The translations under genes were made by a program, and so were the position numbers. The notes beneath the pieces are model-generated. The model saw only the letters and a program-made list of their open reading frames with translations, was not told where the DNA came from and ran no database searches. A stretch of DNA of 62,955 nt, the filler included. It is 6 parts of 6 records of this genome, joined end to end, with 100 filler letters (N's around TTAATTAATTAA, not from the genome) between each part and the next. Parts side by side here need not be neighbours in the genome. Positions count along the whole stretch, not along the records: positions 32,551 to 43,036 come from SRR2962707_5046; 5 more parts are not named here. One strand, 5' to 3'. Positions 1-62,955 of the stretch are shown piece by piece (position 1 is the stretch's first letter; each line of letters starts with the position of its first letter).

Positions 1-2
1 TA

Positions 3-782
3 CATGGGTCAGTTTGGCAAGAATTTCCACACATTGTACAAGTTATAGATGAAAAATCTGTAACTATTGGTGTTGTATATCCAGGAGAAACTAAAGAATT
101 TACTAAAGACGATTTAAGTTATGGAGACCATGTATATTTATTTATGCGTACACAACCAAGAACGTATGATGAAAAAGGTATGGAAGAAATGCGTAAAAGA
201 CAAGATGCTGTTGTGGTAGAAGCAGGTGCTGCAAACCCATATACTTCTGAAGTAAAATATGATATTGAATCTTTTAATAAACTAAGAGCAGACCTTATAA
301 AAAGAGCCATTACTGAAGGGGTTATAGAAGAAGGTTTTATAGATGATATAAAAAACATCAAAACACCTCAATACCAATTGATAAATACTGCAGGATGGGC
401 AGGATTACCAGCTAAACATGCCTACTATTTTGTGGTACTTCCTGGAGATGAAGGAGCTAAAAACGGAGAACATAGTTCTGTTACCTTCAAAAAACCAGAC
501 TTACAGTATGATAGATCCGGTTATTGGTCTATTACCATTTATAATGAAGATGGTTGGGTGGTAGACGAGCCTTTTAACATGAATTCTGCCAAAGTAAAAC
601 CAAATGAAGATGGTACTATTACATTAAACTTTAATGGTGGACCAGACGTCATTAACAACATCAAGGCTCCAAAAAATTGGAATGCTTTATTTAGATGTTA
701 TTTACCAAAAGATGTACCTAGTATTGTAAAATATAGAAAGAATTTTGTAGCCAATAATAAAGTTCTTACCGTTAAAAAATAA
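3..782 (+). CDS. DUF1254/DUF1214-family protein, 5'-truncated by window edge
   Basis: Frame of ORF 144..782 is open back to nt 3 (HGSVWQEFPHIVQVIDEK...). C-terminal 'GYWSITIYNEDGW...NEDGTITLNF...NWNALFRCYLP' is typical of DUF1214. Confidence 0.75.
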   Translation, partial: HGSVWQEFPHIVQVIDEKSVTIGVVYPGETKEFTKDDLSYGDHVYLFMRTQPRTYDEKGMEEMRKRQDAVVVEAGAANPYTSEVKYDIESFNKLRADLIKRAITEGVIEEGFIDDIKNIKTPQYQLINTAGWAGLPAKHAYYFVVLPGDEGAKNGEHSSVTFKKPDLQYDRSGYWSITIYNEDGWVVDEPFNMNSAKVKPNEDGTITLNFNGGPDVINNIKAPKNWNALFRCYLPKDVPSIVKYRKNFVANNKVLTVKK

Positions 783-803
783 ATAGTTACGTGCTAAGAA
801 CTC

Positions 804-840
804 ATCTTGACTTTTTCTGTTACCTACAAAAAGTCAAGAT
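804..840 (+). terminator. Intergenic stem-loop (13-bp stem)
   Basis: ATCTTGACTTTTT-11 nt-AAAAAGTCAAGAT between two co-oriented genes; no clear U-tract. Confidence 0.45.
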
Positions 841-857
841 AAATTCTAATTAAATTT

Positions 858-1703
858 ATGAGGTATACTATATTGTTCCTAATTTTTGTCTTGTTTCAGT
901 TCGGTGTATCAGCTCAAGGAGAAAATAAAATCTCCGTAGAAGAAATGGCAAAAAAAAGACAAGATCCAGTAGCAGGACTCCGAAGTATTTATTTACAAGA
1001 TGTCCTGCTTCCTGTTGGAAAAGGAGCAGCAAACTCCTTTTCTATACAGCCTGTTTTTCCTATCAAACTATCAAGTAATCTAAAACTGATTACTTACACC
1101 ATTGTTCCTTTCCAATCGTTACCCACCTTAAACAGCGGGATAAATCAAACACATATTCCATTAGACCCTTTATCTGTTCAATCGGGAGCTAGTAACGCAG
1201 TATTTGGATTGGGAAACATTCTCTTTAATGGTTATTTTTCCTCTATTAAAAAGAAAGGTAATATCAGCTGGGGGGTTGGCCCTGCTATACAATTACCTAC
1301 TCGTACCAATGAGGCACTAGGAAGTAACCGTGTAAGCATGGGACCTTCATTTTTGTTTAATCATGGAGGAGATAAATTTTCAGCTGGCTTTGTTATTCAA
1401 AATTATTGGTCGCTCGGTGGTGAGGGAATAAACAAAGTAAATAGTTTTAATTTTCAGTATTTTACCTATTACAATTTACAAAGCGGTTGGTTTTTAGAGA
1501 GTAATGCTACCATCCTAAATAATTGGCTAGCCGATAGCGGACAACAATTGTTATTACCTCTTGGAGGTGGTGGAGGTAAAACCTTTCAAATTGGAAATAG
1601 TAAGCTTTTTTATTGTGCTACAGCTCAAGTTTTCTACAATGCTGTTAAACCAGATATTGTAGGCAATTGGGAAATTGTGCTACAGTTTCAATTTATTTTA
1701 TAA
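858..1703 (+). CDS. Putative outer-membrane beta-barrel/transporter (family often mis-annotated 'neuromedin U')
   Basis: Signal peptide, 'SIQPVFP', 'GLGNI', 'WGVGPAIQLPT...LGS', amphipathic strands, aromatic-rich C-terminus (LQFQFIL). Confidence 0.65.
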   Translation: MRYTILFLIFVLFQFGVSAQGENKISVEEMAKKRQDPVAGLRSIYLQDVLLPVGKGAANSFSIQPVFPIKLSSNLKLITYTIVPFQSLPTLNSGINQTHIPLDPLSVQSGASNAVFGLGNILFNGYFSSIKKKGNISWGVGPAIQLPTRTNEALGSNRVSMGPSFLFNHGGDKFSAGFVIQNYWSLGGEGINKVNSFNFQYFTYYNLQSGWFLESNATILNNWLADSGQQLLLPLGGGGGKTFQIGNSKLFYCATAQVFYNAVKPDIVGNWEIVLQFQFIL

Positions 1704-1846
1704 TTAAGTTGATAATCTAAGGCTTTCTCCCTTTATATAATCACTATTTATTAAAATTTATTCCAACTAAAAATTAATATCACAACACATTAAATAATAT
1801 TCATATTTTTAGGACTTTAAACTAAAACCTAATTTAAGTCCAGCCG

Positions 1847-2392
1847 TTGTCTTTACATTATAAACACATACAATCTCTCTTCAATTTACATTATACTGAT
1901 TTATGTAACAAATCATATTGGTATGTAAAAGATGTTGAAAAATCTAAAGATATTGTCCAAGAAGTATTTCTATCGCTTTTAGAAAAGAAAAAATTAGATC
2001 ATATAAATGACTTAAAAGGATATTTATATAAATCTGTTATTAATAATTCAATAAAACAATTCGATAAACAGAAAAGATTTATCTCTTTTGAAAAGAATAC
2101 TTTTAATAGAGATCATACTGAAAACTCAATAGAGAACACTATTATTACTTCAGAAAACAAAGAGGAAGTAATTTCGGAGTTAAATCAATTGCCCGAAAAG
2201 TGTAAAGAAATTTTTATTTTGTGTGTTTTAGAAGGTGTTAGCTATAAAGATGCAGCTTATAGACAAGAAGTTTCCATCAACACTGTAAAATCTCAAATAA
2301 AAAAAGGATACAAAATATTACGTAGCTCACTGAAAAGCAAAATTGTAATGCTTCATTTCTTCACAAAAAAAGATTTTATAAAAAATATTTAA
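1847..2392 (+). CDS. ECF sigma-70 factor (Bacteroidota type)
   Basis: 'DIVQEVFLSL' region 2 and 'LPEKCKEIF...SYKDAA...SINTVKSQIKKG' region 4; TTG start; upstream of FecR. Confidence 0.9.
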   Translation: MSLHYKHIQSLFNLHYTDLCNKSYWYVKDVEKSKDIVQEVFLSLLEKKKLDHINDLKGYLYKSVINNSIKQFDKQKRFISFEKNTFNRDHTENSIENTIITSENKEEVISELNQLPEKCKEIFILCVLEGVSYKDAAYRQEVSINTVKSQIKKGYKILRSSLKSKIVMLHFFTKKDFIKNI

Positions 2393-2466
2393 CGTTAGCA
2401 TCACCCTCTTTATAATTTTATGACTCTTTATAGATAGAACGCCATATGGTTTATCTGTAAACAATA

Positions 2467-3603
2467 ATGAATATAAAACAAATTATTATAAAGAGTCTTC
2501 ATAGACAATTATCCCCAGAAGAAGAAAAAATCTTTAAGGATTGGCTTGGAAAATCTGAAGCGAATAAAGAATTCTTCAAAAAATTACAAAATCTTAAAAC
2601 AGCTAATGATTTAAAAAGAATAGCTAATATAGAGATAACTAATGAATGGAACAATCTACAGAAGAAACACCTCCATAGACTAAAATTAGCACGTTCACAA
2701 AAAAGAAGAAAGTTCCTAGCTGCTGCAGTACTTATTGGAATACTATTAACAAGCATTGGCTATTATCAAACTACTATTACCACACAACAACTACCTAATG
2801 ATAATGCTATTGTAATATTCGAAAATAACAAAATTTTACATCAAAGCATTTCAAATACTCATACCGAATTAAAAAATGAGGAAGGAATTACCATTGCAAT
2901 TCAAGAAAAGGATCAAATAAAATTTCTTCCAACAAAAAAAGCAAAAGAGTCTATTAAAACGGTTAAAGTCCCTAACGGAAAAAATTTGACTGTTATTTTG
3001 GAAGATAATTCTATAGTGAAGTTAAATGCTGGAAGTTTTATACAATTTTCAAATAATTTTAATTCTAAAAAAACTAGAAGCGTTAAACTAGAAGGAGAAG
3101 CCTATTTTGAAGTAACAAAAAATAAAGAAATTCCTTTTATAGTTCAAACTCCAAAAGCTATTATTAAGGTTTTGGGAACCAGCTTTAATGTTTCTTCTTA
3201 CACAGATCTTAATACTACCAAAATTGTTTTGGTAGAGGGTAGAGTAGCAATTGAAAGTACTTCTGAAAAATTTAAAAATCAGTTTCTGAATCCTAATCAA
3301 GTAGCCCATATTGAAGCTGGCACTATAAGTATTACCAATGAAGATTTGAATCAGTATTTGTCTTGGTTAGATGGCAAGTTAAGTATCTCCAAACAACCAT
3401 TTAGTAAAATTATTCTTCAGTTGGAACGTACATATAACATAAAGATAAAAAATAACTATTCAGAATTAAACCATAAAACTTTTACAGCAACCTTCGACAA
3501 AGAGTCTATTGAAGAAATTATTCAGTCATTTAAATTAAGTTTTCCTTTTGAATATGAAATCAAGTCGAACACAATAATCATTAATAAACCTAAAACAGAA
3601 TAA
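2467..3603 (+). CDS. FecR-family anti-sigma factor
   Basis: One TM segment; 'LEDNSIVKLNAGS', 'VKLEGEAYFEV', 'VLGTSFNV' FecR motifs. Confidence 0.92.
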   Translation: MNIKQIIIKSLHRQLSPEEEKIFKDWLGKSEANKEFFKKLQNLKTANDLKRIANIEITNEWNNLQKKHLHRLKLARSQKRRKFLAAAVLIGILLTSIGYYQTTITTQQLPNDNAIVIFENNKILHQSISNTHTELKNEEGITIAIQEKDQIKFLPTKKAKESIKTVKVPNGKNLTVILEDNSIVKLNAGSFIQFSNNFNSKKTRSVKLEGEAYFEVTKNKEIPFIVQTPKAIIKVLGTSFNVSSYTDLNTTKIVLVEGRVAIESTSEKFKNQFLNPNQVAHIEAGTISITNEDLNQYLSWLDGKLSISKQPFSKIILQLERTYNIKIKNNYSELNHKTFTATFDKESIEEIIQSFKLSFPFEYEIKSNTIIINKPKTE

Positions 3604-3622
3604 ATTATGGATTGAGAAAAAA

Positions 3623-3648
3623 ACAGGAAATGTTGCAGCATTTCCTGT
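3623..3648 (+). promoter_or_regulatory. Stem-loop in fecR-susC intergenic region
   Basis: ACAGGAAATG-TTGCAG-CATTTCCTGT, perfect 10-bp stem preceded by an A-run, about 50 nt upstream of susC. Confidence 0.6.
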
Positions 3649-3697
3649 ATAAAAAGTTAAGTCACAACTAAAAATTATAACCAAACTATACAAATGT

Positions 3698-6600
3698 ATG
3701 AAAAATAGACTATTCTTAGGATCCATAGGATCCTATTCCTCCGATTTTTATCTAAAAATGAAGATAACAACCATACTCTTATTTATTACTCTATTTACAG
3801 TTCAGGCAAATTCTATAGCACAGAAAACCAAAGTAGATTTAAATATTAACGAAGTACCTCTTCAATCTGTACTTAAAGAAATTGAAAGAAAAACCGACTT
3901 TAAATTTTTATACAACCATGAAGAGATTAATACAAATACACCAATCTCTATTCATGTAAAACAACAATCTTTAAAAGAGGTGTTGGACAAATTATTTAAG
4001 GAAACCAATATTGAATATATAGTCAATAAAAAGCAGATTATATTAAAAGCAAAAAAAATATCTTCAGAAAACAGTACACCCTTAATCGACCAATCTACAA
4101 TTAAAGGCTCTGTAACCGACTTAAATGGTGTCCCTTTGGTAGGTGTTACAATAAAAATTAAGGAGCTAAATGTTGGTACTTCTACAAATAACGAAGGTGA
4201 ATTTTCCATTCAGGCGAGTGTGAATGACGTTTTAATATTTACCTATATCGGTTTTAAAACCGAAGAGGTTACTATAAAAGCAAATTCTTCTATTGATATT
4301 CAATTAGAAGAAGATATACAAGCCATTGATGAAGTTGTGTTAGTAGGTTATGGAGAAGTAAAAAAGGAAAATTTAACAGGTGCAGTAAGTAACGTTAATA
4401 TGGAATCCTTTAGTAATCAAGTTCCTACTATAAATGTTGAACAGGCGCTACAAGGACAAGTTGCTGGTGTTTCTGTAAATTCTCCCAATGGTCAACCGGG
4501 AGCTGCCTCAAAGATAAGAATTCGTGGTACATCCTCCCTATCTGGTTCTAACCAACCGCTTTTTGTTATTGATGGTGTACCAGTAGTTCCTGAAAGTAAT
4601 ATTCCTACGGGAGGTGTCGAAGGTCAGCGACTTGGTGATGTATTAAATTCACAAGGTTTAAGTACGCCTATAGCAAATATTAATCCAAATGATATTGAAT
4701 CTATAAGTGTTCTTAAAGATGCTTCTGCAGCTGCAATATATGGTTCTAGAGCGGCCAATGGGGTTATTATTATCACTACTAAAAAAGGTTCAAAATTTAA
4801 TAAACCTACTATCAATTTTGATGTTTCTACAACCACTCAAAATCCTCAAACACTAAATGTATTAAATGCAGCTCAATTTAAAGATGCTTGGACTCAAGCT
4901 GTCCTAAATAACAATACAGGAAATGCCTTCGCTACAAGTGTATTGGATGGCTCTTATTTTGGAGATGTAGACACTAATTGGGAAGACGAATTAAGTCCAG
5001 AGCTATCCACATCTACCTATGCTAATTTAAGTATGAGAGGCGGTGGAAAGTCTAGTCAATATGCAATATCTCTAGCTGCCTTAAATGCAGAAAGTGGGTT
5101 TAAAGGTTCTAATAGTGAACGGTATACGATAAATTTAAATTTGAATAATGATATTACGGATTTTTTGAGATTTGGAACCAATATCCAAACTTCCTTTTTC
5201 AATCAATCTTCATTAGACGGAAGTGTGGTAGAAAGAATGTATACTTTTCGACCAGATTATCCTGTATTTGATAATGAGGGTCATTATTCTTATTCAAATT
5301 ATTCAAACACTGAAAATCCCGTTGCATTAGCACAAGCAACTAATAAAAACAAAACTTTTTTATTATTAGGGTCTGTATATTCTCAAATTGACTTTTACAA
5401 GGATTTAAATTTTGAAACAAGACTTTCTGTAAATTACAACAATGGTAATCAAACAAGTTTTTATCCTGGATATACTTTCAGAGGTGGGTGGTCTAGGTCT
5501 AATAAAGATGGAGATGGTTATGCACAGGATAGTAGATCTAGCGCTACTGTATTACAATGGCAAAATACACTTACTTATAAGCATACGTTTAATAACAAAC
5601 ATACTATAGATGCAGTATTAGGAACTGCTTTCGAAGAGATCAATTCTTCTTATAATAAAGCATTTGGTACGGGCTTTTCTAGTAACACCCTAACTAATGT
5701 TTCTAGTGCTACAGCAAGTAATGGTGGAGAAGCTTATGAGAATGGATCCGGACTTATCTCCTATTTTGGGAGAACAAATTATGATTATGATCAAAAGTAT
5801 TTATTAACCTTAACTGCTCGAATAGACGGATCATCAAAATTTGCAAAAAATAATAAATATGCTTTTTTCCCAGCTGCTGCAGCGGCATGGAGAATCTCTA
5901 ATGAAGATTTTTTAACCGATAGCAATATTATAGATGAACTTAAATTAAGAGCTAGTTACGGTCTTACAGGACAACAAGATTTTGGAGCTTATCAATGGCG
6001 CACCTTATATGAAACAGGTGCATATGCAAACAATCCTTCCATTATATTATCACAATTAGGTAACGACGAATTAAAGTGGGAAACTACCAAACAGTTAGAT
6101 TTAGGAGTAGACTTTTCTCTTTTTAATAATGTATTAAGTGGTGGGGTTGGTTATTACCAAAAAAATACGATAGATGTTATATTTCCAGTACAAACACCTG
6201 GAAATACAGGAGTAACATCTGTACTAGCAAATGTAGGTCATACTGAAAACAAAGGTTTTGAACTTTTATTAGATATAGGAATTATAAACAAAGCTGATTT
6301 TAGTTGGAATGTAAGTTTAAACGCTACACGAAATAAAAACAGCTTAAAAGAAATCTCCGAAGACTACAAAGATGAGGAAGGTTATATTATTGGGTTTCCT
6401 GGCTTAGGTGGTGGACGTTTAAAAGAGGGGAGCCCTATAGGTTTGATATATGGGTACCAAGCCTCACATATTTTTCAAAATCAAGAAGAAATTGATGTCT
6501 TAAACCAAAGGTCCCCAAATGGATATTATCAAGAAATACTAACCGCTCCTGGAGATTTAAAGTTTAATGATATATCTGGTCCAGATGGTACTCCAGATGG

Positions 6601-7156
6601 GGAGGTAAATAATTATGATCAAACTGTAATTGGGAATTCTCAACCTGATGTATTTGGAGGTTTCAACAGTGTTTGGAGGTATAAAAACTTTTCATTATCT
6701 GCTCAATTTAGCTATTCAATCGGCAACGAATTGTTTTGGTTTTCTCAATTAAGAGCTATCAATTTTACCAATCCATATTTAGCAGAAAACAAAACTGTAG
6801 ATGTATTAAATGCATGGACACCTACTAATCCTACAAATCAACCTCGTATGGTTTATAATGACCCTAATGATAATGATAGATCATCAAGCTATTATGTCTA
6901 TGATGCATCCTACTTACGATTAAATACACTCAACCTTCGATACAATATTCCACAAGCCGCTATCGATAACATCGGTTTTATAAATTCTATTGCCATATAC
7001 GGTATTGCACAAAATTTATGGACTCTTACAAATTACCCAGGAGCCAATCCACAGGGAGGGACTTTGTTTAACAACGATATCTCTGGATCTGGAAGGGATA
7101 CCAACAGGTTCCCTCCACAAAAGTCATTTACAATCGGTTTAAATATTGGATTCTAA
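3698..7156 (+). CDS. susC: SusC/RagA TonB-dependent transducer with N-terminal STN domain
   Basis: STN-like N-terminus, carboxypeptidase-regulatory-like domain, plug 'DIESISVLKDASAAAIYGSRAANGVIIITTKKG', 'LKWETTKQLDLG', C-terminal Phe. Confidence 0.95.
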   Translation: MKNRLFLGSIGSYSSDFYLKMKITTILLFITLFTVQANSIAQKTKVDLNINEVPLQSVLKEIERKTDFKFLYNHEEINTNTPISIHVKQQSLKEVLDKLFKETNIEYIVNKKQIILKAKKISSENSTPLIDQSTIKGSVTDLNGVPLVGVTIKIKELNVGTSTNNEGEFSIQASVNDVLIFTYIGFKTEEVTIKANSSIDIQLEEDIQAIDEVVLVGYGEVKKENLTGAVSNVNMESFSNQVPTINVEQALQGQVAGVSVNSPNGQPGAASKIRIRGTSSLSGSNQPLFVIDGVPVVPESNIPTGGVEGQRLGDVLNSQGLSTPIANINPNDIESISVLKDASAAAIYGSRAANGVIIITTKKGSKFNKPTINFDVSTTTQNPQTLNVLNAAQFKDAWTQAVLNNNTGNAFATSVLDGSYFGDVDTNWEDELSPELSTSTYANLSMRGGGKSSQYAISLAALNAESGFKGSNSERYTINLNLNNDITDFLRFGTNIQTSFFNQSSLDGSVVERMYTFRPDYPVFDNEGHYSYSNYSNTENPVALAQATNKNKTFLLLGSVYSQIDFYKDLNFETRLSVNYNNGNQTSFYPGYTFRGGWSRSNKDGDGYAQDSRSSATVLQWQNTLTYKHTFNNKHTIDAVLGTAFEEINSSYNKAFGTGFSSNTLTNVSSATASNGGEAYENGSGLISYFGRTNYDYDQKYLLTLTARIDGSSKFAKNNKYAFFPAAAAAWRISNEDFLTDSNIIDELKLRASYGLTGQQDFGAYQWRTLYETGAYANNPSIILSQLGNDELKWETTKQLDLGVDFSLFNNVLSGGVGYYQKNTIDVIFPVQTPGNTGVTSVLANVGHTENKGFELLLDIGIINKADFSWNVSLNATRNKNSLKEISEDYKDEEGYIIGFPGLGGGRLKEGSPIGLIYGYQASHIFQNQEEIDVLNQRSPNGYYQEILTAPGDLKFNDISGPDGTPDGEVNNYDQTVIGNSQPDVFGGFNSVWRYKNFSLSAQFSYSIGNELFWFSQLRAINFTNPYLAENKTVDVLNAWTPTNPTNQPRMVYNDPNDNDRSSSYYVYDASYLRLNTLNLRYNIPQAAIDNIGFINSIAIYGIAQNLWTLTNYPGANPQGGTLFNNDISGSGRDTNRFPPQKSFTIGLNIGF

Positions 7157-7168
7157 AAAAACACTATT

Positions 7169-8512
7169 ATGAAAAATCTATTAATAATTATTTCTTTAAG
7201 TTGGTTCTTTTCTTCATGTAATTTAGCAGATTCCATAGATCAAGATCCGCCAAATAACATAGTTCCAGAAAATGTAGTACAAAATGAAGACGATGCCCGT
7301 GCTTTATTAAATGGTACCTATAGTAACATCGTCTCACGTACAAACTCGTATTACTATATGTATTCAGAAACCATTCCTAGCGCTTTAATAGGTACTATGA
7401 GTAGAGCTGGTTCTGGTACTGACGACACTGATTTTTTTGATAACAATATTCAATCAGATAATCCTACTGTTAAAAATTATTGGTTGGTATTTTATACTGT
7501 AATCGATGCTGCCAATAATGCTATTAAAGAAACTTCTGAACTTGGTAGTGAAGAAATTTCTTCGGAGGATAGAAATGAAATTATCGGAGAAGCAAAATTT
7601 TTAAGAGCCATGGCTACTTTTGATGCTTTACGCTATTTTGGACAATTCTATGACCGTACAAGTAATTTAGGGATCATCATTAGGACTGAACCTGTTAATT
7701 TTACCACTAGATCAATAAAGAGAAGTACTGTTGAAGAATCCTATCAACAAATTTTATCAGATTTAGATGATGCTATTGTTAACGCACCAGAATTTACTGT
7801 TTCATATAGAGGATCGCGCTTGGCTGCAATGGCATTAAAAGCTAGAGTACTCCTTTATATGGGAGAATATAGTGAAGCAGCTATTACAGCCGATAACGTA
7901 ATTAACAATGGAGCTCGTAATTTAGAAACTACTTTTTCTGAAGTATTTGATAAAGGTATTTCTTCTTTAGAAGGCATATTTATTACCTACAGAGACGCAT
8001 CATCGGATACCGAAGAAAACAACAGAAAACAATTTTATGCGGGAAGGGTTGAAGAAGGATGGTTTACTAATTTTATGGAAAACGACCCTAGACAACCTGT
8101 TACGTATAGTGAGTCCAATGTTTTAAAAACAAATAATAAAACAAGCTTCCGCCCTACTTTCTTTTTTAGATTAGCAGAAATGTACCTAATTAAAGCCGAA
8201 GGTATTGCAAAAAGTTCTAACGACATAGAAACTGCTAAACAAGCACTTAACGTTATCAAAGAAAGAGCTGGTGTAAATCCTTCTACTGCTTCAACTATTG
8301 CAGAATTAAACGATGACATTTTTGAGGAATATATTAAAGAAATGTCTTTTGAGAATGGTTCAGATTGGTTTGCTGGCATCCGTTTTGAGAAAGTAATGGA
8401 TCTAAAAACTAATTTAAATTCAAGTAATCAATACATATTACCAATTCCTGTCTCAGAAATAGAAGGGAATGAATTGTTAACCTTAGCAGATCAAAACCCA
8501 GGTTATGAATAA
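7169..8512 (+). CDS. susD: SusD/RagB lipoprotein
   Basis: Lipobox FSSC; 'GEAKFLRA', 'ALKARVLLY', 'RLAEMYLIKAE', terminal 'QNPGY'. Confidence 0.93.
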   Translation: MKNLLIIISLSWFFSSCNLADSIDQDPPNNIVPENVVQNEDDARALLNGTYSNIVSRTNSYYYMYSETIPSALIGTMSRAGSGTDDTDFFDNNIQSDNPTVKNYWLVFYTVIDAANNAIKETSELGSEEISSEDRNEIIGEAKFLRAMATFDALRYFGQFYDRTSNLGIIIRTEPVNFTTRSIKRSTVEESYQQILSDLDDAIVNAPEFTVSYRGSRLAAMALKARVLLYMGEYSEAAITADNVINNGARNLETTFSEVFDKGISSLEGIFITYRDASSDTEENNRKQFYAGRVEEGWFTNFMENDPRQPVTYSESNVLKTNNKTSFRPTFFFRLAEMYLIKAEGIAKSSNDIETAKQALNVIKERAGVNPSTASTIAELNDDIFEEYIKEMSFENGSDWFAGIRFEKVMDLKTNLNSSNQYILPIPVSEIEGNELLTLADQNPGYE

Positions 8513-8555
8513 TTAACCGTATAAACAGTACTCTCAATTTTATTTATTTGAATTC

Positions 8556-8599
8556 GTATTTCGTACCTAAAGACATTAGCGTCTTTGGGTATGGAATAC
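8556..8599 (+). promoter_or_regulatory. 19-bp RNA stem-loop between susD and protease gene
   Basis: GTATTTCGTACCTAAAGAC-ATTAGC-GTCTTTGGGTATGGAATAC: 16 Watson-Crick plus 3 G.U pairs on the + transcript. Confidence 0.6.
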
Positions 8600-8623
8600 A
8601 TCTAAAAATCAAAAAAACTCATT

Positions 8624-11446
8624 ATGAAATATATCTTAATACTTTTTGTATTGTGCTTCAGTATAGGAAATGCACAACAAAAAAATAATAACTTTAAAAA
8701 CCTCAGTGCAGAGATTCCTTTTGACCCTTCTGTAAAAAGAGGCACCTTAGAAAACGGACTTACATATTATTTAAAAAAGAATGAAAAACCTAGTGGTAAA
8801 GCTGAGCTAAGATTGGTTATAGATGCAGGTTCTATTTTAGAAAATCCAGATCAATTGGGCTTAGCTCACTTTATTGAGCATATGGCTTTTAATGGCACAA
8901 AATCTTTTGAAAAAAATGATTTAATAGATTACTTACAAAGTATCGGGGTTGCTTTTGGGGCTGACTTAAATGCTCATACAAGTTTTGATGAGACCGTTTA
9001 TAAATTAACAGTTCCTACAGACACCAATAATTTTTTTGAAACTAGCTTACAAATTTTAAGAGAATGGGCAGATGGAGTCACTTTTGATCCATCAGAAATA
9101 GATAAAGAACGTGGCGTTGTTGCAGAAGAATTAAGAGCTAGAAACAATGCAAATTCTAGATTATACGACCATACTATTGGCGCTATGACAAATAATTCTA
9201 GATATGCAGATCGATTACCTATTGGAAATTTAGACGTTATTTTAAATTCAAAATATGAATCGCTAACTAATTTTTATAAAGATTGGTATCGTCCCGATTT
9301 AATGGCAGTTATTATTGTAGGAGATATTGATATTACTAAAACTGAGAAAAGTATTAAAAAACATTTCAGTTCTCTAAAATCATCCAATAAGGATATTCGT
9401 CCTAGAAAGAGGTATTCTATTCCTACAAATGAAGAGCCTGTTATAAAAGTAGCCACAGATAAAGAAGCTAGAAATGTAAATCTCTCTCTGTATTACAAAA
9501 AAGATTCACAAACAACTACTACTTTAGAAGATTATAAACAATTACTTATTAGATCTTTATTTTCTGGAATGCTTAAGGAGCGTCTTGCTGAAATTGAGTT
9601 AGAAAAAAACACGCCTATTTTGTCTTCCACTGCAGGCTTAGGAAGTTTTTTAGCAGATAAAGAGTCATTCTATGTAAGAGGAATCTTGAAGGAGAATCAA
9701 ATAGAAGAAGGTGTTTCTGTTTTACTAAGAGAAAATATAAGAATTAAAAAACATGGTTTTACTGAGACTGAATTAAAGAGGTACAAAGCATTTCTTTTAA
9801 ATAATGCATTATTATTTGAAAAGGAAAAAGGAAAAATTCCTTCTAAATATTACGTAGAAGAATTAATAGATAATTTTACTTATAGCGATCCTTTCCCTGG
9901 AGAAAGCTTTAGATACAACTTCTATAAAGAGATACTTCCTTCTATTACGCTTGCAGATATTAATAAACTTGGAAAGGAATGGGTTGTAAGTAAAGGATTG
10001 AGTATTATTTTAAAAGCACCTGAAAAAGAAGGGCTTGATATTCCTTCAGAAGGAACAATAAAACAACTGTTGAGTAAAATTGAAACGGAGAGTATAGAGC
10101 CTTATATAGACTCTTTAGCAAAAAAAGAAATCGCCATTACAATTGATAAAGAAGGGGAAATTATTGATAGTTCTTATAATAAGAAAATAAACGTTTCTAA
10201 ATGGAAATTAGAAAATGGCATTACAATTATTGCAAAACCTACTACACTTCAAAATGACTTAATTTCTCTTAGCGGATTTCGCCCAGGAGGGAGTTCGTTA
10301 GCTGCAGATTCCATATATGTTTCAGCAAGAAATGCAGGAAGTATTATAGGTTCAAGCGGAATACTAAATATATCTGGGTTAGAATTAGAGAAACTTAATA
10401 TGGGAAAAACCATTTCCTTAACTCCTTTTATAAATTTTTATGAAGAGTTATTTTCAGGAAGTAGCACTGCTGAAGAGCTAGAACGTATGCTTACAATGTT
10501 ACATTTATATTTTACAAACCCTAATAAGGATATATTACAATTTGAAGCGGACAAGCAACGTATGATTGCTGGCACTAAAAATGACTCACTAAATCCTGAT
10601 ACTGTATTTGATAATGAGATTAGTCGAATTATGACGAATAATCACCTAAGAGGTATTCCTATTACCGAAAAACAGATAGAAAATGAATTAAATTTAGATA
10701 CTGCTTTTGATTTTTATAAAAACCGTTTTTCATCTGCCAATGGTTTCACTTTTATTTTTGTAGGAAGTTTTGACCTTCAAAAGCTTAAAGAATTGAGTAA
10801 AAAATATTTAGGAACACTTCCTTCAAATCAAACTGAAAAAAGTGATTGGAAGGATATTGGATTACGCAGAATTATAGGGGTACATAAAAATACTATTCTA
10901 AAAGGAAACGAAAATAAATCAAAGGTAGATATAAGATATACTGGAACCCTTGACTATACATTAGAAAAAGAACTCTCCATTAGTCTTTTAGGAGATTTAT
11001 TAAAAATAAAACTTACTGAAGAATTAAGAGAAAGTATGTCTGGAGTTTATGGTGTTCAAGCTTCTGGGTATTCTACTGATACTCCGTATAATTGGTATCG
11101 AATGCATATACGCTTTACCTGTGCTCCTGAAAACAGAGATGTCTTAATAAATAAGGTACATGAAGTAATAGCTGATATTAAAAAAAAGGGGGCTTCTGAA
11201 AAGGACGTAAAAAAAATTATAGAAACAAGGATTAATCGCGCTAAAGATGGATTAAAATATAATCAATATTGGAGTTCAAAGCTTAAAAGTGCAGAGATAT
11301 ACAATTGGAATCCTGAAGATATTTTGGATTATAAGAAGAATTTAGAAAAAGTAGACTCTAATTACTTTAAAAAAGCAGCCAACACATATTTTAATAATGA
11401 TAATTATGTAGAAACAATTTTAATTCCTGAGAATCTTAATCAATAG
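8624..11446 (+). CDS. M16-family zinc protease (PqqL-like), exported
   Basis: Signal peptide; inverzincin motif 'GLAHFIEHMAFNGT', 'NAHTSFDETVY', 'FYKDWYRPD', C-terminal 'LRESMSGVY'. Confidence 0.92.
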   Translation: MKYILILFVLCFSIGNAQQKNNNFKNLSAEIPFDPSVKRGTLENGLTYYLKKNEKPSGKAELRLVIDAGSILENPDQLGLAHFIEHMAFNGTKSFEKNDLIDYLQSIGVAFGADLNAHTSFDETVYKLTVPTDTNNFFETSLQILREWADGVTFDPSEIDKERGVVAEELRARNNANSRLYDHTIGAMTNNSRYADRLPIGNLDVILNSKYESLTNFYKDWYRPDLMAVIIVGDIDITKTEKSIKKHFSSLKSSNKDIRPRKRYSIPTNEEPVIKVATDKEARNVNLSLYYKKDSQTTTTLEDYKQLLIRSLFSGMLKERLAEIELEKNTPILSSTAGLGSFLADKESFYVRGILKENQIEEGVSVLLRENIRIKKHGFTETELKRYKAFLLNNALLFEKEKGKIPSKYYVEELIDNFTYSDPFPGESFRYNFYKEILPSITLADINKLGKEWVVSKGLSIILKAPEKEGLDIPSEGTIKQLLSKIETESIEPYIDSLAKKEIAITIDKEGEIIDSSYNKKINVSKWKLENGITIIAKPTTLQNDLISLSGFRPGGSSLAADSIYVSARNAGSIIGSSGILNISGLELEKLNMGKTISLTPFINFYEELFSGSSTAEELERMLTMLHLYFTNPNKDILQFEADKQRMIAGTKNDSLNPDTVFDNEISRIMTNNHLRGIPITEKQIENELNLDTAFDFYKNRFSSANGFTFIFVGSFDLQKLKELSKKYLGTLPSNQTEKSDWKDIGLRRIIGVHKNTILKGNENKSKVDIRYTGTLDYTLEKELSISLLGDLLKIKLTEELRESMSGVYGVQASGYSTDTPYNWYRMHIRFTCAPENRDVLINKVHEVIADIKKKGASEKDVKKIIETRINRAKDGLKYNQYWSSKLKSAEIYNWNPEDILDYKKNLEKVDSNYFKKAANTYFNNDNYVETILIPENLNQ

Positions 11447-11555
11447 AACCATATTTTAAATTTCATTTTTTCATATCATTTTATCAATAAAAGAAGGAGG
11501 TTTTATCTCCGACAAAATACTTACTTTTAAAAGTATGAAAGATAAAACCAATAAA

Positions 11556-11589
11556 AAAAATCCAGTGAAATAAGCTTCACTGGATTTTT
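11556..11589. terminator. Bidirectional intrinsic terminator
   Basis: AAAAATCCAGTGAA-ATAAGC-TTCACTGGATTTTT between convergent protease gene and katG. Confidence 0.85.
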
Positions 11590-11609
11590 CATTTTTATCT
11601 AGTACAAGA

Positions 11610-13572
<1,963 letters not shown>

Positions 13573-13672
13573 NNNNNNNNNNNNNNNNNNNNNNNNNNNN
13601 NNNNNNNNNNNNNNNNTTAATTAATTAANNNNNNNNNNNNNNNNNNNNNNNNNNNNNNNNNNNNNNNNNNNN
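13573..13672. other. Artificial contig spacer
   Basis: 44 N + TTAATTAATTAA (stops in all six frames) + 44 N. Confidence 0.99.
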
Positions 13673-13731
13673 CCTCGGTTCGTGTCCTCACGAAACGAAA
13701 TGACGCAGGTTTGTGAAGATACAAACCTTGG
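13673..13731. repeat. Inverted doublet of short palindromic repeats (REP/REPIN-like)
   Basis: CCTCGGTTCGTGTCCTCACGAAAC (13673-13696) aligns with the reverse complement of 13708-13731 (CCAAGGTTTGTATCTTCACAAACC); each unit is itself a hairpin. Confidence 0.65.
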
Positions 13732-13763
13732 CGTTGGCCTTATTTTATATCACAGTTAATAAT

Positions 13764-13793
13764 TGTCTACCCTTCGACAGGCTCAGGGTGACA
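13764..13793. repeat. REP-like palindrome of the CCCTTCGACAGGCTCAGGGTGACA type
   Basis: TGTC(T)ACCCT-TCGACAGGCTC-AGGGTGACA hairpin 11 nt beyond the BASS stop. Recognised from memory as a dispersed Bacteroidota repeat type; single copy here. Confidence 0.6.
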
Positions 13794-13804
13794 GTCTAAT
13801 ATTG

Positions 13805-14668
13805 CTAACTCCTCCTCCCCAACACATATCCCATTCCCAGCGTGGTGAAAAACGAGAAGCTGCTGTAAATGATCGCTACCATCACTACTTGCGGGTTTTG
13901 GATGATCTGCGAGCCGATGAAAATGGCCAACGCACTATTCTGTAATCCCATCTCAATTGCGATGGTATAGCGTCCGTCGTGGTTGATCCGAAAGCGTCCG
14001 GCTATCCAGTAGCCAATCAAGATCGTACCCAGGTTGAGTAATAAAAGTGGTATCGCTATGACGAGCTTCTCTCCGAGAGAACGGGCACTCTCGCCTCCCA
14101 CCGAATCGAGTCCAACGATCAGAAACACCACCAGCAGAATTCCGGGAAGTACAAATCGTAAGTACGGCTTTAGCTTGTCAGCAAAATCCGGAAAGTAATT
14201 ACGCATCAGCAATCCAATCAATACCGGAACAATGACCGTGGTACCAATATTCCAAAATGTTCGCCAGAAGGAAAGCGGCACCTCCTGTTCGCTATGCATG
14301 AATACTTCCATGGCGCCACTGGTGATCAGAGGAATGGTAAATAGGATCAGAAAGCTATTGAAGGCGGTCATGGAAATGGATAGCGCCACTCTCCCATTGA
14401 GCATGTGGGTAACCAGGTTGGAAGCCGTACCGCCCGGACAAGCGGCTATCAGCACGATCCCTACTTTATAAGCAGGATCCAAATTCCATACCGAAGCAAT
14501 CAAAAACCCGATCAAGGGCAACATAATCAGCTGGAGTGAAAGTCCGGTCAGAATGGCCTTAGGCTCAATGAAGACTCTTTTGAAACTTGTGAATGTGAGG
14601 TTTAAGCCAATGCCCCACATGATAACGGCAATGGCTATTGGAATAAGTACGTCCTGGTTGATTTGCAT
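13805..14668 (-). CDS. Bile acid:sodium symporter (BASS) family transporter
   Basis: 'ACPGGTASN', 'ALSISMT', 'IEMGLQNSALA'; multi-TM. Confidence 0.92.
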   Translation of the reverse strand: MQINQDVLIPIAIAVIMWGIGLNLTFTSFKRVFIEPKAILTGLSLQLIMLPLIGFLIASVWNLDPAYKVGIVLIAACPGGTASNLVTHMLNGRVALSISMTAFNSFLILFTIPLITSGAMEVFMHSEQEVPLSFWRTFWNIGTTVIVPVLIGLLMRNYFPDFADKLKPYLRFVLPGILLVVFLIVGLDSVGGESARSLGEKLVIAIPLLLLNLGTILIGYWIAGRFRINHDGRYTIAIEMGLQNSALAIFIGSQIIQNPQVVMVAIIYSSFSFFTTLGMGYVLGRRS

Positions 14669-15073
14669 CTAATAGACCTGCGGCCAAAGCAAGTAGATTG
14701 TCATGATGCAGATGATGAAATAGGAAGTGAGTGTAGCAGCACCTGCATAATCCTGCGCTACCCGCTGACCAAAGAACAACGCCAAAATGGAAAGGGTAGA
14801 AAGTTGTGCGCCGATCAGTCCAACCTGAGCGCTATTCTCAAAAATGAGAAAGTAAATCCCTGCTGCGCAAAAAATTCCTGATGCTGTTTCCAGCAGCGTA
14901 ATGAGCGGAATCATCAGGCCAGTCATGTTTTTCAGTGGGCTATTTACAAAATGACCGGAAAGCCATTCCTTATTGCCTTTGTAGTTAAACACTTTATCCA
15001 ACCCTGATTGCAGGAACAGGATGGCCAGGAATGCAAGACACAGAATGGGTGCGGAAAGTAGTATGTGCTTCAT
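14669..15073 (-). CDS. DoxX-family membrane protein
   Basis: 'FLQSGLDKV', 'FFGQRVAQDYAGAA'; four TM helices. Confidence 0.8.
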   Translation of the reverse strand: MKHILLSAPILCLAFLAILFLQSGLDKVFNYKGNKEWLSGHFVNSPLKNMTGLMIPLITLLETASGIFCAAGIYFLIFENSAQVGLIGAQLSTLSILALFFGQRVAQDYAGAATLTSYFIICIMTIYLLWPQVY

Positions 15074-15112
15074 GGCACCAATTTAATAAGAATGAACCAG
15101 CCAGCAGAAATA

Positions 15113-16084
15113 TCAATGATTCATCACTTCCACCAATCGCATGAGCTCACTATTGATCGGTTTTGTTTTGCTAATAGCGAGTTTGAAACTAGTATATACC
15201 ACCTTATCATCAATGATACCTGCCATCACATTTGCTTTCCCATCTACCAACCCCTCTACAGCTGCCAGACCTAGTCGGGATGCCAATATTCTATCCAGTG
15301 ACGTAGGCGAACCTCCTCTTTGTAGGTGACCTAATGTGGATACGCGAATATCCAACTTAGGGAGCTTTTGCATGACCTTATTAGCGATCTCGTGTGCATT
15401 ACCCTGCTCATCGCCCTCTGCTACAATCACGATTGCAGAGGTTTTTTCCTTGTCTCTGCCTTTATTCAGTGTATCGATTACATCCTGAATCGTAGTAGAT
15501 GTTTCCGGCACCATTACCAGCTCCGCTCCCCCACCTATTCCAGAATGGATCGCAATGTACCCGGAATGACGCCCCATCACTTCAATGAAAAAGACCCGAT
15601 CATGTGAATTAGCCGTGTCTCTTATTTTATCTATTGCCTCCAGTGCCGTGTTTACGGCCGTATCAAATCCGATGGTATAATCCGACCCATACAGATCATT
15701 ATCGATTGTTCCGGGCGCACCGACTGTCGGGATGCCGTATTCTTCATAAAAAATGTTAGCTCCGGTAAAGGTCCCATCCCCTCCGATAGCCACCAGGCCA
15801 TCAATGCCTTTGGCTTTGAGCTGCTCGTACGCCTTTTTGCGTCCTTCTTTCGTTTTAAACTCTTCGCTACGGGCTGACTTCAGGATCGTTCCCCCTTTTT
15901 GTAAAATATTGCTCACTGAATAGGATTTCATCAGGCTCATATCTCCGCTGATGATGCCATTGTATCCATAGCGGATCCCATACACATTCAACCCCAGACT
16001 AATTCCCGAACGAACGACCGCTCTCACGCAGGCATTCATGCCTGGTGCGTCTCCTCCGGAAGTAAATACTCCAATGTTTTTCAT
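15113..16084 (-). CDS. pfkA: 6-phosphofructokinase
   Basis: 'TSGGDAPGMNA', 'IGGDGT', 'TIDND', 'EVMGR', 'LGHLQRGG'. Confidence 0.97.
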   Translation of the reverse strand: MKNIGVFTSGGDAPGMNACVRAVVRSGISLGLNVYGIRYGYNGIISGDMSLMKSYSVSNILQKGGTILKSARSEEFKTKEGRKKAYEQLKAKGIDGLVAIGGDGTFTGANIFYEEYGIPTVGAPGTIDNDLYGSDYTIGFDTAVNTALEAIDKIRDTANSHDRVFFIEVMGRHSGYIAIHSGIGGGAELVMVPETSTTIQDVIDTLNKGRDKEKTSAIVIVAEGDEQGNAHEIANKVMQKLPKLDIRVSTLGHLQRGGSPTSLDRILASRLGLAAVEGLVDGKANVMAGIIDDKVVYTSFKLAISKTKPINSELMRLVEVMNH

Positions 16085-16096
16085 TTCTCTTTCAAG

Positions 16097-17068
16097 TTAG
16101 TTGATTGCTGCGTTTGGTCCATCCAAATACTTCCAAACCAGACTGGAAGCTCCTAAAATAGGTGCGTCATCGTCTTTAAGTCCGGATGGTTGCAATTCTA
16201 TTTTTTTATCTCTGAAAAGTGGCATTAAAAAATGCTCCATGTTTTCCTGAGCCGGTTTGAAAATATGCTCTCCGGCTTTAGACAGCCCGCCAAGCAAAAA
16301 GATCGCTTCCGGGTCTGTATGAACCACAAAATCTGAGAGCTTCATTCCCAATACTCTGCCTGTATAATTAAACGCTTCAATTGCTATTTTGTCTCCTTTT
16401 GCTGCTGCCTCAGTGATGGTTTTTGTACTCAGATCATCAAAACTTATGGACCGGAGCATACTGGGATCTGTATAGTCTGCAAGCAACTTATAAACTGTAC
16501 GTCTGATTCCGGTAGCGCTCACATAGGTCTCCAGGCATCCTCTTTTTCCACACCCGCAAAACCGCCCATTGGCATTTACCAGGGTGTGACCCAGCTCACC
16601 GGCAAATCCGTGCTTTCCATAAACCAGGTCTCCATTGATCACGATACCACTGCCAAGACCTGTGCCTACGGTTAGCACCACAAAGTCTTTCATTTTCTTC
16701 GCCTTTCCGTAGACCATCTCCCCCAATGCTGCTGCATTTGCATCATTGGTCAACACACATTTGACCTTAAATGCTTTTTCAACTTCAGCCGCAAACTTTG
16801 AAACTCCTTTCCATGGTAAATTGGGCGGATTAACAATTGTGCCATTATAATAATTGGCATTTGGAGCTCCTACCCCTACACCGATGACGTCAGCCAAGGG
16901 ATGAATATTCTCGATTTCCTTTTTTAGCGAAGCAATGAATGAATAATAATCACTGTATTGCTGTGTTTTGATGCGGGACTGAGCCAGAATATTACCATCC
17001 CTGTCTGCTATTCCAAATTTGGAATTGGTACCTCCTATATCAATGCCTATAGCCAGTTTCTTACCCAT
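16097..17068 (-). CDS. ROK-family sugar kinase (probable glucokinase)
   Basis: 'GIDIGGT', 'NDANAAALGE', 'GELGH...CGCGKRGCLE'; no HTH domain. Confidence 0.92.
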   Translation of the reverse strand: MGKKLAIGIDIGGTNSKFGIADRDGNILAQSRIKTQQYSDYYSFIASLKKEIENIHPLADVIGVGVGAPNANYYNGTIVNPPNLPWKGVSKFAAEVEKAFKVKCVLTNDANAAALGEMVYGKAKKMKDFVVLTVGTGLGSGIVINGDLVYGKHGFAGELGHTLVNANGRFCGCGKRGCLETYVSATGIRRTVYKLLADYTDPSMLRSISFDDLSTKTITEAAAKGDKIAIEAFNYTGRVLGMKLSDFVVHTDPEAIFLLGGLSKAGEHIFKPAQENMEHFLMPLFRDKKIELQPSGLKDDDAPILGASSLVWKYLDGPNAAIN

Positions 17069-17072
17069 AAAA

Positions 17073-18602
17073 TTAAGCTTCTCCTTCTTTCATGATCACT
17101 TCATCTTTATCATCAACTTTTAAACAAAGTAAACCCGCGACAATCATGGAAGCACCACCTAGAATTATTGCAAAGATGAATTCACTATCAAAAAAAGTGG
17201 CCACTAGAAACCCAAGAATACTAGCTGCTACAATCTGAGGGATTACAATGAAAAAATTGAAAATGCCCATGTAATAGCCCATCTTTTTTGGTGGAAGTGA
17301 TCCGGATAACATGGCGTACGGGATAGAAAGAATACTTGCCCATGCAATACCAACACCAACCATTGACAGGATTAACCACATTGGATTCTGAATAAAATAA
17401 AAAGAGATCAAACCCGCGCCTCCACAAATCAAAGCAATCATGTGAGTCACCTTACGACTCACCACCTTGGCTAAAATCGGTAATGCCAATGCTGCAAGTG
17501 CTGCAATTCCATTATACCCGGCAAATAATAGTGACACCCAATCCGCTCCATCATTATAAGCCGCAGACGTAGTATTAGTTGCCTTATAAATATGAGCAGT
17601 TACTGCAGAAGTACTATAAATCCACATCGCGAAGAGAGCAAACCATGAGAAAAACTGTACATAGGCTAACTGTACCATCGTTTTAGGCATGTTTTGAAAA
17701 TCACGAACTATCTGAACAAACCCATTATGGTACCGATTTCTACCCATCAGGATAGCACCAGTCACATAGGAAAGACCGAACAATCCGAATATCCCACATA
17801 GTACATAAAGCTGAGGATCAAACCCTTGAACAGTAAACCAGGATGCTAACGCACCTCCGATACCTAGCAATGCTACACCTCTCGACATATATTGCCGGGG
17901 AGTAAATTTTATATTGAGTGGTTGATTTTCCTTTGATTCTTTGATGTCTTCCTCAGATGGTGGATACTCTTTCGTAGTAAACACAGTCCACAAGACGGCT
18001 ACCAAAAATGCAATACCACCCACGTAGAATGACCACTTAACAGAATCGGGAATTTGACCTTCCGCAGCGGTGTTACTCACACCAATCAGGTTAGTAAAAA
18101 CCCATGGTAACGCAGAAGCTACTACGGCCCCTACCCCGATAAAAAAACTTTGCATTGCAAAACCCTTCGTTCGCTGCTCAGGTGGAAGCATATCCCCAAC
18201 AAATGCTCGGAAAGGTTCCATGCTTATATTGATCGAACCATCCATTATCCAAAGCATACCTATGGCAATCCATAGCGTTGGAGAGTTGGGCATCACAAAG
18301 AGTGCAATGGTGGCCAGAATAGCACCTATCGCAAAAAATGGACGTCTCCTGCCCCATCGTGGATGCCAGGTTCTATCACTTAAATATCCGATGACAGGCT
18401 GCACAATCAGTCCGGTAACTGGTGCTGCCAGCCAGTAAAAAGCCAGGTTCTTTGTATCCGCTCCAAGCGTTTCAAAAATCCTACTGGTATTGGCATTTTG
18501 CAAGGCAAAACCAAATTGGATACCGAGAAACCCAAAGCTCATGTTCCATATCTGCCAAAAGCTTAGCCTGGGCTTCTCTGAACTTAACGATACATCACTC
18601 AT
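17073..18602 (-). CDS. MFS sugar transporter (maltose/GPH-like)
   Basis: 'WNMSFGFLGIQFGF', 'SDRTW...GRRRPF', 'MGIFNFFIVIPQ'; ATG at 18602 overlaps the upstream stop. Confidence 0.9.
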   Translation of the reverse strand: MSDVSLSSEKPRLSFWQIWNMSFGFLGIQFGFALQNANTSRIFETLGADTKNLAFYWLAAPVTGLIVQPVIGYLSDRTWHPRWGRRRPFFAIGAILATIALFVMPNSPTLWIAIGMLWIMDGSINISMEPFRAFVGDMLPPEQRTKGFAMQSFFIGVGAVVASALPWVFTNLIGVSNTAAEGQIPDSVKWSFYVGGIAFLVAVLWTVFTTKEYPPSEEDIKESKENQPLNIKFTPRQYMSRGVALLGIGGALASWFTVQGFDPQLYVLCGIFGLFGLSYVTGAILMGRNRYHNGFVQIVRDFQNMPKTMVQLAYVQFFSWFALFAMWIYSTSAVTAHIYKATNTTSAAYNDGADWVSLLFAGYNGIAALAALALPILAKVVSRKVTHMIALICGGAGLISFYFIQNPMWLILSMVGVGIAWASILSIPYAMLSGSLPPKKMGYYMGIFNFFIVIPQIVAASILGFLVATFFDSEFIFAIILGGASMIVAGLLCLKVDDKDEVIMKEGEA

Positions 18603-19944
18603 TATTCTCACGTTTTATCCCAACAAAATATTGGTAAGGTTGCATTTCAGTCAATGATGAGCTAGCCTTTTCTCCGCTAAATACATCTGTAAATTTCCAG
18701 GATTCTGGGATTGAAACAGATCGATTTTCATTGGAAAGGTTGATAATAACATCCACTCGGTTTCCGCCTTTCTCTCTTGTGTAAGCAATCACCATCGGAT
18801 TATTCACATCAACAAATTCAGGCCTTCCACCATATTCTCCGTTATATAAAGCAGGATTGTCTTTCTTCAAATTAATTAAAGACTGATAGAAGTCCTGATA
18901 CATTACCTCACCCCAATCGATAGTGTCTTTCTCAAAAAATGCTAATCGCTCATCCAGACCAGCTTCTTGTCCGCTGTAAATCAACGGCATCCCCTGTACG
19001 GTAAAAGCGAAAACGGCATACGCTTTATGCCCTTCGCCGAATCTTTCGAAGACTGTTCCGTTCCATGAGTTTTCGTCATGATTGGTTGTGAAATTCATCC
19101 GGATAGCTTCTACAGGATACCTTTCGTAATCCTTATTCACAAAGTTTTTTAGACTGTCTGCATTTTTATGACCTTTTGCTACCTCGTTCATGTAATGATG
19201 AAGTCCCCAGCCGTAGGTCATGTGAAAAGCGTCTTCATGCATCTTAGGCTCATCCCACTCTGCCAGCATGAACAGATCTTTAACTACGTCCAGTGAGTCC
19301 TTAGCACGATTCCAAAACTCCATTGGGACAAAACCGGCCACATCACAGCGATAACCATCGATATCTGTTTCGTTCACCCAATACCTAAGCGACTCGATCA
19401 TCTCGTTCTGCATATCCATGTTATCGTAATTCAGGTCAGCCACATCAGTCCAGTCTGTTCCATCCGGCCAGGTCACATTACCCAATGAATCTGTATTGTG
19501 ATATCCTTTTTTTTCTGTCCAGGGATGATCAAAGGCGGTATGATTTGCTACCCAATCCAAAATGACCATCATGTCATTCGCATGTGCCTGATCAACCAAA
19601 GCTTTAAAATCTTCTAATGTGCCAAACTCCGGGTTGACAGCTATATAGTCTTTGATTGAGTAGTAGCTTCCTAGCCCTCCTTTTCTGTTCTTTTCTCCTA
19701 TGGGCTGAATGGGCATGATCCATAGAATATCCACACCCAATTCGTTTAGACGAGGAATGTGACTTGCGAAAGCATTGAAGGTTCCTTCTGGGGTATATTG
19801 GCGTATGTTAACTTCATAAATCACCATGTCTTTAGCTCGCTCCGGAAAGGTCTGTATGGTCTCTGTTTCCTGTACTCCACTTTTGGTTTGAGAACAGGAA
19901 CCAATAAGTAATACCAAAAAGGTTAGGTTGGTTATGATCTTCAT
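18595..19944 (-). CDS. GH13 alpha-amylase-family lipoprotein
   Basis: Lipobox IGSC; 'DWVANH', 'DGYRCDVA', 'LAEW', 'TNHDE' conserved regions I-IV. Confidence 0.92.
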   Translation of the reverse strand: MKIITNLTFLVLLIGSCSQTKSGVQETETIQTFPERAKDMVIYEVNIRQYTPEGTFNAFASHIPRLNELGVDILWIMPIQPIGEKNRKGGLGSYYSIKDYIAVNPEFGTLEDFKALVDQAHANDMMVILDWVANHTAFDHPWTEKKGYHNTDSLGNVTWPDGTDWTDVADLNYDNMDMQNEMIESLRYWVNETDIDGYRCDVAGFVPMEFWNRAKDSLDVVKDLFMLAEWDEPKMHEDAFHMTYGWGLHHYMNEVAKGHKNADSLKNFVNKDYERYPVEAIRMNFTTNHDENSWNGTVFERFGEGHKAYAVFAFTVQGMPLIYSGQEAGLDERLAFFEKDTIDWGEVMYQDFYQSLINLKKDNPALYNGEYGGRPEFVDVNNPMVIAYTREKGGNRVDVIINLSNENRSVSIPESWKFTDVFSGEKASSSLTEMQPYQYFVGIKRENNE

Positions 19945-19945
19945 T

Positions 19946-22264
19946 TTAGTTGTAAGTAATCATGTCAAATGAGTATGGAGGCAGACTTAACATTTCTCCA
20001 TTTAGTGTACCATAGAAATTAGTTTTTCCATTCGCAGGAACCTCTATTTCCAGGGACGTGTCGCCGGTATTGAATACAGACAATACGGTATTATCAAAAT
20101 ATCTCCTTTCTATGGCGAGGTAAGTGATTCCCTCTTCAATAATTTTGGTGTCTCCATAAATCAGTGCCAGGTTATTCCTTCTAATTGAAATCATTTTTTT
20201 AGTTCTTTCTCGAGTGGATTTCTGGTGTTTATCCAGATTATCAAACTGCATTTGCCGTCTGTTGTCAGGATCGTTACCACCTGGCGATCCATATTCATCG
20301 CCGTAATAGATACATGGTATTCCCGGAATGCTCATCATGTATGCCGTTAAAGAAGATAGTTTCTGATAAGCAAGTGTGTCCTGAATACTAATCTCTCTAT
20401 TCCAACCGGCATATTTTGTGTCTTCACCAAACTTCAAAGATCCGTCTGCATAAGAAATGAATCTCGCACGATCCTGATTGCCCGTGATATAGCCCATCAA
20501 GTTATGATCTCCGTAATATTTGATGCTTTCTCTAAGAGCGTTGGCCAGGTCATTTAATGATCCGGCCCCTGCAAAAGCCGAAACAGCACGATCATACATG
20601 TTAAAATCAAACTGTGCATCTAGCATGCCTGTCGAGATATAACTTTTGATCAACTCATGGCTGCCATAAGTTTCTCCAATTTGGAAGACTGGCTTGCCAG
20701 TTTCAGTTACTACTTGTTTTTTAATTTTTTGCGTCAGCACTCTCCAGAAAATTTCAGGAATGTGCTTTGTGGCGTCATGCCTGAAGCCATCAATTCGGTA
20801 TTCTTTCAACCAAAAGATGGCAGAATCAGTCATCGGTTCAACGATTTCCATCCTTGATAAATCAAGTGTCGGCATGAAAGTATCAAACCATGTGGTCAAC
20901 CGGTGATCATCCCAGCGTTCTGTATTTAATGATCCGTCAGGTAAATAAAGGTTAGTTGCCCAGTCAGGATTCTCCTGATAGATCGGATGCTGCTCATGTA
21001 CGTGATTGGCAACATAATCCAACAAGATATTCATGTTATTGGCACGGATTGAATCCATCATCACAAGAAAATCGGCTTCACCACCAAAACGATAGTCCAC
21101 TTTGGTATTTGAAATGGGCCAATATCCATGGTAGGCTGAAAAACTTGTCTCAGGTTCCGGATACCTCCCAAAAGCACCTTCAGGATTTTGAGTGATCGGA
21201 GAAAGCCAGATGGTATTTACCCCCAACTCTTTGAAGTAGTCCATTTTCTTCGCTACACCAATAAGATCACCACCGAAGTAATCCGCTTTGGGATGTACTT
21301 CAGGGATATTGAGCGGTTTGTCGTTCTCTGGATCTCCATTATTGAACCGGTCGACCATTAAGAAATACATGACCATTGATTCATAGTCATACCGATCTAG
21401 TTGTTCTGCTTCTGAAAGTACCGATCCGTAATCCAGCGGAATCATCACATCATTGCTTACTCCCTCATTGTTATATGCCCAAAGGCGAATTTTGGAGCGT
21501 TTTACTTCTCGTGCATTATCAGGAATCCTCAGCTGAATTTGTAATCCATCAATGGAGATGAATTCTTGAGGGAGGAGCGTATTACCCCAATAGGCATAAA
21601 CCTTATCAACTGCTTTATTTGATTGCAATGTAATGATGCTTTCATCATGGCTACTGGATAAGATGGTAGGTAATTTCTCTTTTTCTGGTCCGGGTAAATT
21701 AATCACCGAATTCCAACCACCCATTCCATTAGAAACGGAATCAGGATTGTTTGGGTCGCGCATTTCTTTCCCATCGACAACATATAAATATTGATAAGAA
21801 CCGGGCGCTAACAGCTCATAGGTCAAGAATGAATTACCCTTTCTTTCCAGAACGGTATTGTTGGGGTTCCAGGCATTGAATTCTCCTTTTACCATCACCT
21901 TTTTTTCACTGCCATGTGGGTTGTACAAAAATGAAAAGAGCGTTTTTTTTATTCGCTTTAGTAGTACGCTTTCCCCAATACCGTTCGTCCAAAATGTAAG
22001 GTTGTATAAATCATGCTTTGGTCTACCTGTAATTCTTAAAACCGAATTTTCAATTTCAAGATCAAGGGGTCCGTCTGTAGATATGGAATCTAACTCGTCA
22101 GGAGATAGAAGATAATCATCTAAAACAACCGATGTTGATTGAAGGTCTAGCTGAATTGGTGTCGCTGATCCAATGATGAGTGGGCGATCATGAACATCCA
22201 GGTTTTTTCCCTGCTCACATCCAAAAAGAAGGAAAACACTACCAATTAAAAACCATTTCTTCAT
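19946..22264 (-). CDS. GH13 glycoside hydrolase lipoprotein with CBM48-like module
   Basis: Probable start MKKWFLIG..LLFGC at 22264; 'VKGEFNAW...YQYLYVVDG..DPNNP' CBM48-like; 'DYVANH', 'DGFRHDA', 'GET', 'GNQD'. Confidence 0.88.
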   Translation of the reverse strand: MKKWFLIGSVFLLFGCEQGKNLDVHDRPLIIGSATPIQLDLQSTSVVLDDYLLSPDELDSISTDGPLDLEIENSVLRITGRPKHDLYNLTFWTNGIGESVLLKRIKKTLFSFLYNPHGSEKKVMVKGEFNAWNPNNTVLERKGNSFLTYELLAPGSYQYLYVVDGKEMRDPNNPDSVSNGMGGWNSVINLPGPEKEKLPTILSSSHDESIITLQSNKAVDKVYAYWGNTLLPQEFISIDGLQIQLRIPDNAREVKRSKIRLWAYNNEGVSNDVMIPLDYGSVLSEAEQLDRYDYESMVMYFLMVDRFNNGDPENDKPLNIPEVHPKADYFGGDLIGVAKKMDYFKELGVNTIWLSPITQNPEGAFGRYPEPETSFSAYHGYWPISNTKVDYRFGGEADFLVMMDSIRANNMNILLDYVANHVHEQHPIYQENPDWATNLYLPDGSLNTERWDDHRLTTWFDTFMPTLDLSRMEIVEPMTDSAIFWLKEYRIDGFRHDATKHIPEIFWRVLTQKIKKQVVTETGKPVFQIGETYGSHELIKSYISTGMLDAQFDFNMYDRAVSAFAGAGSLNDLANALRESIKYYGDHNLMGYITGNQDRARFISYADGSLKFGEDTKYAGWNREISIQDTLAYQKLSSLTAYMMSIPGIPCIYYGDEYGSPGGNDPDNRRQMQFDNLDKHQKSTRERTKKMISIRRNNLALIYGDTKIIEEGITYLAIERRYFDNTVLSVFNTGDTSLEIEVPANGKTNFYGTLNGEMLSLPPYSFDMITYN

Positions 22265-24653
22265 CTGTGTAATCTGTTTCGATCGAGAATACTTCTTCTG
22301 ATTTAAGATTATCTCTTCGCTCCTTTTCAAAAGGGTCGAAATTTGAGATGGGACAAACATAAGCGTAGCTTTCTTTCTTTATTTCTCCATTTTCCCAGTC
22401 CTTAATACACTGATAATCAAATCCATGAAGAACGATTCTCAGCTTCTTAATTTTTGACTTGTAATCACCAGAAGCTTTAGACAACTGTATGGATTTCTTA
22501 TTAGGGTTGAATGTTATATCACGTCGATGAAACGAACCATTTTGGTTTTCATAAGTAATCCCATCATCCTCGTAGTATCCGGTATTATTGGATTCTTTAC
22601 CGTTGTAAATATGAATTTCAAGCTTTCCACCAATGTTTTTTGAATTTTGTGCCACATCGCCATAAACTGGAATAATTGAGGAAGCTCTAATAAACAAAGG
22701 AAGATGCTCGATGGCATACTCACGAATCATTTTCTGGGATCCTTCAAACACCTCATCAGTGAAAAATTCATACCATTGACCTTCAGGTAGATAAACCTTC
22801 ACGAAACGTTGATCACTGGCAAGTGGTGCAACCAAAATACTGTCTCCAAGTAGGTACTGATTTTCAAACTCAGGATCATAAATATTAGCATCAGACATGT
22901 AGTCAATGCACAAGCTCCTTGTGACTGGCAGGCCTACTTCGGAGGCTTGCAGAAAGGTATAATAAATGTACGGTAGCAACTTATACCTGAGCTTGATGTA
23001 ATTCGCTGAAATCTCCTCAACTTCCTCGCCATAAGACCATGGTTCTGAGTCATGAGAATTGATCATAGAGTGACCTCTGAAGAAGGGTGAGAATGCTCCT
23101 ACCTGTATCCATCTGGCGAAAAGGTTACTTTGGCCATTACCAGCAAATCCGCCAACATCGTATCCCGAAAACGGTACCCCAGAAAGTCCCAGGCTATTCA
23201 CCATTCGAACGCCTAAAAGCATGTGCTCATCATTCGCCACATTATCACCTGTCCATAAAGCACTGTAACGTTGAACTCCCGCAAAACCAGCTCTGGTCAA
23301 AACAAATGGACGCTTGCCATCAAGATTGGCAGCAGCCCCTTCATACGCACTACGTGCCATTTGCATACCGTAGATGTTTCTCCCCTTTCGTGAGGTGGCA
23401 CCCTCTCCTTCCATTTCAAACTCGATATTTTCAGGAAGCATTTGGCCCCAAGTAGCGATCTCATTCATATCATTCCAAAATCCTTTAATCCCAATATCCG
23501 TGTACGATTTCATCATCTCCTGCCACCAATTCCTTGTTGCCTCTTTGGTAAAATCCGGAAAGTGGCACCATCCTGGCCATACCTCTCCCTCATAGTACTT
23601 TCCGTCAGGGTATTTCAGGAAAACATCTTTTTTCTTACCTGATTTGTAAGGTTCGTAGCTTTCCTCCAATTTGATTCCGGGATCACAAATTACAACCACC
23701 TCGAATCCCATATCTTTCAATTGGTCGATCATTCTGGCCGGATCAGGAAAACGATCTTTATCCCAGCTAAATATTTTATACTGATCCATATAGTGGATAT
23801 CCAGAACAATCACATCTGCGGGTATGTCTTTATCCCGAAACTTTTTTGCCACGTCCAACACCTCTGTATCCGGATAATAGCTGTATCTGCATTGCTGATA
23901 ACCAATACTCCACATAGGAGGTAGTGACATCCTACCCGTGAGCCAGGTGTACGATTGAATGATTTCAGCAACAGACCCTGAGATAAAGTAGTAGTTCATA
24001 TCTCCGGAATCCACCGAGAAACTGGAGAATCGATTATTAGAGGCTCCAAAATTGAAATGACTTTTATATGAGTTGTCTAGAAAAATTCCGTAGCTAAGTC
24101 CCCCATGAATACCTATGTAAAAAGGAATGGAGGCATAAAGTGGATCAGCCTCTATATCATAAGCAAAGTGATCTGTGTTCCAATTTTGATATCCTTTTCC
24201 TTTTCTATCCAGCGGACCTGTTTTCTCACCCAGCCCGACAAATCGTTCTCCCTCCTGTAATTTTTTATAGACCGTTACTTGCTCACCCTGAGTTTGGATG
24301 CCCAGGCCTGTGTCATCGGAATTGATTACTCTTCCGTCCTTATTCAGGAAAGTAAAAGATACCGGAGATTTGTTAACGACAACATCCAACCCATCCGAAC
24401 TGACTATTATGGATTCTTCATGCTCCTCTGTGGAGAAAGTAATTTTTTCAGGTTCCTGAATAACAGAGTAGGGATTTTCATCTTTTCTTTCAACCACCTG
24501 GTGAACCCTAACAATGGTGTTTGAATAAAACTTTAATTCATAGGTGTAGCTATCGGTTTTTAAATCCAGACCATGATCAGTCTCGGTGAAAGATTTAAAT
24601 TCTCCGCCCAGTTCTATCCGTTTTTTTATCTCTCTGTTGGCGATATTCAACAT
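22239..24653 (-). CDS. GH31 alpha-glucosidase
   Basis: 'GFWNDMNE' nucleophile, 'WTGDN' acid/base, 'LDIHYM'. Confidence 0.95.
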   Translation of the reverse strand: MLNIANREIKKRIELGGEFKSFTETDHGLDLKTDSYTYELKFYSNTIVRVHQVVERKDENPYSVIQEPEKITFSTEEHEESIIVSSDGLDVVVNKSPVSFTFLNKDGRVINSDDTGLGIQTQGEQVTVYKKLQEGERFVGLGEKTGPLDRKGKGYQNWNTDHFAYDIEADPLYASIPFYIGIHGGLSYGIFLDNSYKSHFNFGASNNRFSSFSVDSGDMNYYFISGSVAEIIQSYTWLTGRMSLPPMWSIGYQQCRYSYYPDTEVLDVAKKFRDKDIPADVIVLDIHYMDQYKIFSWDKDRFPDPARMIDQLKDMGFEVVVICDPGIKLEESYEPYKSGKKKDVFLKYPDGKYYEGEVWPGWCHFPDFTKEATRNWWQEMMKSYTDIGIKGFWNDMNEIATWGQMLPENIEFEMEGEGATSRKGRNIYGMQMARSAYEGAAANLDGKRPFVLTRAGFAGVQRYSALWTGDNVANDEHMLLGVRMVNSLGLSGVPFSGYDVGGFAGNGQSNLFARWIQVGAFSPFFRGHSMINSHDSEPWSYGEEVEEISANYIKLRYKLLPYIYYTFLQASEVGLPVTRSLCIDYMSDANIYDPEFENQYLLGDSILVAPLASDQRFVKVYLPEGQWYEFFTDEVFEGSQKMIREYAIEHLPLFIRASSIIPVYGDVAQNSKNIGGKLEIHIYNGKESNNTGYYEDDGITYENQNGSFHRRDITFNPNKKSIQLSKASGDYKSKIKKLRIVLHGFDYQCIKDWENGEIKKESYAYVCPISNFDPFEKERRDNLKSEEVFSIETDYTDEEMVFNW

Positions 24654-24739
24654 AATTTTTCCACTGAGTTAAGTGAGTGTTAGGGTCAAATTAATGAATA
24701 TTATGACAGGGGATTGTACTGTTATTTCAAAAAAAATAA

Positions 24740-24753
24740 CGCAAACGGTTGCG
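24740..24753. promoter_or_regulatory. LacI/GalR-type operator (MalR-like)
   Basis: CGCAAACGGTTGCG, near-perfect palindrome with central CG, about 90 nt upstream of the GH31 start. Confidence 0.7.
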
Positions 24754-24755
24754 AA

Positions 24756-24855
24756 NNNNNNNNNNNNNNNNNNNNNNNNNNNNNNNNNNNNNNNNNNNNT
24801 TAATTAATTAANNNNNNNNNNNNNNNNNNNNNNNNNNNNNNNNNNNNNNNNNNNN
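24756..24855. other. Artificial contig spacer
   Basis: N-run + TTAATTAATTAA + N-run, 100 nt. Confidence 0.99.
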
Positions 24856-24856
24856 C

Positions 24857-25390
24857 GAAAGAGATGGGTATAGCAGCAGTATTGTCACGCTCCTTTCCGG
24901 AAGAGATTTCGATCTAAGAGGCACGAACGATGTGGACGATGACAATAAAGGCATCATCATCACTGTGAAAGGACTAGGAAGAGTGGATATGAAATGGGAA
25001 GATTTTGATAAAGTCACGTTCAGGGATGCCCCGGATAGCGGACCTTCTTATGATTCATTTGATAGCCCTAAAAAGCTATATGGAGTGGTAACTGTTGATA
25101 ATGGAGATGTGCATGAAGGAGAAATTGTCTATGACCTGGATGAAGAACTCGATATCGAGGTACTCAATGGTGAAGACGATGATACCAAATTCATCATTCC
25201 TTTTAGCAATGTAAAAGAAATAGCTCCTAGAGGTTCAAGCAGATCATTGATAACGCTTAAGAGCGGTGATGACCTTCTTCTTGAAGACTCTCAGGATGTG
25301 ACTGAAAGAAACCAGGGACTACTGATTCGGACGAATAGTGACCGTGTCTACATCCCATGGGATCGTGTAGAAAAGGTCACCTTCAAATAG
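24857..25390 (+). CDS. Hypothetical protein with internal repeat, 5'-truncated
   Basis: Frame open from 24857 (ERDGYSSSIVTLLSGRDFDLRGTNDVDDDNKGIII...); similar unit later (SRSLITLKSGDDLLLEDSQDVTERNQGLLI). Confidence 0.75.
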   Translation, partial: ERDGYSSSIVTLLSGRDFDLRGTNDVDDDNKGIIITVKGLGRVDMKWEDFDKVTFRDAPDSGPSYDSFDSPKKLYGVVTVDNGDVHEGEIVYDLDEELDIEVLNGEDDDTKFIIPFSNVKEIAPRGSSRSLITLKSGDDLLLEDSQDVTERNQGLLIRTNSDRVYIPWDRVEKVTFK

Positions 25391-25426
25391 GACTGACTCA
25401 ACTCAAAGGACAAAAACACAACTACC

Positions 25427-27859
25427 ATGTTTAAGAACTATTTCAATGTTGCCTTGCGCAACCTTGTAAAACATAAGTTTTACTCGCTCATCAACGTACT
25501 GGGACTAAGTATTGGACTGACTTGTTTCCTGATGATCTCACTCTATGTGGTGGATGAATTGAGCTATGATTCATTCCACACGGATGCAGACCGCATCTAC
25601 CGAATGGATTTCAGTGGAAATCTGAACAGCTCGGAATTCATCACAGCGCTGGCTAGCGCCCCTGCAGGGCCTACCATGCCGGTGGAATTTCCTGAGGTTG
25701 AAACATCCACAAGGATTCGAGGTACAGGCAATTGGATCATCAAGCGAAAAGATGAAGACGATTCCTACAATGAGGACAATGTTGCATTTGTAGATGCCAA
25801 TTTCTTCGAATTCTGGACTTTCAACTTACTGAAGGGCGATCCGGCTACTTGCCTTACCCGTCCTAATACCCTGGTGATTAGTCAAACCCTTGCGGAGAAG
25901 TTGTTTGAAGGAGAAGAACCCGTAGGTCAGGTTGTGGTGCTTGATAACGATGATGATTGGGAAATCACAGGTGTATATGAGGACATGCCGACCAACTCAC
26001 ACTTCAGCTACGATTTCATGATGAGCATGGAAAGTCGTGAAGAATCCAAGCAGAAATTCTGGATGAGTTTCAACTTCAACACCTACCTGAAACTGCAGTC
26101 GGGAACTGACCCTGCCGAGCTGGAAGCAAAATTCCCGGACCTGATCGATAAGTACATTGGTCCTGAAATTGAGCAGTTCATGGGTGCAACCATGGAAGAG
26201 TTTTTTGAGGCCGGTAACCGCGCTGGTTTCTACCTTTTTCCATTGGCTGATATTCACTTGAAATCAGACAAACTGGGAGAATTAGCACCTAATGGAGACA
26301 TTAAATACGTGCTGATCTTTACGGCCATAGCACTCTTCATCCTGATTCTTGCATGCATCAATTTCATGAACCTTTCTACCGCAAGATCAGCTGGAAGAGC
26401 TAAAGAAGTAGGTGTAAGAAAAGTAATGGGAGCCTATAAAAGCCAGTTGAGAAAACAGTTTTTGACAGAGGCATTTCTGATCACCTTGATTTCCATACTG
26501 ATTGCTTATACACTTTCCTTCCTACTATTGGATCAATTCAATGGACTGGCGGAGAAAGCGATGAGTTTTAACAGCCTGCTATCCTCACGGTTCATCTTCA
26601 TTATGATTGGTGTTTTGATCACTGTAGGATTTCTCGCTGGAAGCTACCCTGCCTTCTTCCTTTCCAGGTTCAGACCTGTTGAAGTATTGAAAGGCAAGCT
26701 AAATCTGGGACTAAAAGGTGGTGGCCTAAGAAGCACCTTGGTTGTTCTTCAATTCTGTGTCAGCATCATCATGATCATTGGTACGGCCATTGTTTATCAG
26801 CAGTTGTCATACATCCAAAACAAGAAGTTAGGTTTCTCTAAGGATCACGTGCTTATGATACATGACCCATGGATGATGGGTGATAAGTCAGAATCGTATA
26901 AAAATGAAGTGCTGGAACATACGAGCATCCTCAAGGGTACCATGTCCGGTTTCCTTCCTGTTCCGAGCAGCAACAACAACAACTTATGGTTTCCGGGTGC
27001 TAATCCTACCAAAGATCAGAGTTATGTGTTCTCTGAATTCAGAGTAGACCATGACTACCTCTCCACTTTGGATATTGAGATCAAAGACGGAAGAGATTTC
27101 TCAAGGGATTTTCTCAGCGACAGCTCAGCTATATTGCTAAATGAGGCTGCAGTTGAGCGACTAGGATGGGAAGATGCCATAGGCAAGAAATTGTCAACGT
27201 ATGGTGGCTCACAGGAAAATCCGACAGTTGACACCTATACCGTCATCGGGGTGGTAAAAAACTTCCATTTCCAAAGTTTGAGAAATCGAATTGAGCCCTT
27301 GCTATTCGAACTTGGCAGAAGCAGAGGATACCTGAGTCTGAAGATCGATGGACAAAACATATCTAACACAGTAGACTATTTGCAGGAAAAATGGACAGAA
27401 TTTGCTCCAGGACAGCCATTCCAATACAGCTTCCTGGATCAGCGATTCAATGACATGTACCAGAGCGAGCAAAAGCTTGGTAAGATTTTCGGTGTGTTTG
27501 CTTTCCTTGCTATTTTCATTGCGTGTCTGGGACTCTATGGCCTGGCAGCATTTACTGCAGAGCAACGAACCAAAGAGATTGGCGTGAGAAAAGTATTGGG
27601 TGCTTCCATCATGAGCATCATCACACTCCTTTCTAAAGAGTTTTTGAAGTTGGTTGGAATCGCATTTCTGATCGCTGCACCTCTCTCCTACTATTTCATG
27701 GATTCATGGTTGCAAGATTTCGAGAACAGAACAAACATTAACGTTATGGTTTTCCTTTTGGCTGGAGTAGTAGCTCTGGTGATTGCATGGGTCACTATGA
27801 GCTTCCAGTCATGGAATGCCGCACGAGTCAATCCCGCAAAGTCCTTAAAGGACGAATAA
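25427..27859 (+). CDS. ABC transporter permease, MacB/FtsX duplicated type
   Basis: 'KNYFNVALRNL', 'ACINFMNLSTARS..RAKEVGVRK', 'EQRTKEIGVRKVLGA'; no ATPase domain. Confidence 0.93.
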   Translation: MFKNYFNVALRNLVKHKFYSLINVLGLSIGLTCFLMISLYVVDELSYDSFHTDADRIYRMDFSGNLNSSEFITALASAPAGPTMPVEFPEVETSTRIRGTGNWIIKRKDEDDSYNEDNVAFVDANFFEFWTFNLLKGDPATCLTRPNTLVISQTLAEKLFEGEEPVGQVVVLDNDDDWEITGVYEDMPTNSHFSYDFMMSMESREESKQKFWMSFNFNTYLKLQSGTDPAELEAKFPDLIDKYIGPEIEQFMGATMEEFFEAGNRAGFYLFPLADIHLKSDKLGELAPNGDIKYVLIFTAIALFILILACINFMNLSTARSAGRAKEVGVRKVMGAYKSQLRKQFLTEAFLITLISILIAYTLSFLLLDQFNGLAEKAMSFNSLLSSRFIFIMIGVLITVGFLAGSYPAFFLSRFRPVEVLKGKLNLGLKGGGLRSTLVVLQFCVSIIMIIGTAIVYQQLSYIQNKKLGFSKDHVLMIHDPWMMGDKSESYKNEVLEHTSILKGTMSGFLPVPSSNNNNLWFPGANPTKDQSYVFSEFRVDHDYLSTLDIEIKDGRDFSRDFLSDSSAILLNEAAVERLGWEDAIGKKLSTYGGSQENPTVDTYTVIGVVKNFHFQSLRNRIEPLLFELGRSRGYLSLKIDGQNISNTVDYLQEKWTEFAPGQPFQYSFLDQRFNDMYQSEQKLGKIFGVFAFLAIFIACLGLYGLAAFTAEQRTKEIGVRKVLGASIMSIITLLSKEFLKLVGIAFLIAAPLSYYFMDSWLQDFENRTNINVMVFLLAGVVALVIAWVTMSFQSWNAARVNPAKSLKDE

Positions 27860-27863
27860 CTGG

Positions 27864-27891
27864 AATACCCGCTTCTGCGGGTATTTTTTTT
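27864..27891 (+). terminator. Intrinsic terminator
   Basis: AATACCCGC-TTCT-GCGGGTATT followed by a T-run, directly after the stop. Confidence 0.85.
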
Positions 27892-27951
27892 GCACGGAGC
27901 AACCTTTGGCACCATTCTCTCATCTAATCTTTAGTCTAAAACTCAACCCAC

Positions 27952-30384
27952 ATGCTTAAAAACTACTTTAACGTTGCTCTGAGAAACATTCTCAAGCACA
28001 AATTCTACTCATTATTGAATGTATTGGGCCTCTCCGTTGGCCTTGCTTGTTTCATGCTCATTTCACTATTTGTGAAAGATGAACTGACGTATGATTCCCA
28101 TTTTAAGGATGCACAACAAATCTACCGCATTGATTTCTCCGCTACTTTGAACGGGTCAGATCACATCTCTTGTCAGGTTGGTGCTCCAACAGCACAAGCT
28201 TTGAAAACGGATTACCCGGAAGTAATAGATGCTACCAGATGCAGAAATTCTGGCAACTGGTTTATAAAAAGAAAAAGCGAGACAGAAACATTTAAGGAAG
28301 AAAATGTGATGATGGCCGACTCCAGCTTTCTCGATTTCTTCGGTATAGGCCTGGTCTACGGAGATCCGGCCACCGCTTTAACCAGACCCAACACCATCAT
28401 CATGGATCTGTCAACTTCGAAAAAAATATTTGGAGATATTAATCCTGTTGGTGAAGTGCTGGTTTTAGATAACCGTGATGACTATGAGGTCACGGGAGTA
28501 TACGATGATCTGCCTAAGAACACGCACTTCCATCACAATATCATGCTCTCGATGAGCACATTCGGATGGGCCAACAATCAGAATTGGCTGAGTACCAACT
28601 TTAATTCTTACGTTCGTCTCCAGGAAGGTGTGAATGGGCAAGACCTGGAAGCCAAATTTCCCGGAATGATTCAAACCTACTGTGCTCCGCTTGTCGAGCA
28701 GTTCCTCAATATGAACATGGATGAGTTCAAAAACAGTGGTAATGCCCTGGGATTTAGCGCTACACCATTGGCAGATATTCATTTGAGATCGAATAAAGAT
28801 GGTGAGCTGGAAGCCAATGGTGACATTAAATATGTCTTCATCTTTTCAGCAGTCGGTCTGTTTATTTTGATTCTGGCATGCATCAACTTTATGAACCTAT
28901 CTACTGCACGATCAGCCAATCGAGCCAAAGAAGTAGGCGTCCGAAAAGCCATGGGTGCTTTGAAAAAACAGTTAGTCAATCAATTTATCTCCGAGGCGCT
29001 ACTCATTTCAATTATTGCCTTTGTATTGGCTTATGGCATTTCCGCCTTGGTCCTTCCAAGTTTCAATGCGCTTGCGGCCAAAGAGCTCAGTATTTCAAGT
29101 TTATTGCAGTTGGATTACATACTCATGATGTTGGGTGTAATGATCCTGGTTGGCATACTTGCAGGTAGCTATCCCGCTTTCTATATGTCGATGTTTCGAC
29201 CTGTGGAAGTATTAAAAGGAACCATCCGTCAGGGAGTAAAAAGCGGTCCGGTAAGAAGCGTATTGGTCGTTTTCCAGTTTTCCATTTCTATCATTATGAT
29301 CATTGGAACGGCCATCGTCTTTGATCAGCTTTCTTACATCCAAAACAAGAAGCTAGGGTATGAGAAAGATCAAATTCTTATGGTTAATGATGCATGGATC
29401 CTCCGCGATCAGGTAACCGCCTACAAGGATGAGGCTTCCCGAAATGCAAACATTCTATCGAGCACAATTACAAGTTTTGTTCCTACCGGAAGAAATAATA
29501 ATTCTGATCTATACTTTAAGAACCCAAATGCTGCATCAGATGAAAGTCTGGTGATCAATATAGCAGTTGTAGATCATGACTTCCTTAACACCCTAGGTCT
29601 GGAATTGACTGATGGCCGATACTTCTCTGAAGATTTCTCAAGTGACTCCACCGCAGTTTTAATCAATGAAACAGCTGTTAAACGATTTGGCTATGAAAAC
29701 CCGGTTGGTTCAACGATTTACAACTACGGCGGATCCAACGATGAACCAGTCGTTGAGGGCTACAAGATCGTTGGTGTGGTAAGCGATTTCCACTTCAAAT
29801 CACTTCGATCCAATATTGAGCCATTGGTCATGCATCTTGGTCGTAATTCTGGTTATGCCCTATTCAAAATCCAGATGGAAAATGCAAATGAAACCATCGA
29901 TCATTTGGAAGCTACCTGGGATAAGTTTGTGCCAGGTCAACCATTCGAATACCAGTTTATGAACCAGCAATTCAATGCGATGTATGAGGCCGAGAACAAA
30001 GTAGGTGACATTTTCACTGTATTTGCTGCGCTGACCATTTTCATCGCATGCTTAGGGTTGTTTGGCCTGGCAGCATTCACTGCCGAGCAGAAAACGAAGG
30101 AGATCGGTATCCGAAAAACCCTAGGAGCTACGATTCCAAGTATCGTGAATCTCCTTTCCAAAAACTTCCTGAAGCTGATTGTTATTTCATTCATTATTGC
30201 CATCCCAATTGCGTCCATCGCCATGAATTACTGGCTAGAGGCATTTGCATACAGAACCAATCTGAAGCCAATGACCTACATCATATCAGGGTTTGGAGCG
30301 CTGGCCATTGCATGGGCAACCATCAGCTTTCAATCCTATAAAGCAGCACGGGTTAACCCGGCACAATCGCTGAAAGACGAGTAG
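27952..30384 (+). CDS. ABC transporter permease, tandem paralog
   Basis: Same length (810 aa) and same motifs as the upstream gene. Confidence 0.93.
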   Translation: MLKNYFNVALRNILKHKFYSLLNVLGLSVGLACFMLISLFVKDELTYDSHFKDAQQIYRIDFSATLNGSDHISCQVGAPTAQALKTDYPEVIDATRCRNSGNWFIKRKSETETFKEENVMMADSSFLDFFGIGLVYGDPATALTRPNTIIMDLSTSKKIFGDINPVGEVLVLDNRDDYEVTGVYDDLPKNTHFHHNIMLSMSTFGWANNQNWLSTNFNSYVRLQEGVNGQDLEAKFPGMIQTYCAPLVEQFLNMNMDEFKNSGNALGFSATPLADIHLRSNKDGELEANGDIKYVFIFSAVGLFILILACINFMNLSTARSANRAKEVGVRKAMGALKKQLVNQFISEALLISIIAFVLAYGISALVLPSFNALAAKELSISSLLQLDYILMMLGVMILVGILAGSYPAFYMSMFRPVEVLKGTIRQGVKSGPVRSVLVVFQFSISIIMIIGTAIVFDQLSYIQNKKLGYEKDQILMVNDAWILRDQVTAYKDEASRNANILSSTITSFVPTGRNNNSDLYFKNPNAASDESLVINIAVVDHDFLNTLGLELTDGRYFSEDFSSDSTAVLINETAVKRFGYENPVGSTIYNYGGSNDEPVVEGYKIVGVVSDFHFKSLRSNIEPLVMHLGRNSGYALFKIQMENANETIDHLEATWDKFVPGQPFEYQFMNQQFNAMYEAENKVGDIFTVFAALTIFIACLGLFGLAAFTAEQKTKEIGIRKTLGATIPSIVNLLSKNFLKLIVISFIIAIPIASIAMNYWLEAFAYRTNLKPMTYIISGFGALAIAWATISFQSYKAARVNPAQSLKDE

Positions 30385-30412
30385 AGATATCCACAACTTT
30401 TCCACAAAACAG

Positions 30413-30445
30413 AAGCGATCTAATTTAGGGTCGCTTTTGTTTTTT
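30413..30445 (+). terminator. Intrinsic terminator
   Basis: AAGCGATC-TAATTTAG-GGTCGCTT followed by a T-rich tail. Confidence 0.7.
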
Positions 30446-30476
30446 ACTTTGAATGGTAATTCTCTAAAACAGCTTC

Positions 30477-32450
30477 ATGTACCTCATATTCGATACTGAA
30501 ACCACCGGACTTCCCCACAATAAAACTGCTCCGGTTGAAGACCTGGATAACTGGCCAAGATTGGTTCAGATAGCCTGGCAGCTCCATGATCATTCGGGCA
30601 AATTACTTTCTACCGGCAATCACATCGTTAAACCGGAAGGCTTTACCATTCCTTTCAATGCAGAGAAAATTCACGGTATTTCAACCAAGCGTGCATTGGA
30701 GGTCGGGGAAGATCTTGCAGAAGTACTTGACAAATTTTCTGTGGATGTCAATCGTGCCGAAGTACTGGTCGGTCACAACATTGAGTTCGACAATAAGATC
30801 ATTGGGGCAGAATACCTTCGAACAGAGAAAGAAAATCTTTTAGCGGAAGCCAAAAACATCGATACCGCAGAGGACACGAAGGAATTTTGTCAACTGGCTG
30901 GTGGAATTGGTGGCAAACTAAAAGCACCAAAGCTTATTGAATTGTATGAGAAGCTGTTTGGTGAAGGATTTGGTGATGCACACGATGCAGCGTACGATGT
31001 GGATGCTACTGCCAAAGCTTTTTTCGAGTGCCTAAAACGCTCCATCATCCCTACAATCGACGATACGAATCCCTCGGATATTGACTATGAGGCTCCAGAT
31101 CTTGATGCAGCCAACTTTGCCACCAAAAGAGAGAAATCAACAGGGAAAATTGGAACCGAGGAAGTACGTGCTGAAGATATTGAAGGAGCATTCTGCCACC
31201 TTCACGGCCACTCACAGTTCTCCGTGTTACAGGCTACTCCGGACGTAGGTGCAATCATTGCCAAAGCCAAGCAATACGAAATGCCGGCCGTGGCACTAAC
31301 GGATCTTGGCAACATGTTTGGGGCTTTCAAGTTTGTGAAAGCCGCCAAAGGAGCAGGAATCAAACCAATTATTGGTTGTGAATTTTTTGTGGCAGAAGAA
31401 CGTCTCAAGCTCCAATTCACCAAAGACAATCCTGATAAGCGTTTCAGACAAATCCTACTAGCCAAGACCAAAAAGGGTTATGAAAACCTCATCAAGCTCA
31501 GCTCTCTAGCGTACAAAGAAGGTAACTACGGCCTTTACCCGCGTATTGACAAAGCGCTGATCGAGGAATACAAAGAAGATGTGATTGCTTTGAGTGGCGG
31601 ACTATCAGGCGAAATCCCTCACCTGGTGCTCAATGTTGGCGAAACGCAGGCTGAAGAAGCTTTGCTGTGGTGGAAAAATCTATTTGGTGATGATTTCTAT
31701 CTCGAAATCAACCGACATGACCTGGAAGAAGAAAACAGGCTCAACGAAATTCTGGTGGAATTTGCACGAAAGCATGACATCAAGCTCATTGCTGCCAACG
31801 AATATTTCTACCTCGATCGGGAGGATGCTAAAGCACACGACGTGCTGATTTGCATCAAAGAGAACGAAAAACAAAGTACCCCAATCGGGCGTGGAAGAGG
31901 TTTCCGTCCGGGATTGCCCAATGATAATTTCTTCTTCAAAACCCAGCAGGAAATGAAGGAGTCCTTTGGTGACCTGCCGGAAGCCATCGAGAATATTTCC
32001 GAGCTTATTGGTAAGATCGAAGAGTATTCATTGGAACGTGATGTTTTGCTACCTGCTTTTAACATCCCGGAAGAATTCAAAGACCCTGAAGATGAAAAAG
32101 ATGGAGGTAAGCGAGGTGAAAATGCTTATCTGAAACATTTGACATATGAGGGTGCTGCCAAACGCTATCCCGATCTAACCGAGGAGATCAAAGAGCGGCT
32201 GGATTTCGAGTTGGAAACCATTGCCAATACCGGATACCCCGGTTACTTCCTGATTGTTCAGGATTTTACAGCAAAAGCCCGTGAAATGGGTGTTGCCGTA
32301 GGCCCAGGACGTGGATCAGCGGCTGGTTCGGCTGTGGCTTATTGTATTGGAATCACCAATGTGGACCCGATTGCCTACGATCTCCTTTTTGAGCGTTTCC
32401 TGAATCCGGACAGGGTTTCACTCCCCGATATTGATATTGACTTTGATAAT
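30477..32450 (+). CDS. dnaE: DNA polymerase III alpha with N-terminal DEDDh exonuclease, 3'-truncated
   Basis: 'FDTETTGL', 'GHNIEFD', 'HDAAYDV' (exonuclease); 'HLHGHSQFS', 'ALTD' (PHP); '[10 protein letters not shown]', '[19 protein letters not shown]'. Confidence 0.96.
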
Positions 32451-32550
32451 NNNNNNNNNNNNNNNNNNNNNNNNNNNNNNNNNNNNNNNNNNNNTTAATT
32501 AATTAANNNNNNNNNNNNNNNNNNNNNNNNNNNNNNNNNNNNNNNNNNNN
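32451..32550. other. Artificial contig spacer
   Basis: N-run + TTAATTAATTAA + N-run. Confidence 0.99.
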
Positions 32551-32578
32551 TCCCCCTTTGGAGGGGGTTAGGGGGAGG
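32551..32578 (+). repeat. G/C-run palindromic repeat, dispersed copy (AGG-ending variant)
   Basis: TCCCCCTTTGGAGGGGGTTAGGGGGAGG; the contig begins exactly here. Confidence 0.85.
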
Positions 32579-32582
32579 ACAA

Positions 32583-33800
32583 ATGCCTTTTAGACTAGTA
32601 ATAATACTTTTTGTACTGACGCACTCAATAGTTGCTTTTTCTCAGGAGAGTAAGAAGTATCATTACTTGATCAATCATGATTCATCAGAAAACCAGCTTG
32701 TTTTAAAGGGAAGAATACTAGACCAAGACCATCAGGGAGTCCCATTCGTAAATATTGGAATTAGAGGCACACTTTACGGCACAGCTGCAGATGATCAAGG
32801 TTATTTCACACTTAAGCTTCCATCATCACTTGACGATCAGATCATAACTATTTCATGTGTTGGTTTCCAGTCGATGACTTTACCAGTGACTGAACTAAAG
32901 AAGAAATATCAGTTTGTGCTGAATGATGACATTTCTCAATTGGCGGATATTGAAGTAAAATCTGAACGTATTACGGCGAGAGATGTGATCAAGGAAGTAA
33001 TCAGGCGAATTCCGGATAATTACTCGCAAGAGCCATATACTCAGATGAAGCTGTATAGGCAGAAGGTGAAAATTGAAAATGGTGGATTATACATTGCGGA
33101 AAAAATCGAAGAGGTATACGATGACAATGGATATGAATCTTCAGGCATGTATAGCCTAAGAAAAAATGAAAGTTTTAGACTAATTCATCAATGTCGGATT
33201 GGAAAGCTAGATACAACTACAGGAAAAGTGTTGTGGTATAGAAATTATAAAAGAGACTTCCCGACACATACGGCCTGGTCTGACGCAGTTAACGTTAGAT
33301 TCAATAATTTTCTTTCAAATAGTAAATACAAGAAATATGATTTTCAGTTCAATGAACGAGGCTTAACTGGCAAGGACACCATATACATTGATTTCAGTAT
33401 TAATAATCCCGGACACAGAAGCACCACTGCACTTGATCCTTTAAAATTTTCCGGTTCTATCTTGGTAGATGCAAATACTTATGCTGTACTGGAAGTACAG
33501 ACCTTAGCCGTTTTAGATAAGGCAAACATGCTTAAGGCTAAAACATATAGAAGTTATAAAGACAATTCAGAGCCTGTCTGGTGGGAAAAGGAGATTGTCA
33601 AGTACAAAAAAGTAGAAGAATATTATTTTTTGGGTTCATTTCAGCGGTTATCCAATTGGGATCAGAATGCAGACGGCTTTATAGAAATTATTGGTTTGAA
33701 CGTGAGCTCTGGTGAACGAGAAAAGCAAGAAAGTAGCCGAAACCCGCAAGAGGAATACAATCCCAAAAAATGGGAGACATTTATCCAATCCGATCAATGA
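32583..33800 (+). CDS. Exported protein with carboxypeptidase-like regulatory domain
   Basis: Signal peptide; 'GRILD...GVPFVNI...GTAADDQGYF...ISCVGF'. Confidence 0.8.
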   Translation: MPFRLVIILFVLTHSIVAFSQESKKYHYLINHDSSENQLVLKGRILDQDHQGVPFVNIGIRGTLYGTAADDQGYFTLKLPSSLDDQIITISCVGFQSMTLPVTELKKKYQFVLNDDISQLADIEVKSERITARDVIKEVIRRIPDNYSQEPYTQMKLYRQKVKIENGGLYIAEKIEEVYDDNGYESSGMYSLRKNESFRLIHQCRIGKLDTTTGKVLWYRNYKRDFPTHTAWSDAVNVRFNNFLSNSKYKKYDFQFNERGLTGKDTIYIDFSINNPGHRSTTALDPLKFSGSILVDANTYAVLEVQTLAVLDKANMLKAKTYRSYKDNSEPVWWEKEIVKYKKVEEYYFLGSFQRLSNWDQNADGFIEIIGLNVSSGEREKQESSRNPQEEYNPKKWETFIQSDQ

Positions 33801-34462
33801 GCATCAAAATAATCACAACAGAAGACGGCTCCCACAGCTTGTTTGACGAAGAGCTGAACGAAACTTACCACTCCACAAGAGGGGCAAGAGGCGAATCTTT
33901 GCACGTGTTTATCAAGGAAGGCCTGGAGTATTGGTCTTCTCAAAATAAAGTGGATGAAAGCAGCATTCTGGAAGTTGGATTAGGCACAGGACTAAATGCC
34001 TTTCTAACCGCTCAATTTGCGGAGCAACAAAATCAAAAAATTCATTTCGTCTCATTAGAACCTTTTTCAATTCAAAAGGAAATCTATGAGAACCTCAATT
34101 ATTATGAAAGGGATGACGAGCAGCGACTTTTGTTGAACATCCATGAGTCTGATTGGGAAAAAGAAGTGGAGATTTCAAAGAACTTCAAGCTGCATAAAAC
34201 AGCTACAAAACTTGAGCACTTTCTAACTCCAACACTTTTCAACCTTATTTACTTTGACGCATTTGCACCCAGCAAACAACCGGAAATCTGGTCTTTAGAA
34301 AACCTAAAAAAATGTTTTTCACTCCTATCAAAGGGAGGAATACTGACTACCTATTGCGCGCAGGGGCAATTCAAGCGGAATCTTGCTGAGGCGGGATTTG
34401 ACGTTGAAACCCTACAAGGAGCCATGGGCAAGAAGGAGATGGTAAGAGCGGTAAAGCCTTAG
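33797..34462 (+). CDS. mnmD: tRNA mnm5s2U34 methyltransferase MnmD (MnmC N-terminal-like)
   Basis: 'TEDGSHSL...ETYHS..GA..ES.HVF', 'LEVGLGTGLN', 'YFDAFAP'; ATGA overlap with upstream gene. Confidence 0.9.
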   Translation: MSIKIITTEDGSHSLFDEELNETYHSTRGARGESLHVFIKEGLEYWSSQNKVDESSILEVGLGTGLNAFLTAQFAEQQNQKIHFVSLEPFSIQKEIYENLNYYERDDEQRLLLNIHESDWEKEVEISKNFKLHKTATKLEHFLTPTLFNLIYFDAFAPSKQPEIWSLENLKKCFSLLSKGGILTTYCAQGQFKRNLAEAGFDVETLQGAMGKKEMVRAVKP

Positions 34463-35178
34463 CGCCATTTTATGACACTTTCTAACAGATCCTGAATAAA
34501 TTCAGATGAACCGATCGGAAAGCGTAATAATCTTAGTACGACCGTCAACAGTCCAATGATGGTTGCCGGGTGCCTGATTTTTCCAAATCTCATTGCGAAA
34601 AAAAGCAACAATGGAATAAAAATGAGCTCCCCGCTAAGGCCCACCAAAAAGGGCTTGATTCTCTCAGCGGGAACAAATGAGCGCCATAAGACGATCATGC
34701 CTCTTCCCAACCCAGGCATCATTAAATAAAACACACTGCAAATCATCCACCATGCATGTTCTTGTAAGTTTTTTCTATGAATGATTGCTTTCATTACCGC
34801 CAAACCAAAGAGTAGAGCCAGGATGAATTCGATAACCAGGGTTCCGTAAAATAACTGTGGAGGTGGTCCGGGTTGGTCAGGTTGCAAATTTGAAATGATG
34901 CGAAGCGGAACATCAAGTAAGCTTACACTGGTAAAAAGCACACCACCGGCGATTATGAGTCCAAACATCCCGATCAGTCTATGCTTTTCTACACTTTTAA
35001 TGGTAATTAAATATGGCTGGATAATGACCAATAGGAACCAACAAGTAACCAGCCAATAATGAATATGAAACTCCCAGGTTGTGGTGGTGAACTTAGGCCA
35101 ATAGAATCGAAAAATTCCAAGTTGGATTAGCAATAGTGGGATGATCATCCAAACGTGAAGATTCTTAAATTTTTGCAT
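34459..35178 (-). CDS. Hypothetical multi-pass membrane protein
   Basis: About 7 TM helices with spaced His residues (HIHY, KHR, EHAWWM). Confidence 0.75.
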   Translation of the reverse strand: MQKFKNLHVWMIIPLLLIQLGIFRFYWPKFTTTTWEFHIHYWLVTCWFLLVIIQPYLITIKSVEKHRLIGMFGLIIAGGVLFTSVSLLDVPLRIISNLQPDQPGPPPQLFYGTLVIEFILALLFGLAVMKAIIHRKNLQEHAWWMICSVFYLMMPGLGRGMIVLWRSFVPAERIKPFLVGLSGELIFIPLLLFFAMRFGKIRHPATIIGLLTVVLRLLRFPIGSSEFIQDLLESVIKWR

Positions 35179-35336
35179 GGTGAGACTAGGTTAAACATTC
35201 AAGATAATGTGAATTAAGTCAATCTTAAAAGTGAAGTAGAAAATCGATCTGCTAAATTTATCTCTATTGATAAACATTCGATTTTCTAGGCGGCAATAGG
35301 AAATAATAAGGGTCAAAAAATCCATAATTTAGTTAC

Positions 35337-35942
35337 ATGAAATTTACACCCCACTTTTTACTAATCTTTCTCCCTTTACTGTCTTTAAGCCAAACGCAAA
35401 TAACTGATTCCCGAGACAATCAGAGCTATCAGATAGTCAAATTGGAGAACCTCTTCTGGATGGCGGAAAACCTTCGTTTCGAAGCTGAAGGGTCTCTATG
35501 TCTGAAAGATTGTGATCAAATCAGGTTTTATGACTATCTCTACCTGGATGATGTATGTCCAGCAGGTTGGCGGTTACCACGCATGGAAGAATGGGACGTA
35601 TTTACACGGTCATTTGAAGGTGTCGAAAAAGTGCGAATGCTTGAAAATAAATCAGATGCCTATCGAGTAGACTTTCTGGATAAATTCAACATTTTTGAAT
35701 CGAACGTTTTGAATATACGGCCTTACGGAAGAGTCGAGGGAGGCGAACAACTAACCGGACCATTGATTGACTTTTGGACGGTTAATCCTGCCTCAGACGA
35801 ACGATTTCATATGCATCTATCGCCGTATTCAATAGTTGGCCATTCCCATAAGCATCATTTGAAGCCAAAGAAGGAGGAAGATTATCGACTTTTTCCCGTT
35901 CGCTGCGTATGTGAGTCTGAGAAAGTTGAAAGCTCAGACTGA
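35337..35942 (+). CDS. FISUMP (Fibrobacter succinogenes major paralogous) domain protein
   Basis: 'DSRDNQSY...WMAENLR', 'CPAGWRLP..EEW', 'VRCV'. Confidence 0.85.
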   Translation: MKFTPHFLLIFLPLLSLSQTQITDSRDNQSYQIVKLENLFWMAENLRFEAEGSLCLKDCDQIRFYDYLYLDDVCPAGWRLPRMEEWDVFTRSFEGVEKVRMLENKSDAYRVDFLDKFNIFESNVLNIRPYGRVEGGEQLTGPLIDFWTVNPASDERFHMHLSPYSIVGHSHKHHLKPKKEEDYRLFPVRCVCESEKVESSD

Positions 35943-35960
35943 TTGGAATATCTTAGCACA

Positions 35961-38720
35961 ATGTCCGAAAAGAAACTCTTCCTCCTTGATGCCTTTGCAC
36001 TAATCTACCGCGCGCACTTTGCAATGAGCCAAAATCCCAGACTCACGACGAATGGAATCAACACTGGAGCGATTTTGGGCTTTACCAACTCATTGTTGGA
36101 AATCATTACGAAGGAAAAACCCTCACATATCGGGGTGGCTTTTGACACGCATGCACCTACCTTCCGTCACGAAGACTATGCGGAATACAAAGCCACTCGT
36201 CAGGAGCAGCCGGAGGAGATCAAGGTGGCTATTCCTTACTGCAAGGATATTGTGAAGGGGTTTAACATCCCCATTTTGGAAATGGATGGCTATGAGGCGG
36301 ATGACCTGATTGGGACAATTGCCAAGGAAGCGAGCAAAGAGGGTTTTAAAGTGTACATGATGACACCAGATAAGGACTTTGCACAGCTGGTAGATGAAAA
36401 TATTTTTCTCTATAAACCCAAACGGATGGGGAATGGCGTGGAGATTATGGGTATCCCTGAAGTGCTGGAAAAATTTGATATCGACAAGGTAGATCAGGTA
36501 CGAGATGTGCTAGGATTAAAGGGCGACTCGGTGGATAACATTCCGGGGATTCCCGGCATTGGTGACAAGACCGCTTCAAAGCTCCTCAAGGAATTCGGAA
36601 CAGTTGAAGGGATTGTTGCGAATGTGGACAAGCTGAAAGGGGCACAGCAAAAACGGGTAGAGGAGTTTGGCCAGCAAGGCATCATGTCGAAAGAACTGGC
36701 TACCATTAAAATAGATTCACCGATTAAGTTCGATGAAAATGATCTGAAATATGGTGATCCGAATCCGGAAATCCTGAAACCCATCTTTGATGAACTTGAG
36801 TTCAAGACCATTGCCCGACGGGTGTTTCAGGAGGAGAATGAAATCAAGAAAGGCGACACTCAACAGCTGGGCTTGTTTGATTCTACAGGCACTTCGAGTG
36901 AGTCCTCAGACAAGCGATCTTCGATAGAGACTACCGATCACAAATATCATTTGGTTTCGACAACTGATGAGGCCAAAATGCTGGCGGACAAGCTATCTGG
37001 TCAAAAGTCTTTTTGCTTCGATACGGAAACCACCAGTCTGGAGACAAGGGAAGCCAAGTTGGTAGGGATTGCCTTTGCCATAGAAAAAGGAGAGGCCTGG
37101 TATGTGCCTTGCTTTGACAAAGCACAGGAGATTTCTGATATTTTTAAAGGTGTTCTGGAGAATGAAGAGATTGAGAAAATCGGGCAAAATCTGAAGTACG
37201 ACATCCAGGTGATGCGCAATTACGAGGTGAATGTCAAAGGCACCATTTTCGATACCATGCTGGCACACTTCCTGCTCGATCCTGAATCCAACAACAGCAT
37301 GGATTGGCTGGCTGAAAAGTTGTTGAACTATAAGACCATTTCGTTTGAAAATCTGGTTGGCCCGAAAGGGAAAAATCAGAAAACCATCGATCAGATTGAT
37401 CCGGAAAAGGTGAAGGAATATGCCTGTGAGGATGCGGATATCACACTTCAGCTGAAAGAGCTTCTGGAGAAGGACATAGATGAACGAAAATTGCAGCGAC
37501 TACTCCATGAGGTGGAAGAGCCTTTATCCTTTGTGCTTGCTGATATGGAATATCAGGGAGTGAAAGTGGATACGAGTGCTTTGGAAAAAATGTCGAAAGA
37601 GTTGGATGAGCTGAGCCGCAATGTGCAGCAGGAGATTTTTGATATTGCCGGAGTGGAATTCAACATCGGCTCGCCCAAGCAGCTCGGAGAAATTCTGTTC
37701 GATAAGCTGAAAATTGTAGATAAACCGAAGAAGACAAAAACAGGCCAATATGCCACAGGTGAAGATATCCTTTCCAAGCTGGCAGATGAGCACGCCATTG
37801 CAGAGAAGATTTTAACCTTTCGGGAATATCAAAAGCTGAAGTCGACTTATGTGGATGCATTGCCAAAGCTGATCAGCCCGGCGGATGATCGCATCCATAC
37901 GGACTATCGGCAGACGGTGGCTGCAACCGGAAGATTGAGTTCGAATAATCCGAACCTGCAGAATATCCCCATTCGAACGGAAAAGGGACGTGAGATCAGA
38001 AAAGCATTTGTCCCGAGAGACAAGGACTATCTGATCATGGCAGCAGATTATTCTCAGATTGAACTGCGCATCATGGCATCTTTTTCTAAGGACGAGCACA
38101 TGATGCAGGCCTTCAAAGAGGGACGAGATATCCATGCGACCACAGCGTCGAAGGTTTTCGGCGTTGATATCGACAATGTGGAACCGAATATGCGCAGGAA
38201 AGCCAAAGAGGTCAACTTTGGTATCATCTACGGTATCTCTGCTTATGGTCTTTCTCAAAACCTGAATATCTCTCGTGGAGAAGCACAGGAGATCATCGAT
38301 TCCTATTTCAAGGAGTTTCCGAATGTGAAGAAGTACATGGACACCACGATCGAAAAAGCGAAGAAAGATGAATACGTGGAGACCATTTTAGGAAGAAGGA
38401 GGTATTTGAGGAATATCAATTCCAGAAACTTTACCATGCGTGGGTTTGATGAGCGAAACGCCATCAACGCTCCGATTCAGGGAAGTGCTGCAGACATTAT
38501 CAAAATAGCCATGATTGATATCCATCGATGGATGCAAAGGGAGAAACTCCAATCCAAAATGATCATGCAGGTGCATGATGAACTGGTGTTTGACCTACAT
38601 AAGGATGAACAGGAACTTTTGGTTGGTAAGGTGGAAGATTTCATGAAAAATGCACATCCCCTGGAAGTGCCGATGGAAGTGGAAATCGGGATTGGTCAAA
38701 ACTGGCTAGAGGCGCATTAA
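35961..38720 (+). CDS. polA: DNA polymerase I
   Basis: 5' nuclease 'EADD', 'GDSVDNIPG'; exonuclease 'FDTETT'; polymerase 'DYSQIELR', 'NFGIIYG', 'QVHDEL'. ATG at 35961 preferred over TTG 35943. Confidence 0.98.
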   Translation: MSEKKLFLLDAFALIYRAHFAMSQNPRLTTNGINTGAILGFTNSLLEIITKEKPSHIGVAFDTHAPTFRHEDYAEYKATRQEQPEEIKVAIPYCKDIVKGFNIPILEMDGYEADDLIGTIAKEASKEGFKVYMMTPDKDFAQLVDENIFLYKPKRMGNGVEIMGIPEVLEKFDIDKVDQVRDVLGLKGDSVDNIPGIPGIGDKTASKLLKEFGTVEGIVANVDKLKGAQQKRVEEFGQQGIMSKELATIKIDSPIKFDENDLKYGDPNPEILKPIFDELEFKTIARRVFQEENEIKKGDTQQLGLFDSTGTSSESSDKRSSIETTDHKYHLVSTTDEAKMLADKLSGQKSFCFDTETTSLETREAKLVGIAFAIEKGEAWYVPCFDKAQEISDIFKGVLENEEIEKIGQNLKYDIQVMRNYEVNVKGTIFDTMLAHFLLDPESNNSMDWLAEKLLNYKTISFENLVGPKGKNQKTIDQIDPEKVKEYACEDADITLQLKELLEKDIDERKLQRLLHEVEEPLSFVLADMEYQGVKVDTSALEKMSKELDELSRNVQQEIFDIAGVEFNIGSPKQLGEILFDKLKIVDKPKKTKTGQYATGEDILSKLADEHAIAEKILTFREYQKLKSTYVDALPKLISPADDRIHTDYRQTVAATGRLSSNNPNLQNIPIRTEKGREIRKAFVPRDKDYLIMAADYSQIELRIMASFSKDEHMMQAFKEGRDIHATTASKVFGVDIDNVEPNMRRKAKEVNFGIIYGISAYGLSQNLNISRGEAQEIIDSYFKEFPNVKKYMDTTIEKAKKDEYVETILGRRRYLRNINSRNFTMRGFDERNAINAPIQGSAADIIKIAMIDIHRWMQREKLQSKMIMQVHDELVFDLHKDEQELLVGKVEDFMKNAHPLEVPMEVEIGIGQNWLEAH

Positions 38721-38737
38721 TGAGAATAGTTTTTATT

Positions 38738-38764
38738 TCACCCCCCAGCCCCCTCAAGGGGGAA
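38738..38764 (-). repeat. G/C-run palindromic repeat, copy 1 (outer left)
   Basis: TCACCCCCCAGCCCCCTCAAGGGGGAA. Confidence 0.9.
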
Positions 38765-38851
38765 ATTGATTGTCAAAAGGAAAAAATTCTCACATATTCA
38801 TTTGTGACAGATTTGATTAATCGGAGGATATGTGTTTAGAGCAGCACTTTG

Positions 38852-38878
38852 TCCCCCCTTGAGGGGGTTAGGGGGTGA
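38852..38878 (+). repeat. G/C-run palindromic repeat, copy 2 (contains DUF559 stop codon)
   Basis: TCCCCCCTTGAGGGGGTTAGGGGGTGA. Confidence 0.9.
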
Positions 38879-39254
38879 CCTCTCTATCCAAAATCCAATT
38901 TTCAATCGTTCTTACCACATTATTGATATCGGAAAGAACCTCTAAATCTTCAAAACGAATGATGAAGTACCCCATCTCTTTTAACTCTTTCTTCCGTACT
39001 TGATCTTTAGCCGCCACCTCTTCAAACTGATGTGTATATCCATCTACTTCGATGATCAACTCCAATTCCTTACAAAAGAAATCCACAATATAATTTCCAA
39101 TTGGTCTTTGCCTCAAAAAACGGTATTCCATCATCTGCTTTTCTCCGAGCACCTCACGCCACATGACTGTCTCTCCTTTGGTTGGGTTTTTTCTGAGTTT
39201 TCTGGCTAGCTGTTTAAGGTCTTTGTTGTAGTTATTATTGGAATATTTGTTCAT
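38868..39254 (-). CDS. DUF559 / Vsr-like endonuclease-domain protein
   Basis: 'ARKLRKNPT..E..MW', 'FLRQRPIGNYIVDFFC', 'IIEVDGYTH', 'D..R...L...GY.IIRF'; ATG at 39254, 128 aa. Confidence 0.92.
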   Translation of the reverse strand: MNKYSNNNYNKDLKQLARKLRKNPTKGETVMWREVLGEKQMMEYRFLRQRPIGNYIVDFFCKELELIIEVDGYTHQFEEVAAKDQVRKKELKEMGYFIIRFEDLEVLSDINNVVRTIENWILDREVTP

Positions 39255-39256
39255 TT

Positions 39257-39275
39257 TCACCCCCCTCAAGGGGGA
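39257..39275 (-). repeat. G/C-run palindromic repeat, copy 3 (shortened; abuts DUF559 start)
   Basis: TCACCCCCCTCAAGGGGGA; on the minus strand reads TCCCCCTTGAGGGGGGTGA-AA-ATG. Confidence 0.85.
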
Positions 39276-39392
39276 GTTGTATGTATCGTTTCTAGAATAT
39301 GTTTACAGATAAACATAGTTAAACCTGGATTACCTCAAAAGAGATTGTCCACGATTGACCTTTTTATATAGCAATCTTTCAAAAACGCACCC

Positions 39393-39419
39393 TTCCCCCT
39401 CGAGGGGGCTAGGGGGTGA
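39393..39419 (+). repeat. G/C-run palindromic repeat, copy 4 (outer right)
   Basis: TTCCCCCTCGAGGGGGCTAGGGGGTGA; reverse complement matches copy 1 at 25/27 nt. Confidence 0.9.
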
Positions 39420-39443
39420 TGGGATTCATCTATAAATTTGGGT

Positions 39444-40394
39444 ATGCTAACATCTCCGCCCTCCTTCTCAGACATCAAGCGTGCACATCAGCGCATCTCG
39501 CAGTACATCTACAACACACCGGTAATGACCTCTGCCAACCTAGATGAACTGGCAGGATGTCACATGTTTTTCAAGTGCGAAAACTTCCAAAAGGTTGGTG
39601 CTTTTAAAATGCGTGGAGCTTCTAATGCCATCTTTTCTTACCGGCCTGAGGAGAGAGTCAATGGGTTTGCCTGTCATTCTTCAGGGAATCACGGTCAGGC
39701 GGTGGCACTCGCGGCTAAGCTGGCGGGATCCAAAGCCTATGTGGTGATGCCTAAAGGCGCACCAAAGGTCAAGATCGATGCGGTAAAAGGATATGGTGCC
39801 GAGGTGATAGAATGTGAGCCGACGGAGGAATCAAGGGAGTCGACCTGCAATGATGTGATTGAAAAAACAGGCGCGATCCTCATCCATCCTTTTAATGATT
39901 ATAACATCATCGCAGGGCAGGCCACTGCAGCGAAGGAGCTTATAGAGGAGGTGGAAAATCTGGATGCATTAATTGCTCCCGTAGGGGGAGGCGGATTGGC
40001 TTCCGGTATGGCGCTCGTTTCGCATTACCTCAATCCCAATTTGGAGCTGTATGTGGGTGAACCGGAAGAGGTAGATGACTGCTATCAATCATTAAAAAAC
40101 GGGAAAAGGGTGGCGAACAAAACATCTAATACGATTGCAGATGGCTTGAAAGCATCCATTGGCCCAAAGAATTTTGATGTTCTATCAGAGCACATTAAGG
40201 AGGTACTCCTGGTTTCCGAGGCGGAAATTGTACAAGCGATGAAGCTGATCTGGGAGCGCATGAAAATTGTGATTGAGCCATCCTGTGCCGTTCCTTTTGC
40301 GGCGATTTTGAGAAATCCCAAAGTGTTTGAAGGGAAACGTGTGGGAGTCATTCTGACCGGAGGGAACGTAGACCTCACTCAACTCCCATTCTGA
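39444..40394 (+). CDS. PLP-dependent serine/threonine dehydratase (serine racemase-like)
   Basis: 'FKCENFQKVGAFKMRGA', 'HSSGNH', 'PVGGGGL', 'TGGNVD'; no ACT domain. Confidence 0.92.
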   Translation: MLTSPPSFSDIKRAHQRISQYIYNTPVMTSANLDELAGCHMFFKCENFQKVGAFKMRGASNAIFSYRPEERVNGFACHSSGNHGQAVALAAKLAGSKAYVVMPKGAPKVKIDAVKGYGAEVIECEPTEESRESTCNDVIEKTGAILIHPFNDYNIIAGQATAAKELIEEVENLDALIAPVGGGGLASGMALVSHYLNPNLELYVGEPEEVDDCYQSLKNGKRVANKTSNTIADGLKASIGPKNFDVLSEHIKEVLLVSEAEIVQAMKLIWERMKIVIEPSCAVPFAAILRNPKVFEGKRVGVILTGGNVDLTQLPF

Positions 40395-41272
40395 TGTCCA
40401 GAAAAATCTTTGTCATCTGGAATCCCTTTGCCGGGGGTAAAGCACTCAGGATTTGTAAGAAACTATCTGAGAAGCTCAATGACTTAAAAATTGAATATCA
40501 GGTTTTCGATACGAATGAAAGTAAAAGTGCCACAAAAACTGTATCAGAATTCCTTGATGATTCTTTTACTGATTTGATCATCATTGGAGGGGATGGCACC
40601 ATCAATGAATCAGTGAATGGATTGAAATATGATATACCGGTAGCCATTCTTCCTGCAGGCACTGGGGACGACTTCATTAAAAATGTTACGATTGGCCAGA
40701 CACTGGACGAGCAAATTGATACTGCGTTAGAAGGGGAAATCCATCGAATTGATTTGGGTCAATGCAATGATCGTAAGTTCGTCAACGGAGTTGGGATTGG
40801 ATTCGACGGCCAGATCGTGGAAGACATGGAATCAAAACGAGTCCCAATTTTAACCGGACATGCCGCTTATTACTATCATGTCCTTCGCATTTTAGGAGGT
40901 TACCGAGAGCGAAGATTTGATTACCAAATCGATGATCAATCCTTCCAAAAGGATTTGATCCTGCTGACGATCGGCAATGGAACCACGTTTGGAGGTGGAT
41001 TCAAACTGATGCCCGAGGCAAAAGTTGATGATGGGCTACTGGAAATTTGCGAAATCGGCAAAGTGTCCGGGCTGAGAAGGTTTCTGAACATCAATAAACT
41101 CTCTGGTGGAACTCACGGATCGCTGAAGGAAATCAACTTTTATAAGGCAAAATCCGTCAAAGTGGAAGCAAATGATATGCTTTACGCCCATATCGATGGT
41201 GAGCGAATGGGTCAGCCGCCATTTGAGATTAAAGTATTGCAGGAGGCTTTACAGCTGCGAATCAAAAACTAA
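40394..41272 (+). CDS. Diacylglycerol/lipid kinase family (YegS/DgkB-like)
   Basis: 'NPFAGG', 'GGDGTINE', 'PAGTGDDF', 'GIGFDG', 'DDGLLE', 'IDGE'. Confidence 0.92.
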   Translation: MSRKIFVIWNPFAGGKALRICKKLSEKLNDLKIEYQVFDTNESKSATKTVSEFLDDSFTDLIIIGGDGTINESVNGLKYDIPVAILPAGTGDDFIKNVTIGQTLDEQIDTALEGEIHRIDLGQCNDRKFVNGVGIGFDGQIVEDMESKRVPILTGHAAYYYHVLRILGGYRERRFDYQIDDQSFQKDLILLTIGNGTTFGGGFKLMPEAKVDDGLLEICEIGKVSGLRRFLNINKLSGGTHGSLKEINFYKAKSVKVEANDMLYAHIDGERMGQPPFEIKVLQEALQLRIKN

Positions 41273-41276
41273 TATA

Positions 41277-41303
41277 TCCCCCTCTGGAGGGGGTAGGGGG
41301 AGG
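41277..41303 (+). repeat. G/C-run palindromic repeat, dispersed copy (AGG-ending variant)
   Basis: TCCCCCTCTGGAGGGGGTAGGGGGAGG fills most of the 38-nt gap between convergent genes. Confidence 0.85.
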
Positions 41304-41310
41304 TTTTATA

Positions 41311-42093
41311 CTACTTCTTCCTAAACTTCGCCCTTTTCTTAAACCGCAAATAAAGCCACACAGTCACCGCAATCACGCCCAGGCTGATAAATTGTGAGTG
41401 TGATAGCACACCATCGATGATATAGCCTCTTTCTTCGTCACCCCGGAAGATTTCAATGATTCCTCTACCTACCGCGTAAAGGATTATATATATGAAAAAA
41501 AGCTGCCCTTCGAATCGGTTGTGCCGTTTCAGCATGAGCAACACGATAAGAATTCCAAAAATCAATCCGGCAGAATAAAGCTGAGTCGGATGCAGGGGTG
41601 TGTTTAGTGGTTCAGCTTGTGAAATTGGGTCCGTGAACGTCACACCCCATGGCATGTCGGTTGGCACCCCGTGACAGCATCCGGCAAAGAAGCACCCGAT
41701 CCTACCCAGACCATGAATGATACATGCAGCGATCGCCAAACGATCCATCAACGGCCAGAGCGGCCATTTTTCTTTTCGGAAATACCAAACAATGAGCGGC
41801 ACGGCAAAAAGCAATGAACCGTAAAAAACAAATCCTGTTCGGAAGTTTCGTTTCATATTTTCCCACGAGCCAAAATAGAATCCGGGATCCTCCAGGTAGA
41901 AAAAGAGCTTGCCTCCGACGAAAGCAGCGATGATCACCATAATCGCTAGGTTCTGGATTTTATCCTTTTCAATGCCCAGGTCTTTTTTGGCTACATGACT
42001 CATGTACAGAAAGCCAAGAGTAGCACCCACCATGATCATAAAACCATAGGTGTGGATGGTGAAGTCTCCTATTGAAAACAGTTCAGGATGCAT
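41311..42093 (-). CDS. lgt: Prolipoprotein diacylglyceryl transferase
   Basis: 'YG', 'GRIGCFFAGCCHG', 'HPTQLY', 'R..IEIFRGD'. Confidence 0.93.
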   Translation of the reverse strand: MHPELFSIGDFTIHTYGFMIMVGATLGFLYMSHVAKKDLGIEKDKIQNLAIMVIIAAFVGGKLFFYLEDPGFYFGSWENMKRNFRTGFVFYGSLLFAVPLIVWYFRKEKWPLWPLMDRLAIAACIIHGLGRIGCFFAGCCHGVPTDMPWGVTFTDPISQAEPLNTPLHPTQLYSAGLIFGILIVLLMLKRHNRFEGQLFFIYIILYAVGRGIIEIFRGDEERGYIIDGVLSHSQFISLGVIAVTVWLYLRFKKRAKFRKK

Positions 42094-42154
42094 GGTATTT
42101 TAATTACAAATATTAATCGATATGGCACAAGATTTGAGCAATATATTCAAAATT

Positions 42155-42556
42155 ATGACGATGAACCTTTTGAAAATAGTGCTCATTGGAATGCTCCTTG
42201 CGGGATGCAAAGAGGAATCTGAAAATTTACCAGAGAACGAACTTTTAATTAAGTACGAACAAACGATTACTCAGGAAATACGGGGAAAAGACTGGACCAT
42301 TTCATTTACGGATATTGAGGAAAACTCCCTTTGCCCTAAAGATGTAACATGCATTTGGTTGGGACGAATGGTAGTCGGTCTTGAAATTAATGGAGTTGAT
42401 GAACAATTAGGAATCGGTGATTTGACTACCAATGCGGAAGAGGAGATTGCCACTACAGTTGTGGTTGATGGAGTTCTTATAACCCTGGCTGATGCCTACG
42501 ATACGGAGGAAGAATCCACAACCAAAATTAAGTTGATTTTTGAGGAAGCAGATTAA
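42155..42556 (+). CDS. Hypothetical lipoprotein
   Basis: Lipobox LAGC; 'NSLCPKDVTCIWLG' motif. Start could be 42122, 42155 or 42161. Confidence 0.75.
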   Translation: MTMNLLKIVLIGMLLAGCKEESENLPENELLIKYEQTITQEIRGKDWTISFTDIEENSLCPKDVTCIWLGRMVVGLEINGVDEQLGIGDLTTNAEEEIATTVVVDGVLITLADAYDTEEESTTKIKLIFEEAD

Positions 42557-43035
42557 CTTTTAAAAACGGTTTCTTTATTCTCACTGCCATCAAAAACGCG
42601 AATGGCAATTACATCTGCTTCAGCAGTTTTCTCACCATCTACTGAGAGCAAGTCGCATTTAAGTACAGTTTTTCTTCCTTTTACCTCAATGACCCTGGCT
42701 CTCAATTCCACTTCGGTATTGGGTGTCGGTTTCAAGTATTTGACAGTCAGGGTGCCCGTTGCATAACGATACTCCGGATCGGTATCAAGCGACCGTCCTT
42801 CTCGCCTGTATGCATCCGCCATGGCCGTACCCATGCAGTGACAGTCAATGAGAGTGGCCATGATCCCACCATTCATCAGGTTACTCCATCCATGATATTT
42901 TTCTTCAGATTTCCATTTGCAGACAGACTCATCGCCTTCCCAATAGCTTTTGATTTGTAGCCCTTCGTGATTATGTCCGCATCCAAAGCAGACATTTTCG
43001 GGCATGTGATCCTGAAAGTATTTCGACTCGCTCAT
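42553..43035 (-). CDS. PaaI-family hotdog thioesterase
   Basis: 'CFGCG', 'NGGIMATLIDCH', 'VKYLKPTP'. Confidence 0.88.
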   Translation of the reverse strand: MSESKYFQDHMPENVCFGCGHNHEGLQIKSYWEGDESVCKWKSEEKYHGWSNLMNGGIMATLIDCHCMGTAMADAYRREGRSLDTDPEYRYATGTLTVKYLKPTPNTEVELRARVIEVKGRKTVLKCDLLSVDGEKTAEADVIAIRVFDGSENKETVFKS

Positions 43036-43036
43036 T

Positions 43037-43136
43037 NNNNNNNNNNNNNNNNNNNNNNNNNNNNNNNNNNNNNNNNNNNNTTAATTAATTAANNNNNNNN
43101 NNNNNNNNNNNNNNNNNNNNNNNNNNNNNNNNNNNN
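43037..43136. other. Artificial contig spacer
   Basis: N-run + TTAATTAATTAA + N-run. Confidence 0.99.
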
Positions 43137-43167
43137 AAGCCAGTAACATTAATGTTACTGGCTTTTT
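43137..43167 (+). terminator. Intrinsic terminator of a gene off the contig
   Basis: 28-nt perfect palindrome AAGCCAGTAACATTAATGTTACTGGCTT followed by a T-run. Confidence 0.75.
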
Positions 43168-43500
43168 GCTTTTTTATAATGATTATAATTTTAGGATAAT
43201 CATCATTAAAACGCTATCAATCAACGTATGCTGTTTATATCTCACCTCTATCAAATCCCTTATGTTCAGTATTTAATATATTGATTTAGTTTTTATTTTA
43301 CTAAGCTGTTTAATCTTGTTAATTCGATAAGAAAAAAATCACGTTTAGAATATAAACATTTGTGTAAACTTTAATTAGAGTATTTAGCTTTGTTGGTATA
43401 TTTGCATATTCCACAATAAACAAAAAGCAACTGCCCAATATGTCGTTTTACTCCTATTATCTACCCAACTTAGCAAGGCAGCGATTAGGGTTTAACAAGG

Positions 43501-43968
43501 ATGATGAAAGCGATGCTATTTTCACTTGCTTGTTACATTCCTATGAGTGGCGCAAGTGATGAAGTCAATATAAGGCTAGAAGGGAAAATCACACCACGGT
43601 GTGAGTTTTCAACCGCTGCCGAATCACTTCTATTTGATGCCACCGGTTTTGCTAATACAGAACTAACTATAAATTGTAATGCGCCAATAAAAATTGCTTT
43701 ACTGTCAAAAAATGGTGGTTTGCGTCATCAACAAAGTAATTTAATTGAAGCCTATTTCTTAACGATGAGATTACCAGGCAGTGATATGGATATCACAGAG
43801 CAGGCGAAGGACCTTATGCTGGAAAAGTCATACGTTATAGATGAAATATTTTTCGATACAACAGCGCAATTAGAATTTCAGTTAGAAAAACCACTGCTAT
43901 TTGCCGGAGAATACAATGATGTACTCCGTATAGAAGTGACTCCATCAGCACTAATAGGTGGCATTTAA
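43501..43968 (+). CDS. Chaperone-usher pilin-like subunit (minor)
   Basis: Signal peptide, Cys pair, 'INCNAP', C-terminal 'AGEYNDVLRIEVTP'. Confidence 0.7.
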   Translation: MMKAMLFSLACYIPMSGASDEVNIRLEGKITPRCEFSTAAESLLFDATGFANTELTINCNAPIKIALLSKNGGLRHQQSNLIEAYFLTMRLPGSDMDITEQAKDLMLEKSYVIDEIFFDTTAQLEFQLEKPLLFAGEYNDVLRIEVTPSALIGGI

Positions 43969-44012
43969 CCGTTAGGGCAAAGATTATTTAAAAAATTTTA
44001 AGGAATAATAAA

Positions 44013-44495
44013 ATGAAAAAATTACTCGTTTTAACTGCTATCGCGACTGCTTTCACTGGTTCTGCAATGGCTGCAAGTGTTAGCCTAAGTGGTGTTGTTG
44101 AGCCTGTTTGTCAAATTTCAGGCGTTGACTCTGTTAATACCTTTAGTGCACTAGCAATTGGTCATACAGCGCAACATAACATCACAGTTCAATGTAATGA
44201 CTCTGATGGTGCTGAAATCACTCTTAAATCAACTGAAGGCTTATTAGAAAGCTCTGATCATGAAGATCAAGGCATTGCATACCAAGCTACATTTAAAGCG
44301 GGTGATTTTGATTTTGCTTTAATTCCTACAAACTGGGCTAATGGTGACAATGATCTATCAGTTACAGGCACTAGCCCTGGTTCTGTTGCTTTAGCGCAAG
44401 GCGTACCAGGTACTTTAGTACTTGAACTACTTGAAGAAGCTGTATTCGCAGGCACTTACACAGATACATTACAGATTGCTATCACTGCTAAATAA
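44013..44495 (+). CDS. Chaperone-usher major pilin (spore-coat-U/Csu-like)
   Basis: Strong RBS, signal peptide, 'LSGVVEPVCQI', 'VQCND', 'AGTYTDTLQIAITAK'; followed by a hairpin. Confidence 0.78.
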   Translation: MKKLLVLTAIATAFTGSAMAASVSLSGVVEPVCQISGVDSVNTFSALAIGHTAQHNITVQCNDSDGAEITLKSTEGLLESSDHEDQGIAYQATFKAGDFDFALIPTNWANGDNDLSVTGTSPGSVALAQGVPGTLVLELLEEAVFAGTYTDTLQIAITAK

Positions 44496-44510
44496 CTTTT
44501 CTTCTCCTTT

Positions 44511-44534
44511 AAAGGCAGCTTTTGCTGCCTTTTA
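44511..44534 (+). terminator. Intra-operon hairpin after major pilin
   Basis: AAAGGCAGC-TTTT-GCTGCCTTT with a T-rich tail. Confidence 0.7.
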
Positions 44535-44551
44535 TATTTAAGGTTCCCCCA

Positions 44552-45265
44552 ATGAGACTGTTACTTGTCACTCTTTTTTTATGCACTTGCTTTAATGTGG
44601 CCGCCTTTCAAGTTAAACCTATGGTTGCAGAATTAGAAAGCTTAGGCTCACAATCGCAACGCACAATGCGCATACTTAATACGTCAAAAGAACCGCTTAC
44701 GGTGGAGATAAGCGCTAATAATTTAACATTAGATGCAGCAGGAAATGAGCTGCTCTCTGAAAATGAAGATGATTTTCTTATTCTGCCAATGACGACCGTT
44801 ATTCCTGTAGGTAAAAGCCAATCAGTATTAATTCGTTATATTGGTGAACCAATGCTTACAGAGTCTAAGAGCTATCGCATTATTGTTGACCAAGTAGCCG
44901 TAGACCTAGCACAAATGAACACATCCGGTGTGGGCATGACATTGAGCTTTCAAACTTTATTTAATGTAGTCCCAAAAGATGCTCAGGCAAAGATTGAAAT
45001 TATGGGTAAAACGATGGTTTCTAAAGGTGTGTGGGAAATTGAGTTAGAAAATAAAGGCAACCGCTACGTTAGACTTGCGCAAGAGAAATGGTTAATTCAA
45101 CAAGATAGTGATGTCTATACCTTAGAAGGAAGAGAGCTTAGTGATGCACTTGTAGGAAAGTTTTTAATGCCAAACTCTAAACTCAAAGTAAAACTCAAAG
45201 TACCTGAAAAATTTGATATTTCTCGCAGTCAATTAGAGATAAAGCTGGATGCGACAACTAACTAA
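44552..45265 (+). CDS. Periplasmic pilus chaperone 1
   Basis: Signal peptide; 'FQVKPM', 'P..TVIPVGKSQSVLIRY', 'SYRIIVDQ', 'ENKGN'. Confidence 0.82.
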   Translation: MRLLLVTLFLCTCFNVAAFQVKPMVAELESLGSQSQRTMRILNTSKEPLTVEISANNLTLDAAGNELLSENEDDFLILPMTTVIPVGKSQSVLIRYIGEPMLTESKSYRIIVDQVAVDLAQMNTSGVGMTLSFQTLFNVVPKDAQAKIEIMGKTMVSKGVWEIELENKGNRYVRLAQEKWLIQQDSDVYTLEGRELSDALVGKFLMPNSKLKVKLKVPEKFDISRSQLEIKLDATTN

Positions 45266-45983
45266 GTTTGTATATTTAAGCTTCTTATTTATATTCAATA
45301 CTGCAAATGCAATCGAATTATCACCGATGGTACTCACTATCGATGCTATAAACGGACCTTTTAGTGCAAGCAGCATTATTACGAATACACTAAATCGTGA
45401 TTTTGCCTTTGACGTTGAAGTTTATAAAATTAACTTCCTAGCCGATGGGCATTTTTTAGAATTGCTTGAAGAGCCGCCTTTTTTCATTTTTCCCCCTGCT
45501 GCTTTTTTAAAAAAAGGCCAAAGCCAAAAAGTGCAAATTCAATGGCTGGATAATAGACCACCTGACAGCGACGAAAGTTATATGGTGACACTTGCAGAGC
45601 AAGCTGTTGGTAGTGACTCATCCGCAAATAGCGTAAAAATGCTATTTAATTTTAATTTGATTGTTCATTTAGAAAACCCAGTGTTGGATGCTAATTTGCT
45701 GCTACGTAAAAGTTGGATAGAGCAAAATGAGATAGTTGCGCTTATCGAAAATATGGGCAAAGGCAATGCTAGGTTGAGTGATTATGAGATTGCGTTTGCA
45801 AATAAAGATGGGTTAACCGAAACCCCTTCTTTTATAACTCTTTACCAAAAACAACAATTAAAACGCTTAGGAATCGAAGTGTTTTTCGCACCAGGGACGA
45901 TTAATACGATAAGGATACCATTACCGAGTTCTCTTAACGACTCACGACAAGGGTTGCCACTTAATTTACGCTTGGTTCCCTGA
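45249..45983 (+). CDS. Periplasmic pilus chaperone 2
   Basis: 'IELSPM', 'IFPPAAFL..GQSQKVQIQW', 'ENMGKG'. Confidence 0.78.
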   Translation: MRQLTKFVYLSFLFIFNTANAIELSPMVLTIDAINGPFSASSIITNTLNRDFAFDVEVYKINFLADGHFLELLEEPPFFIFPPAAFLKKGQSQKVQIQWLDNRPPDSDESYMVTLAEQAVGSDSSANSVKMLFNFNLIVHLENPVLDANLLLRKSWIEQNEIVALIENMGKGNARLSDYEIAFANKDGLTETPSFITLYQKQQLKRLGIEVFFAPGTINTIRIPLPSSLNDSRQGLPLNLRLVP

Positions 45984-48388
45984 TGAAAAAATTGTTGTTC
46001 TTTTGCTCGTTATTTTTAGTCAGTATAAATGGCTATAGTAAGATTAATCCTAGTAATAGAACGATTGAACTTACTGTTGAAAGCTATATAAATAATGCGC
46101 CAATTGGTCAAGTAACCTTGAGTATTTCTCCAAGCGATGAGTATGCATTGCCTTGGCCTGAAGTCGAAGAAAGCTTTGATAAATTTATGTATCCTAATGA
46201 AGTGGGGGAGCTGCGCAGTTTAGTTACAAATCAAATAATAACGGGCGAACAACTGCAACAGCTTGGCATTGTGGTTGATTTTGATATGGCCAGTTTCTCT
46301 TTATATTTGAGTATTCCCTCTGCATTAGTTAAACCTCAAGCACTTAGTTTAAAGCGCAAGCCTCGTAATTTAAAAGTATCTAAACAAGCTAAAATAAGTG
46401 GCTATTTAAACTGGTATGCCAATGCGATCCGCCAGAAAACAGATACCGCTGAAACAGATCAACAATTAAACTCACGCTTTGAATCCGTAGTTAATATTTC
46501 GAACGTGGTTTTTGAAAATGAATATGAATATTTCTCCAGCTCTAACAGTACAGATGCACACGGTAGACGAACATCTTCACGCATTATTTATGATTTACCA
46601 GAGTATGGCACCCGGCTGTCACTTGGCGATAATTATGGTATTGGAAGCTACTTTCAATCTTCGGTTCGGTTTTTAGGGCTGGCACTGGCGAGAGATTTTT
46701 CGATGATGTCAGATCGGCAAATAAAACCCACTGCATCGCAAAGTTTTACTTTAGAGAGCACTTCTTCAGTGGAGATTATTGTTTCAGGCGTTGTTGTCGA
46801 CAGACTTAACCTATCACCGGGTGTTTATTCCTTAAATGATATTCCCATAGAACAGGGCAGTAATCAGATCCGTTTACGTATAACCGATAGCGCGGGTATA
46901 ACGCGAGTAGTTGATTTTGATGTCACCACTGGTTTAGATTTATTAGCTGAGGGGGAGCTAGAATACCGATTTAATCTTGGTATTCCCTCAACACTAGCAA
47001 TTGATGGTTTAGAGTATTTAACTGACGAACCATTTGTAAGTAGCTACTTTGATTATGGTGTATCGCCGAGTTGGACCATTGGTGCCAGCCTACAGGCAAA
47101 TAGCTATACTCAGCAATTAACGGCTAAAAATATTCTAGCCATTGAACTTGGGCAAGTCTCATTTGAAGGAGCGCTCAGTTACGCAGAAGATCTGGGTAGT
47201 GCATTTAGGTTTGTATATCAAAACTTCACTAATGGTAGCAGCTCAAATCATAATATTAGTTTGGGTTATGAATATTTATCTGAAGATTTTACGGCTTTAA
47301 AAGCTGAACCGAACTCACTGTTAACAGTGCAAACCATAAAGCATACTCTGCAAGGCAACTATAACTACTATTTTGGTGAGTCGATGCAATTTGGATTAAG
47401 TGCGCGACTACAGCAAAAATATCAAGAAGACGAATTTACTCAAGCTTATGGTGTATCAACTAGTGGGCCATTTTCTAAAGGCTGGCGATGGGGGTTGCGT
47501 GCTAACTGGGATAACTTAAATGAACAAAGCGACTTAAATTTTGCGTTATCAATTAACTACCGATTTGACCAAAATACGCGTTATAACCTAGCTCTTGATA
47601 CCCGTAATGATAAACAAAGGTTAGACTATAGCTATACCGGAAACCAACAATTCGTCGATTCTAAAACCGTGCGTTTGGGCTTAGAACGTAATGATACACA
47701 GCAAGCAGCTATTGATTTTAACGCTCAATACAATGCGAATAGGTTTTTAATTGGCGCTGATCATGCCAGTGATTACACGCAGCTTGATGAATCGGGTATT
47801 CATCAGTCTAGGGTTAATTTTTCGACCGCTTTAGCATTCGCGGAAACTGATATTGCATTCGGTAAACCAATTAGTGATAGCTTTGCATTGGTACAAGCTC
47901 ATCAGTCGATTCAAGATAAGAACATAAAGCTTGGTCGCTCCCAAGAATATTATCGTGCCGCAAATGATCAGTTAGGCCCCATCTTATTTAGTGATATTAA
48001 TTCTTACGATGAAACAACGTTAGCGATTGACATCGATGACTTAGAGCCAGGCTATGATTTGGGCTCAGGTATATTAGCATTTAAATCAAGCTATAAGTCA
48101 GGCTATACAGTTACGATAGGATCGAATGCGAATATAACGGTTGTGGCAAAAGTTATAGCTAAAGATGGCTTACCAATAGCAGCCGCTGTCGGTACTGCTA
48201 GGTGTCCTGAACAACCCGAGTTTAAAGAAAAAGTGTTTTTTACAAATAAGAAAGGGCGATTTGCTATTACAGGCTTGATCCCATGTGATTATGTTATTAC
48301 TTGGACTGACAAAACGCTTAAAGAGTTTAAATTAACGATTGTTGATGGTGAACAATTACAACGTTTAGGAGAGATCCATGTACAGTAA
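45983..48388 (+). CDS. Outer-membrane usher
   Basis: 801 aa; 'LSLGD', 'FLGLALARDF', 'L.PGVYSLNDIP...GSN.I.L.ITD..G', C-terminal 'FFTNKKGRF'. Confidence 0.88.
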   Translation: MKKLLFFCSLFLVSINGYSKINPSNRTIELTVESYINNAPIGQVTLSISPSDEYALPWPEVEESFDKFMYPNEVGELRSLVTNQIITGEQLQQLGIVVDFDMASFSLYLSIPSALVKPQALSLKRKPRNLKVSKQAKISGYLNWYANAIRQKTDTAETDQQLNSRFESVVNISNVVFENEYEYFSSSNSTDAHGRRTSSRIIYDLPEYGTRLSLGDNYGIGSYFQSSVRFLGLALARDFSMMSDRQIKPTASQSFTLESTSSVEIIVSGVVVDRLNLSPGVYSLNDIPIEQGSNQIRLRITDSAGITRVVDFDVTTGLDLLAEGELEYRFNLGIPSTLAIDGLEYLTDEPFVSSYFDYGVSPSWTIGASLQANSYTQQLTAKNILAIELGQVSFEGALSYAEDLGSAFRFVYQNFTNGSSSNHNISLGYEYLSEDFTALKAEPNSLLTVQTIKHTLQGNYNYYFGESMQFGLSARLQQKYQEDEFTQAYGVSTSGPFSKGWRWGLRANWDNLNEQSDLNFALSINYRFDQNTRYNLALDTRNDKQRLDYSYTGNQQFVDSKTVRLGLERNDTQQAAIDFNAQYNANRFLIGADHASDYTQLDESGIHQSRVNFSTALAFAETDIAFGKPISDSFALVQAHQSIQDKNIKLGRSQEYYRAANDQLGPILFSDINSYDETTLAIDIDDLEPGYDLGSGILAFKSSYKSGYTVTIGSNANITVVAKVIAKDGLPIAAAVGTARCPEQPEFKEKVFFTNKKGRFAITGLIPCDYVITWTDKTLKEFKLTIVDGEQLQRLGEIHVQ

Positions 48389-49214
48389 AAGTCTTTTATT
48401 TTTAAGCGTGTTAAGTGTAAACAGTTTTGCCCAATGTGATGCGCGTTTTGCGAATATCAGTCAAAACAATGATGACATAGCTGTCTATCGACAATCACAG
48501 TCTTATGACTCAAAGATTGAGTTTTCGGTGAAGGCCATTAACAATGACCAATGCCAACTTAAAGTGATGGTTGAAAGTGAAAATCATAGTTTTTTTATCT
48601 CCGATAATAATCGTTTCGAATTTTTTATTGAATCGTCCACAACGAATACCGGCAGTGTAAAACAGCCTATTTTTAATATAGAGCAACTAGAGTTAGCAGT
48701 TAATTTAACATTAAAAAGCGGAACATTTGTAAAAGCAGGCGCCTATTCTGACATGCTCACATTTAGGTTACTTGATGACAAGCAGCAAGAGCTGGATGTA
48801 CAAGAAATATCGGTTAATACTTTAATAGAACCCAATGTGAGTCTGTCATTATTGGGCTTTAATAGTACAGACCATACGGTTCAATTAGGTGAACTGTACT
48901 CAGGGCAAGAATATACAAATTTACCCACTTTAAAAGTAGTTACTAACTCAGATGTACAAATGACCATTGATTCTCAAAATGCTGGTTTTTTACAAAATAC
49001 CTTATATAAACAACAGTACCAGATCGATTATCAACTTAATGTAAATCAAACCTGGTATGAACTGAATAAAACCCAGTTGTTAACTATTAAGAGTAGTGTG
49101 TCATCCGCGGATGTATTTTTACCACTCAAAGTTTTGGTAAAAGATATTAGTAAACGACCCGCAGGAAGTTACGAAGATACAATAAGGATCAGTATTAGCC
49201 CATTACACTACTGA
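48378..49214 (+). CDS. Putative two-domain tip subunit/adhesin
   Basis: Signal peptide; two pilin-like domains ending 'AGAYSDML' and 'AGSYEDTIRISISP'. Confidence 0.68.
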   Translation: MYSKSLLFLSVLSVNSFAQCDARFANISQNNDDIAVYRQSQSYDSKIEFSVKAINNDQCQLKVMVESENHSFFISDNNRFEFFIESSTTNTGSVKQPIFNIEQLELAVNLTLKSGTFVKAGAYSDMLTFRLLDDKQQELDVQEISVNTLIEPNVSLSLLGFNSTDHTVQLGELYSGQEYTNLPTLKVVTNSDVQMTIDSQNAGFLQNTLYKQQYQIDYQLNVNQTWYELNKTQLLTIKSSVSSADVFLPLKVLVKDISKRPAGSYEDTIRISISPLHY

Positions 49215-49803
49215 TCTTATCGCTATTATGCTGACACCACTTAATAGCCTGCTGTTTATTTTTGACGGCGAGTTTGGTATAAATTTTATGTAAGTGAACA
49301 CGAACAGTACCTTCACTTATGAATAGTTTATCAGCGATTTGAACGCTACTTAAACCATTGTTTAAATGGTTTAATACTTTGAGCTCTTTGGTGGTTAAGT
49401 TAACTGACTTTGCGTTACTAAGCTCTTCGTTAGCTAAGTATTCGCGCATCCAATTATCGGTGATCGCTCGAGGAAACCACAATTCACCTTGGTTTATCGC
49501 TTGTAGACCTTGATTAATCACAGCCAGGTTCGTATCTTGATAAAAAATTCCTTTAAGATTTGGCCAATCTTTCAAACTTTTAGGAAACTCTTCTTTTGGC
49601 ACATCAAAAATAGCTAAGGATACGCAATCAGATAATTGCATAAAATTAGCGATTTGTTCTTGGCTAGAGAGTGTAGAAAGTGAGGCGTACTTTACCATGA
49701 GTACGTTATATTCTTTTGAGACGATAAATAACGGCGAAAAACTACCATCGTTGTAAAAAGATAGATTGCCCTGATTGTGCTGCGACAGTTTATTGATGTC
49801 CAT
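49195..49803 (-). CDS. LuxR-family regulator, CsgD/VpsT-like
   Basis: 'WPNLKGIFY...GELWFPR' degenerate receiver; HTH 'LTTKE...IADKLFISEGTVRVHLHKIY.KL.VKN'. Confidence 0.85.
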   Translation of the reverse strand: MDINKLSQHNQGNLSFYNDGSFSPLFIVSKEYNVLMVKYASLSTLSSQEQIANFMQLSDCVSLAIFDVPKEEFPKSLKDWPNLKGIFYQDTNLAVINQGLQAINQGELWFPRAITDNWMREYLANEELSNAKSVNLTTKELKVLNHLNNGLSSVQIADKLFISEGTVRVHLHKIYTKLAVKNKQQAIKWCQHNSDKISSVMG

Positions 49804-49879
49804 AATGATTCCATTCCCTGAAAACCAATACTATATTACTAAAAAAACTCAAAATCAACGTGTAACTATTATGTAGTAT

Positions 49880-49899
49880 GGGCACACTTAGGTGTGCCC
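49880..49899 (-). terminator. Hairpin downstream of small lipoprotein gene
   Basis: GGGCACAC-TTAG-GTGTGCCC; no strong U-tract. Confidence 0.55.
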
Positions 49900-49906
49900 G
49901 CTATTT

Positions 49907-50059
49907 TTACAATGAACCACCCATTCCAATGCTTGGGTTTACGTAAACTGGGCCCACCTTAAATGGGGCGCTAACATTGAGGCTAGCGTAAGGGCTGCAC
50001 GAAGCTAACAACAGTGTCATGGCGCTTACGCTAGCTATTCTTATCAATCGCTTTTTCAT
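49907..50059 (-). CDS. Small lipoprotein (50 aa), absent from ORF track
   Basis: MKKRLIRIASVSAMTLLLASCSPYASLNVSAPFKVGPVYVNPSIGMGGSL*; lipobox LASC; ATGA overlap with the upstream stop. Confidence 0.8.
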   Translation of the reverse strand: MKKRLIRIASVSAMTLLLASCSPYASLNVSAPFKVGPVYVNPSIGMGGSL

Positions 50060-50901
50060 TTTAGAGTCTCCTGAATTACTAAACCAGCGCCCGCTGGATC
50101 ACGAATTATTGCAACAGTACCGTTACGCACAGCATCATCAGGGGCCATCAGCACTTGCCCTCCAGCGGCGGTTACTTTTAATATCGTTGCATCAACATCG
50201 GCTACTTTAATATAATTTACCCAGGTATTGCCTATTTTCGCATCTGGTTTTTTTACAAAGCCAAAAGCAGGGCTGTTGTTGATTTTTAAGAACGAATAGT
50301 TAGTGCCAAACAAGGTTTTTTGTGCCGCACTATAACCTGCAAGCTGCTGATAAAAGGCGCTGCTGGCAGCGGGGTCATCGCTCCAGACTTCTTGCCAAAT
50401 CCAGCTATTATCACTTACAGTTAGAGCTGGATCTCCATTGATTGTATTTATCACTGAGAATAAAGCACCTTGTGGGTCCTCTAATACCGCAACCTCACCA
50501 CGTCCTGTAATGGTTGTTTTAGCAATCAACGTTTTACCGCCAGCGGAATGTGTGGCTTTGACCACACCATCAACATCTGCGACAGATACCAGCGCCAGCC
50601 AATGACTATTATTTTGGTTGTTATCAAGGGCAGCCATACCGGCAATGACTTGACCATTTGTACTAACCAGCAGATAGTCATCGTTGACTGCTTGAAATTG
50701 CCAATCAAAAACCGCTTTGTAAAAAGCTTGGGATTGTTTTAGATCCGGTGTAACTAAATCATGCCAAACAACCTGTCCTAGCTGTTTAGTGCCACTATCA
50801 CTGATAGCGGGTAAACTGGTTTGCGTAAGCTGACAGCCAGTTAAAGCGCCAGCTAACGCGGCGCTTAACAGCAAAGGTTTTAAAAAGTGTTTAATAGCCA
50901 A
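50056..50901 (-). CDS. VOC/glyoxalase-family lipoprotein (two VOC modules)
   Basis: TTG start with AGGAG RBS, lipobox LTGC, 'WHDL.T.D.....FY..VF.W', 'DPQGA', 'DPAGA'. Confidence 0.88.
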   Translation of the reverse strand: MAIKHFLKPLLLSAALAGALTGCQLTQTSLPAISDSGTKQLGQVVWHDLVTPDLKQSQAFYKAVFDWQFQAVNDDYLLVSTNGQVIAGMAALDNNQNNSHWLALVSVADVDGVVKATHSAGGKTLIAKTTITGRGEVAVLEDPQGALFSVINTINGDPALTVSDNSWIWQEVWSDDPAASSAFYQQLAGYSAAQKTLFGTNYSFLKINNSPAFGFVKKPDAKIGNTWVNYIKVADVDATILKVTAAGGQVLMAPDDAVRNGTVAIIRDPAGAGLVIQETLK

Positions 50902-51217
50902 GGTGATACTCCTTTCATTTATATTTCCAGCACAGTGCTAATCTCTGCACAATCTCAATAGTCAGTTATGCTTATTGAGGCGGTTTGTATCTATATTGCC
51001 AATCTTGGCAAATAATTCAACGATTAAATAATAGCCTATAAATCGCAAAGTAAGCGGTTGATTTACAAATTTAGTTTTCAGTTAAGTGAATCGCTATAGT
51101 CCTTTTTTGCTGTTTATATGCTTTTTAGGTGGTAAAGCTAGATAAATTACAAATATAGTTAACACTTATAGTTATTAGGCCGATAATACACACAGTTAAA
51201 ATAATAAGGTAAATAGC

Positions 51218-52843
51218 ATGGCTTCAAGTTTGTCTTTTCAAAACCTAAGCATCAGTAAAAAAATTCACGCTATAACAAGCATTGCCGTTATCGCGTTTAT
51301 GGTTATTGTATTGATCAATTACATTGCGATGGGAGACAACCGGGGTTCATTGGACGAACTTGAAAAAACATCTTATCAAGTGGTAAAGCTAACCTCTGCT
51401 AATGTTGGATTACTTGAAAAGTTAGATGAGCTGTATACGCAAGCAGTTACCTTTGGTGAGCAGGATCTGGTTGTTAAAGCAACAGACACGTTGACATTGT
51501 TAACAGCAAACCTTGATGCGATAAATAACATTAATAGTAGTTACATTGATAGCCAAACACGCACACAGTTAACTGAATACGCAGCGATATCATCAAAAAT
51601 TGCTAATGATATGATCAGTGGTACAGCGGACTTTAGTAAGATTCAGCAACAAGCTCAAACCAAAACGAATATGTATAATTCAGTGTTGCAAAGCCTCAAA
51701 GTAGCACAGCAACGTGCCGATGATCGTTTTTTCGAATTAGTAAAAAGTACCAAGTCACGCTCTGATCATGCATTAACCTTAATGTTAGTTGTTTCATCGG
51801 TATCATTGTTATTACTATTATTTATGGCGATTTGGATTGCCCGCGGTATTGCAGCAGCAGCCAGTGATGCCGCCGCAAACTTACGCTTGTTAGGTGAGGG
51901 GAAAGGGTCGTTGAGCACACAACTTACCGTTCGTAATGAAGATGAAATTGGCCAAGTATCTATTAACTTTAATGCCTTTATTGCGCTGCTAAAAGAGTCA
52001 GTATTAGAAGTGATGGCGGTATGTGAACCTTTGATGGAAAATTCAACTCGCTTAGTTCAGGGGATGGAACAAGCAGAAAAAGCCACGAGTAAGCAAACTG
52101 CTGATGCTGAAATAGTTAAACAATCAATGGAAGAGATGAAACAAAGTGTAGGAGATATTTCGCACTCAGCAGCAAGTGCTTCACGGGCAGCACAAACGGC
52201 TGAACAAGAAGTAGCGCAAAGCCGTTCGCAAATTCAAACATCGGTATCGCAGTCGCAAACTTTAAGCGCTGAAATTAACCGTGCCGCCACGACGATTAAT
52301 AAATTAGCGGACGATACAAAAAATGTGACACAAATACTCAATGTGATCACAGCTATTGCAGAACAAACAAACTTATTAGCGCTTAACGCCGCAATAGAGG
52401 CGGCAAGAGCCGGTGAGCAAGGGCGTGGTTTCGCAGTCGTTGCAGACGAAGTGAGAGAGCTTGCTTCACGTACCGCAAAATCTACCAATGAAATTCGTGA
52501 GTTATTAAATACGTTAACCAGCGCTGCAAGTGAATCGGTTAGCGCCATGACATCAGCACGAGATATGGCCAGTAATAACGCAAAAGCAGCAGAAAACACT
52601 GGCGTCTCAATTGAAAAAATTGCAGAACAAATGCTTGAAATTAATGGCATGAATTCACAAATTGCAGCTGCAACTGAGGAGCAAACATCGGTCGCGGCTA
52701 TGGTTGTTGAAAACGTATCTAACATGCATATGTCGTTCGAAGATACGATGGCATCGCTTACTTCGGTTCGTGATGTGGCGAAAAACCTGCATTATCTATC
52801 TGATAACCTATTGGATGCGACGGCTAAATTTAAAGTGGAATAA
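51218..52843 (+). CDS. Methyl-accepting chemotaxis protein
   Basis: Two TM helices, HAMP ('DEIGQ'), '[34 protein letters not shown]'. Confidence 0.96.
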
Positions 52844-52878
52844 ACTGGACGTCCAATAGCCCAACAGCTCAAAGTAAG

Positions 52879-52911
52879 AACGCCTTGTGGTTTACAGCCA
52901 CAAGGCGTTTT
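52879..52911. terminator. Bidirectional intrinsic terminator
   Basis: AACGCCTTGTGGT-TTACA-GCCACAAGGCGTT between convergent genes. Confidence 0.8.
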
Positions 52912-52940
52912 ATATTGTATTAAAATGTGTGTTTAAAATG

Positions 52941-53348
52941 CTAAAAAGTAGCGACCACCTTTACAGCGTCAGTTACTTTACTACTATCGATATAGCCAAT
53001 TGCATCGGTATTGTTTGTTACAAAGTCGATCACGGCTTGGTCATTGTCTAGTTTTTCTGGCGGTGTACCTTTACCTGTAAAAACCAGTTTTGACCAATAC
53101 GCATTAAGCTGACTGCTTGATTTACCAACGACTTTGTCATTGAATTCATCCGCTACACCATTACCGTTTTGATTGACCGGGTTTACTTTCACACCATCAG
53201 CGAACGATTTGCTTTTACCAAGGTAGATTTTTTTTATTTCATCTTGATCTACGGTATTGCCATTACTTGCATTCACAATCACCGCAACATCAGCCAACAC
53301 GCTAAACGAACAGGCAGAGAGTAGACTTGCTAAAATTAGTTTTTTCAT
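52941..53348 (-). CDS. Small periplasmic PBP2-like protein (often labelled phosphate ABC substrate-binding)
   Basis: Signal peptide; 'VAVIVN', 'IYLGK', 'YWSKLVFTGKGTPP', 'AIGYID'; only 135 aa. Confidence 0.8.
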   Translation of the reverse strand: MKKLILASLLSACSFSVLADVAVIVNASNGNTVDQDEIKKIYLGKSKSFADGVKVNPVNQNGNGVADEFNDKVVGKSSSQLNAYWSKLVFTGKGTPPEKLDNDQAVIDFVTNNTDAIGYIDSSKVTDAVKVVATF

Positions 53349-53359
53349 ACCAATTCCCC

Positions 53360-54505
53360 TTAAAAAACTAAATCTACAGCAACGGCAATCACATCCGTTT
53401 CAGTATCTGAAATATCATCATTAAAACGACTAAAATCAACTTTTAGTGCAGCTGATGGATGAAAGTCGTAGCGCGTGCCAATAGTGTATACGTTGCTTTG
53501 TGCACGTACGCCATTCAATGCTTGGTTAATACCGTTATTGAGAGGAGGGACTTGTGTTATTTGATCAAAGCGCGAATTATCGTGTTTGTCGTCATTATCT
53601 TCATATGTAAAATGCACAATCCACTCATCCATTCGATAACCCACCGACGCATAATATTGCGATTGCTTGGCTAATATACTGTTTTCTACTTCAAACTGGG
53701 TATATTCGGCATCAAACAATATATTGTTGTAGTCAATCGACACACCTACGCCGATAAAAGTACCGTCGTCTTCATCAATAGCGAGGTTATCAGCTTGAGC
53801 GAGTAAACCATTGTCTCGTAACAGTTGCTCTAGACCATTAATTGCTTGGCCGCCAGGTTCGTCATTACTTAAATCAATCGAGGTTTCAGCAACTAAGTAA
53901 GCGGCGCGTACACTAAACCAATCATAAGATAGGGTCCAGTTCACTCCGGCGATATCATTTAGTTCTGCTTCATCATTGTCAGTTACCGCTGCAATGTCAC
54001 CATCAAAGCCACCGTAAATAACTTGCACTGTTGAATCCCAGTCACCTAGTTGCGATGTGTGTAGTAAGCTCAAGCCTTCATAAGTCGAAAATGGAATGTT
54101 ATAGACTGATTGAGGAGGTCTGACCCAACGATAGGCGTAACCCACATCTAAAAAGTCAGAATAACGATAAAAAGGCACACGCATTTTACCTGCACTGAGT
54201 TGCAGCTCATCAGTAAATTCGTATGTTAAGTAAGCCCATTCAAATTCGGCATCAAAATCATTTTCACCGCGAGCAACAATTTGTGCTGTGGCACTGAGCT
54301 TATCCTGTAAATCAGCTGATACCTGTAAAGCAAATACGCTTTCATTTTTAAATGAAATGTCGTTGTCGTATCCATACAGTGAAGCATCGTCATCCAAAGT
54401 TTTACCACCAACGATAGAGGCAAAACCATTAATGCGTACTTCCGCATATGAACTTGCAGATGCACATATAGCGCACAGTGCTATTGCGATAGGCAGTTTT
54501 TTCAT
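53360..54505 (-). CDS. Porin-like outer-membrane protein
   Basis: Signal peptide; 'INGFAS', 'FEWAYL', 'VGYAYRWVRPP', 'RYDF', C-terminal Phe. Confidence 0.85.
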   Translation of the reverse strand: MKKLPIAIALCAICASASSYAEVRINGFASIVGGKTLDDDASLYGYDNDISFKNESVFALQVSADLQDKLSATAQIVARGENDFDAEFEWAYLTYEFTDELQLSAGKMRVPFYRYSDFLDVGYAYRWVRPPQSVYNIPFSTYEGLSLLHTSQLGDWDSTVQVIYGGFDGDIAAVTDNDEAELNDIAGVNWTLSYDWFSVRAAYLVAETSIDLSNDEPGGQAINGLEQLLRDNGLLAQADNLAIDEDDGTFIGVGVSIDYNNILFDAEYTQFEVENSILAKQSQYYASVGYRMDEWIVHFTYEDNDDKHDNSRFDQITQVPPLNNGINQALNGVRAQSNVYTIGTRYDFHPSAALKVDFSRFNDDISDTETDVIAVAVDLVF

Positions 54506-54671
54506 TGTGTATCCTACTTATTTTGTATGTTGATTTCAGCTGGAGTATAGGAGTAAATGCGTAAATTATCGATAATTTAACGCTGTCTATTTGATTTTAT
54601 ATGAATATTTTTTAAAGCTGAGACATTGCACTGGAGAATACGATGGGAATAATAAATGTAGGTGTGAAATA

Positions 54672-54695
54672 TAGGCTGCCCTTACAGGCAGCCTA
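54672..54695 (-). terminator. Intrinsic terminator
   Basis: TAGGCTGCC-CTTACA-GGCAGCCTA downstream of the lipoprotein gene. Confidence 0.7.
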
Positions 54696-54713
54696 ATCAA
54701 TTATCTAAATAGA

Positions 54714-55079
54714 TTAATTATTTTCTTTTTCGCGCTCTTCACGGGCTGCTTTTAATTCGTCAGCAAGTTCTTGCGCTTTTTGTTTGGTTTTCTCTGTTAA
54801 TTCGCCTGCGGCTTCTTTACTTTCAATCCAAGCATCAAGGGCAACTTCTTTGCCATCGTCGTACATATCAAGGCCCAGTTTTTTGCTTTCTTGCAGTAGT
54901 TCATCAAGAGATTCACCTTTAAATTCATTGGTGGTTTCTTTTACTTCATCCCATGCATCACTGATCGCTTGTTGAGCTTCTGCTTTTGCTTCTGCGGCAT
55001 CTTTTTTTACCTCGTTGGCATCTTCACAGCCCACTAACGCCACACACCCTAATAAAACTAAGCTTGCTAATTTTTTCAT
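54714..55079 (-). CDS. Hypothetical helical, highly charged lipoprotein
   Basis: Lipobox LVGC; E/K/A-rich helical sequence. Confidence 0.8.
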   Translation of the reverse strand: MKKLASLVLLGCVALVGCEDANEVKKDAAEAKAEAQQAISDAWDEVKETTNEFKGESLDELLQESKKLGLDMYDDGKEVALDAWIESKEAAGELTEKTKQKAQELADELKAAREEREKENN

Positions 55080-55175
55080 ATTGGTTCTCTAATAAAAAGA
55101 TTTATTTACTAAGGAGGTTTTCCTTAGGTACAGTATTAATGACAATCTAAAAACAAGCAATATACAGGTTCTAAA

Positions 55176-55712
55176 ATGAATGTACCTCGAACAGCACGGC
55201 TCAATTTTAAATTAATGGATGAAAATGACGACGCATTATTATTTGAGCTGGACAATGACCCTGCGGTCATGGAGCACCTAACGCGGGGTAAGGTAAGCAC
55301 CATGAACACCATCAAAGAAGTATTTATTCCTCGGATGCAAGCTTATCGAAACCAACAGCAAGGGTGGGGGTTATGGCAAGTTAATCTCAATGAAAGTGAT
55401 ACTTTTATAGGATGGATTTTGATTCGGCCGATGAAATTTTTTACTGAGCAACCAGATTATAGCGATATTGAAATTGGTTGGCGCTTTAAGCGTGTAAGTT
55501 GGGGGAAAGGGTATGCCAGTGAAGCTGCCGCCGCTGTTGCCGATGCAGTTACACAACACACAGATGTCAAAGCACTTAGCGCCACGGCACTCAAAGCAAA
55601 TTATGGCTCTATTAAGGTAATGAAAAAACTCGGTATGCAATTTATAGAGCAGTATACTCACAGCGATGAATTTGGTGAGTTACCCGCCGTGTTATACCGT
55701 AAGTCTGTCTGA
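55176..55712 (+). CDS. GNAT N-acetyltransferase (RimJ/RimL-like)
   Basis: 'EIGWRF....WGKGYASEAA', 'N..SIKVMKKLGM'. Confidence 0.9.
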   Translation: MNVPRTARLNFKLMDENDDALLFELDNDPAVMEHLTRGKVSTMNTIKEVFIPRMQAYRNQQQGWGLWQVNLNESDTFIGWILIRPMKFFTEQPDYSDIEIGWRFKRVSWGKGYASEAAAAVADAVTQHTDVKALSATALKANYGSIKVMKKLGMQFIEQYTHSDEFGELPAVLYRKSV

Positions 55713-55803
55713 TCAAACGCAGAGTCGTTTGACCCATATACACAGAGCGTGTATTAATGATTTAATAAAATAATTAAGAACTATAACGGATAAGGAATTT
55801 AAT

Positions 55804-56511
55804 ATGTTCGCAGGTGCTAAACATTTACTGATTTTCAGTATAGTCGTTATGCAATTACAAATAATGGTAGTGGCTAAAGACAAAACTTCGCAAGCCGCTG
55901 TTGCCATGCCAGATAGTTACAGTAGTGACACCGCAAGAGCTATTTTAGAGCAAGGCGGTAATGCGGTAGATGCAGCAATTGCAGCCCAATTTGTATTAGC
56001 GGTTACTCTACCTGAAGCTGGTAATATTGGCGGTGGTGGATTTATGCTGATCCAAAAAGACGGTAAAGGCGATTTTATTGATTACCGTGAAACCGCACCA
56101 AGTGCCGCACACCGCGATATGTATTTAGATGATAAGGGAGAAGTCATTACCAATAAATCGGTATACGGCATTCACGCCAGCGGTGTACCAGGCAGTGTTG
56201 CTGGTATGTGGCTTGCCCATCAAAAACACGGCACCCTTGAGTGGAAAGCACTGGTTGAGCCGGCCGTTAAGTTGGCTGAGCAGGGTTTTATTGTTCATCC
56301 AAAGCTTGCCAGTAGTATTGAACGCTACATTGCTCGCATGGCTAAAAAAGACGTCACAATTAATTTTGCTGATTACTTTGCAAGTGCAAAGGCTAATAAA
56401 AACTTTAAACAACCAGAGCTTGCAGCCACATTAAAACGAATTCGCGATCAAGGTAAAGCCGGTTTTTATCAAGGCGAAACGGCTAAAATCATTGCCGATT
56501 TTATGGCTGAA
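55804..56511 (+). CDS. ggt: Gamma-glutamyltransferase, 3'-truncated
   Basis: 'GGNAVDAAIA', 'GNIGGGGF', 'DYRETAP', 'GVPGSVAG', 'QPELAATL'. Confidence 0.93.
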
Positions 56512-56611
56512 NNNNNNNNNNNNNNNNNNNNNNNNNNNNNNNNNNNNNNNNNNNNTTAATTAATTAANNNNNNNNNNNNNNNNNNNNNNNNNNNNNNNNN
56601 NNNNNNNNNNN
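56512..56611. other. Artificial contig spacer
   Basis: N-run + TTAATTAATTAA + N-run. Confidence 0.99.
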
Positions 56612-56638
56612 CACACGCACACGCACACGCACACGCAC
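56612..56638 (+). repeat. (CACACG)n microsatellite
   Basis: 4.5 tandem copies at the contig start. Confidence 0.9.
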
Positions 56639-56706
56639 CACTGGGCAGCCAATAAGCGCTTGCTGGGAAGCAACTGTGGTGTTTTTGAGGCGGAGAAGTT
56701 AGATCA

Positions 56707-58637
56707 ATGAAGCATGAACTCCTTCCGCTTGCTGCGCCTCGCCAATCCGGTCGGAGTGGAGGTGGTGGGAGTGAGGGGACGAGGCGCGGAAGTTCGAAAA
56801 AAAAGACTTTCTCAGACAAGGCGGGGGCCGCGTTCGAGGTTTGCGTGGACAAGTGTGTCGACTTGTGTGGAAGTGGGATGTACTGGGTGGGGCCTGTGTT
56901 CGTTTTCACAGGGCTGGCCATCATCACGTTTGCTATGTACGTGGGCTTTGGAATTCTCCTCCCAGCAAAGGACACTTCTTGGTCGTGGACCTGGGTACGG
57001 TTTCGTGCCAAGAGTGTTGCTTGCATGCCGATATCTATGTCTCAAGCGAGGCTGGCTGTTCATTCCATTCGGCTCCAATTGACGTGTGCAACTGTGCTTT
57101 TTGTCATCCGTGGCGTCGTTCCTGCTCGTCTTGGTAGATCCTTCGTGGAATATTTGGGTCCTTCCTGACTGTCAACGTTGTCTACAACTACGTTGTGCGT
57201 TTGCTGCACACTTTTCGTTACACGACCCCGGTTGCCATTGTATTCGGTCACTCCAAAAAGGACAAGTCTGAGTTTTGGTTCTCTTGATTGTTGAATATTG
57301 TAGGCATGCGTCATGTCAGATCCCGGTTCTCACAAATCTCCCTTGTTTGAGCGAGCATTGAGGGAGGGTTACGCCCGAGGTGCCATTGTCGACCCTCAGG
57401 GAGCGTCTGCATCTCGACGAGCGGCCCAAAAAGGGGGGTGGATGCACCGCGGCCCGTTTGAGTGGGGAGTGTGTCGCGAGACTAATAAGGTTCGTCCTCA
57501 GCCCGTCTGCATGAAGAGAGCTTAAATCAAAACGACAGGAGAATGCGGTTTGATGGGAGAAAATCGACCGCTTTTGTGTGGATTGCTGATGGCGTTTCTC
57601 ATAGTTTTAATTTGTTTTCTTGCCTGTCCCTTCATGCAGCCGAAGCCCCCACGCTCACATTTCGACAATGTGACCAACAAGTTGGTTCTGAACATGGATC
57701 ACTACTGCCCTTGGATGTTCAACACGGTGTGTGGCACTGCTGGATGTGGTGTGCGGAGCGTCAGGCACTGTAGTGCATGGGCATGATTGATGACAAGTAC
57801 TCTGAATGTAAACGCAATGCTTGCTGGTCGATTGGTATTGCAGGTGGGATATGCCAACTACCGATATTTTGTTCTGTTCCTATTTTACGTGTGGTTGGGT
57901 ACCTGGTATCTTGCTGCCGAGGCGTATGGTCCATTCATGTACGTAATTTGCCGCACTGAGCAGTCTGTTTCCACGTTACCGGTCGCTGGTAGTTGAAAGG
58001 GCCTTGCCGATGCCCTATGCCCGAACAGGAACGAACGTGCTTACGGCTTGCACCGCAGCCGTGACTTTGGGAATCCTGCAAGCCTGGTCACCCTATTTTT
58101 TGCCCTCATGGTGGTTCGTTGACTGACTTGAGAAATGCACCCCACTGAAAGCCCATCGTTTTTTTTCGGAGTGCGCACAAGCATCGTATCGGTGCTGACT
58201 GTATTTTGGGCATGAACCATGTCGTGTGTGCTAGGCTGTGGGCGCTGCGATTACTATCCTTTTAGTATGGCACCTATACCTGGTGACCACCGCGCAAACC
58301 ACGATAGAATTTTGGGGCAACCGCACGCTTGCTTCTCGTGCGCGCGAGCAAGGCAAAACTTTTACCCTTCCATATTCACAAGGCTGCTTGAAAAATTGGC
58401 AAAACTTGGTAGGACAATGCTTGGACTCAAAAACACCCACTGTACGCAGTTTTGTCATTGAAATGTAAGCTCTTCTGCTTTGCCATTTCGTGTGCCATCG
58501 GTATCTGTGCACTCTCGAAGTTGGGACGAAAAAACATAGTTCTGGGCTTCGCGATCCCAAGCCGTCGGCTTCCAGCATGGCCGCCGTGGCCGAATGCTCC
58601 ACCCAACGAGGAGGAAATGGTTGGCAGGCGTGTGTGA
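56707..58637 (+). CDS. Spliced eukaryotic DHHC-family palmitoyltransferase (DHYC variant)
   Basis: GT-AG introns join exons 56707-56994, 57138-57194, 57304-57489, 57640-57726 and 57844-onward in frame: 'NVVYNY..CVMSDPG', 'KPPRSH...MDHYCPWMFNTVGYANYRYF', later 'HLYLV..AQTTIE'. 3' exon boundaries and stop are less certain. Confidence 0.85.
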
Positions 58638-58807
58638 TGGTTTGTTTCTCCAACGAACCACGCTCGACAGTTAGCCCGACGCGCACTGCATTTCACTGTG
58701 TCATCGGAAAGCGGTACCGACTCAACACATGATGTAAAATATTACCTTGGTCCTGTCTTTTGCGACACATGCAACGTTGGCGACGGAGCCGCGTGATTGA
58801 GTCCAGA

Positions 58808-59734
58808 TCATCGCCTTGGAAGTGCTTTAGAATCCAAATTCATCGTGATAATTTTCTTGCACTTTCGCTCCATTAATGCTTCATCATCCTGTGCCGTACG
58901 GCCTGACAGAAACGCAAACATTTCTCAGAAGTGAGGGCAATTTTACAACCGCTGTCTTTCCCTCTCAATTGTGAGCAAGTTGCAAAGGCGGTGTCAGCAA
59001 ATCATTCAAAAAGTGACTGCCTTACCACTCGGAAGATCAAAGGCATTGCCACGCAAGTCGATGTAAGTCAGCTCAGTTAGCTTGACGAGATCATCCATTG
59101 GTTTCTCTCCCGTCAGCTTGTTTTTTGTGAAAGCAAGGGCAGTGAGACCTGTTAGTCGTCCGATTTCTGACGGAATTTTCCCAGTCAAGGCGGCATTGTA
59201 AATATGCAGATCGCGGAGGTTCGTCAGCTTTCCGAGTGTGCTGGGCAGAGTGCCACTGAGCCTCCGGTTGCGAGACAAGTTAATGGACTCCAAGAACCGC
59301 AGCGAGCCAATGCTGGACGGGACGATGCCGGACAGCTGGGTTTTCACCATGTTGAGTGAAACCACATGCCCCTCCTCGTCTGTTTTTACACCTGGCCACT
59401 CACCGAGTGGCGCATCTGACAGCCAAAGATCGTTGAAGCGCCAAGTGTCGCCCCCAGCAGCCTCATAAAACGATTGAAGGGCTCCAAACTCAGCTGGCCA
59501 ACTACGGGGCTGGCTTGGCTGCTTATCTTCTTCAGGAATGTCGGCCCACGAAGGGTGGGAAAATTCGGATTCTTCTTCTTCTTCTTCTTCACCACTGCCA
59601 CCACAATTAACGCTGCTGCATTGACCGCCTGCATCCAGGCCTTCACTGCCCCCTTGCGCCTCCACCGCCCCCACAAGAACGAGACTTAGCAACAGCAACA
59701 CGCTCGATAGAGCCAGCGTTCGCAGACTCACCAT
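58808..59734 (-). CDS. Secreted leucine-rich-repeat protein (spliced)
   Basis: ATG 59734, signal peptide, acidic linker, 'AL..FY...GG..W...WL.D.PL..WPGV' cap, 'LSG.xPxxIGxLxxL' repeats; GTAAG donor near 59024 and probable short last exon ending 58808 (uncertain). Confidence 0.75.
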
Positions 59735-60034
59735 CTCAGCGACCGTCAATTCGACCCAGTCTCGCGGAAAAGACGCTGTAGAAAATTTCCAAAAGCGTCA
59801 AACGCGATGCCAGTTCCGGTGGGAAGCAAACTCAACCACCAAACACAACGTGTGGTGAACACACAGGCAAAGAAAGAACGCAAAAAAAAAAGAAAAACAA
59901 ACAGCTGAAAAAAAAACAAAAAAAAAACATTTGAACGAGCAGAAAACGACAACGCGAGAGGTAGAAGCAGTCGACCGGAGCTGCTCCGCTTGCACTGCAT
60001 GACGAAGAGAAGATGAAGGAGACGAGGAAGACAA

Positions 60035-60105
60035 AGAAGCAGAAGCAGAAGCAGAAATGCAGAAGCAGAAGCAGTGAGAGTGGGTGAGTGAGGGAGTGAG
60101 CGAGC
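60035..60105 (+). repeat. Low-complexity (GCAGAA)n and (GAGT)n-like tracts
   Basis: Imperfect tandem hexamers followed by GTGA/GAGT units in intergenic DNA. Confidence 0.7.
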
Positions 60106-60459
60106 GAGAATCTTCACGAAGAAGCAACCCGAGAGCCCAGGCCAATCAACTGCACGCCGCAAGTAACAATGCTTAAAACGTGCAAATTTAGAAAGGTTGG
60201 AGTGTATAATAGTTTGCCATTTTATTAAAATGTTGCAACATATCACATGTATGTGGTTTTTGTCCCCCACCAACACACACATCGCGTGGCAGGGCAGATC
60301 GTGTGCAAAATGACGCTTACACACAACATCGGGATTTTCGTTGATTGACACCGAGTTGCCACCCCCCCCCTCCCCCCCCAGGAAGTGCATGAGTTGAACA
60401 GCATCGACATTCACTCGCAATGTGGCCTCCCAAAGCGCTGCCTCCGCGAACGCCGCCAA

Positions 60460-62646
60460 TCACCTCAGTGAGGCGTCCAAACGCTTCCGACGCGTTGCAG
60501 CCTTCTTCGCCTGCAACATGTCGATACAATACCGACCAATTTGAGATTTGCTGGCCTTCAGCGCTTTCTGCATGCTCCCGTCGATCTCGCGAAGCTTGCG
60601 GTGGCTGTCCTTCCGGCCTTGCACTATTTGGTTGGCCTCATCCGCCTCCTCTTGCCGCCAAACGCTATGCAATTGATGGATTTTGTCCGCGCGTGACGGG
60701 TAAGCCTTGTAATTGCGCATGCCGCCACTTTTGCACCAATCCACAGGGACTGTGCGGGTGATCGAAATTGCTACGGCACCCGCCTACAGATTGTGACAGA
60801 AAGGCACGAGAGGTAAGGCAAAGTGGCACAAAGCAATACAATACATGGCAAAAAACAAATTCAAGCCGCGCCGCTCAAACATAGGACTTACCCGACGGTC
60901 TGCAGCAGTTCCAAGGTATTCTTGCACCATCGGGCTGATCATGTTGGCACCAAATCGCTCCCGCCACTGGCGAAGCCGGCGTGCGCGACGTGTTGTTTTG
61001 ACATAGAGGGTTCCGTCCGAATTTTTTAGCGGCCGACTCAACGCTGCATCCTTCGCATCCCCAAGAGGACTATTGCGTGGCGAGCTGCCGTCATGTTGCT
61101 GAAGGGTTGGCAGTCTACTGGAATCGGCCGCAGAGTCGGCTTCAGACTGGTTGCCGGCACCTGGGTTTCCCGGGTGATCAGCTGCCTCGTCGAAAAATCG
61201 ATTTCGAGAAATGCGCACTGAGGAGCCACAAACGTTCACACCAAAGAGGTGTGAGTACAAGTCGTCGTAAACACTTTCCATGAGTTGGTTGTTGTACAAG
61301 TGCCTTGATGCCGGGCACAAGAACGTAAAGCCCAAGATGACAGCGCGTGCGAGGGCAAAAGGAAGAACTTTGAACACGATGTCTTTGTTGAAAGTCATGA
61401 AGAAGAGCTGGTCGCAGGTGGGAAATTGCCCTCTGTTGTCATTAAGTTTCCCAACAATCCGAACATACTTTGTAGCAATGCGTTGACGCAAATATTCGAC
61501 CTCTTGCTCGGCACGATGCTGAAAGTTTTTGCAAAACAGATACCAAAAGCAGTCGGCGTACAAGTCCATGCTGATAGGACGGAGGATGAACTCTCTAAAC
61601 ACTCGCGTGCTTTTCCCCAGGTCCGTAGTGATAACTACATACTCCAGGATATCCCGTGCGTACAGATCAAACGGCGGCGCTCCAATTTGGTAGTGTGATT
61701 CGGGGCTCTCAACTGAGCGAATAATGTTCGCCTCAGTCAGCGACTGCAAACGCTTTTCGAGCTTCAGCTTTCGTGCCTCCCGCTCCTTGATGATCTGCTG
61801 CCGCTCTGTCTCTTTCCGTCTTGTGAATAATAGTTTTTCCATTCGTGCCAGATGCTCCTTGCTTCCAGTCAGCGTTGAGTGGCGACCGCGACGGGCAAGA
61901 TCCTCTGCGCTGCCGACTGACCCGGGGCGTTCCCGAAACAGCACGCCCCCCCTACTATCAAGCCATGCGAGTGCACTTCGCAGCCGGTGCGACACCTTGG
62001 TCTCCAACGCTTTCACCTTTTCATTCAGCACTCGTACCATCTCATCATTCCACTTTTTCCGCTGCTCGAAATCGGAGTCACGGTACATGTCGTTGCAGCT
62101 GAGCTGCCGCTTGGCGTCGTCGTACAGCTCTTTGAGCTTGATCTTCTTCAGCTGGTGATTGGGCGCGATGTTATACAGACACTGGTAAATGCGGCGCAAA
62201 GGGGAAGGTTTCAGCCCAATGCGTCGGTCCCACATAATCAATGGGAACCCGAGCAACTGCGTATAGAAGGCCTTATCCAGCGCCACCATCTCAAGGTCAG
62301 AGAGTCCATCCAACGGTGCTCCGTTGCTACCTCGCCCTCTCTCCATCACTTCAGACGGGACCCAACCCGACTTGCGGAACATGCAGCTGGTTTTCTTGTC
62401 CACCCACCCGTACGAAGGGTCGCGCTGCATTTTGCGAAACGTCTCGCGAGTCACAGGTTCAGTGAACTTGTAGGACGGAAACTTCTCAGCCATCGCCAGA
62501 AGGCCTGCGCGCTGGTGATCGTCCAGGTCGCTGGACTTGAGCCATTGCGCATGCTTGGGCAACTTTTTGAACCGCTCTGCAAGTGCTCTTCTCTCCTCAG
62601 CCGCGGCAGCGGCTGCTTTCGCGGACCGCGCTGATGCCTGTTGCAT
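60460..62646 (-). CDS. FAM227-like (FWWh-domain) protein, two exons
   Basis: Exons 62646-60892 and 60783-60460 joined in frame by a GTAAG...TAG intron; 'DCFWYLFCKNF...RIATKYV...KDIVFKVLPFALARAV..GF...CP.SRHLY' resembles the FWWh domain. Confidence 0.7.
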
Positions 62647-62955
62647 GGCTGCTGGCTAAAGTTTACAAAAAAATACCTCAACCGGGCATTCCTCCAATAC
62701 GAACAAACTCAACACCTGCCTCCACTGAACAGTGCGCAATTAATTGCAGCTGACAACGATTTCGAAAAATAAATACGAAGGAAACAGACCACCCGTACGC
62801 TGAGCACCATTTGAAGAGTTCCATCGCGCTTTCCAACCTCCCCTCCGTTCCTTCCGCAATCCCTTCACACGTTGCACTCTCTTAGCCCAGCGCGCGCAAG
62901 CAAGAAGCCGAGCTAGCGAGTGCGCGAGTCCGAGTGAGTGAGTCTTCGCGCGGAA

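Follow-up and report, generated by a model that had tools for sequence, protein, structure and literature searches.

Why should a small nuclease gene and four copies of a short repeat sit together between polA and the gene for a PLP-dependent enzyme (PALP)? The unit in question, 682 bp long and located at positions 38738–39419 of the window (the whole stretch of 62,955 nucleotides, filler included, that was analysed), raises the question of whether gene and repeats form one element and, if so, of which kind. The first-pass annotation of this DNA had proposed a nuclease/repeat system analogous to RAYT-REPIN loci. To our knowledge, the gene's family, DUF559, is a very large one in which function has been tested for almost no member.

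The repeats and the nuclease gene of the unit

The unit consists of four repeats built of C5/G5 blocks around a single DUF559 gene of 128 aa. Its features are listed below, together with the two insertion edges and the solo repeats found elsewhere in the window.

32552..32575, minus strand: solo repeat of another subtype (loop TTTGGA)
38718..38720, plus strand: polA stop codon, the left insertion edge; the next gene lies 7–8 nt downstream in 8 genomes of the genus
38738..38764, plus strand: repeat copy 1, the outermost left arm, in R orientation (TCA-C block-N3-C block-loop-G block)
38765..38851, no strand: left-doublet spacer of 87 nt, between copies 1 and 2
38852..38878, minus strand: repeat copy 2, in R orientation on the strand of the gene, covering the last codons and the stop of the DUF559 gene
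38868..39254, minus strand: DUF559 (Vsr-fold, PD-(D/E)XK) nuclease gene, 128 aa, catalytic D/E/D/H retained
39257..39275, plus strand: repeat copy 3, 7 bases shorter than in relatives, ending 2 nt before the start codon (gene's strand)
39276..39392, no strand: right spacer of 117 nt, A+T-rich, upstream of the DUF559 gene
39393..39419, minus strand: repeat copy 4, the outermost right arm
39438..40394, plus strand: gene for a PLP-dependent enzyme (family PALP), the right insertion edge
41278..41300, minus strand: solo repeat flanked by two convergent genes, its subtype (loop TCTGGA, end GGGGGAGG) also differing from that of the unit

The first-pass annotation had described four copies forming two inverted doublets, and all four were recovered where it had placed them. 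The outer arms (38738–38764 and 39393–39419) are 27 nt long and 93% complementary. Those of the left doublet (38738–38762 and 38854–38878) measure 25 nt, are 92% complementary and lie 91 nt apart, and those of the right doublet (39261–39275 and 39394–39408) measure 15 nt, with 93% complementarity and 118 nt between them. Allowing at most one mismatch, the core CCCCCTNNAGGGGG gave 5 matches in the window, four exact ones within the unit and one at 41280, compared with 0.05 expected in the shuffled window (0 of 100 shuffles reached 5 matches). Within the window, the unit's own repeat subtype is confined to 38738–39419. The subtype of the solo repeat at 41278–41300 is also present as solos in the closest genome (G001), our reference for comparison, in which the polA C-terminus is identical over 299/299 aa and the flanking DNA about 95% identical. 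Copies 2 and 4 read C5-N4-G5-N3-G5; copy 2, which is C5-TTGA-G5-TTA-G5, contains the DUF559 stop codon, so that the protein ends in EVTP. Copy 3 is a shortened one, the closest relative and one metagenome contig having 7 extra bases (CCCCCAG) at this point.

Regarding the spacers, the 87-nt one on the left shows 44–54% identity to its counterpart in the closest genome, compared with about 95% in the flanks, and the two are non-homologous; a second allele of it was found in a metagenome contig (contigs from four DNA sequencing runs). We considered this spacer as a dispersed repeat and rejected it as such, as a 141-nt query (arms plus spacer) matched over its whole length only at the same locus of G004 (74%), and elsewhere only through its repeat arms. 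The 117-nt right spacer is conserved with respect to the closest genome (84–98%) and, because the DUF559 gene is antisense to both of its neighbours, probably contains a promoter for that gene. As a single strand, the left doublet is predicted to fold at -32.7 kcal/mol (z -5.7 versus shuffles; ViennaRNA, which models hairpins only). Single arms, folded as DNA hairpins with the same program, showed no advantage over shuffled sequences (z -0.4 to -1.2), and hairpin stability alone is therefore no argument. Searching 38000–40000 against Rfam at a permissive threshold gave 4 matches, all far under the gathering scores, and none of the known RNA families fits the unit.

The sole gene inside the unit is the 128-aa DUF559 gene that had been annotated. 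Its product matches PF04480 with an E value of 6.1e-30 (103.7 bits, for a Pfam cut-off of 20.6), and the only other Pfam match is a sub-threshold one to PF18741; by Pfam, the gene encodes no HUH (Y1) tyrosine transposase. An alignment of 27 homologues shows no variation at the catalytic residues D58, E69, D71 and H75, in agreement with the apparently intact motif reported in the first-pass annotation. The family profile matched the PDB entry 3hrl (E 2.2e-25), as well as the homing endonuclease I-Bth0305I in its catalytic domain (3r3p, E 8.7e-7). At the focal locus, the nuclease gene is maintained under purifying selection, with dN/dS values of 0.02–0.04 against three orthologues; frameshifts are present in two of the six orthologues at this site. 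Two other assignments were tried and rejected. The score for PRK09767 (NCBIfam) was 57 bits for a cut-off of 218, and the protein and E. coli YcjD are therefore not equivalogs. PADLOC gave weak matches only (HEase, 4.5e-5; mREase_II, 2.9e-4), hence there is no case for a defence system.

Distribution of gene and repeats and their insertion sites

Among 79 related loci, 55 have an R' form that ends at most 150 nt upstream of the DUF559 gene, and 53 an R form that covers the stop codon or immediately follows it. The two forms occur together in 43 loci, R'-gene-R being the commonest layout, and the background density of the repeat is 0.08 per kb (27 matches in 341 kb). These data support a link between DUF559 and the repeats that is real, orientation-specific and phylum-wide: the two travel as a pair in both Bacteroidota and Balneolota. 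Compared with each other, the ends belonging to a single locus score 0.666, versus 0.535 between loci (0 of 5000 permutations reached 0.666), and the identity of the repeats correlates with that of the proteins (Mantel r = 0.458, reached by 0 of 2000 permutations). Hence, the enrichment of repeats in the flanks of DUF559 homologues and their co-variation with the protein, both put forward in the first-pass annotation as ways of checking its idea, were observed. We found no paper linking DUF559 or YcjD with flanking repeats in the literature covered, which did not include subscription journals.

The annotation had also called for repeat counts in genomes with and without the gene. A two-by-two tally of gene versus repeat over genomes (32/28/14/77) gave an odds ratio of 6.3 (Fisher p 1.5e-6, uncorrected for kinship), repeat presence going with gene presence. 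The strict C5 pattern is absent from 28 of the 60 DUF559-positive genomes. Repeats also persist without the gene, since G141, G025, G077 and G080, with 436, 62, 48 and 11 repeat matches, respectively, have no DUF559 match by either the Pfam model or the family profile; perhaps, then, the repeats spread without it. Each Ekhidna genome carries 5–10 DUF559 copies, which are diverged paralogues with a repeat subtype of their own, and near-identical cassettes at different sites of one genome were not seen. Arms of the unit's subtype matched in all five Ekhidna genomes searched, with 9 to 17 matches per genome (both strands counted). The related copies that had been expected elsewhere are indeed dispersed through the genomes as solos and doublets, and in G026 repeat pairs occur at a constant 42-nt offset (inverted doublets). 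Single repeat units have also been gained at new sites: one solo repeat of G001 has its site occupied in 1 of 24 other genomes of the genus.

The comparison of polA junctions among relatives, suggested in the same annotation as a search for empty sites, identified them: the cassette entered a 7–8-nt polA|PALP spacer within the genus Ekhidna. From 29 Ekhidna genomes, five have the cassette at this junction and eight an empty 7–8-nt spacer. Six others present a spacer of 58–98 nt (one with a solo R, one with a hairpin), four carry other inserts (a YefM/YoeB toxin-antitoxin pair in three, another ORF in one), and in the remaining six the PALP gene is not downstream of polA. The junction spacers of G207, G214 and G208 are of 7 nt and 89 nt, too short for a DUF559 gene. 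Outside the genus, polA-PALP is kept with 14–114 nt, free of repeats, in 7 of 29 other genomes of the family. The four DNA sequencing runs gave no contig without the cassette and are uninformative on empty alleles.

Cassettes are present at many different sites, some of them in frame within essential genes, and clean empty alleles are found in close relatives. At the trpC|trpF junction, three genomes are empty, two have a cassette and one a gene-less doublet; the trp-locus cassette of G005 has the complete repeat as direct copies on either side. We found no clear target-site duplication and no defined cut site, the edges being fuzzy at both trp and polA. After screening 151 genomes of the order, 43 of 89 strong PF04480 matches fell within open frames of at least 350 aa. 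All 17 host frames checked encode LeuRS, IleRS, MetH, methylmalonyl-CoA mutase, MurF-Alr, a GATase_5 protein, UvrD or Eco57I-type methylases. Pfam detected no intein domains in these 17 frames, the host ORFs are read through without a stop, and the repeat-gene layout also holds for copies inside host ORFs. In LeuRS, the in-frame copy is present in G001 and G005, and G002, G004, G006 and G007 have an empty allele with no trace of a repeat. Here the identity of the insert follows that of the host, a pattern equally compatible with homing and with long-standing vertical inheritance accompanied by losses.

The nature of the element

On balance, we lean towards a slow-moving selfish DUF559 nuclease cassette with three-block repeats as its ends, similar to REP-RAYT systems in logic and different from them in enzyme, copy number and residence. 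The nuclease would act on a non-B structure of its own repeats (a hairpin, a cruciform or an intrastrand triplex), or at repeat-bearing sites, and the break would be healed either by copying a cassette, in a homing-like manner, or by cut-and-rejoin. The cassette would have non-autonomous relatives in the solo repeats and the gene-less doublets. The repeats may also encode Pro/Gly-rich linkers, so that host proteins would survive an in-frame cassette. Movement would be rare, and inheritance mostly vertical.

One could argue that the nuclease is a domesticated, structure-specific host enzyme that processes or resolves repeat hairpins and triplexes, for instance at stalled forks, the repeats spreading by other means and the gene being regulated by them or co-evolved with them. 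The strong purifying selection, the mostly vertical descent seen in the LeuRS inserts and the hundreds of repeats in genomes with no gene or only one (G141, G099) would suit such an enzyme. So would its chromosomal location, as the gene was matched in few phage (2 of 50,697) and plasmid (37 of 72,556) records. RAYTs themselves are described, in the available text of Bertels and Rainey 2011 (PMC3116915) and of later work, as single-copy and vertically inherited. We nevertheless consider a host enzyme unlikely. Ekhidna genomes contain 5–10 diverged copies, every one with a separate repeat subtype; further arguments are the copies in frame inside unrelated essential genes, the existence of frameshifted copies and the differences in presence at the same site between congeners. 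It is quite improbable that gene and repeats have no functional link and that junctions with small non-essential genes are hot spots in which independent MITE-like repeats accumulate. The polA|PALP junction does take other inserts, solo repeats are found at many intergenic sites, and Holder et al. 2015 (PMC4666352) report, in the text available, more rearrangement around such motifs; but chance accumulation would hardly put a repeat in fixed orientation at both start and stop in most of the 79 loci, in two phyla, make the two ends of a locus match each other, or reproduce the same layout inside host ORFs.

Even less probable, in our opinion, is a device acting at the RNA level, in which the repeats of the 5' leader and the 3' end would pair or form hairpins, stabilising the DUF559 transcript or gating its translation. 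The position of copy 3, 2 nt before the start codon, that of copy 2 over the stop codon and the folding of the left doublet all point in this direction, but solos, gene-less doublets and in-frame copies without transcript ends of their own would be left unexplained. Besides, no Rfam family reached its threshold, and PIT elements are reported, in the available part of PMC4666352, to lack terminator and promoter activity. The least probable reading is that of a conventional Vsr-type nuclease, repairing T:G mismatches in partnership with a cytosine-5 methyltransferase, with the repeats being incidental. It draws on the Vsr fold of the DUF559 protein and on the Caulobacter DUF559 protein VsrA, functionally tied to a solitary C5 methyltransferase according to the available text of PMC12907096. 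However, no methyltransferase gene adjoins the DUF559 gene, whose neighbours are polA and the PALP gene, and in Pfam the 128-aa protein is matched by DUF559 alone and not by the Vsr model. Furthermore, PF00145 was found in two of five Ekhidna genomes and DUF559 in all five; G004, G006 and G007, which have no PF00145 match, have 10, 8 and 5 DUF559 matches, respectively.

Regarded as a slow-moving cassette, the unit shares traits with several known systems. The RAYT-REPIN analogy proposed at the outset holds in part. As in the REP/REPIN-RAYT loci described in the sources available, a chromosomal gene lies between its own short palindromic repeats, related copies are dispersed as singlets and inverted doublets (the G026 pairs), and persistence is long and vertical. 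It fails for the enzyme, a PD-(D/E)XK nuclease of Vsr fold and not a HUH tyrosine transposase, and for the 5–10 gene copies, some of them in frame within genes. It also fails for the repeat, which has a third mirror block and is not a plain REP, and for the four repeat-bearing genomes without the gene. With EDxHD/Vsr-like homing endonucleases such as I-Bth0305I (Taylor et al. 2011, PMC3239194; 3r3p), the nuclease shares a homologous catalytic domain, and with homing endonucleases in general the occupation of the same site in some relatives and its emptiness in others (LeuRS, trpC|trpF, polA|PALP). Unlike the I-Bth0305I type, it appears to have no intron or intein carrier, the host ORF reading straight through, and has no extra DNA-binding region, and its gene is flanked by inverted repeats. 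Its near absence from phages and rarity on plasmids also set it apart from many homing endonuclease genes. Rickettsia palindromic elements and other in-frame MITEs, as far as the available text of PMC10969869 describes them, are likewise in-frame palindromes in unrelated metabolic genes that add a peptide without destroying the protein; the Rickettsia elements have no known enzyme of their own, whereas the DUF559 cassette carries a full nuclease domain. From the features typical of IS elements and MITEs, inverted ends are present and no clear target-site duplication was found.

The repeat class and E. coli ycjD

BoxC/PIT/triplex-motif (TM) repeats are an orphan family known since the 1990s, for which we know of no established origin, partner or function. 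Judged by its block order (C block, loop, G block, short spacer, mirror G block), the repeat studied here is of this three-block type. The third block mirrors the purine arm of the hairpin in 25 of 38 informative types, with a direct arrangement fitting better in 9 and ties in 4. TM repeats are defined by Holder et al. 2015 (PMC4666352) as a pyrimidine block, a loop of 3–6, a purine block, a loop of 3 and a second purine block; in the text available, these authors found no mobility gene or common flanking gene near BoxC/PIT/TM repeats, and neither endonuclease nor DUF559 is mentioned. Besides the block order, with the TTA of copy 2 equal to the second loop of TMECO type A, the two share dispersed, low-copy, intergenic copies. 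They differ in that the blocks here are 5-nt homopolymers and not CCCTCNCCC, and in that repeats of the focal type frame a nuclease gene and also occur inside ORFs. The exact TMECO consensus had no match in the window.

The pairing of gene and repeat gives this long-unexplained family a candidate partner enzyme. We tentatively suggest that BoxC/PIT/triplex-motif repeats might act in cis as the termini of a hitherto unrecognised class of mobile elements, whose sole enzyme would be a Vsr-fold nuclease of ~110 residues recognising non-B DNA and not sequence. Such elements could reside in frame in essential genes without splicing because their ends would encode flexible linkers. If the LeuRS, IleRS, MetH and methylmalonyl-CoA mutase copies are selfish, they would represent nuclease domains inside essential proteins without inteins or introns, and a nuclease that reads DNA shape, if real, would possibly be a useful reagent. 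Since the pairing is conserved, it provides a concrete and cheap hypothesis, that of a nuclease with the repeat as its substrate, which can be approached through ycjD and its BoxC copy. In E. coli K-12, the sole exact TMECO match in the 30 kb around the DUF559 gene ycjD lies 168 nt downstream of it, and the last codons of ycjD run into a C-block/G-block hairpin.

A DUF559 cassette between polA and the PALP gene

The 682-bp unit lies in a genome whose homologues assign it to Ekhidna (Bacteroidota). Between the polA stop and the gene for a PLP-dependent enzyme (PALP) there are about 700 bases, with one open reading frame, that of the DUF559 protein. We have defined as R the repeat TCA, C block, 3 nt, C block, 4-nt loop, G block, and as R' its reverse complement. 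The first-pass annotation had described four repeat copies here, and all four are present at exactly those positions.

Features in the window (repeats of the cassette are read on the strand of the DUF559 gene)
32552-32575: solo repeat of another subtype, from a looser pattern scan
35943-38720: polA, with five Pfam polymerase and exonuclease domains
39419-39393: R, first element on the DUF559 strand, followed by 117 nt
39275-39257: R', upstream of the DUF559 gene, 2 nt before the ATG
38868-39254: DUF559 ORF, 128 aa, on the strand opposite to polA and PALP, PF04480 match with E 6.1e-30
38878-38852: R at the 3' end of the DUF559 gene, containing its last codons and stop, followed by 87 nt
38764-38738: R', last element on the DUF559 strand
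39438-40394: PALP gene, by Pfam
41278-41300: solo repeat of another subtype, from the looser scan

In the 63 kb, the repeat core was found in the cassette only, plus one related copy at 41280, with 0.05 expected from shuffled sequences. The looser scan of the window gave no second DUF559 ORF. The window has several short masked (N) stretches, and the solo repeat at 32552-32575 directly adjoins one of them.

In the closest genome, G001, the C-terminus of PolA is identical to that of the window (299/299 aa) and the flanking DNA is around 95% identical. We then surveyed the junction in the 29 Ekhidna genomes with a polA match.

State of the polA-PALP junction in 29 Ekhidna genomes
DUF559 cassette: 5 genomes
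Empty, 7-8 nt spacer: 8 genomes
Spacer of 58-98 nt: 6 genomes (one of them has a solo full R and another just the bare hairpin)
Other inserts, 559-661 nt: 4 genomes
PALP gene not downstream of polA in the stretch available: 6 genomes

The DUF559 unit is an insertion at this junction, and the site is polymorphic within Ekhidna. In other genera of the family, polA and PALP are kept together in 7 of 29 genomes, 14-114 nt apart, with neither repeat nor DUF559. The empty sites sought by the first-pass annotation therefore exist. The junction (38718-39440) is a hot spot at which small selfish modules settle. Three of the four other inserts are YefM/YoeB toxin-antitoxin pairs occupying the 7-8 nt spacer (loci L219, L222 and L229; Pfam E 1e-21 to 3e-40). 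The fourth genome has a 637-nt insert there, and another, G218, shows an extra 240-aa ORF alongside a decayed cassette.

Regarding the fine structure, the left doublet has an 87-nt spacer (38765-38851) that shares 44-54% identity between the window and G001, in surroundings that are about 95% identical. This spacer exists as two unrelated alleles in otherwise closely matching genomes, and both were seen in metagenome contigs. The allele in the window resembles that of G004, another Ekhidna genome, where a 141-nt query (both arms plus spacer) gave a 74% match at the polA locus. We found no dispersed copies of this spacer and rejected the idea that it is a dispersed repeat. Repeat copy 3 (39257-39275) is 7 bases shorter in the window than in G001 and one metagenome contig. 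Between copies 2 and 4 (38854-38878 and 39395-39419), two variable letters, a loop T/C and a spacer T/C, are swapped exactly when the window is compared with G001 (L144), a pattern compatible with excision and re-entry by way of the direct repeats or with two gene conversions.

In the window, the DUF559 copy is maintained by selection: compared with three intact orthologues, its dN/dS is 0.02-0.04. A frameshift is present in two other orthologues. With few synonymous sites, dS against G001 was 0.55 for DUF559, about twice that of polA (0.25) and PALP (0.19).

Pairing of the repeats with DUF559 genes

By scanning one genome per species we confirmed 495 relatives and retained 79 loci. With the strict pattern, R' ended no more than 150 nt upstream of the gene at 55 of the 79, R lay over or just past the stop in 53, and both were found in 43; the background density in the same loci was 27 matches in 341 kb. 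Several of the loci missed by the strict pattern have an equal layout with different blocks (e.g. CCCTCC/GGGAGG/GGTGGG in L007). R'-gene-R is the most frequent layout, and the R-R'-gene-R-R' order of the window also occurs in L001 and L073. The pairing accounts for the many DUF559-family proteins in databases that end in HPPxPSRGG or VTP and carry LKGGRG-like N-terminal extensions.

The loop sequences depend on the clade, yet are alike at both ends of one locus. End-to-end similarity was 0.666 within a locus and 0.535 between loci (0 of 5000 permutations), which shows that the two ends have been kept alike. Repeat similarity also correlated with protein identity (Mantel r 0.458, 0 of 2000 permutations), bearing out the co-variation anticipated earlier, although shared descent alone could explain it.

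These repeats resemble the BoxC/PIT/TMECO class, proposed to form intrastrand triplexes. According to Holder et al. (2015; PMC4666352), the TMECO consensus is CCCTCNCCC N3-6 GGGNGAGGG N3 GGGNGAGGG, MG1655 has 23 copies, all intergenic, and TMECO forms a stable triplex in vitro; the paper reports no mobility genes found nearby and contains neither 'endonuclease' nor 'DUF559'. The window repeat agrees with TMECO in the order of its blocks and the length of its loops, but its blocks are of 5 nt, and the exact TMECO consensus has 0 matches in the window. Across 173 loci, 38 repeat types were informative on the third block: in 25 it is a better mirror of the hairpin's purine arm than a direct repeat of it, in 9 the reverse holds, and 4 are ties (the types are related rather than independent). 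This preference fits the geometry expected of a putative triplex.

In 30 kb of E. coli K-12, the sole exact TMECO match lies 168 nt downstream of ycjD, an annotated DUF559 gene whose 3' end (RSPSP*) falls inside a C-block/G-block hairpin. At 23 copies per genome, a TMECO would fall within 300 nt of any one point with a probability of about 0.003. At this locus (L174, 16240-16420), a degenerate repeat of the last ~50 nt of ycjD lies ~60 nt further downstream, followed by a decayed G-block and the exact TMECO repeat. A 2026 paper (PMC12817139) states that ycjD occupies the position of the eefRABCD operon of other E. coli lineages.

Both the repeat class and the protein family have already been described in print; their pairing was not found in the literature outside subscription journals. 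The window adds a genus in which empty, solo-repeat and occupied alleles form a well-resolved series. Tandem arrays of repeat plus spacer (period 134-143 nt) flank a single DUF559 gene on both sides in L103, L104 (G003, Pedobacter) and L014, where the spacers of successive units are similar; a six-copy array elsewhere has no gene.

Insertions inside open reading frames

G001 has seven diverged DUF559 copies, with different repeat subtypes. One sits in frame in the leucyl-tRNA synthetase (LeuRS), flanked by R/R' translations (LTPNPSPMERG ... SPPSPSGKGSGDGA). G005 has the same insert. The sequence in G002, G004, G006 and G007 is GAEIDF-DIEDSEE-KIRVFTT, or nearly so, and shows no repeat trace; three further genomes of the order are occupied at this site. 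Insert and host identities run parallel (82/73, 75/61, about 60/40-50), yet the host part of G001 is 83-90% identical to empty alleles versus 75% to G005. An old insert followed by clean loss, or by replacement of the allele, fits this pattern, and homing fits it equally well.

The trpC-trpF junction of G001 holds a second copy, which is in frame with trpF. At this junction, three relatives show the ATGA overlap, one has a doublet of another subtype without the gene, and the cassette of G005 has direct copies of R on both flanks. In Balneolaceae (L012, L018, L022, L026, L027 and L030), our reading of the sequences places the cassette between hemE and hemF: the hemE frame continues into the upstream repeat, and from the DUF559 gene the frame stays open through the downstream repeat (HPPAPPSKGD) into hemF, so HemF would be either a fusion product or translated from an internal start.

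In the sample of the order, 43 of 89 PF04480 matches (E ≤1e-19) lie inside open frames of at least 350 aa. All 17 of the long host frames examined with Pfam were identified: MetH (4, at three positions), LeuRS (3), Eco57I-type methylases (3), methylmalonyl-CoA mutase (2), a GATase_5 protein (2), IleRS (1), MurF-Alr (1) and UvrD (1).

G001 and G005 share three insertions (LeuRS, trpC|trpF and one solo repeat). The flanks in G001 are nearer to G004/G006 at two of them and nearer to G005 at the third (92% vs 75%), which may come from recombination among lineages or from mixed assembly.

Repeat abundance and possible roles of the nuclease

Six Ekhidna genomes have 5 to 10 PF04480 matches each. The full three-block pattern gave 24, 30 and 16 matches in three genomes, and the reversed control pattern none in any of them. 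In G001, around 16 matches are solitary and intergenic, of several subtypes. One such site is occupied in only 1 of 24 other Ekhidna genomes with both flanks resolved; therefore, single repeat units are also gained.

The order sample of 151 genomes had the strict pattern in 46 and DUF559 in 60 (32 with both, 28 with the gene only, 14 with the repeat only, 77 with neither; odds ratio 6.3, Fisher p 1.5e-6, without kinship correction), and 19 of the 23 genomes with at least 10 repeat matches have the gene. Yet neither the Pfam model nor the family profile found DUF559 in G141 (436 repeat matches), G025 (62), G077 (48) or G080 (11). These four genomes argue against a strict dependence.

The comparisons show gene and repeats to be a single unit that, in the course of evolution, has inserted at many sites and tolerates in-frame residence; it is polymorphic between close relatives. 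The nuclease would act on the structure that its own repeats form, and this action may lead to copying or rejoining, a reading towards which we lean slightly. Its main rival, a structure-processing nuclease kept by the host, we hold to be unlikely. Chance co-location at hot spots is improbable, and an RNA device marginally more so.

Least probable of all is plain Vsr repair. The family profile matches the structural-genomics protein 3hrl (E 2e-25) and the catalytic domain of the homing endonuclease I-Bth0305I, 3r3p (E 8.7e-7), and a review places Vsr, DUF559 and I-Bth0305I in one clade of PD-(D/E)XK nucleases (PMC3424549). However, the locus has no methyltransferase neighbour, and a C5 methyltransferase was found in 2 of 5 Ekhidna genomes, whereas all of them have DUF559, at 5-10 matches each. 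The DUF559 gene is almost missing from phages (2 of 50,697 records) and seldom found on plasmids (37 of 72,556, most of them very large replicons).

As for the analogy with RAYT-REPIN drawn at first, the logic is alike, but the enzyme, copy number, repeat architecture and residence inside genes all differ. In another genome, G026, the repeats occur as tight, REPIN-like inverted doublets whose offset is always 42 nt.
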